Assembly: GCF_037042905.1 (NCBI RefSeq)
Contig: NC_087251.1
Coordinates: forward strand, 15,130,001-15,194,000
Reading direction: 5' to 3'
Source: Lytechinus pictus
Lineage: Eukaryota
DNA length: 64,000 nucleotides
This document shows positions 1 through 64,000 of this stretch, in pieces (position 1 is the first letter of the stretch; every line of letters starts with the position of its first letter). The position numbers and the translations under genes were made by a program. The notes beneath the pieces are model-generated. The model was not told the origin of the DNA. It did not search any database and worked only from the letters and a program-made list of their open reading frames with translations.

Positions 1-470
1 GATAATGAAATGGGGGTCAGGAGGGGGAGTTTAGAAAGAGAGAATGTGAGAGAGAGACAGAGAGACATAGATAGGTGAATGCATATATAGATAGATCGAT
101 AGATTAATATAGATAGATAGAAAGATAGAAAGATAGATAAATACATGCATAGATGGATGGATGGATGAATGGAAAGAACGATGGATAGATGGAAGAATGT
201 ACGGATGGATCGAGGTAGATAGAGAGGGTCAGATACAGAGACAAAGATAGAGACAGAAGGAGAGAAAGTGAGAGAGAGAGAAAGAAGTCTAAGGGCAACA
301 ATGAATGAAATATAAATAGAGATGGGGGAGAAAGAGTGAAAGATGGATATTTAGAGATAGGGAGCATGCAGTGATTGATAACAAATAGAAAAAATGGAAG
401 ACAGTAGAAATGAAAGAGCTAATTTAAGACTGAAAGATTGAAGATAAGTGAAGTTGAGATAAGAAGGACA
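1..470. repeat. GA/GATA-rich low-complexity tract
   Basis: (GA)n, (GATA)n, (GGAT)n. Similar tracts at 21960-22480, 25300-25450, 37210-37550, 40440-40680 and 61900-62180. Confidence 0.85.
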
Positions 471-1711
471 AATAATGGTGAATTGTGCATGGAAGAGGGC
501 CTACGTGTTTATTGTAAGAGAGTAATGGGATTATTATTGTAATATTGGATTGTAATTTCCAATTGGAGGGCTATGCATTTCATCTCAAAGTATTCAGTGA
601 CTGTCCTTGAATCTTGACCCATAAAGACTTAAACAGAATGATCTTATGATTAAAATAAGATATACTGAATGCTCCTGAATGAATGCTTGAGTCATTCTAT
701 CATTAATTGCATGAACAACGTGACCTATGCTGTGTAATCTTCCAAAAGCTTTTTATACTTGTCGTCGATTAGTATCATTTTTTTTCTGGGAATCATTAAT
801 AAATGGATCAAGACAAATTGATCCCATTGGCAATGAGGAGAAATATTTCATCTCCCAAGTTTTTTTTCTGTTCCCAATTGTCATAATTGAGAAAGAAAAT
901 TCAATCATTTATGTACCATGAGATATCGATGGTGATGCCAAATGCCCAAGACGGGATAAATTTCCAAATTGAGGCAGAGGAAAAGAGTGTGCCACAGGGG
1001 CTGGAGTGTCAGACGAAATCAGATCTCTTGGGTTTGAATTGGCGTCAAGCACAAACCTAATGTAGTACTAAGACAGAAGAGAAGGGCAATATTCAATGAA
1101 TGAGTTGCCAGTTGGTCTCATCCCACTTGGCCTAATGACTTTCTTTTCATCCCATTTTATCTTCTATCCCAAGGGTTTCTTTATGGAGGAGGGAAGAAAA
1201 AAATATCATACTGGGGACTAAATTTATTTTCCTCATTGGGTAGCTGGTTGTATTGAATATTTACTCTGTCCAGAAAGCTTATTTGTCTAAACACATGTTC
1301 TGTCTTTTCCTGTTTTTTTTTGTCCATGGCAAAGAAAAGCTTGTCACCCGCTTCTCAAATCCCCTCAAACTAAGAATACAACACATAACTGGCAGAGACA
1401 GTTTGGGTGCAGTCCCAGGTTTGTCTGCAGGCACAGACCCTGATTGAAACTTTGATCAACAAGTGTGTATCCACGCACAGACTAGCACATACAAAACTTG
1501 CTGTTTTGAGGGCCTTCAGTACACATGAGGAATGAGTAGGCTGCAATTCAGACCCTTTACTCAAGTGAAGGGTTTGCACAGCAGACTAGTCCCAGGCATT
1601 CTTATCTGTGTGCAGTGATCATGTTGATGATTCCATTGCTTGTATACTGCAAACACTGTTCAGTTCTTAAATTAGCAAATAGCCACCACTTCAAGACAGT
1701 TTCACAACCTG

Positions 1712-1847
1712 GGTCCCTTTGTATGAAAATTTACTATGATGGTAACTGAACTATCCAGTCATAACTACCATGACAACAATACTCATCAGCTAATCAAATT
1801 CAGGGATTATATGAAAATCACTATTGGATGGTTTATGCAACAGGGCC
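1712..1847. mobile_element. Degenerate short PIF/Harbinger-like MITE
   Basis: CTG flanks on both sides, ggtccc... / ...cagggcc ends, homologous to 18426-18548. Confidence 0.55.
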
Positions 1848-2111
1848 CTGAAGCATTATCAGAGGGAAAAATGACTGCAGAAACATCTATTAATGTGCAA
1901 ATTTTCTGTGAGGTTTATGTCTGGATTTTGAATTTAATGGTACTTCTGCCAAGAAAAATCTTGAAAACATGCATGGTTATGGATTATAGAAGCTAAGTCT
2001 TATGACAAACATTGTAAACAGGAGTGGAGTTGATTCCTCAGCTCTTGTCTTATCAATTGACATATTTGCCTACACATGTTCCCTTCCTCTCTCTGTTTCA
2101 TTTGTAATATA

Positions 2112-2931
2112 CAGTGCATCCCAGAAAAAACAAAACCAAGTTTAAGCGATGATTTATCATAACTTAATCACAAATACAATAGACAAATGACCTACCAATG
2201 TAAAGCTTAGAATCTCCTCTTTCATCTGATATTACCTAGATTATTCCCCATTCACGCATGAGTGAGCAAAAACAATTTGAAGAAAGGATACCAAAAACTC
2301 TTTTTGCGGGGGGTATCTAAATTTCAAAGAGAAAATCACATGCCTAGAAAGTTCAATATCTGCTCTTTTATTTGATACCTTAATCACAAAAAATGGTCAA
2401 GAAGTAAAAAAGTTATGTTCCCTCGAAACAATGCTTGTATTTCTATAATTTCATTAAATAAACGTGTTTTCACCGGTTACCCACAGAAGCTATCGCATGG
2501 TTAACAAAAGACTTAATGCATGGCTGATCGTCAACAAAACGGAGTGTCAAGTGAGTTTGAACGCTAGCCTGTAGAACCTCTTAATTTTATGAAATTATTG
2601 AAATTCAAGCCTTATTTTAAATAACCAGAACTTTGTTATTTCTTGACCATTTTCTGTAATTGAGGTATCAAATTAAAGAGCAGATACTGAACTTTTTAAA
2701 AATGTGGTTTTCTTTTTGAAACCCAGATACAGCCCGCCAAATAACATTTTGGTATCCCCTCTTCAAATTGTTTTTGCTCACTCATGCGTGAATGAGAAAT
2801 AATCTAAGTAATTTCAGATGAAAGAGGAGATTCTAAGCTTTACAATGGTAGGTCATTTGTCTATTGTATTTGTGATTAAGTTATGATAAATCATCGATAA
2901 ATCTTGGTTTCTTTTTTTGTGGGACGCACTG
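2112..2931. mobile_element. Non-autonomous Tc1/mariner-type element with ~300-bp TIRs
   Basis: TA|CAGTGCATCCCA ... TGGGACGCACTG|TA. Long imperfect inverted arms ~2112-2415 and ~2628-2931; TA duplication. Confidence 0.88.
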
Positions 2932-5526
2932 TATAGATGTAGCTGTGTGGAGATAAACATTGTCTATATATACACACAAAGAATACATTATGATCAAAAT
3001 GATTTTGACCTTGGTATTTTGAAACTATATCATATCGTTGATAACAATGCATCTGTCAGGAAAGACTGTCTCTCAAAACATTCATTTCATATTGTTTTGG
3101 TAATAGAAAATAATATTGAAACTTATATTTTTGTACTTCCTTTTCCTTGTAGTCATAGATAAATGACTCTTTGGAAAACAAAATTTAATTGAATTAAAGT
3201 CTAATTACATGCATTTTGAATTTCTGTAGAATTCTGCTGGAAAATTCAGACTGTGGTATGTAATAGAGTTTGTGCCATTCTGTCCATTGTTTTTGTTTCA
3301 ATTAACCAGATACTGATGTACAAAATTTGAAAATAATATGATGATAAAGTAAATTGATTTGTCTTTTACTTTATTTTAGTTTAACTGTTTAATTTTACTT
3401 TACAAATTTTAATAGCATATTTGGTCATAAGAGAAAAGCTCTCAACTAAGTAATAACCAGTCCTATGTAAAAATATGCTATATAAAAGACTTTATGCATA
3501 GCAGTCTTTCAAAAATGTGGAGCAAATCGCGATGCGATACTAGGAAAATTATTCCCTGCATATATTTTTCAATCTAAAAAATGGGGCATCTTTTATTCTT
3601 GAAAATATGATTTTGATCTAAATCTAGTTATTTTGGCTTCCAATTTTAAGATGCATTGTGGGTCTCTTGGGTAGAGACTATTAGGTTTTAATACTGAGTG
3701 ATAGTGAGCCTAATGGATAGGAGTTAGGATATGTTCATACTTGGCATTATGTGGCATAGTATATTTAAACGTAATTTGACAGAACTCATTTCTCATTTTC
3801 ATGATGAAAAATACTGGTTATGAATGTTGATGGAAAACTTGCTGAAAGGTGAATTGGAAAATCTCAAAAATTTAAAGAAAGCATTGTTTGAGGTAGGCTA
3901 GTTTGAGGAAAATTTTAATTTATCACTTTATAATCACATACAACGTTTTACTTGATATGAATTAAAATTAAACTCAAGTTGAGATTGATCTCAATTCACT
4001 GAAGTGTATCAATCCAAACTTGAGTTTGATTTTGAATCTATTGCACTTATTGTGTAAGACCAGGCCCTGCTCTTCTTAGCAGTTGGACAGAGACTATCCT
4101 CTCTTGAATTGCATGTTGAAATGCTCTTCCAAAAAGTTCAAGTTCATTCTTTGTTTTAAAATCAGTGTATAAACACATCCAAAGTGGGGGAATTTGCACA
4201 ATCAATGATATTTTCTAAGATCTGTCTCGGCGGATACCTTCTTAAGTGGCTTGCATCATTTGTGGAGGGGTCGCTGATGAAGCAATCATGTGCGTAGTCT
4301 GTTATCTTATAGACTCAAGTCTCGGTTGATATTTTTTGGGTGGCTTGTGAAGAGGCCAGAGTTCAAGAAACTTTAATTTTAATATGTACAGTGAACTCAA
4401 GTCCTATAGTCAGGCAGGAGAATGTATAGATGCAAATGAAATTTGTATATCTTTCTTAAAAAAGTTTTGTCTGCGTGACTAGCATGCATCATTTTACAGA
4501 TAGCTGAATGAATGTTTTGCAGTTTTACTTGCTCTTTATATATAAATGCAAAAATATCACAGATTTCATAAAAAATGAATTTTCTTCACCAAATTGTATT
4601 CACCTGCATGACTTGTTCCATTCACTTTTAGAGTTACATGCTCTCTTTGAGGGAAGAAGCATATACATGTAGTAGAAATATGCTATTTTAGTTAACTGCA
4701 TGTTTAATAATTTTGATCCAAAGAATATACTAGAACAAGTGAGAAATTTGTAGGTGTATAGGACTGAGTAAGAAGTGTAGAAAGAAAATGAGAAGAAATC
4801 AATAAGAGATACTATTAGTCAAAGAGAAATATGGACTAAAATGAAGGGGGAGAGATGGATAGATCAAGGTAAAGAAAGTCATTTGTATCCATTGATTGGG
4901 TGAAAGTCGAGAGAGAGAGAGAGAGAGATTGTGCTAGAACTTTTTACTGTGTCATACACCTATCTAACTAGGCCTCTCGCCCCAGTTTTAATGAAATCTG
5001 GGACATGTGACACTCACTTTGTGTACGTGAAGATTCTCTCGTACAGTGTTTGCCTTCCAAGCCTTCAAGGAACTCTAGCCAGCTGTAGAAAGTTGTAGAT
5101 CCATTGACTGTGGCATTTAAAGTAATACTTTTGAGTAAGAAAAGTACTACTTTATGATAACCAGTGCCCTTTATCCACTCTGAAGAGTGCTTAAAGTGCT
5201 CATTGTAATTTGTACTATCAGTTTAGTTCGCCCACCATTCCCACATTCAAAGCATTGCAAGGAATAGATATACCCAATCACACTTATGTTTTTTTTTTAT
5301 TATTCATTGGGCAATTGATAAAACGTTGGTTACAAGTAGCATTTAGTTTGAACTTTGTGGATTAATTAAAATTTTATGTATGTCATGGTGTACTAGCTCT
5401 CAAAATGATGATGATCACCATTATCACTAATGTTAGATTAGCTTTGTAACTGATAAAAAGCAGGATCTTCAAAATAAGTGCATAATTGCTTAACAGAGCT
5501 CTTTTAGACTCTTGTGGTTACCCACT

Positions 5527-5975
5527 CTGCACCAGCTTGAGTTTTCAAATTACATGTAGCACGCTATTTCTGATCTGTCAAATTATCCCGATCTGAATAA
5601 TCTCGAGATTATGGAGACGCAATTATCGCGCTAGTTCGCTGGATTAATCTCAAGATTAACCATGACATACATAGAATTATTAATCAATCAACAAAGTATC
5701 AAATTAAATGCTCCTTGTGACCAAAGTCTTATCAATTGCCCAAGTCAAGTTGGGATTATTTGCAAAATATTATGAATTATCCCGCTAATTTGCAGGTGCA
5801 GACGCACTTGGGATTATTTATTCACGGCGTCAGACCATAATACATTGATGCCTCGCTAAGCAGGAATCGCTCTTCTTGCGATGGTGGAGACGTGGTTTCT
5901 TGAATCTCGAGATTAATCGTGAAGAGGGCTGATCGGGCTAAAATCTCGAGATTGAGCAAACTCGGGCTGGTGCAG
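5527..5975. mobile_element. Small inverted-repeat element with internal palindromic AATCTCGAGATT motifs
   Basis: Ends ctgcaccagcttgagttt / aaactcgggctggtgcag are inverted. Palindromic motif recurs near 5598, 5646, 5903 and 5942. Confidence 0.6.
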
Positions 5976-7155
5976 CACCGCCTGTAGTCAGTGCAAATGG
6001 GCCTAGCTGCTGGAATACAAAAGTGAAACTAGAGATGCAATAGAATACCAAAAGAATCCCGACTGCTTGCTTCCATCTCAAAGTCTCAATACAAATTAAT
6101 TTCCATTTAAAGCTAAAAATCCCTTTGTCGTGATGTCCTGACTACTACCTTTGACAATACCTCATGGTTTTACGCCCTTCTTGCAGACATCCCAAGACAT
6201 GCAGATATTTGTATTCACCCCCATGATATCTGGAGATGTAATTATGTAGACCCTCTGATGGTTGTCGTGTTGTCCGACGACACATTAATCATGTGACGAG
6301 TGTGGATGGAATGGAGTTGCTCATTGTCTGTACACGATGGCACATCCAATGATTGACAGGCTAATTAGCCATTGAGAAAGCAAAACAAGCAACCATCTTT
6401 GGCCGACATATTTCTTGGGCCCTTTCATGAGTGGACTGTCTGCATTCAGCTAAAACTTACAGTTGTAACGTAATAGAATGAGTGTCGGCTGCATTCAATC
6501 ACATTTTTTTACCTGTAGAAACACAGTGTTTTCAAAGACATTGACCTATATTTTGAAACCCAAGTTTAACCTTGGTCTCATCTGAGCTAAAATGTTGGGA
6601 AGTTTGTAGTGTCAAGAATTTTTTATACTGTAATGCTTCTTGTGTTTACTTTGATCCTTTCCATGTTTTGATGGTGTTGAAAACTATCATACTTATCATT
6701 TCAAGACAATTTTGATGATTTCATTGCAGAATTTTGTGATCTTTTAATTTAAGAGATTGATGTCATATTTGACTATCCATAGTTAAACCACAAATTTAGA
6801 CCATGGTTAAACTGTAGTGCAGAATATCATGGAGCTATCAACACAGCTCCATGAGAATATCAGGCCCTTTATTTTAAACCATGGTTGCATATGAGCAGTT
6901 TTGTGGTAAAAATCTTTGTTTGAACATCCATGCACTTCGAATTGACCTTTATTTCCTGGGTTTAACTGTGCAGGAGCTGCCCAGTGGCCGGGTTTGACAT
7001 CGGGAATAATCATCTTGGATGAGAAATTGCTTTAAACACAATGAATATAATGCATCAGTTAAGACAAAGATACGTTTTGCTGCCATATTAAATAGCATTT
7101 CATACTTTGTTTACCATGTAATGAGTCCTGTGTCTGTTACCACAAATAACAACAA

Positions 7156-7995
7156 TTGTATCCCTCTTATGAATATTCATGAGTATTCTAGATAAACGAT
7201 TGGTCAATTCGTGATCATGTGACAAAGTATAATTTCAATAGGAAAACACATCGCTGCAATTAGCTCTGTATAGCTTTCTTATAGCTCCGTATATTTTTTT
7301 ATATACTTTCATGGGCAGAACTGCGCATGCTCATGCTCAATATTTTCTCTCAACTTTGAATTGCGCATGCTCCCTGACTGATCATCCGCAAAAAGTAAAT
7401 AAAGTAAAATACAAGCTCTCGCCCAAATTACCGTGCCGACAATCTGAAAAACAGTGTGGAATTGGGTCTAGATTACAATGCAGAAAATCTAATTCCGACG
7501 GCCATTCATACAGGATCCTTTGATATGGAATAAACATACCTAACAAGGTGAGTCAAGATCCGATACTAATTTTTAGAGCATACGTTTTAACTGCGCGTAT
7601 TTATTTTTGAGTGCCACTGCAGCAACGGCAAACGCAGCGCAAACCTCTCATTAAGTGCAGTCGGGTAGAAGCCACGCGCAGCCTACCCATGGACTGTCTA
7701 GCAATTAGCTCGACACAGGCCTAGAGTAGGACTAGGTCCGGTAACGTTAGATTTGGTCGAGATTGGTTAAAAATCAGCAAGGACTAGGTCCACAAAGTTA
7801 AAGAGGGATATAAACAAATATATCAGGCGTTTCTTTCGAAAGCATAGTGGAATTATTAATCCTCGGTTGGACTGGCAATGTAACTATTTTTCCCTCGGGG
7901 CTTCGCCCCTCGGGAAAAATAGTAATTGCCAGTCCAACCTCGGATAAATAATTCCCACTATACTTTCTCAAAGCCTGATATATTTGTATAATATC
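7156..7995 (-). mobile_element. Non-autonomous element with long terminal hairpin and asymmetric inverted repeat (Crypton-like or Helentron-like; unassigned)
   Basis: IR tatccctctt (7159-7168) / aagagggata (7801-7810). ~190-bp hairpin 7807-7995 centred on gcttcgc (7900-7906). CpG-rich body. Confidence 0.65.
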
Positions 7996-10900
7996 TTTAA
8001 TATTGAATTGATCTTATTTTTACTTTTTACGAGTTGCTATGTAATCTTCAAGCATATGCTGAATTACCAATGAAGCAGATCCATTTTACCCTGTTCCTTT
8101 CCTAAGGGAAAACTCAACTCTCCTTCCTCACCACAATCAAATGAAAATATTCCGACCATTAAATCTGTCATTGGTTGCCATGGTTTTCTATGTTGCTTCT
8201 GATTCTTTGCTTCAGGAAAGTGGGAAACATACAAATGATGCAGTATTATAGTTTGCCTTGGATTTTTGCATATATATGTTTGTGAATAATGTTCAGCATC
8301 TGTAAAGCCAGTGCTCATTAGGCAACGTGACAATGGTTTTCCAGATTTTACTTGCCTTTGATTCAATGAGGAAGATGACTTCCAGAGTAGGATTTCTATG
8401 GCGAGTTCATGCATTGGTTTTCTACATTGCAATCTCCTAAAAGAATCTAAAGCAATATCATACTGATATTTTTATTTATAAAGTCAGGTCACTTTTTTAA
8501 GATGGATGGATAAGTAGGTTGATGGAAAATGAGAGGGTTGCCGTGGCTTGTGCATCTTCCAGATACAGGAGCAGCACCACAGAATGGTGGGGGCAGGGAA
8601 ACAATTTTGTGTTTACAAGTATATAGTAAACAAAGAAGAAAGGGAGACATATAGGAGGAAGATAGAAGAAAAGAAGAGTATCCAAAAGGAAGGTCTGTGT
8701 CATATAAATACGACATCACCTTTATGTCATCTTGCCTTCCTGTCAAAATACCCTGCCTCTGTCCCTATCCAGATGATCAAGATGATCATGTAACTTCCAT
8801 ATTGCTGATAAATAATATCAAAAGCCTGTCTTGTTTTAAAGTCATGTCCTGTCAAAATGTTCCTGTGAACATTAATCATTTTATGCTAAGAAGAGTGAAG
8901 CATAAAGTTAAAATATATCACTGAAAGGCTTTGAGGGAAAACTAGAAGATGTATAACATAATTTGGCATTTGCCCACCCTCCCCATGGAGAAAGACATAG
9001 TACACTTATGTTATAAAAAAATATTATTTTGATATTTTTTGTCTTGCATTTAAATGTTTCCCATGCATACAAAATCAAATAAAGTTTGGATGAGATGAGA
9101 AGTAGGTCGTTAAAGAGGGGGTATAGGGAAACCAGACAATGGATCATACTGAATTGTGCCCAACCTCTTTGATATGGATAAATCACATTGTACTCTCTCA
9201 AGAGATAATGATTAACTATTGAATAATAATATCATATGTTATATTTTGTTCTTATCTTGCTCTCAAACGTTTCCCTAAATAGGAAATCAATTACTTTGTA
9301 ATAGTTGAACAGGTGAAAGGCGGCTTTTGAAGAGGGTTTCACAGAAAACCAACCAATCCATCATAAAGTCTTGTGTCTACAATTTCTACAAACACTCTAG
9401 GAGGTTAAAACCATCCTTTATGTTATAGCTTTTCTTCTATTTTTTAATATTTTACTAAAATGAAAAAGAGTGTTGTTGAATAGCCCTTCAGGGGAAGCAG
9501 CCTATCGATCCCACCTACATACTTTACGGGTTATCTATAAACATGTACTAGTATCTCATACGCTGGAGCGTAGATTTGAGAGCCATCTTTTATTCCTCTT
9601 TTATGCTTTTTTAAATATTCCTCCCCACTCAAGAGCAATTCAAGTGTAAAAAGATTGAATGGATGACAGAAAAGTCCTGTAGGGAAAGCCAGACTGCATC
9701 AATTATTTCCCTCACCTTCCCCTTCCAAGATGACATACTTATTTCATACTTGCCTGGAATCAATTTGAAAACTGGAACATGACATAAAGTAAAGCCATTT
9801 TATTGCTTGTATTTCATACCTATGGTATGCCTTTCAAACATCCTTTTGTATAAAATCTTCCATGCTCATGCTCATATCAGCCCATATAAACCTGTTTAGG
9901 CATTCTGATGAATTTAATGCATTGCTTAATCATTGGTGTCAAAACTACACCAGCCAGTGGTGTGGGAGGACTGCACCAAGCATTTTTAGAACTGCCAACC
10001 ACTACGTTTTTGCAACCAAAATATTTTTTTTTAAATACAAAATCATAATTTATTGAGAAACATCATCTCTATATCTCTCTATTTCATAACACTTACACAA
10101 ATATTGTAATTGGATGAATGAAATTTCAGGTAACTTGCTTTTTTCAATTATTTTTTTTAAAACCAGGGTGAGATATAACCATGTTTCAATTTTTTTTCAT
10201 CTGCAAGAGCAGTGCACATCTTATCAGAGAACAGGCTAGTGATTGTTACGTTGAGACAATTTTTTTTTAAATACTCTCTTTTTTGTCAAAAAGTACTTAT
10301 TTTCCCTTCTAAGAATACTTTTTTGTGGAAGAAGGTTGGCAGGTCTGCATTACTCTAGAATCAATTGATTCTTGCTATTATTACTACGGCATAGAATTAG
10401 CTTAACATGCAGCTTGAGCGCTGCGATGAGTGCGCTTTCCACCATTTGGACTCCTTTTTTTTCCTTCAATTTTTCATTCCCAGAGATGGCAGATCTGCAT
10501 TTTACACCAGTATTCAAATTATAGTGTCAATTCAACACCTACATGTATGTTATTCTGTTTTTATTAACATTATGATGTTATATTAAAACCAAACTCCATG
10601 GTGTATTTAAAATCTGAGGGTGTTGGACTCTTTGAACACCAACTTGTGCTGTTTTTTTAACAACATAGTCTTTTCAATGTGGGCATCCTTGGAACTGGAA
10701 TAGCAACAAAATCTTATCAATTAATTGAATTTTTGTACACAGTTTCCAATAGCAAAAATACTAATTTGAACAGTTATAGTGTAACAGGGCATAGATGTCA
10801 TAAAGCCCAGTTAAAATGATTTACTCACATTTGAATGATATCAGTGTTTCCAATTTTTTCTTTAAAACTTTGATGCTTTTAGTTACAAAGTTTAGTGCTA

Positions 10901-11087
10901 ACTTAAAAAAAAATTAATTATCTAGCTATCTAGCCTCATAAAAGCACACTTCTCTGTCACAATAATTTCATTCCTGATATTTATTAAGTTAAAAATTCAC
11001 ATAATATCTTTGGTAGATATGAAGTAAGTAATGAAAAAAAAAAGTATCTTAAGAGTATCTTGAAAGTATCATAAAAGGATTGGGGGA

Positions 11088-11262
11088 GGGGGTGTTTCAC
11101 AATGATTTATGACTTAGAGTCGCACTTAAATGCTGACACGTACATAATATGCAATGCACAATCTTATTGATCAATACGCAGTAGTGCGTGTCCTCTTGGC
11201 ATGATCTGAACAATGCAGTCAAGTGTGACTCTTGAGTCATTTTTAAATCTTTGTGAAACACC
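11088..11262. mobile_element. PIF/Harbinger-like MITE (same family as 21198-21410)
   Basis: TIRs ggtgtttcacaa / ttgtgaaacacc. Shared core atcttattgat...tacgcagtagtgcgygtcctc. Confidence 0.75.
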
Positions 11263-12032
11263 CTGAGGATAGAGTGATATCTTGTTCTCTCAATGAGAAA
11301 GCTACTGTCACAGGAGCATATGTAATTAAACATTAAATTTGAGTCCCTGTATTGATATCAAGGTCCCTCAATTCTTTGATTGATTGCGAGAATCAAAATG
11401 AATTCATTTTTCATCCTCCCCTCAAACGCATCCACCCTCCAAATTTGAAAACATTATTTTTTCGGGTATTACTCCAACATTTCATGTGAAGTCAGTGTAA
11501 ACATGATGTGCAATAAACGGCACAGAACATTGATGAAATGGGTGGTATATTAGCGATTATTGTGGCAGAAGATGGATGGGTATGGGGATTGGTGGCGACA
11601 GCCGTGCAAGATGCTGCCTTGAGAACCACCGCTTGTCAAAACACATTCATCATCGGCATCATCCTGGCCTCTTTAAAGAGAGCACTGTGGATTCATGTAG
11701 AGAGAAAACCAGTTGAGGGCTTTCTTATTCCTTGTATGGTAGTGCTGAAAAACTTTTTTGGATTTATCTTTAACTCTAAGGATATATTTTATATAAATCT
11801 TTTAGCTTTACATTCAAATTAACAAAGTTTAAAACTAAACTTAATGTTCAGCTGGTCACCATTATTTTAGCTGATCTGAGTTTATTTGAAATTGAAATCC
11901 TAGAAAAAATAAAGTGTACATGTAAATGGATCCATTGTCATTACTGTATTACAGTTTACAAACCAAATCACAGGAACTCCTGAATAAAACTTCAGGGGCG
12001 CATCTTCTTCTAAAGGGAAAAGTGTGGCTTAG

Positions 12033-13098
12033 TTTTTGTCTCGCCTGCATTAAGAGCAAGACTATAGGCGCCGCTTTTCCGACTGCGCTGGTGGCGGGGT
12101 CGTCAACATCAAATCTTAACCGAAGGTGTTTGAAATGTCATCATAACTTAGAAAGTATATGGGCCTAGTTCATGAGTCTTGGACATAATTGTTATCAAGT
12201 ATTACTGAACATCCTGCCAGAGTATGATGTCACATGACCAAGGTCAAAGGTCATGTAGGGTCAATGAACGTAGACCATGTTGGGGAATCAACATCAAAAT
12301 CTTAACCTAAGGTTAAGTTTTTGAAATGTCATCATAACTTAACTTTTAAAGTTTATGGATCTGGTTCATGAAACTTGGACATAGGAGTAATCAAGTGTCA
12401 CTGAACATCCATGTGAGTTTCAGGTCACATGATCAAGGTTAAACGTCATTTAGGGTCAATGAACTTTGGCCATGTTAGGGGGTATTTGTTGATTTCCATC
12501 ATAACTTTGAAAGTTTATCGATCTGGTTCATGAAACTTGGACATAGGACTAAGAGTAATCAAGTATGCTGAACATCCTTTGTGAGTTTCAGGTCACATGA
12601 CCAAGGTCAAAGGTCATTTAGAGTCAATGAACTTAGATTATGTTGGGGGAATTAGTTGAATTTCTATCATAACTTTGAGAGTTTATAGATCTAGTTAATG
12701 AAACTTGGATATAAGAGCAATCAAGTATCAGCAAACATCCTGTACAAGTTTCAGGTCACATGACGAAGGCCAAAGGTCATCTAGGGTCAACAAACTTTGG
12801 CCATGTTGGAGGTATTTGCTTACTTGCCACCATAACTTGAAAAGTTGAAGATCTAATTCATGAAACTTAGAATTTAGAGTACCGGTAATCAAGTATCATT
12901 GAACATCCTGCTTGAGATTCAGGTCACATGACCAAGGTGAAAGGTCATTTAGGGTCAATGAACATAGTATTTTATTTTCATATGAATTGTGGGTTTTTTG
13001 TTGTAAATAACTTTTCAATAGTTGTTTTTCAAAGTCAGCACTGCTGTTGTATTGAATGGCGTAATGCAGGCGAGACTGCCAGAGGCGTTCCTCCTGTT
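12033..13098 (+). mobile_element. Helentron-associated non-autonomous element (HINE/Tsp/pearl-like) with five internal ~165-bp tandem repeats
   Basis: T-run start; perfect 15-bp subterminal IR gtctcgcctgcatta (12038-12052) / taatgcaggcgagac (13062-13076); partial 5' IR partner gcaagac; short GC microsatellite; five repeat units; short 3' tail. Confidence 0.8.
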
Positions 13099-15873
13099 CT
13101 GTAAAGGCCCTAGAAAACACTGTATGCTTTCCTATATATATGTACATATACCCTTACTTCTCATATAGATATGTATTGTCCCATTTACACAAATTGATGA
13201 TTTGTAGCGATTAATCCAGACCTCATAGTTTGCACTCCAGAGGTAACACTACATGTATCTCTATTTCATAACACTTGTGATGCAAGAAGAACGGTCAAAT
13301 TAATGACAAGTTTGCCTATGTGTATATCAAATCAAGTCTGAGGATATTATAAGCTTTTTAAAAAAAAAGGGATCTATGATTCACATAAAATTTGAATATC
13401 CTTCTAGTCCTGAGCAGGGATTGTTTCTTTCATTAAAATCATTCCTACCTACCACCTGAAATGATCCTTTATTGTCTTAGTTGTTTAGGGCATTCATCGT
13501 AGTTTTACTCATGCACAATATGATTCCAAATAAAACTTGTGAGAAATTGCAACAAATTTATTCTGTCATATTGCAAGCTGTATTTTTCATCACAATTTAG
13601 ATAAGATTAATGAAAATACAGTCATTCTTCATTAATTTGTCAGGATGAACTTTGGACACCCTTTAGTGCTTCTTGAAATTCATTTGTAACATTATGAAAG
13701 CTTTATGAAACTACTCTCAGTTGGATATCTTACGCAAGCAGTGATTCAAGGCAACTTCGACCAAGATATTACAGAATGGATGAAACTCATTGCTCATCAC
13801 CTCCTCACATCAAATTAACTTAAGTCTAAATTTAGTTCTCATTGGGCAAATTTTCCTGGAGCAGATGTATCATTCGGCAGAAAGTATCACGCCATTTTGA
13901 CGCCTTTGGTGAAAATTGAGATTAAATTGAAGACTTTCAAGATATTGAATGATAGAAGTTCTTAAGGGTCTTCGTTGTAAGATTTTGGGGGAAATCCCAT
14001 TGAAACTTGTTGCATGTAGTGCTTCAAATGAATATCAGTGTATTTGTCTGTGTGATCTTCAGGCCAATATTATTGTTCGATTAGCAGCTTAAGGTGGTAT
14101 TTTAAACATTACTAGTGATGCTTACTAGGTCCCTGGATGAAGATAAAGGCCATTCTGGTGTGGCTCCTAGATTTGTAATTTTGTAGTATGTTTGTATTGT
14201 GAGAACTTGTAGTGTGTTTGCTAATTGAATTTGAATCTCATATCTGCATTATCGTCATCATCATTATCATCAATAACTGATATGATTGTAAATTACTTTG
14301 ATTGACATTATTTGACTTGTATGAAGAAGAGAGCCATTTTATTGAATGATTTGAATAGAGTGATCCATTTGTATCTTTTGAAAGTATTATGTTAACATTC
14401 CCATGTATATTATTTTATTTTATTCACTCTACACATTGTTTTGATTTTTTGTATGATGAATAAGCCCAAACCAAAACAAAAACAGATATTAAAACAATAG
14501 AAGAAGATATTTTGACTATGCTTTGAGTCCTTTATCTATAATTTGGCTTTGTGTGTACAATCATTTTAAATCATTTTCTTTCTTCAAATCTAAGAAATGA
14601 TGATTTAAACTCATATCATCATTTGATGAGATAGGCCTGGTGGAGACATCACCTTTCATCTTTTCCAGGGTTCATGAATGTGAAAAACAAATTGATTCCC
14701 ACCCCATCTATAATAATTCAAAGGGATGTGTATATTTATGGTCCTCACTGGTTAGTGAATTACATGTAAACACCAGCCTGATTAATGAAAGCTATTTTTG
14801 CATCCCAGGAGAGCATTGTGCCAGTCAGTGATGAGTGTAGGAATGTAAACAGAGATCATAAATCATCGTCAGAAAGCCATTTTCTAATGAGTATTTGCAG
14901 AGTTCATTTACAAGTCGCTCCCAGTATTTATGGGTATTTAAATAGGCTATTTCTGGAAATGAGATTGTGAAAGAGTAGGAGAATGAGAGAGTGAGAGAGG
15001 TATGAATGGGGGAAATCGGGTTGTGCTTTACTGTAATTTATCAAAAAGTATGTACACTTTCACAAGTAATATATGTCCTTTTAGTATTTGAATAAAATTT
15101 ACAAATGATAAGGTTGCTGGATGCTCACACTCACTTTCTTGTTTTTTCAATCAACATTTTTTAACAAATAAAACTTTACCGCAGCTTGTTTCTAATTCAA
15201 TTTTTCACAGGTGTACACTCCAAGTGATTTAGTCATTCTTGGGTTGTATTAGGCAGAATAGTATGCAGTGGCATGTCTTGAAGTCAGATCTGAAAATTTC
15301 TTGATTGTTATCGCACAATATCTGTGTTTTGGTGTTGGCGTTTTAATTTGATCCATCTTTAGAAAACCGCTAAATACATCTCATGAAATAGCAGGAACAC
15401 ATCAATTACAAAACCACTTATAACTCTTCTGAGGATTTCCCCCATAAGTATTCGTTTAAATGAGAAGGGACAACTGATAAAAGCAGGAATGGTTGATTCC
15501 ATGAGGGATTCAGAATCAACCATTTTTTATTAAGATTATTCCTCCTTTCCTTTCTTCATTGCTGGCATGGAGTTTTATTGCCATTATTCATACCTAATGG
15601 TTATGATGGGTTGTGTAATATATATTTTTTCTACTTTGAATTCTAGTATTAGTTGATGTGTACACTTTTGTGAACAGCAAAAGATAACTACATGACTACG
15701 TGTAGGCCTATGTGTATACATAATATGACAAACCAGGCAAAAAAATAGTTGTTGTTTTGGGGAGGCTTCTTTTCACAATCTACTGCCTAAATCTGTGTGG
15801 TTGGATAAGCTTTAACATTGTAGTGAATGGGAAAATTACAGGGCTCCTTTTCCATTTCCTAGGGCTTTTTTAA

Positions 15874-16448
15874 AGGACAAGTCCACCCCAATAAAAAGTT
15901 GGTTTGAATAATAGGAGAAAAATCCAACAAACACAACACTGAAAATTTCTTCAAAATCGGTTGTAAAATAAGAAAGTTATGACATTTTAATGTTTTGCTT
16001 AATTTCACAAAACAGTTATATGCACACCCTGGTCGGTATGCGCATGAGCAGACAGATGACGTCACCCATGATATATTATATGAAATATGAAAAAATTAAA
16101 TTTTCTCATCATGTGGAACAAAATTTTATTCCTCCCTGAACATGTACAGTTATTTTAACAGTTTGTGGTTAAATTAAGTTGGTCCCAATTGTCAAATCTG
16201 TAAAAATTGAAATATTGTATAATTCAAACAATAAAAAACAAAAGAATAGTGAGTGAGTAACATCATTGACTCTCTCATTTGCACATCAATGAGTTTAGCG
16301 TATAACTGTTTTGTGAAAAATAAGCAAAACTTAAAAATGTCATAACTTTCTTATTTTACATCCGGTTTTGATGGAATTTTCAGTGTTATGTTCGCTTGAT
16401 TATTCTCTGTCTATTCAAATCAACAATTTTCTTGGGTGGACTTGACCA
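15874..16448. mobile_element. Kolobok-like MITE, copy 1
   Basis: TTAA|AGGACAAGTCCACCC ... GGGTGGACTTGACCA|TTAA. ~170-bp imperfect TIRs. Homologous throughout to 49050-49649. Confidence 0.85.
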
Positions 16449-17982
16449 TTAAGCATTTTGGGTGGGGGGAATCACTCCAAGCCCCTGTGTAATTTCTTAC
16501 CTGTGACAAACATGATGACTTGCTTTTAAATAGTTATGAAAATGAAAAAAAAATGCACATGGATGCGGGTCACATTTGTAATAAGTTTCAAAGGTACTTG
16601 GAAAAATGTGCATTCATAAATATTTGTTATTTGCATAAAATCATAAGCCATGTTAAATACATGACTTACAGTGGTAGATCAACAGTATAGAAAGAAACTT
16701 TTTGAACTAAGTCATTTTTATTTTAATTTTTTTAAATTTTATTTAGGTGTTGAAAATGATAATTTGAATGCACTGTAGATAATGAGTGTACCATGAGTTG
16801 AGACTGGCATCCATGTACAAATTCAGTGTGATCTGATTTAGTTTTTCTTTTCAAGGTATTTCTTAAAAGCCCTAACGTAGCAATATACTTATATGGGGAG
16901 GCTTTTAGCAGCGAGAAGAAAGAACAGAATATTCATTGAGCTTTTATCGTTTGGTGATTTAGGGTGCATTTAGGCCTGATAGATGTACATGGTTTTGAAT
17001 GTGATATTGAATGCATTCATCATATCAATAGACAAAGACATGACCAGTACTGACAGTGTTTTACTTTCTCAAATATTTATGCTGGAAATTGCCTGATCTT
17101 GATCAGTTTGTCTTTCAGATGATATAGTAATGGTGTGGCTCTGAAGACCAGCATTGTTTTTTATTTTTTTCTCATGTTTTTCTTTATATGGATATAGTAT
17201 CCATTCATATTAGATTGTTAAAAAATTCTTGAGATCTTTGATTGCATAAAATCAGTATACCTTCAGTAGACAGGTTCAGTGTACATGTTTGCCATGAACA
17301 TGATATTGATTGTTAACTTTGACCGAGGTTAATTTGCGATGTAATTATGCAAACACATGTGCTGTTAAATATATACATATGAATTCTAGATGTAAAAATT
17401 GTAAGTTACATGAATGTACAAGTCCCAGGTTTGAGTTGAAATATGATATTTGAATCACAGTTATGAATGTTAATTCGGATATTAATCACCTGATGAGTTT
17501 GGTGATTAGTTTGGCGAATTGCATTATTGTGATTTTTTTCTTCTTCTTGGCAGTCAGGCAAGTCTGATTTAGGTGAAGAACATAATATACTTATATAATA
17601 CATTTTAAAACATTTTGTTTTGGCTGCTTGGTTGTTTGCTCAAATTATTTGATAAAAAGTTTGCATATTCTTTATCTCATTTTGGTATATACCCCCAGCC
17701 AGAGACTCAGAGTGATAACTAAATGATGAAATAACCATGCCAATTCATGCTGATTAAAACATCTAATGTGAAAATGTTGATGTTCACAGTTCACTAAAAG
17801 AGAGTAACATTCTATGCATCAAATTCAATTTTGACAATCCACCGCACATTTCCATCACATAACTGAAGGTTGTTCATTTCCTGTATTGGTATTTATATTT
17901 CATAGGTAGAAATTTCAAAGAAAGTTAAATAATTTCTTATCAATGAGCCATCTTTCCTCTCTTTGATATATTTTTTTTGCAG

Positions 17983-18090
17983 GGTGATCAACTAAACCTG
18001 GTATGTTCCTCTCAATCACTGGGTCATGTTCACCTTGGAGCAGAAGGATTTGGCAATCGAAACTGTATACTAGAAGAGGCTTCCATTCAG
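17983..18090 (+). CDS. RyR: Ryanodine receptor, coding exon equivalent to RyR exon 2 (GDQLNLVCSSQSLGHVHLGAEGFGNRNCILEEASIQ)
   Basis: Polypyrimidine tract and cag acceptor, gtaggt donor; 108 nt, phase 0-0. AEGFGNR motif of the RyR N-terminus. Not in the ORF track. Confidence 0.93.
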
Positions 18091-18189
18091 GTAGGTTTGT
18101 CATTGATAATTCTAAGGGTGTAGTCACGAAGAGTCTAGTTAATAATGATTTCCTCCTTTCTTATTGTGCTTAATAGATTACAACAATGG

Positions 18190-18405
18190 TATATTGATAT
18201 CCTGGCTGTAGCTGAGCGCCCATGTAGACGCTAAAGCATTAAAGGAAAAAAAATTTACTGGGTATCCTTTCACCTCACCTTGGTTGAGTGCAGCACAGTG
18301 TGGATAGATAGGTGTGTAGCAAAATATGCTTTGGTTGGGATCTGAAATTACGACCCTTTCTTTCAAAGTCTGGAGATTAAAATCCACTGGGCCACAACAT
18401 TCCAC
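18190..18405 (-). mobile_element. Degenerate tRNA-derived SINE (related to 44802-45070)
   Basis: The reverse complement reads gttgtggcccagtggat...ctccagactttgaa...caaccaaggtgaggtgaaaggatacccagta, colinear with the + strand SINE. Confidence 0.7.
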
Positions 18406-18425
18406 GTATCATGGTAGCACACCAG

Positions 18426-18548
18426 GGGCCTGTTTCATAAAGAGTTACCACTGTTAACCTTAATTTTGATTGGCTGCTGAGCCCTGCCACCATGGTAGTT
18501 AGCATGATGGCAAAGTTACCATAGTTGTAACTCTTTATGAAACTGACC
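18426..18548. mobile_element. Short PIF/Harbinger-like MITE (related to 1712-1847, opposite orientation)
   Basis: cag|gggcctgtttcataaagagttac ... gtaactctttatgaaac. Internal tttgattggctgctgag / catggtagtt shared with the reverse complement of 1712-1847. Confidence 0.65.
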
Positions 18549-20189
18549 AAGATTAGAAAATACCAATTATTTTGTGATTATTAGGTGAGTGTGAAGGCAC
18601 CTATATTTGGCTCGAGCCTTTCTTGCTCTGAGAAGGGAATGTACATTTATATTGTCTACCTCCAGGCATTGATGGAAATGAAACAGTGTTTTATCATCAC
18701 CTATACCACTTCAGAGTAATTGGAAAGTGGAAGGTGTTTAGTTTACCCTTAATCTAGCTTTGTACCCTGCAGACTGCATCAAATTAAATTGGATGGGAAC
18801 CACTTTGACCCCTCCCCTGAGGGAAGGGGGAAATGAAGGGATAGGAGGGAGGGGAAAGGGGTGAAGCTACAGTGTTTGAGAAAATGTTTGACTCTATTGC
18901 ATTTCCATGCAATACTTAAATAAGGATGATGATAATGATCATGGTGATGATGAAAATGGTAATTAATGACTATGATGGTGACAATAATGATAGAGAGATA
19001 GAGAGAGTATGCCAGGCTGGGCTATGCAAACTTTGGGAGAACCATCAACCATAGGCTTAGGGTTGGGTGGATGGGAGAGATTAGAGTGGAAGGTGAGGGG
19101 GGTGGAGTTTATCAACTCTCATTTTCTTTGGTTAGGGTTGGAATTACACAGTATAGATTCACATTAAGGAAAGTAAAAAAAGTTGAATTGTTATGATGAA
19201 GTAGTCAAAATGCCATTCTGCTGAATATTGTTAATTATCTTTGAGTGTTTTCACATTCTTGTTGTTCTAACCAAAATGTTGTAAATATTTTTTGGCAATG
19301 TCAAATTTGAAATATATGAAATTATATTTGAAATTATATGATATCTACTGCTGATGTAAAACTATTATTTTCGTGCAAAAGTTCATTTCCTTAATAGAAT
19401 TACTAGAAATAAGTCAACATGCTGCAGAATGTATAAGGAGACTAAACAAATACATCATGAAGAACAGGAAAAATTAGAATTGATCATGATGCTTGAAATC
19501 CAGGTCTGATGTGAATCTGACATGTTTTGGTATACCACTCAAAATGATCTAGAATTTTGTAGATTTTGTTTTGTACTATTTAGGAAATCTTTTTTTTTAC
19601 ATCATAATGGTTATTGTCAAATAGTAGTATGTGTTTTAAGCAGATCATTAATTTGTGTTTTATAAGATCTACTGCAATCTACTGCAGATGTGAAACCATT
19701 ATTCTTTCCCTATGGAAGTAAATTTCTACATTGCATGGTTTCTTAGGGGAAGGGAAGGATAGCAAACTCTTTCAAAGAAAAAAAAAGACAGGAAAGAGAA
19801 GATACATCAAAAGGAGAAAAACATAAAAGTAGACCATGATACTTGAAATCTAGGTCTGATGTGAAAGTACTATCATGCCCCAGAAAATATGTTCATGTAA
19901 TATATCATGCTGTAAGTGGCTTGGTCCCCATATTGCACATACATGGTATCAGAATGTCGCACATTATTGATTTATACTATGAAATATGATATTGCGTTAT
20001 ATTGTTGTGTCTTTGCATCATATATGGATGTACACTGTTAAAGTTCATCTTGCAATGTTACCATAAGAGTTTGAGAATTACAATATTTGACAATAATGTG
20101 ATTTGCTGTTCGGTCTAAGCCCACCTAGTAAGATGTCCATGTTGTTCAGAGATATTAAATGGTTCTTATCCTACTAACACTGAAAGATG

Positions 20190-20570
20190 ACAGTTTGGTA
20201 TAATCCCACCTTAGATGCCGGTTTGGTCTATTCATTTACGATTCCCATTTTATCTAATTCCAATTTTGCCAGTTTGGTCTAATTCCAATTGCAAGATCCC
20301 TATTTGGTGTAATCATACCATGTAAGATACACATTTGGTCTAATCCCCCATTCTTTGATGTTTATTGGTCCGATCCCAACTTGTAAGATCCCTATTTGGT
20401 CTAATCTCCTCTTCTTAGATGTCTATTTGGTCTAATTATCCAACCTTGTAAGATGCTTGTTTGGTCTGGTAATTGTATTTGCTTGTTCAATCTCACCTCA
20501 AATCTGTCTGTTTTACTGCTGAAGATTATTTCACCCCCAACTAAAGTTTGCATTTGGTCTTACTGCCTAT
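20190..20570. repeat. Degenerate tandem array of tttggtctaatcc-type units (~20-35 bp)
   Basis: About ten recurrences of tttggtcta/tttggtgta with ccaa/ccca spacers; resembles a decayed foldback arm. Confidence 0.6.
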
Positions 20571-21197
20571 TTTACAAAGTCATCTCATTTCCAATGCAGG
20601 GCAATTCCATAAAATATGTCCGTCCGACCCCCTATATGTGAGACCTTCATGAAATTTTCTGTCTCTGATTTCTTGTTTTTTGACAGTCTGTATTCTGTAA
20701 TGTTCTCAAAGGACCATGAATTGGTCAGTTTATGAAGTGAAGTAAGACCTGAGAAAAATGGGAATCAGACGTACAGAAAGGTTGATTATTTTGTGAAATT
20801 GCCCTGCAGGCTTTGCAGTTTTATCTATGTTAATTCGGTATAAGATATCTTCGTGACAAATTATTAATACACCAAGGGACACATCACAAAGAGATATGAT
20901 TGATATTTACAATTGATTGTTTGAAAAATGTACTTGATTCACCATAGACTTACAGTTGTGCTTAATTGAACAATTGATTACATCTTTTAATGTAACCGGG
21001 CACAGATAGGCAAATGTAAACTAAAGAAACTAATTTGATGCTTTGATTGTCAGATACATAGTCCTTGCCCTGAAATATCTTAATTCAAGTCTGGGAGGGC
21101 ATGAGGGGGGATGTTTAACATACAGTTCAGTGTCAATGAGAGTCATGAGCCAACATACACATGTTATTCAATAGGTTATTTGATTGATGGATACCTG

Positions 21198-21410
21198 GGG
21201 GTGTTTCACAAAGATTTAAGTATGACTTAAGTCGCAATTAAATGCAGACGCATACATGATACGCAACACGCGATCTTATTGATAGATACGCAGTAGTGCG
21301 CGTCCTCATGATACGATCTGACCAATGCAGCCAAGCCTTTCATACCATATGCAACTCGATATTTAAGAGCGACTCTAAGTCATACTTGAATCTTTGTGAA
21401 ACACCCCCCC
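21198..21410. mobile_element. PIF/Harbinger-like MITE with CTG target duplication
   Basis: CTG|GGGGTGTTTCACAAAGATT...AATCTTTGTGAAACACCCC|CTG. Homologous to 11088-11262. Confidence 0.8.
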
Positions 21411-24400
21411 CTGGTAGTGCAAGTCCTGTTAGCATGATATTACCAATGAAGTGATGTGTTATCTACATCATCATTCATGCAATTAAAATTTAAATGCGAC
21501 TTTAAGTCAAACTTTACTCTTTGTGAACCCCCCCTGGTTTTGAATATATCCAATGTGAATGATGTAATGAACCTTGAAAATGATATTCTGAACAGGATTT
21601 AACTATACTGGTTGAAAGATTTGTTTATTGTTCTCTTGTTTCCTGTTTCCCATTAACACCAGCTAATAAAAATATTGGTTTTGAATCCAAATTTATACAT
21701 ATGCAAGATCATAATTCAAATGAAAGAGAACACAAAATTGTAAACTGGAGTTACCTGTGGATTGCAAAGCGTGAGTATTTTTCTTACCTGCATTCATTGA
21801 AGTGGTTAATCGCATAGATTAGTTTAGGCTTCACTGCGCAGCTGGTATCAAATTTGTCAGACAAAATCGGAAGGCCATTTCCTCCGTTTCTCCAGTCATT
21901 ATTCAATTGCTTATTCCTCAGGCATGTATAGTTTCTGCCGTGTCTCTCAATCTATATGCTTATGTTGCTTTTGCCCCCTATTTCTTGTTTCTCTATCTCT
22001 GTTCCTCTATATTTATCCCACCCTTTTCCCCCTCCCCCTTTCTCTCCCCCTATTTTATCTTGTCTTTCCACCCCACTTCTTTTATAACCCATGGTATTTA
22101 TCTTGTCTTTAGTATTTTTTTTCATATTTATAATATCTTTTGTTTTCTCTTTTATTTCACTTCAGTTTTTTGTTTCCTTTTCTTGTACATTCATTATTCT
22201 TTTATCTTTCTTTTTATCTTTCCATTCCTTTTTTTATTTGTCTTTATGTAGGAATTTTTCTATTCATCTACATGTATCTATTTAACTATCTATCTATCTA
22301 TCTATCTGTCTAACTGACTATCTATCTACATCCATCCATCCATCATTCCATCCATCTATCCATCTATCCTAGATTCATATTCTTTGTATTTACCTCCTTT
22401 ATATTAAATGAATTCTTACCCCTCAAGCTCTTCCATCTTCCTCTTTCACTCACTCTCTCGGACTCACTGTCTATCTCAGTTTGTTTCCCTTCTATCCTGA
22501 GAAGACCTTTCTAATGCCTCCGCCCCAGCAGGGGATTTGTGCGAAGCCAATCGTGAAATAACTGTGAGAGCCTGTTCGAGCTCAGCGCATCCCGATAATG
22601 ATGATGTATTCCCATGGCAACTCCCTATCAACTGTCGGCCATGGTCTCTCCCTCTAATGTATTCATGCATGTATATCACAAGAAGTGTGATATTACGGTT
22701 AATGAGACTTGAGCTGTTAGATGTTTAGCTTGAGACTACAAGGCAATGTCCTACTTCGTGAATGAAGTTCAATGCGTCCAACAGCTTTTTTATATTCAGT
22801 CATGTTTGTGACTTGATTTTCAAGCCTTCAGACTGTTTTTAATTACCATTGTATTTTTTCCCAAGCTGACCCAAAAGCTGAATTTAATGAAAATTGCTAA
22901 TTCAAAATCAGTTGTCCTTTTATATATGGATAATTTATTCATGGTAGATAAGAAGATGTTATTTCTCCTCTCACACAAAAATACACACCCACCAAGTTAT
23001 ACATACATTTATGTTTTATAAAGTCTCTGTATTCAAAATTCAAACCTTTGTTTTGTGATGTTGGATAGCATCTATGATCTATCTAGTTTTGTCTCAGGCC
23101 GTAATATGACAGATTAAAATAGTGTATAATTTATATCAACTATAAAGTCTCTTGCTAATCCTGTACAAAAATACTAATTGACTAAGTAACTGAAATTAAC
23201 AAGAACATAATTGTGAAATGTTTGTGGCTCTGTATCCAACACTCTGTAATTTGTAGACTGAATGCACTGTGTCTGCATGGTCTCAGTTCTAAAAGTTTTT
23301 AAAGTTAGTCACTCTTCAAAGGATCTTAAAAGAAAAGACTGCATCTCTTAAAAATATAAAATGGTGAAACATGTAATGTGGAACACATTGAGAATTCAGG
23401 AATAACTCGCTCTTGGACCCCCATTGAGTGTTGTACTTCACTTGCACATGGGATATTTGAAATTCTTTTTTATGAAGGGTAGTTATATATTTTGGTGCTT
23501 GAATGAATAAGTCCTTTCATAAATTATTTTCAGCAATAGCAGACTGATGTCAACCCTTCTCGACCTTCTTCAGTTTGAAGGATAGAGAATAAAGTATGTG
23601 TGGAATGAAGATGCATGCTGGTTATTGTGGAGAACATGCAATCTCATTTTCAAGGATGCTTCACAATATTGATGGCTCTTCATCATCAGCCCAAAATATG
23701 AAGATGCAGCTTTCTTCCATAGAAAGTTGTTAACTCCATTCATACTGATGTCCAAGAGAAGGGGAAGTGAGCTTGAGACCTTATGTTGAAATCCATCAAA
23801 AAAAAAAAAAAAAAACCCAGATCTATGATCTTGAGCCATATAGTTCCGATCAGTCTAGTCTGCTGAACCAGAAAGTGGCAAGATAATTGAGAAAATGTGG
23901 CTGATGATGGCAAGCCAGACTGTGTTTCATTATAGAAATTATGTGTGCATCATGTTTCATTTTGTAGAGACTGAATTTATCTGGATGTTTTCACATCTTT
24001 CATCTTTATTTTACTTTCCACTTGAACTGTGAAGCATCTTTTGGGCGGTTATTTTAGTGTTCTGGGTTATTTTTTGATAAATTGTAAGTCTTGATTGTAC
24101 TTGGATTCCAAATGTGGAGTAACAGTAGCCTGAAACACTAAAATAACCCCGAAAAAAATTGTTTCACAGATCTGGGTTATTTTTGGATAAACTGCCCATA
24201 AGTCTTGATGGTACTTGGATTCCAAATGTGGAGTAACAGTAGCCTGAAATGCAATAACTAGTAATTGTTCATTTTTGTGGCTTGAGTTTCTGTTTATGGC
24301 AATACATATTATGTTCCAATAGTGACATGCATGTGATATTGTACAAAACTTGACCTTTATATAATAATAATAATAGTGTATATTTGTAGAGCGTGCACAC

Positions 24401-27400
24401 CGTCAGTAGACGCTCATGGCGCTAAAGTTGACTCTTTTGCTGAGAGAATGTTCAAGAAACCTGGACATTCATTTGTCATTCGAGGGTTATTTTTTTCCAT
24501 GAAAATTGTATAGGCCAAGTGGCCTATATGTTCCTATATTTCTCTACCATATCATTCATCCTGTTAATTCTGATATGACTTCCTCATGAATGAATATGTG
24601 TTCATATTTAAAAGAGATCATCATTTCTTTTTCTTTGTGCACCATATTGCAATAATATACTGTATTTCAACTAAAGCATGTATTGTTGTATCTCCATCAA
24701 AGAAAGTGGAAATGTATTATGCCACTATTTACTTCCAATTCCTGCTAAAAAAGATGTTGATTTTTTTTGTAGGTCTATACCTCCCTTGTATATTACGTAA
24801 GCAATAAGTGTATGTAACGAACCTGTACTTACTTTGTTATATGCATTACTATGTGTAAACACAAAAAGTATGAATGTATCCTTATTGATCTATATAATAT
24901 GTTTTATTGGAAAGTATCAATAAAATACTATTGAAATATTAAAAAAATGTATTACTTCTTTTAAAAGATGAAGAGTCCTCCATTTTGATGAGATACGGAT
25001 AGGCTTATTGCCATTGCAGATGCATCAACCTTTTGTTTGATGATGGAATACATCATGTTTTGTATATGGAGAAGTCTTTATCTTATCATATCTGTCCTCG
25101 CTTCATATGTGCTTGTCAATCTATATGCACTGACCAAGGTCATGAGCCAAGTGATGCAAAGTTCACCTTGTACCCCATTCAGACTTGAAAACTAAAAGTG
25201 TTTGTCTTCTAAATTAAAGTTGCTTTTTTCACCTTTTTCAAAGATGTATTTATATTATAACGTCTACAAAAGGTTTATAAAATGTCAAGAAATAGGTATA
25301 CAACTGTCGAAGGGAGAGATTCCGAGAAAAAGACAATGAGAAAGAGGGGGAGAAAAGAGTGAGAGATAGTGAGGGAGGGAAGTGGGGAGAAATGGAGAGA
25401 GGAAGAAAGACAGTCAGAAAGAAATAGAGAGAGAGAGAAACAGAGTGGAGTTAGCAAGAATATCCCCTTGTCTATATTAGGAGATGAGGTATCAGCATCG
25501 AGGTATTATTTTAACATCAGTGACCAAGCTGGCTGGTTGCTGAAGCAGTCTCCAACCTCGTCAGAGCTCTTTCAAACGCTTTCACCTCAGCAACGACCTT
25601 TAGTGTATGGGCTCTTTTATGCAGCAGATGCAATCCATAAGTGTACTTGAGATTGAGGATTGAAAGAGAGAGAGAGAGAGATGGTGACGGAGGGATGGAG
25701 TAAGAGAGAGTCTGTAAAGGTCTATTAAAGCAGGAAGGTCCTTGGTACCGAGGTGCAGACTAAAATCTATCTTTCAAGTTTAAAAAAATCTTTGATCCTT
25801 GCATCTTGTGATGAGCTGCTGTAATGGCATAATAGTTACCAAGTTCATACACTGTTCCACATAATATTTGTTACTTGCAAGGGCCTGTGCCTGTTTGTGT
25901 GACAGTTATGTTGGTGTGTTGGTGCGGTAGTAGTCATCATGTCCTTGTTCCAATTTAAGATGTCACTTTGACTTATGAGTGACTGTGCTGATCCATCCTT
26001 GGGTGCTTTATCTTGTTGATGAAGAATTAGCTAAGAATTTCACTTTGGGTTGTGTGCATTATGGATTGTGAGGGGTAAGCATGAGAATTGTTTCTGGGAA
26101 ATAATGAAAAGAAATACTTAAAATTGCCATTTATGGACGTGAACTGATTTGAGTCATTGTTTGTTGGTATATACCAAAGCATTTTTAAAAAATATATTTT
26201 ACAATTTTTTTTTCTTCCAAGCAAACATTCATACAAAAACTCTAAAGAAATATGACTTTTTTACCATCAAGATAATGTGTTAGCATCTTTGTGACAGACA
26301 GAAACAGTTCAATGGTTTACAGGATATTATGCTTTTACTTCAGTTTGTTGAAGTAGGGTTGCTTACGTAATTTGGTCTTTCGTATTACCTAGATTAAAGA
26401 CATGAGCACATATGTAAAAAAAATATAATTCCTTTAAAAAATAAATAAGTATATAAACAAAAAAATGTACATGTGTTTCCTATTTCAACTTCATTTGTGC
26501 TCCTCAGAGATGATTTTTTTCAATGCCCTGTATTTAGGCTGAAGCAATGTTTTGGCAAGGAATAACTGTTTCAGTTGACTTTCATCATACTAGATGTAAA
26601 TATGCATTTTCTGATTAGAGAGCAGTGTTCAGACTTTAGTATTACATGGGGATCAAATTTCATTTGTGTTCCAAAGAGATGAATTTTACAAGGTACCATA
26701 TCCGCAGATGAATTTTGCAAGCCAACATACTACCTTCAGGGGGAGGGGCTTTGGTGATCTTTTTGTTGAGGGGGTTAGGGGTAATTTTGTAAAACTTTTT
26801 TCCCAATTGCTCTTTGAAAGTATAATTAGCAGCCTTTTTTGTACCATAATTTTTAAGGATTTGTGTGTGTGTTTGTGTGAGTTATTGGGTGTGGGGGGAT
26901 AGTAACTCTCACCACCCCTGCATATGCATATGACATTGAATTCGGCATGGCATGACCATACAAGATGATAATATCATGTCCTCCATGCATCTTTAATGAT
27001 TCCAAAGTGATCTAAACGTCAGGAGATAGTTGCTAGGCTTCGGCAAAACATGTCAAAGCGAACGCATGTATCATACATGTTACAAGCATGATAGAGTATA
27101 AACTGATTACGTAATGTCTTATTTATCTATCAAAATAGTAATCTCCATCTGAGTAATGTCCATGTTGCTAAATAGTTTACTTGCACTGATTCCAATAAAT
27201 GACTGTTCTTGTTTAATCCTTTACTTAACAAGAGAGTAAGTGTGGGTTTTCAAAATTTTTAGAGAAAATGTAGAGCTGAGTCCAAGTGACCTCAACAATA
27301 ATTTGGGGAGGAAAAATACACAATAATTGATACAAACAAGAATTGTTCTAATACTTCAGTGTGGAATAAAAATAAATTGAATGCAAGGCAGGATATTTGA

Positions 27401-27859
27401 TTTCAAAACGATAATCTGATATTGATAAAGACAGTCACCAAATTCTATCAAATTTCATCCAAATATTTTAAAGAAAGCATCTATAGGTATATAGACAGTA
27501 ACAAATACATTAAGAGTTAGGGAGAAGCATAGAAATAAAAATAAAAGAATATAAGAATAAGAGAATAATGATTGGGCAGACTTTCCTATGATAAATAGTG
27601 TTAAAATAATTGTTTAACCTTCTTTTTACTTTCTTTATACATATACTCAATTTACTTGATAATGTATTTTGTATTATTTTTTTTCAAATACATATAGACC
27701 TATGCCAGTTTTTATAGATGCTAATAAGTATTAATTTCTATTATTGTTGTTATTGTAGATATTATTGATACACTGTAATGAAGGACAAGTATGCATAGAG
27801 AGATACATGGGGGTGGGGGTCTTATCTACTGAAGATGTGTAAATACTATTTCACATCTG

Positions 27860-28030
27860 GGGGTCGTTTCATATAGCTGTTTTCGTAAGTTAAGAGCGAC
27901 TTTAAGAATGACTGGTGAACCTTTCTTATGCGCTAAATAATCACCATTGAACATCACTTACCACAAGAAAGGATCATTAGTTGTTCTTAAAGTCACTCTA
28001 AACTTACAAACAGTTTTATGAAACACCTAC
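27860..28030. mobile_element. PIF/Harbinger-like MITE with CTG flanks
   Basis: CTG|GGGGTCGTTTCATA ... TATGAAACACCTAC|CTG. Palindromic arms. Confidence 0.7.
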
Positions 28031-28032
28031 CT

Positions 28033-28547
28033 GATAGTATACAAATAGCAAATAGGCATGAGTGCGATAATGCAAGATTTCGCATAATGTGAAAAAAGAT
28101 GCTCTATTCAACAAGGCGTTAGCCAAGTTGAATATAGAGTGTCTTTCTTTCACTGAATGCGAAATGTTGCACCATTGCTCGAATAAGGTTATGCGCTATT
28201 TGTGTTGTACAACGCCCCAGAAGATAGCGGAAATACAAACATTTATCAAATTCATTCCTATGTTACTCTATGAAGAAAGAAAATTTTGAAAGCGAAAGGA
28301 AAATCCCTCAAATGGACATCTGATCTGCAGCAGCAATGCGCATTTCGTAACTCCAGTAAGCCCTACGCGTATTGCACCTGCATAATTATACTAAGCGCAT
28401 GCAATTTGTCAAATCCATAGTGATGTCACCTTTTCCTGACCCGTGCAACAGTACATTATGGACGGTACGTGAGCAATGGTACGAATGTTTGACATTCAGC
28501 CTCTCATTTGCTCGCGTACAACAAGCTAAGTAGGCGTTGTACAACAG
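28033..28547 (+). mobile_element. Second hairpin/asymmetric-IR element, same architecture as 7156-7995
   Basis: Starts GATAGTATACAAATA. Hairpin ~28038-28205 centred on ggc-gtta-gcc. Perfect 13-bp IR gttgtacaacgcc (28204-28216) / ggcgttgtacaac (28533-28545). Confidence 0.62.
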
Positions 28548-30723
28548 AAAATGAAGGTCTTCTTTGTGTCATTTATATTTTACCCTGTGAATTTCCCTGA
28601 GAGTCAGAGTTCATCGTTAGGCTCAATAGTCACAATTTTCCTTGGCACAAAATGTTTTTATATTCTAGGTAGAAGCAAGAAAATAATACTCTCTACTTTT
28701 TCGAGTCATATTTTTATGAACCCCATTTTGATTGAATTATTTATATGTAAGAAGGCTTTTCATTATGATTTTGCGTGGGTAGATGTGTGGAAAATGACCA
28801 TAAATTTCAGTTGAAAGGATAACCCTAAGCGATGGATTTGATTTTAAATCATGGTATATCTCTTGAAATCATCTGTGTAATCTCATTTCGACTTATTTAG
28901 ATCAGACAGGTCGCACTTCTTGTTGAATAAGTTTCTACATTTTACAGCAATATTAAATCTGAAGTCTTATCAGTCTAAAAAGAAATCACAATTTTCTTGA
29001 CACAAATATTCTGAAAACAAGGCACTCATTTCATGCAATCACAGAAAAAAAATTGATACAGATTTTGAAAATAAAAAGGCAAATTTTGGATTCTTTTTGT
29101 GAGGCATCAATATCATCTTTTCTTCACCAATTTGGTGAGTGAATTATCAATATGATTGTTAGTATGTGTTCACTGGTAGACATGTTTGGATATTCATTTT
29201 GAGTTCAAACAGGGATGGCTTATATTGATGTGAAATATTATTACTTGTATCTTTTTTAATCTCATGTTTTAGAGCTTTATAGCTCTAATTTCCTGAAGGG
29301 AGGATTTATTTTGGTGTATGTTAATTTTACAGTGACTCTTACGATGTCAAAGACCCCCACAGGCACCATTGTCTTCTCAATACTGCAAAGAGAATCTCTT
29401 CTACGCATCAGTATAGATCTTGCCATGGATATCACCTTTGTTTCCTATTGTTTCCCTTCTTTCAATGCATACCCATGCCGCTTTTCTTGAATAATTGAAT
29501 AACCCCAGGTTTCAGGCAGTAGTTTAATCATCTTAATTTGTGATCTAGGACTGTACAGACCATAGTAGCAGGCATTCATTACGCCCTAATTAGGATGATG
29601 TCACCCGTTACACATCTGCAATGCAACGTGGTACTTTTGATATCCCACAGATCATGAGTCTTTATAACTTTGCCAATTTGCAGAGTATCAGCTGTTTAGT
29701 TGCAGGTTCACTCAGAGAATATCCAGGGGTAATGTGCACTTATGGCCTACCACGCTGTGTGTGGTAGTCAGGAATACCGGATTTATAGGGTATAGATTAA
29801 GTTTAAAAATCTTAATGCCAAGGCTGATCATGTTTTGTTTAATACATGTACAGTAGGTGCATGAACATCAGCACTGATTTTGCATTGCAGAATTAAAAGC
29901 AAACAGGTTCTGTTTAATAATGGGATGTAATTTACTTTCAGAGATTCATGTAGGTAGGAAATTTATAAGTTGTAGCCGAGTGATTAATGCACTTGACTGG
30001 AAATGCAAAGTTTGTGGATTTGATTGCTGCTTTCGTGCTTATCTTTTGGCAAGGTATTTTATGTTTGGAAAAGAAGGCAATGTAGTCATGTTATGTTGAA
30101 ACAATACCGTTTTTATTTTAAATAATATTTTGACTCTCCTTTTTCAGATTTTTTTCTTCAAAATTTTATCAGTGATTTTCTGCTTTGGCATTTATCTGTA
30201 ATAACAACTTGATACTAGAATATTACCCCTCAGTTTCTAAGACCCCATTCTCATTACCTTCCTAAGACTAGTTTAGTGGAAACTAGTTTAATGTGTAATT
30301 AGAACAGTCAAAGAGGTCTTCCAAACTGTTTCAGAAAACCATCTTGTGATGTAGTTTGGAAGATCGCTTGGCCACGTTAAAATGGTTTTAGAAAGTTAAG
30401 TTGTAGAGTACATCATAATTCCATGAAATTATCCCCTGACATATATTTGACTTTCCTAAAATGTGTGAAGTGAATGAATTACCGGTATAGTTAATTAGTT
30501 GGCACAGACTCTACATGTTTATTACATTTCATCATCAATTGTTGCTTATGCATTATTTATTTCAGAACAAGATCCAGAATGTTATGTTAGTTTTTTTACA
30601 TGTTAGATAAATATGTGCTATATTAATTTTATGTGTATCACTAGGTGCATATTTTCTCTTCTTCTTTAATCATATTGCACTTCCGTATTCAAATGGTTTC
30701 TTTGATTTTTTTTTAAAATGCAG

Positions 30724-30822
30724 AGTATTCCCCCGGACCTGTCAATATGTGTGTTTGTCCTGGACCAAGCGTTGTCTGTGAGGGCTCTCCAAGAGATGGT
30801 TATCACCGACCAAATAGATCAG
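30724..30822 (+). CDS. RyR: Ryanodine receptor exon (~exon 3; [33 protein letters not shown])
   Basis: tgcag acceptor, gtaagt donor; 99 nt, phase 0-0. Matches the Ry[19 protein letters not shown] motif. Confidence 0.96.
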
Positions 30823-30946
30823 GTAAGTTCATGCCTGGGTTAGAGCAATGGCGGCTTCGGACCGTATAGGATCCCTTAGGACGGACTTCATTGAAAGGGT
30901 GTTTGATATCTCCTTTGTTTTATGCATTTTATACATACAGCATCAG

Positions 30947-31233
30947 GGGCCCGTTTCATAAAACTATGACAACAAATTAGCAATAAAAATTTAAAGCTAC
31001 TGACATTATTTGATTGGCCGATAGTAAACTTGTTATACAAATTGTGCTTTTCTTTATGAAACGGGACCCATGCAGATTCTGATCAAATCTGCTTCCTGTT
31101 TCATAACGACTTGTAATAACAAATGCACAAATTCTACAAGTTTTATCAGCCAATCAAATCAATGATTTCAGTAGCTTTAAACTGTAATTGCAAATTGCAA
31201 ATTTGTTTTTTCAACAAGATTTATGAAAAGAGG
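30947..31233. mobile_element. Two adjacent, oppositely oriented copies of a short Harbinger-like MITE
   Basis: 30947-31068 (gggcccgtttcataaa ... tttatgaaacgggacc) and ~31096-31233 share ttaaagctactga / tttgattggc in inverted orientation. Confidence 0.62.
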
Positions 31234-32324
31234 TATAGTGAATTCACAGAATTTTACTGAAGACACCATGAAAAAAATGATGAAAATCCATATTTTATTG
31301 TTCGAAATAGACAAGAAATGATGTTAAGGGAAAAGAAAAAAAAAATACAGCAAAAACATTCATGAAGAACCAAAGTCCAATAAAAAAAACCTTGCATCTG
31401 CAGTAAATCTAAATCAAAATGTTATGTTCTGCATTGCATACATATACATGTAGGTAAGCTATCAGTCACCAGTGTATAGTGATGCTGTCTAATTGGGGGA
31501 AAGAATTATCCAGAATACGTAGCAAACTTAGTGTAGAACTTATTTTTTTTAATAAGTTCTGCACTAAAAATAATAGGATAACATATTTTCATGTTCAATT
31601 TTCGACCAGCAATTGCTACTGAGAATCTTTTATTATGGATTTCATTGGATATATTGAGGTAAATCTCAGTGATGATACTGAAGGAAAACCCTGTCATTGT
31701 TAATTATTTCCTTCAAATGAATTTGCAAAGGAGGAGCCTGTTTAATCATGACAAAATTAGGTTAATTCTATGTTACGTATTCTTTACCTTCACATTTTGC
31801 AAAAAGTATTGATGAAGGACTATTACACATATAGCATAAGGGAAACTGTAAATTGAAATACATTTAATTTGAATCAAGAATTCTTGATCCTTCAGTATCC
31901 CAATCCTTAACTATCTTCATCTACCATGCATGCATTTTCTTTTTCCCCCCTCACTGTAATATAAGAAGATCCTTTGCAACACCTCTTGCTTTTATCTGTC
32001 TTTTCCTTTTTTCCTGATCTGTAAATCACTCGACCTTTGCTTCTCACCTTCCAAGTCTATTCATGCCTCATGCTTGTTCTCTAATATTCTTTCAATAAGA
32101 TCTCAACAAATAATTTCCTCCCGTATTTTCCTTTTTAGTCTTTAGAGCATTATCATGATACTCATTATTTCTTACCTTAATTTCTCTCTTTTCCAGTATT
32201 CTCAATAATCTCAAAATTCATTTTTAGGCATATCCCATTATGATCTCTATTTTTCTTTTTCCTAACTTCACATCTTCCACATTAATGGCCAATCTTTCTA
32301 TAGATCAGATCTCCACCCTGTCCT

Positions 32325-35300
32325 CCATTTACCTCTATATCAATCTAGCCATCCCTTCATTCCTCCATTCCCTATCCTTCATTTACCTTGATATCAATCT
32401 AGCCATCCCAGCATTCCTCCATTCCCTATCCTTCATTTACCTTGATATCAATCTAGCCATCCCATCATTCCTCCATTCCCTATCCTTCATTTACCTTTAT
32501 ATCAATCTAGCCATCCCATCATTCCTCCATTCCCTATCCTTCATTTACCTTTATATCACTCTAGCCATCCCATCATTCCTCCATTCCCTATCCTTCATTT
32601 ACCTTGATATCAATCTAGCCATCCCATCATTCCTCCATTCCCTATCCTTCATTTACCTTTATATCAATCTAGCCATCCCATCATTCCTCCATTCCCTATC
32701 CTTCATTTACATTTATATCAATCTAGCCATCCCATCATTCCTCCATTCCCTATCCTTCATTTACCTTTATATCAATCTAGCCATCCCATCATTCCTCCAT
32801 TCCCTATCCTTCATTTACCTTGATATCAATCTAGCCATCCCATCATTCCTCCATTCCCTATCCTTCATTTACCTTGATATCAATCTAGCCATCCCATCAT
32901 TCCTCCATTCCCTATCCTTCATTTACCTTTATATCAATCTAGCCATCCCATCATTCCTCCATTCCCTATCCTTCATTTACCTTTATATCAATCTAGCCAT
33001 CCCATCATTCCTCCATTCCCTATCCTTCATTTACCTTGATATCACTCTAGCCATCCCATCATTCCTCCATTCCCTATCCTTCATTTACCTTGATATCAAT
33101 CTAGCCATCCCATCATTCCTCCATTCCCTATCCTTCATTTACCTTTATATCAATCTAGCCATCCCATCATTCCTCCATTCCCTATCCTTCATTTACCTTT
33201 ATATCAATCTAGCCATCCCATCATTCCTCCATTCCCTATCCTTTATTTACCTTTATATCACTCTAGCCATCCCATCATTGCTCCATTCCTATCCTTCATT
33301 TACATTTATATCAATCTAGCCATCCCATCATTCCTCCATTCCCTATCCTTCATTTACCTTTATATCAATCTAGCCATCCCATCATTCCTCCATTCCCTAT
33401 CCTTCATTTATATTTATATAAATCTAGCCATCCCATCATTCCTCAATTCCCTATCCTTCATTTACATTTATCTCAATCTAGCCATCCCATCCTTCCTCAA
33501 TTCCCTATCCTTCATTTACCTTGATATCACTCTAGCCATCCCATCATTCCTCCATTCCCTATCCTTTATTTACCTTTATATCAATCTAGCCATCCCATCC
33601 TTCCTCAATTCCCTATCCTTCATTTACCTTGATATCACTCTAGCCATCCCATCATTCCTCCATTCCCTATCCTTCATTTACCTTTATATCACTCTAGCCA
33701 TCCCAGCATTCCTCCATTCCTATCCTTCATTTACATTGATATCAATCTAGCCATCCCATCATTCCTCCATTCCCTATCCTTCATTTACCTTTATATCAAT
33801 CTAGCCATCCCATCATTCCTCCATTCCCTATCCTTCATTTACCTTTATATCAATCTAGCCATCCCATCATTCCTCCATTCCCTATCCTTCATTTACCTTG
33901 ATATCAATCTAGCCATCCCTTCATTCCTCCATTCCCTATCCTTTATTTACCTTTATATCACTCTAGCCATCCCATCATTCCTCCATTCCCTATCCTTCAT
34001 TTACATTTATATCAATCTAGCCATCCCATCATTCCTCCATTCCCTATCCTTCATTTACCTTTATATCAATCTAGCCATCCCATCATTCCTCCATTCCCTA
34101 TCCTTCATTTACATTTATATCACTCTAGCCATCCCATCATTCCTCCATTCCCTATCCTTTATTTACCTTTATATCACTCTAGCCATCCCATCATTGCTCC
34201 ATTCCTATCCTTCATTTACATTGATATCAATCTAGCCATCCCATCATTCCTCCATTCCCTATCCTTCATTTACCTTGATATCACTCTAGCCATCCCAGCA
34301 TTCCTCCATTCCCTATCCTTCATTTACCTTTATATCAATCTAGCCATCCCATCATTCCTCCATTCCCTATCCTTTATTTACCTTTATATCACTCTAGCCA
34401 TCCCATCATTGCTCCATTCCTATCCTTCATTTACATTTATATCAATCTAGCCATCCCATCATTCCTCCATTCCCTATCCTTCATTTACCTTTATATCAAT
34501 CTAGCCATCCCATCATTCCTCCATTCCCTATCCTTTATTTACCTTTATATCACTCTAGCCATCCCAGCATTGCTCCATTCCTATCCTTCATTTACATTGA
34601 TATAAATCTAGCCATCCCATCATTCCTCCATTCCCTATCCTTTATTTACCTTTATATCACTCTAGCCATCCCATCATTGCTCCATTCCTATCCTTCATTT
34701 ACATTGATATCAATCTAGCCATCCCATCATTCCTCCATTCCCTATCCTTCATTTACCTTGATATCACTCTAGCCATCCCAGCATTCCTCCATTCCCTATC
34801 CTTCATTTACCTTTATATCAATCTAGCCATCCCATCATTCCTCCATTCCCTATCCTTTATTTACCTTTATATCACTCTAGCCATCCCATCATTGCTCCAT
34901 TCCTATCCTTCATTTACATTTATATCAATCTAGCCATCCCATCATTCCTCCATTCCCTATCCTTCATTTACCTTTATATCAATCTAGCCATCCCATCATT
35001 CCTCCATTCCCTATCCTTCATTTATATTTATATAAATCTAGCCATCCCATCATTCCTCCATTCCATATCCTTCATTTACATTTATCTCAATCTAGCCATC
35101 CCATCATTCCTCAATTCGCTATCCTTCATTTACATTTATCTCAATCTAGCCATCCCATCCTTCCTCAATTCCCTATCCTTCATTTACCTTGATATCACTC
35201 TAGCCATCCCATCATTCCTCCATTCCCTATCCTTCATTTACCTTTATATCAATCTAGCCATCCCATCATTCCTCCATTCCCTATCCTTCATTTACCTTTA

Positions 35301-35765
35301 TATCAATCTAGCCATCCCATCATTCATCCATTCCCTATCCTTCATTTACCTTTATATAAATCTAGCCATCCCATCATTCCTCCATTCCCTATCCTTCATT
35401 TACCTTTATATCAATCTAGCCATCCCATCATTCCTCCATTCCCTATCCTTCATTTACCTTTATATCAATCTAGCCATCCCATCATTCCTCCATTCCCTAT
35501 CCTTCATTTACATTTATATCAATCTAGCCATCCCATCATTCCTCCATTCCCTATCCTTCATTTACATTTATCTCAATCTAGCCATCCCATCATTCCTCCA
35601 TTCCCTATCCTTCATTTACCTTTATATCAATCTAGCCATCCCATCATTCCTCAATTCCCTATCCTTCATTTACCTTTATATCAATCTAGCCATCCCATCA
35701 TTCCTCCATTCCCTATCCTTCATTTACCTTTATATCAATCTAGCCATCCCATCATTCCTCCATTC
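32325..35765. repeat. 54-bp pyrimidine-rich minisatellite, ~63-64 copies
   Basis: Unit atcaatctagccatcccatcattcctccattccctatccttcatttacctttat. 18-codon periodicity in the ORF track. Confidence 0.98.
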
Positions 35766-38378
35766 CTCAATCTACCACTTCCTCTCATCCATCTCCCATT
35801 CCGACCCCCATTCCCACTCGCCCCTCGCTACCACTATCCTGGATCAAGGAGGATATGGTTGAAAAGCGGCAAGACCATGTACAAATTAATTTTCCAGACA
35901 TTAAATTGCCATTAGAGGGACATCCATCAGGCCGTGTTACAAGACTTTGGTTTTTGCGCCCAACCCATTCGGGTAAACACCATTCTCCGGGGCCTCGCTC
36001 TGCGGCATAGACGACTGACCTTTCGTTGGAGTCGTTTATTTATTCGTCTGAACTCGTCCTTAATGTCTAGGGGAAGATCATCAGTTAAATATCGATCCAT
36101 TTCTTCAAGAGGACGTCTCGGTGAGAGGGGCATGAAGACTGTTTGATAAATGAAATGATTTCATTTAGTATCTTGATACCCTCTATTTCTATTTCCTGAG
36201 TAGAATAGCAGAATAATTGGAGGCCATTACCCTATAGCACTGTTTTAGCAGAGCTAAAGTGGATGGTTGATTTTGTAAGGATCTCTTGAAGAATATATGC
36301 TTATGAAATAGAATTCATTGTCCATCTCCAATTTTCTTTTACTTTATATATTGTACAAAATTATGCATTTATTATTACAGACAGTTCTATTGGCAGTATC
36401 ATTTTCTTTTCTTTTTCATTGTTAGTGTATTTTCTTATTTCATATTTTCTATTCAGCAAACATAGTGTACACATTTTTTACAAATATTTTGATTAACATT
36501 GTTATTATGTGCATTTAAAAGACATGATGTTCATGAAATACCCAGAGTACTTTAATCATTTTTTTTTACATTTTGAAAAAAAAATGTGTATGCTTCTTTT
36601 AATACAAAAAATATTTTGGTCAGCAATGTCATTTTGTCAAGAGACCTATTGATGAAATTTCCCTCATTTGACAGCTTCCCTCTCCAGAGATTGCACATTA
36701 CTGTTATTGTTGTAATAGTACTTATAATATTCAACATGATGAATATCATCATGAAGTTTTTCTGCTTTTATTTATTACCGAAAAGGAATTTTTTTTTATT
36801 TCTAGAGTTTTCATATAACATTGATCCTGAATTCTATTGACACGAACCTGTTTGTTATTCGATAGAGGTTTAATAGTTTCAGTCATAATCTTTCAAGATG
36901 AAGCAAGATGATGAAGTCTAGAACATCTCAATCCCAGCAAAGAAGATGATATTGAGATTTGAGTGTTGAATGGTCTGCATTCTCTGATGTGTGTAACAAT
37001 CCCCTTCAGATTTGGATCAAGATGTGGAAATATATGCCTTTTGTGTGAGATTTCAAACAGTTCGGTGAGGTTTGCGGCATGCTTGGTGTCTATTCTGAGT
37101 AAAATGCCAGGCGTATTGATTACACATGAAATGATGTGTGATTCAACACAGCCAGCCAAGCTTGTATGGAGGGTGGCTTTCATTTCACTCTTGTGCCTTT
37201 TTTTCTGTTATGAAAGAGGAGCAGAGTGAGGGAGAGGGGGATGATGAAAGGGGGAGGCGGAGGAGTAAGAGGGGGAGGAAGGGAGGGGGAAGGGTAGTGT
37301 AGATGTTGATGTTGATAGAGACAGCAAATATAAAGTATTGTGATCATGCTCAATTAAGGAAGAGAGAAATTCTAAACAGGCAATATGACAAATGAGAGAT
37401 TAGAGAAAGTGAAAGGGGAAAGAGTGTTCGAGAAAAAGGAAAGGAGGGATAGAGAGAGAAGGAAAGTGAGAGAGTGATAGAGAAAGGGTTGGTGGGGATA
37501 GGGGAAAGAGAGAGGAAGATATGATATGTACGGTGTTTGGGGAAGAGACTCAAATGTAGAAATCGTATTCTACGGTATTACACTTTGGGAATTAATGAGA
37601 AAGATGAACATTCATTGCCTTCTAGAAGGAGTTCCAAAGATATCAACAAGAATGCTACTTGATGCCATGAAAGCAGAGACAGGTGTTTAGTCTTGCATTG
37701 ATGACGTGATGACGGTCGTGAAAGTTATTAAAAGAAACAAATATTAGGAGCAATGAAAAACCAGTTTTGTGAAGACGTAATGAAACGAGATTCAGCATTT
37801 ATTACATTCTAGAATGAATTATATAAATGTAGCCTACAAATTTGATGTTTAGATGAAGTACAGGGTCATGAAATGGTTGCCATATCATTACTATTACTAC
37901 ACACTATAATTAATGTTATCACCTTTAGGTGGGTAATTGACGTAATTCCATTCAAAATATGAATTCATTTTGCAATAGAACAGATAGTGGCATGTAGAAT
38001 GTACCTCTCTTGTAGTAATGAAATTATCAGATTTTTTCCCCCCAGTTTATTGTTGTCTTTAGATCCGACTATGGGTTTAGTTGAACTGAAGTTTTTCCAA
38101 AAGGGTTGCTTATTATATGCCTGAAAGTGAGAAAAAAGGAACCACCCACATTTTCATGTAACAGTACGCAAACCTGATATGCAACTGAAGCATAGTCAGG
38201 GGCCAGTCAGGGTGGGAGCATACAGAACATAGGATGATTTCATCAATAGGAATTTAAGAATTTCCTGAATTGTAAACATGGATCCAAAAGGAGAGGCTAA
38301 GTTTAATAATTTGCGAAAGGGCTGAGGGAGGCTCTTACCCCTGCCTTTGTCGATATTAATATTGTCCCAGGGAAAGTG

Positions 38379-40167
38379 GGTTACGTTCCGTTATTCAAAA
38401 GGTTCGTTAGTCTGAAAATGAAATAAAGTTTGCTTTTCTGAAGGTTAGTTAATCCAAAAACGAAATATGGTTCGTTAGTCCAAAAACTAAATAAGGTCCC
38501 TTAATCCGAAGGTTCGTAAGTCCGAAAACGAAACTATGTTTGTTATTCCAAAAACGAAATAAGATTTGTTATTCCGAGCGTTCACTAATCCGAAAATGAA
38601 GTAAGTTCATTAAGCCGAAGGTTTGTTAGTCCGAAAATGAAATCAGGTTCTTACCGTTCGTATTTAGTTCCATACACATTAGTCTTAAAGTATAACCACA
38701 ACATGACCGTCAAGTTGGGTATATGTATGCAATTTTTTGCTGAAAGTTGTAGTATGGGGTGTCTGCTTCAAGAATCGGATGGGTTCCACTTGGGCACCCT
38801 TGGGCTTTTTTTTCAATTGATGTCATAGGCCATGTCCACTTTTTTACATACCTCTTAAATATGACTTTCATATTTTACGAAATGAACATGTCATGTTTGG
38901 TATCAAATGAAAACTAATGAAAAATCAAATGAAAAATATTGTTCACTGGGCATTTAAAACATGTATGTCAGTTAAAGGTCATTTAAGGTCATAGAATGTC
39001 AAATTTAGTTACAAATGTAAGTAATACATAAAATAAGGAACATATCATGATTTAAATACCAAAAATTTATATACATTTTTTTGTAAAGGTCAAGGTTAGG
39101 GTGTGCATATTAAGAATTTGATGGGTGCTACCTTGGCATTTTGAGGAATTTTATTTGTCTGACATCATAAACCACACCAACTTTCGTACATTCCTCTTAA
39201 TTGTTATATTTTCTATTGAGCGGAATAAACATATCATGTTTGATATCGAATTAAAGCAAATGCAAAATCAAATCCACATATATGAATTGCTGTAGGCATT
39301 TCAAACTTAAGTAATCGAAGGTCATATAGCTCATAAGCCTATGATCACCCCTTTGAAAGAATACTTTGTATGTAAACACCCCTGGTTACGATGCCCCCCA
39401 TAAAAGAAATTCTCTGCAGGAAAAAAAAATGCCCGTTTTTCAAAATGAAATGTGCCCTTTTTCGAAATGAAATACCATTTTTGAAGTACAACATAATACA
39501 ATTTAGGTTAGAATATCACAAAATGTATGGCTCGTGCTTCACGCTCGCGTCATTACCTTAGCGATTTGCGCTAGCATTATTCGATTGGTGAAATATGTAT
39601 CCTATTCGTGTGTCACTAAATGCAGTCCTTCACAAGTTCCTTTTCTTGTCAGTATATTTAAAATTTCAGCTTGTGTCGAATGTTAATTCTTCAGTTATAG
39701 ATACACATATTTTTCATGATTACAAAAAAATTCCTTTTCATATCGTATTACATCTCGCAAGGATGCCCTTTTAACAGTAACTAGCGCCAAAATTGATCAA
39801 AAGCGGGTTTTACAACTTCAGACATGAACATTTTTCCAAACTGCTCGCTCGCTCGCTAAGGTCTCTCGCATAAAAATAAAGCCTAAATATATGTCTTATC
39901 ATAATCAGAAATCACTTCAAAAAGGCCTTGCTCAACCTAATTACTACAAAACACACAACGACTTCACACAGATGATAATTTAATTTTTTTCGTTTTCGGA
40001 TTAACAAACTTTCAGAATTACGAATCTTCGGAATATCGCCACAAATGTTTGGATTAATGAACACTGTTTCGATTTCAGAGTAAGGAACATCGACGTATAG
40101 GCAATTTAGGTGATTCAGAATTATGAACCTTCAGAATAACGAAGCTTTGGAATTACGGACCGTAACC
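38379..40167. mobile_element. Foldback element with tandem-repeat TIRs (TU-like / Mutator-like)
   Basis: Termini ggttacgttccgttattc / gaattacggaccgtaacc. Arms (38379-38650; 39985-40167) built of 15-25-bp gaaggttcgttaatcc(gaaaacgaaat) units in opposite orientation. Degenerate 9-bp flanks gggaaagtg / gtaaaagta. Confidence 0.72.
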
Positions 40168-42767
40168 GTAAAAGTATCCACCATGCATAGAGACAATTGA
40201 CCATTTCAGAGAAACTGTATAGTGGATGCAACAAATCAGCGTCATTATTTATGCAGTTATTTAGGTAATACTAATATTGTCTCAAGAGTGAAATCACTTG
40301 ATCAAAATTGCCCAGAATTTATCATCTTTTGCCATGCATTATATTCTGCCTAATGGGTATTAAGAGTAAGAAGTATTCCATAGTAGACCATAAGTATTGA
40401 ATGACATGTTTTCTCTGTTTTTCACTTACAGTGATGTTAAAAAAAGTGAGGATGAGGAGGAGATGATGAGAAAAAAGAAGTAGAACAAGAAAGAGAATGT
40501 GAAGAAGCGGAAGAAGAAGAAGAAGAGGAGAAGGAGGAGGTGAAAGGGATAAGGAGAAGAAGAAAAAAAACAGAAGGGGAAGATAATTATAAAAGAATAA
40601 ATGGAAGTGATAGGGAAGAACATCAAGATAATATGGAAGGGAGGAGAAAGAGAAAGAGCAAGAGCAAGAGAGAACAAATTTCAAATGTGAGCAACCTTTT
40701 GTTACACCGCAATTAAAGCAATGGAGATGGAAATCAAGCAGAATTATCACCCTTGCCATTATCAAGTTTTCTGTGAAAATAAAAGGAAAACACATTTCAT
40801 GTAATTGTGTCAAACTCTCCATTTCCTCCACACATTACTCTTTCACTTGTGTATCAAGCAATCCTGTATGAGCTGTATAATGCTTCTCCCAATGGTGTCT
40901 TTCTTATCACTGTGAAGTTTGTGCTTACATCCCAAAGGAAGGATTACAGTGTTGGTTGCATTCATGGATTCATTTAACTTCCTGCTCTAATCTGGATCGG
41001 ATGTGAACCTTTCCATGGTCTAACCAAATACAAAGTTTAATCAAAATTGTGGTGGTGTAATCTCGACGACGATATGTGTGGGTGTGGATGCATTTACATA
41101 GTCTGGATTTATGGCATGTTCAGACTGAGAAAACAAACATTACAGTATCCAACATTAATGAAGAATTACGAACAATACTAAAATAACTTTAGTCCACATG
41201 TTCAGTCTTTGAAATGGAATGATCAAGACATGTTATAAAACGTTCAAATAAACTGTATCATGAAAACGCTATCATAGAGCCCAAAGTTACCTACTTAGCA
41301 GATTTTCTGCAGAAATTGTGGAACTAGCTTACCAAAAGGTAATTTTACTTACAGGTGTAGCTTGTTCTGAATATTGATAGGAACTTCATATAACCACAAA
41401 AAGATGTAAATTTTTGAATGTTACTCATTCCTATCTGTTGCAGATATGAACTTAATCAGCACCCCTCTCTTACAAAGTGTTTGGATGGATTTAAATCAGT
41501 CTCAAATTTTGATTGGTATAAAGTTTTTAAATGAAGAGATAGGATGTATAGATCAATTAGAATGTTGGTCTGATTGGGTCCCAAGTTCAATACAATTCTG
41601 ATGAATAATGTATACTCATGATGACTATGTGTCTCATTGTCTCTTGAAGATCTATGTTCATGAATACAGATGAAAAGGTTTCTTTGTAAGTAATACATTT
41701 GCACATAAATTTAAGCCTAATGCACACACATGAGTCCACTGCTTGAAGAATGGACTCATTACTTGTAATTCAAAACAGTGGACTCATTAATAAAACAGCG
41801 TACTCAACCACGGCAACAGGCGTCAATTTGGCGCACCATGAAAAAATTGTGCACCAGCATGGGACTTTTTTTAATATACACGGTAAATAAGCGTAGTTTA
41901 TACGGGAAATCTGCATAAACCATGAGTACAACCAAAGGTTTAAAAACCACCCTTGTGAATTCGGGCCATAATTTCTATGCTCATGATCATTCTAATCTAA
42001 TGCAGATGTGAACTTAGCCAGAGTGAAATTGAAACCAAAACAAAGTTTATATAAAGTTGTATAAACGTATTTTGAAAGGTTGCCTTTGAAATTAGTGAGA
42101 ATAAACCTATCCAAACAAATGTATATAGAATGTGTATCTTGTTGTAGTACAACTCATTATAATCTAATGTGGATATGAACTTATCCAGAGTCAAATTGAA
42201 ACCAAAGCACACAAAAGTTGTATGAAAGGTTGTTTTAACCGGTTTCTTGTTGAGACAGGGAGGTAGAAACATATTCAAACAGATATAGAAAGGTTGGAGA
42301 TGTATATTTATATTATTATATAACTCACTGTGTTATTGATCTTATGCAGATATGAACAAACTATGGACAAATTTAGTTCCCTGTAAATCGAAATGCTGAT
42401 GATATAATCTAAGCAACATTATGAGTAAAAGGATAATGATATCATTATCCGAGGCATGAATTTTCACCATGAAAAAAACAGGTGTCTTATTTCATTATTT
42501 CAATTCATGTCATCAGAATTTTGAGACAGTATTAGCATTAAATTGTTTGTTGGCGCTCAGTCTATTATCATGGAATTGATTATCTCCCAATCCCTTCTTA
42601 CAATGACTTTTCTTTTTACTTATTATGGTAAACTCAGACTCTCAAAACATTGAAACCCAATTCCAAAGGACTGCAGTAAATTTGAGTCCTTAAGTACAAG
42701 TCATGTGAATATTTCTGATGCAGGTGTTGATTATTATATCTGTTTCTTTTTTGTGTTTGGTTCACAG

Positions 42768-42824
42768 GCTGGGCACACTGGTCACTGCAACCTTCTCTTA
42801 TGTTTGTTCATGTTGATCTTTTAA
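42768..42824 (+). pseudogene. Degenerate partial duplicate of RyR exon 4 (pseudo-exon) with its own acceptor
   Basis: After a T-rich tract and cacag: gctgggcacactggtcactgcaaccttctct versus the true exon ggtgggcaggctggtcaccgcacccttctct (26/31 identical). Reads AGHTGHCNLL, then diverges to TAA at 42822-42824. Confidence 0.65.
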
Positions 42825-42855
42825 TTATATATCTTTTTCCCCCTTTTTTTTATAG

Positions 42856-42927
42856 GGTGGGCAGGCTGGTCACCGCACCCTTCTCTATGGTCATGCTATT
42901 CTTCTCCAACACTCCCTTAGTTCCATG
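42856..42927 (+). CDS. RyR: Ryanodine receptor exon (~exon 4; GGQAGHRTLLYGHAILLQHSLSSM)
   Basis: T-rich tract and tag acceptor, gtaagt donor; 72 nt, phase 0-0. GHRTLLYGHAILL is diagnostic of RyR. Confidence 0.96.
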
Positions 42928-44649
42928 GTAAGTATTTCAATGTCAAGTGAGGCATTGCATGCAACCAGAAATTGATTGCAAATGAATATTAGGTCTCTTA
43001 ATCAATAATTATACATCAATTTTATAATGAAATAAGAATGAATAGGATAGAGGTGACAGAAGCTGTACTCTCCACTGAATTTGTTGATTTATGCTAAGAG
43101 GTACTTTTCATGACTCATACATTATATAATTATTGTAAACTTAGTTCTATGCAGTTAATAGTATTATTCCTTGATGTAATTTATTTTCTCTTCACCCTTC
43201 AAATCTTAAATGTTTGAGAACTTGCATAGTATCTTTGAGTTCAAAGACTACACCTCAAACCCACAATTCAACCTGCCTCACTCCCTTTGTCACATCAAAT
43301 CTTCAGATTATCAACTGTAATTCAAGTTCAGATGAGTTCCTTACTAACGACCATTAATCAATTCAATCCTATCCAATTCTCTGTATCTTGGGTCAGTCTT
43401 CTCTCACCCAGGCCATGGCCTACTGGGACAGGATAGTCCCTAAACAAAGCTTTTCAGATAATAGAATTTAGTAGCTAATGTGTAAATGTGACGTACATTA
43501 TGAGTAGGCTCCTCTGTTCATTTTACAAGTTGCATCAGCAGGTAGTTTATGAATGCAAACTCTATTTTGACTTGGGTACCTTGTCAAAATTCTGTGCCAC
43601 TTCTTTCAGCAGAACTCCTGCTATAAATACACTTTGCATCTTTTCATAGCGGCTTTCCTGGATTCTCCATTGCTTTGTCTATGATGAAGTTTGAGAGTTG
43701 GTAATGAGAGGCCGCTTCCAGGATTCCCATGCAAAAGACCTGGCTCTGACTTTTGATAAGGTACCTTTCTCGCAATTCTAAAAGCCCTATTTGAGAAGAG
43801 TGCTTTTTGAATATCTGGATAGTTTCAGGACAGTAGTCAAGAGCTTAGGTGTGACTGACCTCCATAGAGTTTTTAGGCCCCAAACTTCTCAATCACACGC
43901 TCAGAAGAAAATATCTCTTTGATTTTTGCCTCTTGAAAGAAAAATGAAACTAACAAATATGTGCTTGGGAAGAGCAAAGGTTTGTGCATGCAAACCAATC
44001 AGTAGTACTGATATATCTGTGGTGATATGCATGCTCTTGTGAGGTTTACAAACATGAGTGTCCTGTGAAGCAGGAACTGGCTGCTCCCAATTGACCTATA
44101 AGCATTGTAAAATGGCCAGCCACTTTAAGATGGAGTGGGCTGAGTGCTTTTGCCTCGACTAAGAAATCTTTATTGAGGGCCACTTCCAAGCGTGACACCT
44201 AGAGGTGATGGAATATGATGTTCTTTCACGCTCCCATTCTGCCATTTCTCATTATCTATACATACATGCATATTTTTTATGTACTTTTTTTTTGGGGGGA
44301 GGGGTAGAAGTTGCCTTCTACTCCAACATAATATAATGTGGATTGACCCTTCATAAAATATTTTATTGGATGTTATAGGCCTATCAATTTATCATAATTG
44401 TAACTATATAAGTTTGTTACAAAGAAGAAAGCAAATGCTGATTTCGTTCGCTAACAATATAATTATATTTTAATAAACATATATAGATTGAAATATACAA
44501 TTAGATGTTCATATGGAATGCCAGCTGTTGTAGGGATGCTGGGGATGTTTTAATAATATAAAGGCATTTTGGGCTTTATGAGATACATATATGTGACTAT
44601 GATGTGTTTCTGTTTTGATGGCATTATTTCTCCCTTTGTTTTTATCCAG

Positions 44650-44725
44650 TATCTTGCCTGTCTTCCAACAAGCTCCTCAAAAGATAAACTTGCCTTTGAT
44701 GTGGGGCTTCAAGAATCAACACAAG
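44650..44725 (+). CDS. RyR: Ryanodine receptor exon (~exon 5; [25 protein letters not shown]+G)
   Basis: ccag acceptor, gtgagt donor; 76 nt, phase 0-1. [11 protein letters not shown] motif. Confidence 0.96.
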
Positions 44726-44801
44726 GTGAGTGCATACACAATCAGACTCTTTTATAAAAGGCTAATATTTGTGTGCTTCTTTGCATGAAGATGAATATGT
44801 A

Positions 44802-45070
44802 GAAGTGTTGTGGCTCAGTGGATAAGTCTCCGGACATTGAACCACAAGGTCCGGGGTTCATGTCCCACCGCAACACTCACGTCCTTTGGCAAGGCATTGT
44901 TCTCCATTTGCCACTCATCACCCAGGTGTAGTAAATGGGTACCCAGTAGGAAGGAATTCCTTGAATGCTCGTGTGCCCAATTAGGGTAGCCGTGCTAAAC
45001 CTGGGTAATAGTATGCAGCACATAGAAACATTTGTATTAAGCGCTATATAAATGTTGCTTATTATTATTA
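44802..45070 (+). mobile_element. tRNA-derived SINE, apparently full length
   Basis: A box tggctcagtgg (44811-44821), B box ggttcatgtcc (44855-44865), core cacccaggtgtagtaaatgggtacc, tail gcgctatataaatg...(tta)n. Confidence 0.85.
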
Positions 45071-48000
45071 GTATTAATATTTCATATATCAACGTTCTGG
45101 CGGTGTTCACTTCCCAAAGCACCCTTGTGTGATGCAAGGTAGCTGTTGTGATTATCTTTACAAGAGAGCTTAGATTGCAGCTGAATGTAACACATTTTGT
45201 CATTCACAAATGTCTGATATACAGTATAAATGCATTGTTGTGCTAATAATGCACATATGTAAGTGTGGTAGAGGTCATGAAGCGCATCTGAAGATATGTA
45301 CAATGTTGCGAGGCGCTTTGACCTAGTGCTTTTGCATTACAATGTTAATAACAAAGATGCCTGAATTGCCCCCAACATCACAAGTTTAAACCTGTGCATT
45401 GTTTGTTTTATAAAAATGGATCAGCAGTATGAATGTGTAGTGGAAAATTGGTTTCATGGATCGCACAGATGAAGATGCCACATCAGTTTTCTATTATTTG
45501 ATCACAATCGTATCCAGCGTCCAAGTGTACGTGCCTGAGTAAGGTCATCAAAATCCTTGCCATAGACTTCAGTTTGTCAAAACATGCATTTCAGATAGCG
45601 TCGCGGTTTTTGCACGCTAAAGGGTAAAATGATGCATCCAAAACGGACCATGCTGCACTCTTAATGTGAAGTACTGCACCCAAAATAGCACATAAGCATG
45701 AACATGTGACTTGCGTACACACTTGCTATTTGCTACATCCTTCAACTTGTTTTATAATACCTTGAAATTCATTGAATTATTAAAAAAAAAGTAGTCATAA
45801 GGATTAAACTGTTAAGTATGTGATTTGTAAATATGACCTGAATGAAATCACGACATGCCAGAGGCTCAAGATTTATTATTTTCATTTGCAGCACTTACTG
45901 AAGATAAAATATCACAGACAAAAAGCTGTGTCAGGTGCTAATGATCAAATGAATGCAAATATTTAGATAGTGACATTTATTGCACATCTTGTCATTGTAT
46001 GGGAAAAAAGAGAGAGAAGATTTATGGTTTCAAAATTGTGTGTTGCTCATGATGTGAGAGAAAGTTTTATACATCTAAATAAGATTTATTGCCTTTATTT
46101 GTGTAATGAGGGTACCAGTGGAAGGTACTTATGATAAGAAGACATTCTTGGGGCTAATATTAAACTGGTGACAGTTGTAGTTTTATTAGAGCACTTTATT
46201 AAAATTTCTAAATTCTTTATGGCGAGTTTGTAGAAGGCCGCCTGAGGTTTGTGTTAAGTGCTCAGGTGTCTTGATAATGCCATCAGTATTATCTGATATC
46301 TAAATTGTTAGTAATTTTGACAAGTTTATCCCTCCTGACTATCCGTCTGATAGGATCTTTAGTTCTATAAATATTAGAAGCAGAGATCATAGATCAGTAT
46401 AGTTTTTACATTTTAGACAAATTTGTTAGTACATTTTGGCATACAAATAATTTGTTACATAGTTTGCACCAAATATTATTTATTCATTTTATGTATTTGA
46501 CCAAGATATTTGATGTATTTATATAATAGATTTGGAGCCTTTTTGATATCATCTGGGCAGGGGGGAATTAGTTGGAGACTCAGGTTGTCAGATTTATCGC
46601 AATTACTTTTAGATACACAAGTTGGGAATACAGTGGCATAAATAGTCTAGTGGTCTGTCTGAAATCAGTAAAAGGCTTTAATTTATTATCTTCATCCGCT
46701 TTATTTACTGGCATTACGGGACCAATAGATAATTCACCAATCAGTCTCTTTGCACTGTAAACACACTTTCATCATCCCCCGCGAGTTCTGAGTTATTTAT
46801 TAACTATTTCTTCTGGAGCCGTCATTCCATAGAAACCAGTGTTATATCAAGGCCTCCCCCCTCCCCCATCATCTGCCAGAGTAAAATCTAAGGAAAAGAA
46901 GGAGGCCCCGCCCCCCGGCCCGATTATTGTGATACTCTGTTTTGAAATGCTTTTTTAAAAATAGATTAGCAAACTGTTAATGCAGTGATTATTGTTTTCC
47001 CCTCACCTTTTCCAGCTTACTCTTTTGCTTGTTGAATTTTAGTTCTGCCAACAATGTATTTTTCTATTCATCTATTTAATTGTTATTGTCTTTTATTTTA
47101 TTTTTTTTGGGGAGGAATTCCAATTTTTTTGCCAATCAGAGCGAAAAACATATTTCAAGCCCCCTTGTTTTCAATAAATTTTGGACCTGCCACTGCCATA
47201 AACATTCTGAACAGATAAATACTTGCAGTTCAAACACTATAAGGAGTAGAATGTAATAATGATGTATGTTTTTAATCATTCACACGGCATCCATTATGCT
47301 GTGTCTGAATGTGATTAATTGTAAGTGCTCACTCAATGCACAAGAAGAATGCAAGCATTTATCTATAGAAGCGATGGTACCCACGTATCTGCTGTATGAA
47401 AATTGTGTGAGCTTCATCCTCTTTATTTAGTTAAAATCTTTCTTGTCAATACATACAGCAAAATATTTCAGCTTCCTATTAATTCTCTCGTATATACATG
47501 TAAAATGAGTTTAAATTTGTAGTTCACCCTACAGTTGTTTTTACAAAAAGTAGAAAATCAGAATTTCTTGCTCAGACTTCTAGCATTTTGTTATCGAGTT
47601 GAAGACACTTTGTCTTAAAATAAAAATAGGAGGGTCCTTATTATGATTAACATTTTTCCTTCTATAAACTTTAGATGATAAATATTTTTTCTTTTTATGT
47701 TGTAAAAAACCCCCAAATACTCCATTGTAGGTTAAGGAAATGAATGATATTTGTTTGTCAATATGCTTGGGTTTATGACAAGCAACACCCAATTTTAAAA
47801 AGGTTTAATAAACTCTAATCACTGTCATTAACTCACTCTAAATAGGTCATGTCCAGGTGGTTTTCATGTACATAAAGCATTCACAATTTTCATATCTAGA
47901 TTTAATGGTCTTCCATTCAGACTCAGAAGATGAATTAACTGGAAATGGGTCCTATTAAATTCTGCAGTTATACTTATTAATTCATCTTAACATAATGACT

Positions 48001-48937
48001 ATGCGGTATGTGTTATCAGCAGAATAGGGATCTGAAAATGCCGCAAGGGAAGAAAAATGTCACTTTTTTTTAGAAAGGCAGAGATATGTAGTTAATCACA
48101 TCATCATGTTAATTGCTGAGATGGAGCTCATAATGATGAGAATATTGGATGGTGAGTTTTTTGTAATGGCAGATTAAGGAAAGAGGAAGAGAAGAAGGGA
48201 GACTGACCATGGGCTGAAAGAAATGCTCAAAAAGGGGGGGGGGGAGTGGAGGGCAAGAGAGACAGAAACAGAGATAGGCAGAAGTAGACAGAGACTAACA
48301 CTCATAACAAAGGAGTTCATGTGGAAAAATTGAAAAAAATGACATACTTTTTCTGCCGCTGTTTTGTTGAAGAAAAAAAATATTTAAATGACAGCCATAT
48401 ACAGATGCGAAATTAGATGTGACAGCTGAGAAATAATCTAATCAAAATGGTTCAATGTAGAAAAAAGGTAAATCTGTGAAAGCTTTACAAATTCATACTC
48501 TTTTATAATAGAAAATAAATCTCAGAGGGTAAAAGAGCACTAGAGATGGAGAAAAAGTAATAAAGGCTAAAATCAGAATAGACAAAGGGCTAAAGAAAAA
48601 CAAGAACGCTTGAAATATGAAAGAAGACAGAGCTTGTCCAATTCTACAAAGCTTGGGTCCTGTTACCATGGCAACTACTTGTTAGAGTGGGCATGGAGAG
48701 TCAGTGTCAACATCACATAGATGGAGAGTGACACATGATGGGGGTTCGAGGGTCATTTTGATTGGCTTTGGAGTTGAGCGTTTTTACATAAGCAAGGACT
48801 GTAGTTTCAATGAAAAAAATGAACTCATTATTTTATCTGGTGCTACTGAATAATGCTATGCATCGTTTATTACTAAATATGAAACGGGAACAATAACTAA
48901 ACTTCAAACTTGTATTCTTGTTCCCCTGCTGCGGCTG

Positions 48938-50097
48938 CCCAAGGGGGGGGGGGGCACTTCCATTGACGGGTGGATACCTTGCGTGACCATAGGGTTTTGA
49001 AAAGCACCTTAAACAAGTATTTGCAATGTTCTGAAAATGCAACCCTTAAACAAGTCCACCCCAACTAAAAGTTGATTTGAATAAAAAGAGAAAAATCTAA
49101 TAAACATAACGCTGAAAATTTCTTCAAAATCGGATGTAAAACAAGAAAGTTATGACATTTTAAAGTTTCCCTTTATTTCATAAAACAGTTATATGCACAT
49201 CCTGATCGCTATGCAAATGAGGAGACTGATGATGTCATCCTCTTACTATTTCTTTTGTATTTTATTATATGAAATGTGAAATATTCTAATTTTCTCCTCA
49301 TTGTCAAGTGAGGCAACAATTAATTTCTCTTGAACATGTGGAATTAGTATTGTTTAATACTATATGGTTCAGTCAAGTTGATCATTATTGTCAAATCTGT
49401 AAAAAATGAAATATTGTATAATTCAAACAATAAAAAACAAAAAAATAGTGAGTGAGTGACATAATCGACTCTCTCATTTGCATGTCACTGAGTTGTGCAT
49501 ATCACTGGTTTTTTTTTTAAATAAGCAAAACTTTAAAATGTCATAACTTTCTTATTTTACATCTGATTTTGATGAAATTCTCAGCGTAATGCTAGTTTGA
49601 TTTTTCTCTATTTATTCAAATCAACATTTGTCTGGGGTGGACTTGACCTTTAACAAGTATTGGCATGTGAAACCCTACCCTTAACAAGTATTGGAAACAA
49701 AATGGTACCCTTGACAAGCTATACCCTGAATTGACCCCCTAAACAAGTACAACGATATCTTATTGTTATGTCACTGACGTGATCACGGATGTCAACTTTA
49801 CCTCTACTTTCAGTGGGTTTAGTACCACCCCACACACCTTGCTCAAATTGGACCCTAAACACTTAATGTTGGGGCAAAAAGTACATCCTTTATAAAGTAT
49901 TTTAGTCTTTTTATATCCTCGCAAATTGGACCGTAAACACTTAGTTTTCCTAGCAAAATATATACCCTTTTTCCATTATCTTAGTGTTTTTGACACCCTT
50001 ATTAAGTTACATGTGTAACCTATCTTGAAAAAGAGATCTTTTTACGCGTTTTTGGTCACGCACGGTGATCACTTTTCAATGGAAGTGACCTCCCAGG
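48938..50097. mobile_element. CMC/EnSpm-like non-autonomous element (host of the Kolobok copy)
   Basis: Inverted ends ccca(g)n-cacttccattga...gcgtgacca / tggtcacgc...tcaatggaagtgacctcccagg. Many subterminal ccyt(t)aaacaagta-like repeats. Flanked by tgcggctg on both sides. Confidence 0.7.
49050..49649. mobile_element. Kolobok-like MITE, copy 2, nested in a CMC/EnSpm-like element
   Basis: Same sequence family as 15874-16448. Right end GGGGTGGACTTGACCT|TTAA; left end lacks ~3 nt after TTAA. Confidence 0.85.
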
Positions 50098-50099
50098 TG

Positions 50100-50345
50100 C
50101 GGCTGCTACTACTACCATAGCTATTCTACAATTACAACTACTACTACTACTGCTATTGCTACTGTTATCACTACTGCTAGTGCTACTACTTATACTACTT
50201 CTGCTCCGCCTCCTCATCCCATTACAACTACTACTACTACTACAATTACTATACTAATTCTACTACCACTACTACCACCACTTCTGATATTACTACTACT
50301 ATTGCTGCTGCTATTACTACTATTGTTATTATTATTTTACTACTA
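50100..50345. repeat. (CTA)n/(CTG)n degenerate microsatellite
   Basis: Direct reading of ctactactac/attact runs. Confidence 0.85.
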
Positions 50346-50976
50346 GTTGCAAAATGCAGATATTTATCAATGTATTTTTCTATAGATAGTAAATATGTTT
50401 CTTTGAACTGTATTTTTATTGAAACATTTCCAAACTTCTCCAGTACATGGGCCCCACAAAATGCATTCTGTTCTTGCATTTTTCAATTTGAATTACTGTG
50501 AACTGCGACCACTGTACAAGTACTGTCCCATGTATTTGATTCAATATGGGGTCATGTTTTTCATTAGTAGTGAAGTCATTCAATCAAAAATCAATTTCAA
50601 ATGGCCATATATATATATATATATGTATACATCAGAATTCTGTGATTTCTCTGCTGCAAACTGAAATGTAATGAAGTATCCCTGGACCGGAAATTTATTG
50701 AAAATTTAGAGTGTGGTTTTGAAGCAATTTTCAACCATTTTTGGGGGGACTTTTTGAGGTATATTCCCTTTTCAGTTTTGCATGCTCTTTCCTCCTGTTC
50801 TCACATGTTCATGAATTCAAAATAAATTAAGAATGGCTGTGGAATGTGAGCAATTGATATTTAGATTTAGATTCAAATCTTGAAAATTTAAATTCAAATC
50901 AACTTAAATGAATCTTAGGATTTAGATCTAAATCTGTCTAATTTTTAATCATATATATATATATCTTTCACTTAGA

Positions 50977-51011
<35 letters not shown>

Positions 51012-51944
51012 CTTTCACTAAATTGATGTTTCTCTAATTTCTTCAATTTTTTTCTTCTTCAGAAATTGCATTCTGTAATAAGAGCTATTTTCTCATGTGT
51101 CTTAGAATGTATTGAAATTTTGAATGTATTAGGATTTCAGTATACCTTTCTAGAAGTATTTCTAGCTCACATTTTTCAATGTTATAACTATGTGTAGAAT
51201 ACCTCACATCTGCACAAAGCAATTATTGATGATTGGTGTACACCAAGATTACATCGCATGCATTAGATATAACGAGCAACACGTCACTCTACAGCATCAT
51301 TACCCTACCCTCCTCATTTTAAGCTCTGTTAATCTTTGGACTCGATATTGATGAAAATCACAGTATAGTGTAATGAATCTTAAAGAAAAGTTGTATTCTA
51401 AATGTAGAGAGTATTGTATGCTTCTGTTCTATACACACTCTAAATTCTTTTGCATCAACTTGATTTGATAGAAATATCTTAGATGTTGCCGAAAGCCACA
51501 AACAAAAAATTAAAGGATTTAGTTCTTTATTTCTATCCATTAGTTTGTTTATTTACCACTTCAATCTATCATTAATTTTCAAGTTTAATTTATTTTTTTG
51601 TGTGCACCAACAACAAATCCACATTTGTTTTTAAATAGATGCATGTATGTATGAATGATGTGTTTCTGCGTGATAAAATGAATACCTACCAGTACCAGTA
51701 TTAATCACTAGGTAGATCTGAATTTGCCAAAGAAAATGTATTATAATTTAATTGTTGTAGCTGTTTTCAAGGCCACTTTCATTATTTCACATTATTGTGA
51801 TTCTTAAAAAAAGACATTTGGTAATTGTTTTTTTCATTATCATAATTTGAAGAAATATTACATTAAGCAGTACTGCAATGATAAAGTATATATTATTGAT
51901 TATGATAAGCGATTTTTTTTTTCTTTTTGACTCTCTCAATACAG

Positions 51945-52057
51945 GAGAAGCATGTTGGTGGACAATACACCCGGTGTCCAAGCAGAGGTCAGAAGGTGAG
52001 AAGGTCAGGGTGGGAGATGACCTCATCCTCGTCAATGTTGCCACAGAGAGATATCTG
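51945..52057 (+). CDS. RyR: Ryanodine receptor exon (~exon 6; (G)[37 protein letters not shown])
   Basis: acag acceptor, gtaaga donor; 113 nt, phase 1-0, in frame with the previous exon. GEACWW...[14 protein letters not shown] is nearly invariant in RyRs. Confidence 0.97.
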
Positions 52058-53327
52058 GTAAGATTCAACAAATGAAGAATATTTAATTTGTCATGTTTAT
52101 CAAATGTATCATCTTCTCAGACAGATTGAAAAATAACAATGATGGACATAAGCACTATACAGTGATATATTATTCCCTCAGCTGTAAAATCAACATGACT
52201 TGTGATGGCCCTGGGAAGCAGGGGTGCTGGGAAGCACCCCAAAGTTTTCCGGGGGGTGCTGCATGTATTATTCTCCATAGGCAGCACCCCCTTGAACTCT
52301 GGTATAGGTAGGTGTGACATACTGGAGAAATGTAACCAAAATGACGTATATTTTGTATTACAAACCCTTTTTTTCTGCTTGTCAAATTTTTCATCATCAC
52401 CCCCTGTAAAAAAAAAAATTGTTTCCAGGGCCCTGTGGCTTGGCTACACAAATCCTATGGTACTTCTACACTTCCTTTTTAAGAATTTTAATTGGCTTAT
52501 TTCATAAATAGTTGCATTCAAATGCAACTCAGACAATCGTTTTCAGGTCCTAAAAGCAGGCATCTGATTGGTTCAAAGTTAAGTTGTGTTTGATTTTTTA
52601 ATTGTGTTTGATTGCAACTCTTTCAGCAATGGGACTCTGGTCATTAACCATGTATACTGAACAACCAAGATTGACTTCCAGGTACCCTGTTTACACCGGG
52701 GTAGTTTCTTAAATCAGTTAAACCTCGTTCTCACTGTCGTGCCATCCGTTAAGATTGGCCTTTCGTAGCTAATCGCGAACATGTTTTGAGCCATCCAAAA
52801 GTTTTTTACAATACAAATGATTGCAAGGACTGGCCTCAAGATCTTGCGCGAATCGTGACAGTGGAAACTGGGTATTAGTAAGTTTATAAGACTTGCAGAT
52901 AACTGTAACACTTTCTTACGCTAAGTGAGATACCCCAAAATATTTCCTGGTGTTTCACCAAAGGGACTGAAATTCGAGTATAACCCTAATAAACTTGTGA
53001 CAAATTTTCAATTTTATGTTAAAATGCTTCTTTACTTTGATTTTGATCTATGAAGATCATCTTTTAGCTTGAAGTAACATACTGACAGACTGAAATGATT
53101 TAGAATTCAATATAATTATAGTACCTGAGAATATACTCCAGGGGTGTTAATCAGAGATTTAATTATTGTTACATAATAAGTGTTACATTATCATATGCAC
53201 TTTTGCATTTAAGCATGACTCTCAGTCACACTGAACTCTTTGTGAAACACCTCCCAGTTGCTGTAAGTAACTTCAGTAACTTTATGAACACTTTGATGAA
53301 ATAGCCTCCTGGATGCAATTTTTTCCC

Positions 53328-53498
53328 AAACAGGTTTACCTATGAAAGTTAGACCCTGCCTCCTGATTGGCTAGCTAGTTGAGCTAGTCGAGATAGAAAT
53401 CGCATGTGAATCGCGTATCGCATCATCGCACATATCGCAAGCAGAGTCCACGTAGTCAATCAGGAGGCAGTGTTCTACTGTCATTGGCAAACCTGTTT
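53328..53498. mobile_element. Small hairpin MITE with ~46-bp arms
   Basis: aaacaggtttacc...ctgcctcctgattggcta / tagtcaatcaggaggcag...ggcaaacctgttt. Confidence 0.65.
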
Positions 53499-54550
53499 AG
53501 AAAAAGAGAGTGGCAGATATTAGTGAGTGTTCTACCAAATGATGCTACTGTCTTTGTGGGGATTTGAAACCTGATCTAATGGTTTACAGTCTGAGAGACA
53601 TCCATGAATCACAGCACTTGTATGTTTACAAGTTCAAGTATTTATGCAAGAAACATAAGCTTTTTTTTTTCAATCTGTATATTTATCTGTATAAAATGTC
53701 TCGCAATGAATTGCTAATGATCACTGTAAAACAATGATATAATTCATGAAATTCCAAGAGCCTCCATCTCCGTGTATTGCATTAATTTGTATAAAGAGCA
53801 ATGCTGTGTAATGAATTATTAGTGAGATTCTACTTGAGTCTAATCAGTATATGTGCCCATTGAGTCTAAATTAATTGATGGGAGGCCAATTTAAGGAGGC
53901 AGGATTTTAATTGAGCCTATATTGCCTCCGTATTTTCCAATTATCATTGAGTGATCAAACAGCTTCTCATAGAAAGGATAATCCTGGATTCATTGAATAA
54001 TTTGTACTTTTACTTTTTTTATGAAATGGATGAATTTTGATACTTACCTTCCTATTAAAACAAAATATAGGCCTACTTTTCACATTGCCATGTTAAATGG
54101 CATGTCCATCCCGACAAAAATTTGATTTAAAATTAAATAAAAAGTAAAAAATCAAACAGTAAAAAATCAGATGAAAAGTAGGAAAGTTTTGTGAAATTAA
54201 GTGAAACTTCATATTGTCATAGCTCTCTTACTTTACTTTGAATTTTGATGAAATTTGTCCACGAAAAGCTTTTTTACCAGTAATTTGTTCCCTTTTCTTC
54301 CAAATTGGTCGTTTGCTAGGGTAGACCTATGTCAGTGTATGCATACAATACTTATGAAATAATTACTCTGCATTCTTGTACATGTTCTGCTGTTGCCATT
54401 CATGACCAAGACCAAAGCTACTCAATATGATATACCAACTTTAACAGAATGCAATCTAAGATGTCCTATGGTCCTTTAATCATTTTACTTTATTTTTTGA
54501 TTGCTTTGTTTATTTCGTTTCTTTTGGTAAGGGGGCTAATTTTTCACTTA

Positions 54551-54763
54551 TACCCCTTTCATACTGCCCTCTTCATTTTTCACCGGCGAACTTCGCCGTC
54601 GAACTTCTCCGCCTCGCATTCCTCACTTTCGCACTGACATTTCTTCCCCGGCGAAAGTCAACGGGCGATTGCAGAACAAACGAACTCCTGTGTACCTTTC
54701 ATACTGGACACTTTCCCCTTGCTGGCGAACTTCGCCGGTGAAAAGCGCAATACGAAAGGGGTA
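54551..54763. mobile_element. PIF/Harbinger-like MITE with TTA target duplication
   Basis: TTA|TACCCCTTTCATACTGC ... GCAATACGAAAGGGGTA|TTA. Internal ggcgaacttcgcc palindromes. Confidence 0.78.
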
Positions 54764-56013
54764 TTAGATAGCAAATGATGTTACATTCAACATTCATTCA
54801 AGACATTAATGCAGAAGGGCATTTATTGAATTATTTTCAATTCCCTGTTCATACCACAATCCAGTACAATACAGACTAGCATGATTCATAGTCAGATTTC
54901 CAGCAATGATTCAATTAACATACATTCCAGTCCTGTGGTCAGTTTGGCTTGGCTAGACACTTCACCATGCTAAATGCTTCCGCTTGACCACTAGTGCGTT
55001 CAAGTATGTGATTGGGCTGGAGTAGTAATTTGACCATATTTGGAAAGGTTGTCTGTGGCAGTATTTCATATGAAGACGATTGGTTATAAAAGCCACCCTT
55101 CTTTGTTACTTCTGAAGAAAAAAAAATTTGTTTTTTATATTTTCTACACATTTCTGGAAAAGTGATATTATAATTGTGTTTCCTCATGGTTATCAAAATT
55201 GAAATTAAAACCCTTGATTAAAATCAGTCCCTATTTGAATGGTAGACTGATACCAATAAATTGATTTTATCAAAAGAAGATGTATTTCTGCCCTCTTCAT
55301 TTTTCACCGGCGAACTTCGCCGTCGAACTTCTCCGCCTCGCATTCCTCACTTTCGCACTGACATTTCTTCCCCGGCGAAAGTCAACGGGCGATTGCAGAA
55401 CAAACGAACTCCTGTGTACCTTTCATACTGGACACTTTCCCCTTGCTGGCGAACTTCGCCGGTGAAAAGCGCAATACGAAAGGGGTATTAGATAGCAAAT
55501 GATGTTACATTCAACATTCATTCAAGACATTAATGCAGAAGGGCATTTATTGAATTATTTTCAATTCCCTGTTCATACCACAATCCAGTACAATACAGAC
55601 TAGCATGATTCATAGTCAGATTTCCAGCCATGATTCAATTAACATACATTCCAGTCCTGTGGTCAGTTTGGCTTGGCTAGACACTTCACCATGCTAAATG
55701 CTTCCGCTTGACCACTAGTGCGTTCAAGTATGTGATTGGGCTGGAGTAGTAATTTGACCATATTTGGAAAGGTTGTCTGTGGCAGTATTTCATATGAAGA
55801 CGATTGGTTATAAAAGCCACCCTTCTTTGTTACTTCTGAAGAAAAAAAAATTTGTTTTTTATATTTTCTACACATTTCTGGAAAAGTGATATTATAATTG
55901 TGTTTCCTCATGGTTATCAAAATTGAAATTAAAACCCTTGATTAAAATCAGTCCCTATTTGAATGGTAGACTGATACCAATAAATTGATTTTATCAAAAG
56001 AAGATGTATTTCT
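54566..56013. repeat. 724-bp direct tandem duplication (54566-55289 / 55290-56013)
   Basis: Identical ORFs offset by 724 nt. Only one substitution noticed by eye (cagcaatg vs cagccatg). 2-bp ct microhomology at the junction. Confidence 0.95.
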
Positions 56014-56601
56014 AAATAGAAGCTGAGCTCTTCATACATGAACATGCATTGCAATTTATTATGTTGCATTTATAGTGTTTTATACTCTTGTTAAGAGAAA
56101 ATGCAGGTAGTATGTTTGAGATTTGATCTCAAAATGGACAGGGTTAAATTTGCATGTAATGGTATGTCTGTCTGATTTACATACTTAGAAATACGGTATG
56201 TTGAAATTACGGACCTTTTCTTTTAAAAAAATGAAAGAAATAAACTTTTGTGAAATATCTGTGAAGGAAAAATTGCATATATAGAAATCTTTAACATAGT
56301 AGTAGATATATATTTACATGTACGCAAAAATGCAATGATAAATCCAACACAATATGAGATTCTTTACGAGGCAATACAAATTGAGAACTAAAAAGAAAAG
56401 GAGTAACGACCCTGGAGGCGGATTTATCCCTAGTTAATCAAATGAAGGTTTAATCTGTTTCTAAATTTCACTGACACCCCTTCATATAATTTATGCAAAT
56501 TACAATAAGGTTTCCCAAATTACTTGTTACCCCTGAACTGTAAACAATTCAAATATTTTCATCATTTATCATTATTACTATAAATCTATCTTATCGTACA
56601 G

Positions 56602-56713
56602 CATCTATCTGTTGAACGTGATGACCAGCCAATGATAGTGGTAGCATCCTTCCAGCAGACGTTATGGACTGTCGCCCCCATCAGCTCAGGCATCGTCAAG
56701 ATCAAAGCAATGG
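56602..56713 (+). CDS. RyR: Ryanodine receptor exon (~exon 7; HLSVERDDQPMIVVASFQQTLWTVAPISSGIVKIKAM+G)
   Basis: tacag acceptor, gtaagg donor; 112 nt, phase 0-1. Continues RYL|HLS and contains ASF.QTLW as in RyRs. Confidence 0.93.
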
Positions 56714-58725
56714 GTAAGGTTCTCGATAAAAAATCTTTTTGGAGGAGAGGCATGTAACTTAACTACAATAACTGTTTCATTATCACTGGCAATGAAAGCT
56801 GGAGAAAGATAATTTTAATTTAATGTAGGCACTATTTTCATTGAAGGTTGGTAGGGTATATAAATTAGATGTTCAAGAAAAGGGGCTGTGGTGGATTTTA
56901 ATTTCTTGGCCTTAAAACTTTTTTATTTTTTTTAAAGTTATTGATTAAAGCATCTTTGTTAGAAAATATGTGATAAATGCAGTTCCTGAAAATTAACTAC
57001 TCCATTTTTTCTGATACACCCTGAAATTGCAAAGAATGTGCATTGGGCTGTGGCAAGGATAACAAAAGTGACAGGTCTACCAAATAATAATGGGAAATTA
57101 CAATAGTCTGCATGAAATGACTGGAAATGATGTATTTGGATGTGATATTATTTGTATACATGTATGATGTTTATTTTTCAGTCATTTTGGAAGAATGTGT
57201 ATGAAATAGAAAATCATTATCTATTTTCATTGCAAAGCAATTAGTTTCTCTCCCTAAATTCTTGTAAGGTGGTAATAAGATAAAGTACCTGGGAAATTGA
57301 ACTACAAGTAAAATATGTTTTAGAAATTCTCTGTGTCAGAAATTGTTTTAAAATGTCTCTTAGCGGTGTAATCATTTCAATTCTTGTAGATATTTGTTTT
57401 TGTCAGGCTTTGGTGAATTAAAAATAGAAAGCATCACTATTAATCTTTATATCACTCTAACTGGTTTATATTTCAGCAAAAAGTTATAAAAATGCAGATA
57501 AGGTTGTAGGTAGGTTTGAATGAAGGTTTGGAATGATGGTAGTGTTTTAGTGGTGGGTTGATAGGGCTCATGCTCCAGAAACAGCTTAAGGTATATGATG
57601 CCTATTTCATTTTGACACCTATTTCATATAGTTATTGGTTCTTGGTGGTGTTTCATAAAACTCTTTGCCAAATGAGAAGCTTCAATTTTTTTTATATGGA
57701 GTGAATAAACCAGAACTAGATTTTAGAATAATACACTTCATTCAGGTTCTTGTTAATACAAAACAAATTAACGTACAAAGGTCAGGTGTCAACTGTAGCT
57801 GAATGGAATCAAAGTCATTGGTAATTAAAAACAGATCATCATTTATAATGTCATGCAAAACTTACAATTAGCTTTATGAAACAGCCCAGTTCAAGTTCCA
57901 ACACATCCATCTAATGTAGTACCAGATTTCTGTCTGGTCATATTCCATCCAAGTCCACAAACAAAATCTTTGACTTGACCAACCCTACTCTAAAGTAACA
58001 AAGATGTGTGTATGACAATTTGGACGCAAGGTTTTTCAGGTCTTATTACCTAATAGTCTAATGATTATATGGCTAATCCCATTTAATCTAATTTGTATAC
58101 ATATTTGATGCAACAATTTTGGTTTAATAGCCGCTTTGGTTGATTTCAGTTTTGTGTCATTAAAAATGGTCTTATTGCAACTTTGTCCCATTCTCCGTTG
58201 TGATAATTTGTTGCAAATTGTATTGGTTTGTAATCAAAACGGGCATAAGTAACCTGAAAATTACCTTTAAATTATAAATGGCCATAAATGCACTTTTACA
58301 ATTATTACAAGACAAAATTGATTGTAGAGCCAGTGGCAATTTTCTAGGCTAAGTGTAACATAAAGAATTCAGACATTTCATCAACAAAATAATACAAATA
58401 TACCTGTTGCTGGGACATGTGTGCTGAAATTAATGTTGGTGGTGGAGGTATTAATTATGGTGGTGGTTATTCTTGCCTTAATCGGTGGTTGTGGTGGTAG
58501 TGGACGTTTCATTGTTATACAGGTCTTTTATTAATATTGGTGGTGGTATAATTATGAGGTAAATTCGAAAGACGTGTTCTTAGAAATATTCCTTGAAATG
58601 GGGATGGTGGCTGATGTGGTAGTGTTGTGGGTGTTAATCAGGTTGATTCATTAAGGGTTTGTGGTAGTTCAACACATGGTGGTGGTGGTTTGATTGGAGA
58701 TATTGCCGGAGACTGAGATTATAGT

Positions 58726-61256
58726 TGAATGAATGAATGAATGAATCTTTATTTCGTTTCAATTCCGATATCAAGCAACAACAATAACAACAGTAGATTA
58801 TTGGGATACAAGTACATAGCAAAGAACAAAAGTAAATAATTACAGGATAATATACATAATACATGCACTACTTTTTATGGAACATTAGTAACACCCATGA
58901 GAACAGACGGAAATGAAACGTGGTGACCTACTAAGAAGCTTAGCTTGTGGGCCATAGGCCACCAGAATGTAAAAAAATTATATTAGCAATCATTTTAAAA
59001 CATCATAGAACAAGCAAACAAAAAATTTGAGTAAATAACCAAAGTACAGATATACATATTTACAAAAGATACACTAAAAAGTAACAAAAAGGTGAAATGC
59101 AGAATGCAAACATTCTATTAGACCTAAAGTATAAGAATCTAAAATTCAAAAAGAAGAAAGAAAAGAGGAAAATATAAAGAAAATAGGCAGAGCTCTATTT
59201 TTGCATAGATAATTGTGGGAAGAATACAATTTATAAAGTTAGACGAGATATAACAAGCAGGCATTCGTTTACTGATTTAAGTATTTCTTCAGTAAATCGG
59301 TCTTCAACTTGTTTCTAAAAACACTAAGGCTAACTGTTTTCTTCAATGAAGAAGGAAGGGAGTTCCATAATTTTGGCCCTGTATAAACGAATGTATTTAG
59401 CCGAAAACTAGTTTTGACCAATGGCAAGTGGAGAAAAGAAACTTGTCTTGTATAGTAAGAATGGATTTGGTCATTTCTAACACATAATGAATCAAGGGCA
59501 AGTGGAAGTTCTCTTTTATTTAATTGATACATAATGCAACCAAGGTTGAGATCAAATATGTCATGTAAATTAAGGAACTTGTTTTCATAAAACAAAATAT
59601 TTGTGTGAGATCGTGAACTTACTCCACATACTAGTCTAATTACCCTTTTCTGGACTTTAAATAACCCATCTAAATGAACTTTAGCAGCGTTACCCCAGGC
59701 AAGGATGCAATAATTCAAGTAAGGCAAAATGAGAGTTGAGTACAACATGCATAAAATATTTTTTGGGAATATACTCTTCAATGAATTAATGACTCCTGAA
59801 TTTCTGGAAAGAAGTTTACATAAATAAGATATGTGAACTTTCCAATTCAGCTTACTATCAATGTGTACCCCAAGGAATTTTGTACTCAAGACTTCAGTAA
59901 TCTGAACATCACTGATTGTAATATTATCTGGCAATGTTGCTAGGGTGTTGCTGAATAACATGTAGTTTGTTTTAACAAGATTTAAGGAAAGCCTGTTAGC
60001 AATGATCCATTCGTTAACAGAAATCAATTCTGAATTGATAGTTTGCAATAAATTGCAGGGGTTCTTTTCAGAAAAAAATATGCTTGAGTCATCTGCAAAC
60101 AGGATAAATGAAAGGATTTTTGAAGACTGAGGGAAATCATTAATATATATGAGAAATAAGATAGGTCCAAGGAGTGAACCTTGTGGCACTCCGCATGTAA
60201 TTGACTGCATAGAAGACTTAACACCATTTAGAAAAACAAACTTTTTTCTATCAGAGAGGTAGCTCTTGAACCACTCCAAAACCTTACCCCGGAATCCATA
60301 GAAAGATAGTTTATACAAAAGGATGTCATGGTCAATTGTGTCGAAGGCTTTGGAGTAGTCTAGGAATATACCGACAGTATGTAGCCCATTATCTTTTGCG
60401 GAAGAAATTTTGTCAATAAAATGTAACAGAGCATGAGAGGTGGTATGTTTTTCACGAAAACCAAATTGTTCAGGAGCGAGAATATTATTAATTTTCAAAA
60501 ATTTCATAACACGAACAGAAATTATCTTTTCAAGAATTTTAGAAAAACATGTAAGAAGAGAGATGGGCCGGTAATTTCCAATTTCCTGAGGGTTTCCCTT
60601 TTTGTAAATCGGCACAACTTTGGCTATCTTCATACTCAAAGGAACGATTCCATATACAATAGATAAATTGAATATATGAGTAATAGGAGAAACAATAACA
60701 TCAATAACTTCTTTAATAAGCTTATTAGATAGGCCATCATACCCAGCAGCCTTATTTGTTTTCAAATTATGAACAATGTCAATCACTTCCTTTTCAACGA
60801 CAGGAGTAAAGAAACATGAACAGGGAAGTCGATTACCAAGGTAATCATGGAAGAGTTTTTGACTTGCGGGAAGACTAGATGACAATTTATTTCCTATTGA
60901 TGAGAAGAATTGATTACAAGCGTTACTCATTTGTACATGATCTTCAGTCAAAACCCCATCTACTAAAAGTTTAGAGGGACCCTGACTCTTTTGTTTTGAA
61001 TTTAGCGTTTGTCTTATAATTTTCCAGGTTCCCTTCATATCTTTGAAGACTGACTTAAACTTTTCATCATAATATGATTTTTTAGCGTCTCGTAGTAAAG
61101 ATGTTAAAATATTCCTATAGCAAGAGTATTTCTGCTTCGCTCCTAATGTTCTCCTTAGTTTAAACTTACAAAATAGTTTATAAGTTTAAACTAAGGAGAA
61201 CATTAGGAGCAAAGCAGAAATACTCTTGCTATAGGAATATTTTAACATCTTTACTA
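58726..61256 (-). mobile_element. 5'-truncated non-LTR retrotransposon, CR1 group (Crack/Daphne/L2-like), with 5' foldback
   Basis: RT ORF on -, ~540-bp AT-rich 3' region with a stem-loop near 58920-58965, AATAAA followed by an (ATTC)5 tail at 58726-58745. Both flanks are (GGT)n-rich. Confidence 0.92.
59269..61179 (-). CDS. LINE ORF2 fragment: reverse transcriptase and C-terminal region (endonuclease lost by 5' truncation)
   Basis: 589-aa ORF with NYRPISLL, QFGFR, FLDYSKAFDTIDH, GVPQGSLLGP, LFADD and KFLGV motifs. The frame stays open upstream of the ATG (KLFCKFKLRR...KDMKGTW) to the truncation point. Confidence 0.92.
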   Translation of the reverse strand, partial: KLFCKFKLRRTLGAKQKYSCYRNILTSLLRDAKKSYYDEKFKSVFKDMKGTWKIIRQTLNSKQKSQGPSKLLVDGVLTEDHVQMSNACNQFFSSIGNKLSSSLPASQKLFHDYLGNRLPCSCFFTPVVEKEVIDIVHNLKTNKAAGYDGLSNKLIKEVIDVIVSPITHIFNLSIVYGIVPLSMKIAKVVPIYKKGNPQEIGNYRPISLLTCFSKILEKIISVRVMKFLKINNILAPEQFGFREKHTTSHALLHFIDKISSAKDNGLHTVGIFLDYSKAFDTIDHDILLYKLSFYGFRGKVLEWFKSYLSDRKKFVFLNGVKSSMQSITCGVPQGSLLGPILFLIYINDFPQSSKILSFILFADDSSIFFSEKNPCNLLQTINSELISVNEWIIANRLSLNLVKTNYMLFSNTLATLPDNITISDVQITEVLSTKFLGVHIDSKLNWKVHISYLCKLLSRNSGVINSLKSIFPKNILCMLYSTLILPYLNYCILAWGNAAKVHLDGLFKVQKRVIRLVCGVSSRSHTNILFYENKFLNLHDIFDLNLGCIMYQLNKRELPLALDSLCVRNDQIHSYYTRQVSFLHLPLVKTSFRLNTFVYTGPKLWNSLPSSLKKTVSLSVFRNKLKTDLLKKYLNQ

Positions 61257-63819
61257 GTCATTGTGGTAGATGGTAGACTTGGTGGTGGTGGTGGTGGTGG
61301 TGGTGGTAATAGAATTACTGGTTACTAGTCATGGTAGTAGTGTTTGTTTTGTTGGTGATGGTTCTGGTGGCGGGAGTGGTAGTAATTACATCATTAAGAG
61401 TGATGATGGGGATTGAAGCAAAGAGACGGTGGTAGTAATACAAGTTATAATACTCAAAGAATGAGAGTGGATTCGTGAACAGTATAGAATATTTTAATTC
61501 TTAATGTAACTACAGTAATAGGGATGAAATATATTAGCTTCTAACCATAAAAAGGCTATATTGTGATTTAACTTAGAAAAATCTATGATCTTTGAATAGT
61601 AGTTAAAGTCAAAACAATTTTTAATTTTTTCTTTTTCATCAATAATGAAAACTTATTTTTGCTCATAATATCAAGACTATTCTTTCTACATATTTGGAAA
61701 TTGTAATTGTGCATAATTAAGCAAAATACAGTGAGGAATCATTGAGGTCAGATGTATTTTCCCCTGGTATGATTTTTATCAGAGGCAAAAGAAAACAATT
61801 TATTACCAGTTGATTCATATCTTCTGTAGATTGCAGATAAGGGGTTTAAGTTCCATTCTGAATTGAAGGATGAATTATATAGATAGTGAAAGAATGAAGA
61901 AATTTACTAGATTGAGAGAAAGAGAAAGAGAGGGAGAGAGAGAGAAAATAAAAAGGAGAGAAACAGTGGAAGGAAAATGTTGAGGAGGATTAGGATTAGT
62001 GAAATGTATTTGGAAAAGATTATGCTGTGCGAGATAATTACTGAAAGGGTTACTCATGAATTATTCACATAGCATTCAACTTTAATAAAAATTAATAAAA
62101 GAGAGGGGCGAGTGGAGGGGGCAGAGAAAGTAAGGAGGGTAAAAAGGGAGGAAGAAAAAGAGAGAAAGAGTGGGAGAGGATGCAAGCGTGCTAATCAAAC
62201 TCAAACAAGGGATTTTGTTCAATTTTCATTTCATTATGAATGCAAGATAAACCACAGTTAGAGTTGTTTAGACCAGATAATAAGTGGCCAATCAAAAGAA
62301 GGATACCGCAATTGGAAAGTCGTGACCCGTCTGCAAATACAACCAGCATTCCAGCACATCAGTGTATATTATGGACCCTCTGTGCACCCATACTTTGTCA
62401 ACTGGCAAATTTGTCATCGTCTGAATTGGTGCTGTTACTTGCGTAATGGCCAGGCATGGAGTAGATTCTCTCCCCAGGCCAGGCTAATAGCAGAATTAAA
62501 GAAACAGATGTATCGAGGATTGGTCCATTTTAGATGCAATATCTTCCTCACATCCGCTCCATTCCAATCAATACCTCATCCATCTGGGCAAAGTAAAGTC
62601 CAAGGCAGTACATCAAAAAAGTTTGTCTGTTTCTGTGAATAATATGTATCTGTCTAGATTTGCTGGATCCTTTAGATATGTTTTGTTATTACGAGAAAAC
62701 CCCCAAACAATCAGTAACATCTGCTCTAGGATTGTTCTTCTTAACATTGGTTTTGTGGTTATTCTCATTCATTATGAATGAAGCTATGTCGGTCGATATT
62801 TCATGTTCAATATAATTTTTTGTGTGTGCACAAAACTAACTTGGTATATGTTTTTAGAAAAAATTTCCTTGTGCAGGTGAAATTACAACTTATTGAAAAT
62901 TAAGATAAATAATCAAGAAGTTTCAAACAAATTGATAGTTGACCACGATCTTGAATATTCCCCGGGAGTTTTTACCTGCATGCATTGGTTTTAAGGGTTA
63001 GCTTTGAGGTTAGGTTTTTGAATTTTGCTAAGTGTACATATTTACATTTGCAATAATTGGCATGAGCCCTTTGTGGCAGATAAATGAAATAGTTAATATG
63101 GGTAACTGAAAAACTCATTCATAAGTTGCAGTTGGAATCAAAGTAGTTGATATCTAGATCTAATGGAATATGGCTAGTAGACAATAAGCTTGTGGCTTTT
63201 GCTTTCATGCAATATTCATGAGAGTCGTTCCCTCTATGAGGAATATGATGCAACAATTCAACAATATCAGTGGAAGATACATGTATATTGTGTGCAGCGT
63301 ACTTGGGAAATATTATTTGGAATCAAGAGAAATGTCTTGATTTAAAAGGCTCTGAAAGCAATAATAACCATTATTCAATCAGCTTCGGGGCCCGATACAG
63401 AAATAATTGCAATCAAATGTAATTCAAGCAAAAACTTGTCTTGATTTTTCAATCAGAAGGGCAAATTTTAGACCTACATTTGGTTTATTTAGTTGCATTT
63501 TAACACAAATTTCTGCATGGGTCCTATGACCTGAGGAGAGAAGGAGGGGGAGAGTATAAGAGAGAGAGAGAGAGAGAGAGAAATAGAAACAGGTTGGTAA
63601 AAATTTCTTCCAAAGAACTCTACAAATCATAACTGGTCGTGAATCATGTATTATTATTTTTTTACTTCAAAGTTATGTTTTCCATTAATTCATCTGTAAC
63701 CAATGGATTTATGAAGAATTTATTGATGAAACAATTAAGTGACACATTTTCCTGTAAATAATATTATGGTGGCATGTAAAAAGGGACTGATACTTATTTT
63801 GTTCAGAGAGGGTATCACA

Positions 63820-64000
63820 AGAACCCATTCTCATTACCTTTTAACGTGTAATGAGAACGGTCAAAGAGGTCTTGGAAGCAACCTTCTAAACTGGTTTAAA
63901 AAAAAACCACCTCGCGATGTAGTTGTCAAGATCGCTTTGCCTTGTTAAACTGGTTATAGCGTGAGGACACAACCGTTCTTCTGGAAGTGATCTTCACCCA
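63820..64000. repeat. Dispersed repeat also present at ~30239-30390
   Basis: Shared cccattctcattacctt...gtcaaagaggtctt...gatgtagtt...aagatcgctt...gttaaa.tggtt. Confidence 0.7.

Follow-up and report, generated by a model that had tools for sequence, protein, structure and literature searches.

An imperfect palindrome of unusual length lies at positions 7807-7995 of the window, the 64,000-nucleotide stretch of Lytechinus pictus DNA analysed here, and it raises the question of what sort of sequence it belongs to and whether the mismatches in its stem carry any meaning. The first-pass annotation had proposed a hairpin of a mobile element that is recognised as folded single-stranded DNA, with selected mismatches that let only one strand fold well. 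In this study the fold, the copies, the ends and the relatives of the sequence were analysed. A Helentron-type end hairpin, working by the mechanism proposed below, is probably the best overall explanation.

Nested inverted repeats of 31 nt (90%), 21 nt (90%) and 19 nt (89%) make up the palindrome. Folding of 7800-8000 as single-stranded DNA gave -63.2 kcal/mol on the + strand and -65.4 kcal/mol on the - strand, compared with shuffle means of -16.3 and -16.7 (sd 3.2; z = -14.7 and -15.2), and none of 200 shuffles was as good on either strand; the palindrome of about 190 bp seen in the first pass was thus borne out. According to these folds and the alignment of copies, the long 3' stem-loop, or right terminal hairpin, occupies 7814-7987 on the + strand, contains about 80 base pairs in about 185 nt, and begins one base past the right copy of the terminal repeat. 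In the minimum free energy (MFE) structure of 7807-7995, two clean symmetric 2x2 loops with CTCG opposite CTCG were found, the middle bubble at 7863-7864/7940-7941 and the apical bubble at 7895-7896/7910-7911, just where two of the three annotated TC/TC bubbles had been placed. The third, at 7836-7837/7968-7969, did not appear as such in the MFE structure, which has a 1x2 loop there (C7837 opposite T7968-C7969) beside a 5-nt bulge, GTTTC, on the left arm at 7829-7833 that is present in both subfamily majority sequences. This outer bubble takes the 2x2 TC/TC form only if its letters are paired in another register.

Among the matched copies, TC was present on the left and right arms in 53/58 and 54/57 at the outer bubble, in 54/58 and 52/57 at the middle bubble (GA in one copy on the right, locus L024), and in 45/56 and 42/53 at the apical bubble, where TT in 8 copies on the right arm represents CpG decay. 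The remaining irregularities of the MFE structure comprise a 3x1 internal loop at 7880-7882 (GTA opposite A7924), retained in both subfamilies, an A-A mismatch at 7858/7946, a C-A mismatch at 7843/7962, and a one-base bulge, C7954, which occurs only in the window copy, where a G is missing after 7848. The apical loop, 7902-7904, reads TTC in 27 of the 28 copies of the family that includes the window copy. On the - strand both clean loops show CGAG facing CGAG, and the sequence of the apex is GGGGC-GAA-GCCCC, in which the annotated GCGAAGC is contained.

A longer repeat carries the palindrome as its 3' terminal module. A non-autonomous, non-coding element of about 840 bp, belonging to the family designated 'sub1', extends over 7156-7994 on the + strand, and 20 of the 30 loci examined aligned with it from 7152-7159 to 7993-8005 at 84.6-93% identity with unrelated flanks. 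A first look at the genome turned up 1191 candidate places; the 40 that were scored had 91-98% identity, and the copy number of the repeat amounts to hundreds. With multiple copies and full-length copies in unrelated flanks, the mobile-element family supposed in the first pass was supported. Similarity between the window and an older family is limited to 7804-7994 (82.6%) and the first ~11 nt of the element, so that the two families have common termini and different bodies, and the 5' and 3' copies of the terminal repeat have both changed in concert between them. A tandem-repeat scan inside the element detected two weak 10-nt rows only, that is, no central array or microsatellite in the window copy, and an Rfam search of 7000-8100 returned no match at E up to 1. 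The repeat was also contained in four sequencing runs from three studies, in which the summed word depth of the termini, a quantity distinct from copy number, was 10-100 times that of the body; contigs skipping the element, as a polymorphic empty site would give, were not seen in these runs, whose depth over the unique flanks was 0.

The ends of the element read TTATATCC... at the 5' side and ...GTATAATAT at the 3' side. From the flank counts, the 5' boundary was set at TT (7156-7157), whose assignment to host or element is ambiguous by 1-2 nt; with a search pattern from which TT was omitted, T was found at -2 in 27/28 and at -1 in 26/28 of the 5' flanks. The 5' terminal inverted repeat (subTIR, 7158-7168) follows, with the family form ATATCCCTCTT and a G at 7158 in the window copy, and TT plus ATATCCCTCTT opens 20/20 full copies, a few with single changes. 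The inverted copy, AAGAGGGATATAA, is subterminal at the 3' side (7801-7813) and directly abuts the hairpin; in the window copy 7156-7168 and 7801-7813 form an inverted pair of 13 nt with 92% complementarity. Overlapping the subTIR is a small palindrome at 7166-7183 (arms 7166-7177 and 7172-7183), the 'IR' of HINE/DINE-1 descriptions, in which an equivalent feature over the terminal repeat is reported (PMC7492417). Behind the hairpin, the element ends with a 7-nt tail, ATAATAT (7988-7994), and the contigs of four sequencing runs diverge from the window after 7994. In single-stranded folds of the whole element, 6/6 copies had nucleotides 1-13 paired to the 3' repeat, in a helix coaxial with the foot of the hairpin, and an unpaired tail.

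On the host side, the family prefers A-T-A-T at -12 to -9 from ATATCCC, where the window copy has ATAA (7146-7149); in 48 5' flanks, T was at -11 in 41, A at -10 in 43 and T at -9 in 32. Downstream of TTTGTATA, any nucleotide is followed by T (51/53), A (48/53) and T (39/53), and then by variable sequence. Insertion may be between T and T: the 5' boundary has TT in 26-27/28 and the 3' neighbour is T in 39/53, with an ambiguity of 1-2 nt at the empty sites. A target-site duplication was not found in the flanks of the 20 full copies. Uninterrupted paralogous sites for one insertion (L020/L021) were identified at 49721-49896 of the window and at another locus (L071); of the empty-site candidates from BLAST of the flanks this was the usable one, two others were weak, and the 1-2 nt boundary ambiguity stayed in place. 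BLAST with all flanks was noisy because of the palindrome. A sequence that seemed conserved behind some 3' ends was discarded as an artefact of wrong-strand matches to the palindrome.

Elements of the HLE2/HINE group are defined by terminal repeats of 11-18 nt, the right one of which is followed by a 3' stem-loop, and by T-T insertion without duplication (PMC4067079, PMC7492417, PMC11417382); their left terminal repeat sits 2-4 nt from the 5' end, and families with a 5' stem-loop have been described as well (PMC11417382). Very probably, the palindrome represents the stem-loop at the right terminus of a non-autonomous Helitron-like element from this group 2 (HINE, a Helentron-associated element), and the HUH-type class, with Helentron as the candidate named in the first pass, is upheld by the layout (PMC4067079, PMC11417382). 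Likeness to HINE/DINE-1 in the published descriptions includes an inverted repeat of 11-13 nt located 2 nt from the 5' end, an inverted subterminal 3' copy followed by a stem-loop, a small palindrome over the 5' repeat, boundaries rich in T, the lack of a target duplication, a high copy number, the existence of several families with common ends and different bodies, and Helentron genes in the same genome. The element is of a known kind and an unusual variant of it, with a hairpin about ten times longer than those described: the stem has about 80 bp in a total of ~185 nt, whereas palindromes of 5-10 bp are given for HINE (PMC4067079), and the 3' repeat lies ~180 nt from the end instead of 38-60 nt. 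It further differs from HINE/DINE-1, as they are described, in that the window copy has no central tandem array or microsatellite and that the Helentron lineages examined included no autonomous partner sharing its ends.

Among other characterized elements, FoHeli1 and FoHeli2 of Fusarium oxysporum (Helitron2-type) likewise have asymmetric terminal inverted repeats, and their hairpins have a GAA loop closed by C-G, an inverted copy of which, if placed close to the 3' end, would give the TTC seen on the top strand of the present element (PMC5148889). Their short upstream target motif, TNAT, is comparable to the TAT at -11 to -9 here, but it adjoins the insertion point, whereas TAT lies 7-9 nt upstream of TT; they also differ in their fungal host, their short hairpins and the detection of joined-end (circle) products (PMC5148889). 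In Helraiser, the 3' hairpin acts as a transposition terminator, in which the loop sequence weighs more than the stem sequence; it resembles the present hairpin in its position a few nt upstream of the 3' end, and Helraiser cleavage is that of single-stranded DNA by an HUH nuclease (PMC4778049). Unlike the present element, Helraiser is described with 5' TC, 3' CTAG, A-T insertion, a 19-bp palindrome and no terminal inverted repeats (PMC4778049). Canonical Helitrons (HLE1), with 5' TC, 3' CTRR, a hairpin ~11 nt from the end and A-T insertion, were rejected, as the end motifs are absent here. Replitrons were also rejected; they need direct terminal repeats and a Rep without helicase according to 10.1101/2022.12.15.520654, and the termini here are inverted.

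A genome search with Helitron_like_N yielded 35 matches with open frames of up to 3525 aa, among them three lineages with OTU, Herpes_teg_N, DUF6570, Helitron_like_N, PIF1 and Exo_endo_phos; intact Helentron genes (OTU-Rep-Pif1-endonuclease) are present in the genome. For a single copy per lineage, the surrounding 20.1, 18.6 and 9.6 kb gave no BLAST match at E < 0.01 to the elements of either family, their ends included, and the terminal-repeat motif was not found at the right places in representatives of the three lineages, nor was a longer copy with these ends encoding an HUH protein, which the first pass had suggested looking for. Among the first 100 listed places of the exact apex (contigs C1 to C7), none had a Rep match nearby. 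A hairpin scan downstream of three Helentron open reading frames produced nothing interpretable without known element boundaries.

The pairs of the stem covary. Across 62 distinct copies, 91.4% of the cells were paired, compared with 39-48% when partners were slid, and two-sided switches between the families were detected at six pairs (alignment columns 27/225, 29/223, 60/201, 72/194, 89/169 and 91/167). Both sides had changed in 172 cells versus 70.7 +/- 13.1 in shuffles, of which 0/500 reached the observed value, and versus 17-42 with partners slid. All three bubble sites are TC in the majority sequences of both families, and the consensus departs from a perfect palindrome. Genome-wide, the exact apex carrying TC/TC had 266 occurrences, and its paired variants had 0 occurrences and 3 places. 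As the bubbles are kept in two families and the apex counts are 266 against 3, the strand asymmetry of the hairpin is a family trait, plausibly a selected one. For the TC/TC bubbles themselves, we regard selection as an evenly balanced question: the mismatches stayed while six stem pairs switched, but with modules that are 82.6% alike, 12 unchanged bubble letters would be expected by chance about 1 time in 10. Within one family, the bubble letters are common by descent.

That chance figure leaves some room for neutral inheritance, in which founder mismatches were tolerated, or merely guard a long palindrome from host deletion, and are present through descent. Identity within the family is 91-98%, and a change from TC to GA takes two transversions, so paired forms would be rare in any case. 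Tolerance of defects is suggested by the other mismatches and by an abundant uncompensated variant (7933 T>A, at about half of the summed depth in four runs, and no compensating change listed at 7872); in the older family, the C-A at columns 90/168 is likewise uncompensated. However, the same letters occupy both arms at all three bubbles, which independent decay is unlikely to produce, and two other mismatches were resolved differently between the families while the three bubbles were not. Multi-base conversions that pair the arms do exist, at the middle site of L024 and at the apex of L080 and two other places, yet the converted forms were never seen more than a few times; we hold neutral inheritance to be rather improbable. 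Alternatively, the bubbles might be a by-product of a protein site in direct repeat, CCTCGG, which occurs four times in the same orientation (7862, 7893, 7908 and 7938) and would be bound on double- or single-stranded DNA. Both clean bubbles are indeed the same hexamer, CC-TC-GG, on each arm, symmetric about the apex; the motif is kept in the two families and in a third variant without the apex (L026), and masters retain the CpG in each motif, which dead copies lose to TT or CA. The outer site, however, deviates from CCTCGG (left arm TTTCGA, right arm TTTCTCA), no protein is known for the motif, and the Helentron copies examined have almost no CCTCGG or CCGAGG. A site of this kind seems to us a poor candidate.

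A further alternative concerns the strand. The + strand folds at -62 to -67 kcal/mol and the - strand at -64 to -69, 2-3 kcal/mol apart under a nearest-neighbour model that cannot score sheared G-A pairs, and the proposal that only one strand folds well did not survive in its literal form, both strands lying near -65. In the parameters used, GA/GA costs +1.3, TC/TC +1.7 and both triloops 3.4; with these near-equal scores and sheared G-A pairs unscored, folding is no test of strand asymmetry. The functional form could still be the purine (-) strand, whose end hairpin would be a near-continuous helix with three sheared G-A steps at fixed intervals and a GCGNAGC/GCGNNAGC cap, the + strand being weaker and bubbled and the transposase recognising the purine-strand fold only. 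Such mini-hairpin motifs are reported at single-strand replication origins, and d(GCGAAGC) melts at 76.5 C, compared with 33 C for GCTTTTGC (PMC13037366). The - strand apices of both subfamilies fit these motifs, the GCGAAGC reading of the first pass included; that of the older-family majority, GCGCGAGC, fits GCGNNAGC and keeps the G..A loop frame while the loop interior has changed. Unlike an isolated mini-hairpin, the motif here caps an 80-bp stem, and may thus affect nucleation or local shape and not overall stability. Two adjacent G-A pairs leave the stability of B-DNA unperturbed (PMC11014236), GCC-GAA-GGC hairpins are found at Fusarium Helitron2-type ends (PMC5148889), and the - strand would be the top strand if the family were of the 'reverse' HLE2 type (PMC11417382). 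Against this, the third bubble is not a clean GA/GA, and master-level loop variants number only two; the exact TCGC loop is present in 4 of 21 matched older copies, with TCGT in 5, TCAC in 2 and TTGT in 1, forms explainable as CpG decay. The canonical orientation, moreover, displaces the + strand, which fits the T..T flanks and an end module that is the more abundant and better conserved end; by analogy with Helitrons, the transferred strand would be the pyrimidine (+) strand, carrying TC/TC and not GA/GA. With no autonomous partner among the Helentrons examined, a Rep gene gives no reference for the orientation. We think it unlikely that the purine strand is the one read, or that its hairpin has the form just outlined. 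Transposition without a rolling circle, by a cut-and-paste MITE, a foldback element or a Crypton-type element with the palindrome as tyrosine-recombinase site, is very improbable. Foldback elements do have long hairpins, and an autonomous partner that would identify the enzyme was not found. But a MITE or foldback element would have inverted repeats at both extreme ends and a target-site duplication; the 20 full copies lack the latter, and their inverted repeat sits at the very end on one side but ~180 nt inward on the other, an asymmetry that the accounts in PMC4067079 and PMC11417382 give for Helitron2/Helentron only.

For the reading that we prefer, a Helentron-type end hairpin, the demonstrated part consists of the anatomy, the copy number, the missing target duplication, the stem covariation, the retention of bubbles in two families and the Helentron genes. 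IS200/IS605 ends and integron attC sites work on a similar principle: a folded single strand is what the enzyme recognises, and strand choice is set by hairpin imperfections in the form of extra-helical or mismatched bases. Both systems are bacterial and much smaller, attC is recombined by a tyrosine recombinase, and membership of the element in them is excluded; the attC analogy of the first pass found no support in this analysis, and a substrate of the attC or Crypton kind is unlikely given the eukaryotic repeat context and the HLE2 layout. By analogy with Helraiser, the Rep-helicase(-endonuclease) transposase of an autonomous Helentron would nick one strand at the 5' TT end and peel it off 5' to 3', and the last ~190 nt, once single-stranded, would snap into the long hairpin. 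The hairpin may then halt the helicase and direct cleavage at the 3' side to the 7-nt tail that follows the foot. Pairing of the 13-nt 5' repeat with the inverted copy before the hairpin would stack the 5' end on the foot beside the 3' tail, an arrangement that would suit end joining into a circle. The two or three TC/TC bubbles, the 3x1 loop, the 5-nt bulge and the T..C / G..A loop frame would make the hairpins of the two strands non-equivalent, and we infer that this may be how the protein tells them apart.

A literature search found no experiment on Helentron-type cutting, on the moving strand or on the role of the 3' stem-loop, and the assumptions made about them are borrowed from one reconstructed bat Helitron. 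The present family offers a large natural data set, with hundreds of copies in at least two families that have only their ends in common, covarying stems and fixed mismatches of the same letters. The predicted fold has a testable consequence, as it would place the 3' tail next to the 5' end and the foot of the hairpin. Should the bubbles turn out to be neutral, the family is an ordinary HINE family whose hairpin is unusually long. If the purine-strand alternative were true, non-Watson-Crick pairs would encode which strand is which in a eukaryotic rolling-circle transposon, and the family would provide a natural, high-copy example of G-A-encoded strand choice and a ready-made substrate for the first Helentron transposition biochemistry. 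More generally, a long hairpin with conserved mismatches may reveal how elements of this type distinguish their two strands.

The genome (812 Mb, 368 contigs) was searched with window positions 7790-8010, which cover the imperfect palindrome at 7807-7995. The search returned 1191 first-look candidates, and all of the 40 that were scored showed 91-98% identity, in agreement with the first-pass annotation, which had expected a mobile family rather than a single-copy sequence. Since these 40 copies were only 74-82% identical to their own reverse strand, the imperfection of the palindrome is common to the copies. Extension of the query placed the palindrome as the final ~190 nt of a repeat of ~840 bp (7156-7994), which aligned over its full length in 20 of the 30 fetched loci (84.6-93% identity), the remaining 10 being internally interrupted or shortened. 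The 20 junctions have in common the start TT-ATATCCCTCTT and the end ...TTTGTATA-N-T-A-(T); no target duplication was found at them and their flanks are unrelated. A 25-mer of the 5' end had 109 occurrences with at most one mismatch (control pattern, 0). No ORF of at least 80 aa lies within the element (surrounding 6 kb scanned), nor does it have an Rfam match or an internal tandem array.

The 5' terminal 13 nt (7156-7168), overlapped by a small palindrome, recur inverted at 7801-7813, immediately before the hairpin. This is the published layout of Helitron-like element group 2 (HLE2; Helitron2/Helentron) and its non-autonomous forms HINE and DINE-1. Excerpts of the literature describe for HLE2/HINE a pair of subterminal inverted repeats 12-15 bp long, of which the left lies 2-4 nt inside the 5' end and the right precedes a 3' palindrome, with insertion within TT, T strings at the boundaries and no duplication (PMC4067079), and for HINE/DINE-1 a left flank of 5' subTIR, IR and microsatellite and a right flank of 3' subTIR and palindrome (PMC7492417). 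The dimensions differ, the excerpts giving HINE palindromes of 5-10 bp and a right repeat 38-60 bp from the end, compared with a stem of ~80 bp and a distance of ~180 nt in the present element. By layout, the element is assigned to the non-autonomous HLE2/Helentron elements and would work like them; one of the defining HLE2 features, an autonomous partner sharing these ends, was not found among the three Helentron lineages examined. A canonical Helitron, a cut-and-paste MITE and a Replitron, whose terminal repeats are direct, were rejected as the class of the element, and an attC site is an unlikely identity of the palindrome.

Three nested inverted repeats of 31, 21 and 19 nt (90%, 90% and 89%, respectively) were identified in the palindrome. 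Folded as single-stranded DNA, 7800-8000 gave a minimum free energy (MFE) of -63.2 kcal/mol on the + strand and -65.4 kcal/mol on the - strand, compared with means of -16.3 and -16.7 kcal/mol (sd 3.2) for dinucleotide shuffles (z of -14.7 and -15.2), and 0/200 shuffles matched the energy on either strand. Examined loop by loop, the MFE structure contains two clean symmetric 2x2 loops in which CTCG faces CTCG, at 7863-64/7940-41 and 7895-96/7910-11, where the first-pass annotation had placed its middle and apical bubbles (same-letter TC/TC internal loops); on the - strand both become CGAG facing CGAG, and GCGAAGC is part of the apex, as had been claimed. The outermost bubble stood only in part: a 2x2 TC/TC loop is possible there as an alternative register, but the MFE draws a 1x2 loop, C7837 opposite T7968-C7969, beside a 5-nt bulge. 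The same structure has a 3x1 loop (7880-82/7924), an A-A mismatch (7858/7946) and a C-A mismatch (7843/7962). The proposal that only one strand folds well was not borne out by these folds, the ~80-bp stem folding on both, so that any asymmetry could act only through local shape or nucleation. Since the folding parameters score GA/GA (+1.3 kcal/mol) and TC/TC (+1.7 kcal/mol) nearly alike, and both triloops at 3.4, the idea of strand asymmetry lies beyond them.

A second, older family was reached through a diverged copy adjoining one locus; it has 677 candidates, is also ~840 bp long, and its copies are 78-88% alike. The two families resemble each other in the ~195-nt end module (right repeat plus 3' hairpin; 82.6% identity) and in the first ~11 nt, and nowhere else, and the terminal repeat of the older family differs in both of its copies (ATATCCCTTAC at the 5' end, GGAAGGGATAT before the hairpin). 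Their majority sequences differ at ~25 positions and adopt the same hairpin fold, at -66.6 (+) and -69.2 (-) kcal/mol for the younger family and -62.1 (+) and -64.0 (-) kcal/mol for the older. An alignment of 63 end modules, 62 of them distinct, was made after leaving out two partial copies of locus L026 and two rows of L065 duplicating L013, and pairs were counted on the younger-family structure, with 500 shuffles and slid partners as controls. Paired cells amounted to 91.4%, compared with 88.7 +/- 0.2% in shuffles (0/500 reached the observed value) and 39-48% with slid partners, and 172 cells were changed on both sides, compared with 70.7 +/- 13.1 (0/500) and 17-42. The number of pairs with both-sided change, 13, was no excess over shuffles (10.2 +/- 1.9; 56/500 reached it) or slid partners (13-19). 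Six pairs switched cleanly between the families (UA/CG 29:27, AU/GC 30:19, AU/GC 29:29, AU/UA 29:25, AU/UA 29:29 and UA/CG 30:25), representing six events, each passed to many copies by inheritance. Loose ends were also seen at 7812, many contigs carrying the hairpin after other preceding sequence (...AAAAGTAGGATATA), as at L002:421-612; there is at least a third family with the same end module and a variant right repeat.

At all three bubble sites the majority sequences of both families carry TC on both arms. Two further mismatches of the younger family, C-A and A-A, have been resolved in another way in the older family. Among 60 copies, three segmental duplicates being left out, TC was counted on the left and right arms in 53/58 and 54/57 at the outer site, 54/58 and 52/57 at the middle site and 45/56 and 42/53 at the apical site, the other letters being mostly TT, that is, CpG decay. 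The exact apex (hairpin top including apical bubble and loop) with TC on both sides occurred 266 times genome-wide, while an apex paired by GA occurred at 0 places for the right side and 3 for the left. Multi-base conversions complementing the other arm were found in two copies, L024 (middle site and adjoining A-A mismatch) and L080 (apex). In four sequencing runs from three studies, the alternative letter stayed below 10% at 7863, 7864, 7895, 7896, 7910, 7940 and 7941, and of the middle and apical bubble positions only 7911 (C>T) reached 10%. Points in favour of selection on the bubbles are that the letters are identical at all sites, that they survived while other mismatches changed and that the conversions have not spread; on the other side, within-family sharing is by descent, 12 unchanged letters between modules 82.6% alike are expected in about 1 in 10 trials, two transversions are needed to pair a bubble by point mutation, and an abundant 7933 T>A variant, at about half of the summed depth, comes without a listed partner change. 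The chances that the bubbles are under selection are about evenly balanced. Rewriting of one arm over several neighbouring bases as the exact complement of the other was seen at L024:1511-1708 (middle site) and, at the apex, in L080 and at genome positions C3:45598314 and C6:9329985; in appearance these rare conversions fit template switching or repair templated by the hairpin better than point mutation.

The loop of the younger family is TTC in 27/28 copies, which is GCGAAGC on the - strand. The column majority of the older family is TCGC (GCGCGAGC on the - strand), found exactly in 4/21 matched copies, with 10 copies unmatched; CpG decay of TCGC could account for TCGT (5), TCAC (2) and TTGT (1), and the others were GCGC (2), TGGC (2), TTC (2) and three singletons. 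The - strand forms of both families fit the mini-hairpin motifs GCGNAGC and GCGNNAGC. The physical premises of the first-pass annotation, a stable mini-hairpin and tandem G-A pairs within a duplex, are in print, excerpts giving melting at 76.5 C for GCGAAGC and GCGAAAGC, ~70 C for loop variants and 33 C for GCTTTTGC (PMC13037366), and B-DNA stability unperturbed by two adjacent G-A pairs (PMC11014236).

The 5' flanks of 48 copies (28 from fetched loci and 20 further) were tallied with positions counted from ATATCCC. The host flanks carry a motif at a fixed distance upstream and TT at the boundary (window 7146-7157), with A at -12 (25/48), T at -11 (41/48), A at -10 (43/48), T at -9 (32/48) and A at -3 (29/48), -8 to -4 being variable. 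Homology of the L020/L021 flank to uninterrupted paralogues shows the motif stretch to be host DNA. The motif suggests either sequence-specific targeting or an origin that has to take in flanking DNA. HUH transposons, IS91 for example, often require a flanking motif at the origin end. For FoHeli1/2 the flanking motif 'TNAT' is given in an excerpt (PMC5148889). Three copies (L070, L077:239-300 and L114) have head-to-tail junctions, their 5' flank being the last 13-20 3' nt of another copy, a configuration that rolling-circle read-through, joined ends or insertion beside an existing end would produce. Window 49721-49896, L071:238-426 and the L020/L021 flanks belong to another dispersed repeat family, which provided the uninterrupted paralogue of one insertion site. 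In each of the four runs summed word depth was very high at 6761-6821, shortly upstream of the element, which indicates another high-copy repeat. Elsewhere in the window, 32316-35766 consists of a 54-bp unit repeated 64 times (94% match), strongly C/T-rich on the + strand with a GC skew of about -0.8 in the composition profile.

Pfam Helitron_like_N had 35 genome matches, and in 23 the open frame is 2190-3525 aa long. One copy each of three Helentron lineages was taken, in stretches of 20.1, 18.6 and 9.6 kb reaching 3.8-7.9 kb downstream of the ORFs. The domain order was OTU, Herpes_teg_N, DUF6570, Helitron_like_N, PIF1 and a C-terminal Exo_endo_phos endonuclease, the third ORF being covered from DUF6570 onward; DUF6570 and the endonuclease are named as marks of HLE2/Helentron in an excerpt of PMC11417382. 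The element of neither family matched these stretches below E = 0.01, a motif scan of them was negative, and no Rep match lay within 300 kb of the exact apex among the first 100 listed places (contigs C1-C7). The autonomous partner, not found in the stretches examined, may be elsewhere, lost, or provided with sequence-divergent ends. Uninterrupted frames of 2190-3525 aa with OTU, Herpes_teg_N, DUF6570, Rep, Pif1 and endonuclease domains are carried by L061+L031+L062, L063+L035+L064, L054+L097 and 20 further loci, several copies being clustered on contigs C10 and C12, and these Helentrons look recently active. Satellite-like arrays lie beside Helentron ORFs (L063:2280-2985; L061:1-1754; L062:2171-3853), lineage B having an 80-bp unit repeated ~9 times upstream and lineage A a ~839-bp unit upstream and a ~626-bp unit downstream.

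For Helraiser, an excerpt of PMC4778049 describes a transposase that cuts single-stranded DNA at both ends, an essential left end, a 3' hairpin serving as terminator, whose action is abolished by a loop change and not by a stem swap, and a circle as product. By transfer from Helraiser, the final ~190 nt of the present element would fold once unwound. In single-strand folds nt 1-13 pair with the right repeat in 6/6 full-length copies, forming a helix whose terminal pair (7156 with 7813) is predicted to stack directly on the first hairpin pair (7814 with 7987), and the final 7 nt are single-stranded in whole-element folds of 6/6 copies. With the terminal-repeat helix stacked on the hairpin foot and the tail free, the 5' end and the 3' tail would share one junction, a geometry that, as predicted from folding, would suit a cut in the 3' tail and joining of the ends. 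By analogy, the T..T flanks favour the canonical orientation, in which + is the moving strand and bears TC/TC and the TTC loop; the greater abundance and better conservation of the hairpin end point the same way. Excerpts report right ends less diverse than left ends and the existence of HLE2 families with a 5'-end stem-loop (PMC11417382), and, for Fusarium Helitron2-type elements, GAA-loop hairpins at the top-strand 5' end with an inverted copy near the 3' end (PMC5148889). Supplements aside (tables of PMC4067079 and PMC7492417 list end sequences), no description of mismatched or long Helentron hairpins and no Helentron biochemistry was found in the literature. What is new here is a tenfold longer, regularly interrupted hairpin with same-letter bubbles and a G..A loop frame kept in two families.

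Follow-up and report, generated by a model that had tools for sequence, protein, structure and literature searches.

A non-autonomous CryptonA family with a one-sided hairpin and an internal mirror copy of its joined ends, and its possible transposition as a folded single strand

The window, a 64,000-nt stretch of Lytechinus pictus DNA, carries on its plus strand a 507-bp element (28038..28544), an old copy of a repeat family that we designate family A. Alignment of 30 copies revealed that conservation begins with TATACAAAT and finishes with GTTGTACAA. The window copy opens with the left terminal motif TATACAAATA (28038..28047), the crossover point being the 28037/28038 boundary, and continues as a long hairpin (28041..28203) whose arm a starts at 28041 and whose arm a' runs to 28203. 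The end of the hairpin overlaps an internal mirror copy of the joined ends (28190..28216), composed of a', one base (28204) and b (28205-28216), and the element closes with the right terminal repeat b' (GGCGTTGTACAA, 28533..28544), which is complementary to b. Outside the element lie the two halves of its target site: ATA-G on the left (28033..28037), which varies among copies with YA preferred at -3/-2, and on the right (28545..28554) seven spacer bases followed by TG at +8/+9, as given in the flank table, where the window copy is L001.

The original prediction had started this element at 28033, five bases too far to the left, since GATAG is target DNA. It had drawn attention to a 15-mer there with 14/15 identity to a second 15-mer in the window, and these are indeed each other's sole match within one mismatch in the window; the match overshoots the element boundary by five bases, which are alike because both families prefer ATA-N targets, and the ends are not of the ordinary TIR/TSD type. 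The hairpin, anticipated as about 165 bp, is 163 nt long with a stem of about 80 bp and contains three tandem G·A sites. In the window copy the facing doublets read GA/GA at 28060-61/28181-82, AA/GA at 28086-87/28155-56 and AA/AA at 28113-14/28125-26, the last of these lying in the apex (28113..28126; consensus CGAGGCGTTAGCCGAG) beside a GGC/GCC stem with a GTTA loop, in the arrangement that had been described. The 30-copy consensus has GA/GA at all three sites, so that two of the three have decayed in the window copy, in line with the CpG decay that had been suspected. The inverted repeat, thought to be a perfect 13 bp, is present as a perfect 14 nt (28203-28216/28533-28546), 12 nt of which belong to the element.

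Searching the genome (812 Mb in 368 contigs) yielded 501 exact left ends of family A and none of the reversed-pattern control, and 40 of 40 scored matches were near full length (the best 40 of 1,242 candidates); family sizes here are exact-pattern counts or top-40 matches. In each of four runs of a related organism, roughly 92-111 contigs cease matching at 28544, and the right end of the element is joined to the same right flank in contigs of three of the four runs. The window insertion is therefore shared and old. No empty allele of the window locus was found in the related-organism contigs of the four runs, which represent at most three samples and in which rare variants are dropped. Rfam gave no match at the gathering score across 27700-28900 of the window, and a free RNA gene was rejected on that ground.

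The second 15-mer marks a family B element of 835 bp on the minus strand (7156..7990), with the layout of family A and an unrelated sequence. Its hairpin spans 7987-7814 with the apex at 7914-7892 (GC-GAA-GC loop), b lies at 7813-7801 and b' at 7168-7156, and the left half of its target site, GATAT, lies outside the element at 7991..7995. Among 30 aligned copies conservation begins with TATACAAAT at 7990 and finishes with GGGATA(T/C)AA at 7156, i.e. GGGATATAA. Genome-wide there are 120 exact left and 75 exact right ends, with none for the reversed-pattern control of the left ends; the best 40 of 1,272 candidates were scored. Families A and B are identical in their first 10 bases and have otherwise nothing in common (best BLASTN E 0.62), in agreement with the claim that the bodies are dissimilar. 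The apex pattern GA-stem-GNA/GNNA-stem-GA occurs in the window only at the A and B sites and in none of five base shuffles.

Other repeats share the window. A very high-copy inverted-repeat element with ends like GGGGGT(C)GTTTCATA / TATGAAACACCT occupies 27856-28030; it adjoins the left target half-site of the family A copy and is deeper than family A in the related organism. A near-perfect palindrome at 61093-61256 has 80-bp arms that are 98% complementary, a 4-nt loop and no G·A tandems, and a tandem array with a 54-bp unit, about 63 registers and strong GC skew extends from 32155 to about 35900. Further repeats lie at 2108-2935, 15867-16452, 49051-49656, 12191-12967 and 54564-55587; the kinds among them include a fold-back whose arms are 355 bp long, an element present twice that has inverted ends of about 135 bp, a 168-bp tandem unit and an exact duplication spaced 724 bp. 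One family A insertion elsewhere (L006) sits in the window repeat family with the ~135-bp inverted ends.

An autonomous parent of family A, 2,709 bp long, was located at G000:C5:3350406-3353114 (L063 together with its left neighbour L068). Over its left 218 bp, identity is 95-97% to five of six other copies compared and 90% to the sixth, its right 144 bp are likewise common to family A, and the window copy matches it at 87% over the first 197 bp and 89% over the last 97 bp. The parent has a single long open frame of 497 aa, oriented toward the hairpin, which matches PF12012 (DUF3504) with 42.9 bits (cut-off 29.7) and PF00589 (Phage_integrase) with 35.5 bits (cut-off 27.1). The only other Pfam match of this frame is a weak one to QRICH1, and neither GCR1_C nor a reverse transcriptase nor another transposase was detected in it; the remaining frames are just 117 and 102 aa and lie outside the Pfam scan. 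DUF3504 is a marker of the CryptonA lineage (available text of PMC3212892 and PMC13465315). Because a parent with the same ends encodes a DUF3504 tyrosine recombinase, family A is almost certainly a non-autonomous CryptonA DNA transposon, and the fallback reading in the original prediction, a Crypton-like group, was the correct one. The window copy itself is a real, old and ordinary member.

Six residues of the recombinase (R188, K219, H306, R309, H332 and Y341), which by the motifs of tyrosine recombinases would be the catalytic ones, do not vary among six family proteins with 34-46% identity to that of the parent. The closest named relatives are sea-urchin 'KIAA1958-like' proteins. The predicted structure (mean pLDDT 53) gave Cre/Tre as the top Foldseek match (E 3.5e-5), from a model too poor to weigh. 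A genome search with DUF3504 gave 30 matches, and seven loci with long frames were fetched: six have a long hairpin behind the recombinase gene and the seventh (L063) starts inside one. A wider recombinase search returned at least 102 matches, with the best 95 of 547 candidates scored, and by these matches the Crypton families of this genome evidently exceed the eight examined. Two more copies have 464-aa open frames (C7:24908276 and C6:6772285), and family D is represented among the matches by three copies with 100% protein identity, of which one contains stops. Some features were noted in passing. The recombinases of L061, L062, L063 and L065 have a long low-complexity tail followed by a conserved C-terminal motif like F.F..C.V..YN. 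A CCAAT box lies slightly inside the right end (last 90 bp) in five of six families (B, C, D, E and F, not A), a position upstream of the recombinase gene in autonomous elements, where it is likely to act as a promoter. At G000:C4:6934690-6937264, three separate DUF3504 matches on one strand have exon-like spacing, and this locus probably represents a host gene of the ZMYM/WOC type that has been domesticated, rather than a transposon.

For family B, an autonomous partner was recovered only as a decayed, one-ended candidate. One of the 75 exact B right ends (L076) lies upstream of a decayed, frameshifted recombinase gene, with 220 bp at 91% identity, and the recombinase is 49% identical to that of family A over 106 aa. 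The hairpin end is absent from the 2.2 kb fetched, and no B left end was found beside a recombinase match among the 100 of 120 exact left ends checked. L076 is thus a candidate parent, and family B probably has its own enzyme, distinct from that of family A.

Comparison of the families showed that the layout common to A and B, with one inverted repeat internal as originally described, extends to families A-F: TAT, arm a, hairpin, arm a', one base, b, body and b'. In 53 of 54 copies of A and B the first six bases differ from TATACA at no more than one position, and families C-G begin the same way. Reverse-complemented, a'-N-b reads as the right end followed by the left end, except that TAT stands opposite one base. 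This mirror rule holds in six of six families with both ends defined, despite their differing a and b; families G (L067) and H (L064), whose right ends are undefined, are outside the count. Family D seemed at first to break the rule, and a right end two bases shorter was predicted before further copies were fetched; of three such copies, one with a perfect target and one head-to-tail junction agreed and one was uninformative.

Joined ends of this kind also exist in the genome. All three adjacent family A pairs tested read GTTGTACAA directly followed by TATACAAAT, and a family D junction and an E-B junction were found in addition, the latter joining an autonomous family E element directly to a family B left end (L066:2581-2601, L069). 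That E element has a reversed hairpin with a perfect 46-bp outer stem. Within family A, an internal target, GCAACGG^TACATTTT, has been used both by an A copy (L021) and by an autonomous C element (L061:736-3940, G000:C2:69353735 onward). Since A and C share this site and E is joined to B, the enzymes can target DNA of other families. At L021 and L061 the final 97 bp of A occur as a tandem duplication, with a similar back-join in related-organism contigs, as if the internal site could serve as an alternative left end.

Target preferences were derived from 54 of the several hundred A and B copies, namely 28 of 30 A copies (leaving out L013 and L026, whose left ends are damaged) and 26 of 30 B copies (leaving out L057 and L058, whose right ends are damaged, and L040 and L054, whose flanks are duplicated). 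B sites follow TA-N8-TA, with T at -3 in 25/26, A at -2 in 26/26, T at +8 in 24/26 and A at +9 in 24/26; the full dyad is present in 23/26, and three are TA microsatellites. A sites are looser (YA-N8-TR), the full dyad being present in 13/28 and TR at +8 in 17/28 as against 2-6 at other offsets. The two families differ significantly at -3, where C/T counts are 14/12 in A and 1/25 in B (Fisher p=1e-4), and at +9, where G/A counts are 11/13 in A and 0/24 in B (p=2e-4). As their preferences differ on both sides, different enzymes are indicated. The original proposal of two families mobilised by one enzyme system therefore stands for one kind of enzyme, while the separate parents and target dyads make it probable that the enzymes themselves are separate.

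The insertion point lies one base into the 8-base spacer of this two-fold symmetric target. Cre likewise cuts loxP one base into an 8-base spacer. Spacers of 6-8 bp are given for tyrosine-recombinase sites of this sort in the available text of PMC3212892. Fifty-six joined-flank queries returned 11 empty paralogous sites, three of them microsatellites; of the eight informative sites, seven align with the joined flanks across the junction without a gap, and the eight revealed no target site duplication. MITE/DDE and other TIR/TSD superfamilies were rejected, as the ends differ, terminal inverted repeats are lacking and there is no duplication. Nor do the 54 A and B sites show strict 4-6 bp direct repeats at both termini, as would be expected of the fungal and oomycete types CryptonF and CryptonS. 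Homology at the crossover is weak: T at +1 and A at +2 are each found in 18/28 A sites (14/26 and 10/26 in B), T at +1 occurs in 32/54 sites overall, and the target (AYAN) loosely resembles the right end (ACAA/ATAA).

These flanks bear on how many exchanges took place. With two exchanges, about half of the copies should carry target bases at the left and TATACA in the right flank, because the exchanges span a non-matching 6-base overlap. Targets are unlike TATACA at +3 to +5, and TATACA starts the right flank in only one of the 54 copies (L002) and in none of the copies dropped from the flank set. L002 was considered as a second product class and set aside as ambiguous, its flank belonging to another repeat with the empty copy AATATAAATA. 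The elements thus have a single crossover point.

Next to its position on one side of the element, the hairpin is biased between strands. Across eight hairpins, represented by the consensus in A and B and by a single copy each in C-H, the strand beginning TATACA carries 40 G·A and 8 C·T mismatches, and 13 of 25 2x2 loops are GA/GA and one is TC/TC, counts that are not independent because the families share ancestry. The excess of G·T over A·C is not significant (15 vs 7, p=0.13; eight hairpins). Computed folding energies separate the strands only slightly, favouring the TATACA strand by 0.2-6.5 kcal/mol, with the opposite sign for E, and the loops are mostly GNA or GNNA. The strand carrying G·A is antisense to the recombinase mRNA. 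In family E the hairpin is reversed, with TC/TC on the TATACA strand, in copy L066 and in one sister, and 26 of 28 E copies have the usual orientation as judged from alignment identities. Inversion of the hairpin by a flip/flop process of the rolling-hairpin type was considered as part of the cycle and rejected for A, reversed starts numbering 3 vs 501 normal ones in A, one of the three apparently being the far arm of a normal copy, and 2/28 in E.

The same bias was seen in an outside sample of 80 recombinase loci on metagenome contigs, the best 80 of 279. A hairpin was present in 19 of the 35 loci with at least 1 kb downstream (16 had none), as against 5 of 32 upstream, and 22 downstream hairpins, from which three flagged duplicates had been removed and among which some near-duplicates remain, hold 42 GA/GA and no TC/TC. 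The complete arrangement is present at one outside locus (L083), where b/b' is 21 bp long and the site resembles TA-N8-TA. When flanked as pyrimidine-GA-purine, tandem G·A pairs are stable in DNA. GNA mini-hairpins are far more stable in DNA than in RNA, according to the available part of PMC13037366.

According to a 2026 review, the mechanism of Crypton transposition is without experimental demonstration (PMC13565253). Taking the above together, we consider it fairly probable that these elements are CryptonA transposons moved as folded strands, in trans, by the tyrosine recombinase of the family's own 2.7-kb parent. When the TATACA strand is unwound, a and a' would pair into a long hairpin, which tandem G·A pairs would hold together with a GNA/GNNA cap, and b would pair with the far end b', so that both ends would meet on the internal a'-N-b splint. 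Joining of the right end to the left end on the TATACA strand would free a single-stranded circle, the other strand could retain the element, and copies would increase. The joined ends and the splint on the folded circle, with TAT bulged opposite one base, would then serve as the donor site, and landing would occur one base into the 8-base spacer of the symmetric target without duplication, as seen in the sequences. Only the TATACA strand would be exchanged, and replication or repair would resolve the junction, as for integron attC x attI and CTX phage. Each family would have its own enzyme and its own a and b sequences. For the central step, action of the recombinase on a folded single strand with exchange of one strand only, we incline slightly towards acceptance. 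An enzyme that reads structure plus a short terminal motif would fit all the findings. Head-to-tail junctions can also come from insertion at an existing end.

The main rival is a conventional Crypton pathway, in which a double-stranded circle would undergo two strand exchanges over a very short stretch (TA or less) and the hairpin and internal repeat would be accessory recombinase-binding sites, a cruciform or a transcription stop. We regard it as rather unlikely, though it has points in its favour. The double-stranded circle is the standing Crypton model (PMC13565253 and the available text of PMC3212892), a circular intermediate is described for Starships in the available text of 10.64898/2026.09.21.753150, T at +1 and A at +2 are favoured in family A, the parent-type elements examined have their hairpin just downstream of the recombinase gene, and in two E copies the hairpin is reversed. 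Against this, the crossover does not fall at the centre of the dyad, and of the second product class that this pathway predicts there is at most one case in 54. The spacers also disagree: the double-stranded junction has 9 bases, the targets have 8 and the splint strand has 7. Duplex binding sites, moreover, would need no one-strand G·A mismatches, and it is the strand antisense to the recombinase mRNA that carries G·A.

A DIRS-like route, in which the mirror copy would splint a linear single strand and the circle would be made double-stranded, perhaps by hairpin priming of the second strand, before ordinary integration, appears improbable; its extreme form would invoke cDNA made by a reverse transcriptase in trans. 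The geometry of a'-N-b is the same as that of the DIRS-1 ICR, which is complementary to both extremities and essential for transposition (available text of PMC7192593), and mini-hairpins are found at single-strand priming origins (available text of PMC13037366). However, a reverse transcriptase frame is absent from the parent, whose other frames are those of 117 and 102 aa, the DIRS ICR is described as exactly complementary whereas a fixed TAT-vs-one-base bulge lies at the crossover here, and the single crossover would be left unexplained. A DIRS-1-like retrotransposon proper was rejected for lack of reverse transcriptase/RNase H, gag and inverted LTRs (parent frame, Pfam). That a single enzyme moves both A and B through the shared motif and structure is equally doubtful, the identical first 10 bases, the site shared by A and C and the E-B junction being outweighed by the separate parents with recombinases 49% identical, the significantly different target dyads and the family-specific b/b'.

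Returning to the folded-strand reading, its extension to animal CryptonA in general, as eukaryotic single-strand recombination elements with a folded-strand donor site and replicative transposition, seems to us evenly balanced. If the model is true, a pathway of the integron/CTX phage type, known from bacteria, would also operate in animals, through a compact natural enzyme inserting single-stranded DNA at short loxP-like dyad targets. It would also explain how Cryptons gain copies despite clean excision, as in Chlamydomonas, where copy number increased though excisions were clean (available text of PMC9977147), and would provide a structural tie to DIRS elements. The locus yields exact ends, the donor-junction sequence, a target rule and candidate open-frame enzymes, which render the Crypton mechanism testable.

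Eulor5/Eulor6 and salmon non-autonomous Cryptons may carry a similar hairpin. By their description in the available text of PMC5753468, Eulor5/Eulor6 and, from salmon, Crypton-N1_SSa as well as CryptonA-N2_SSa are non-autonomous Cryptons with conserved termini and in this resemble the present families. The published CryptonA of animals, as far as the available text of PMC3212892 extends, agree with them in having one DUF3504-type tyrosine recombinase gene, no target duplication and occurrence in sea urchins, in an overall size of about 2-2.7 kb (published elements of 2,073, 2,263 and 2,289 bp) and in abundant short derivatives, such as one of 554 bp in medaka. That founding survey could not define the ends of animal Cryptons, which by its description have no terminal repeats and are entered with ends 'n.d.' in supplement rows, and its available text contains neither 'hairpin' nor 'palindrom'; here the ends are exact, a hairpin stands on one side only, an inverted repeat lies inside the element and the target is a dyad. 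Within the available parts of the Crypton literature on hairpin, palindrome, single-strand and circular-intermediate topics, a scope that omits most subscription papers, the layout is undescribed; prior annotation, for example in Repbase or Dfam, is possible. A tyrosine recombinase that inserts site-specifically, with no true target duplication, is also described, in the available texts, for CryptonF of Chlamydomonas (PMC9977147), Glomhopper CryptonA (PMC13465315) and Starships (10.64898/2026.09.21.753150), which have short direct repeats or microhomology of 4-6 bp, whereas no strict direct repeat is present here; the word 'hairpin' is absent from the available Glomhopper and Starship texts.

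Among more distant systems, DIRS-1 is likewise a tyrosine-recombinase element with an internal stretch complementary to both extremities, held adjacent (available text of PMC7192593). Unlike DIRS-1, the present elements have no gag, reverse transcriptase, RNase H or LTRs, and their splint of about 27 nt has a fixed bulge and forms the base of a long hairpin. The attC x attI recombination of integrons (PMC3458562) and CTX phage integration (PMC3089051) share, in their available texts, a tyrosine recombinase acting on a folded single-stranded donor, with one strand exchanged and replicative resolution; here, use of a single strand would be the corresponding step. Unlike integrons, the copies are dispersed in a eukaryotic genome and have their own DUF3504 recombinase, with no IntI, attI platform or cassette array, and unlike CTX phage they have no XerCD/dif. 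In contrast to both, the donor site of these elements forms only once the two ends join.
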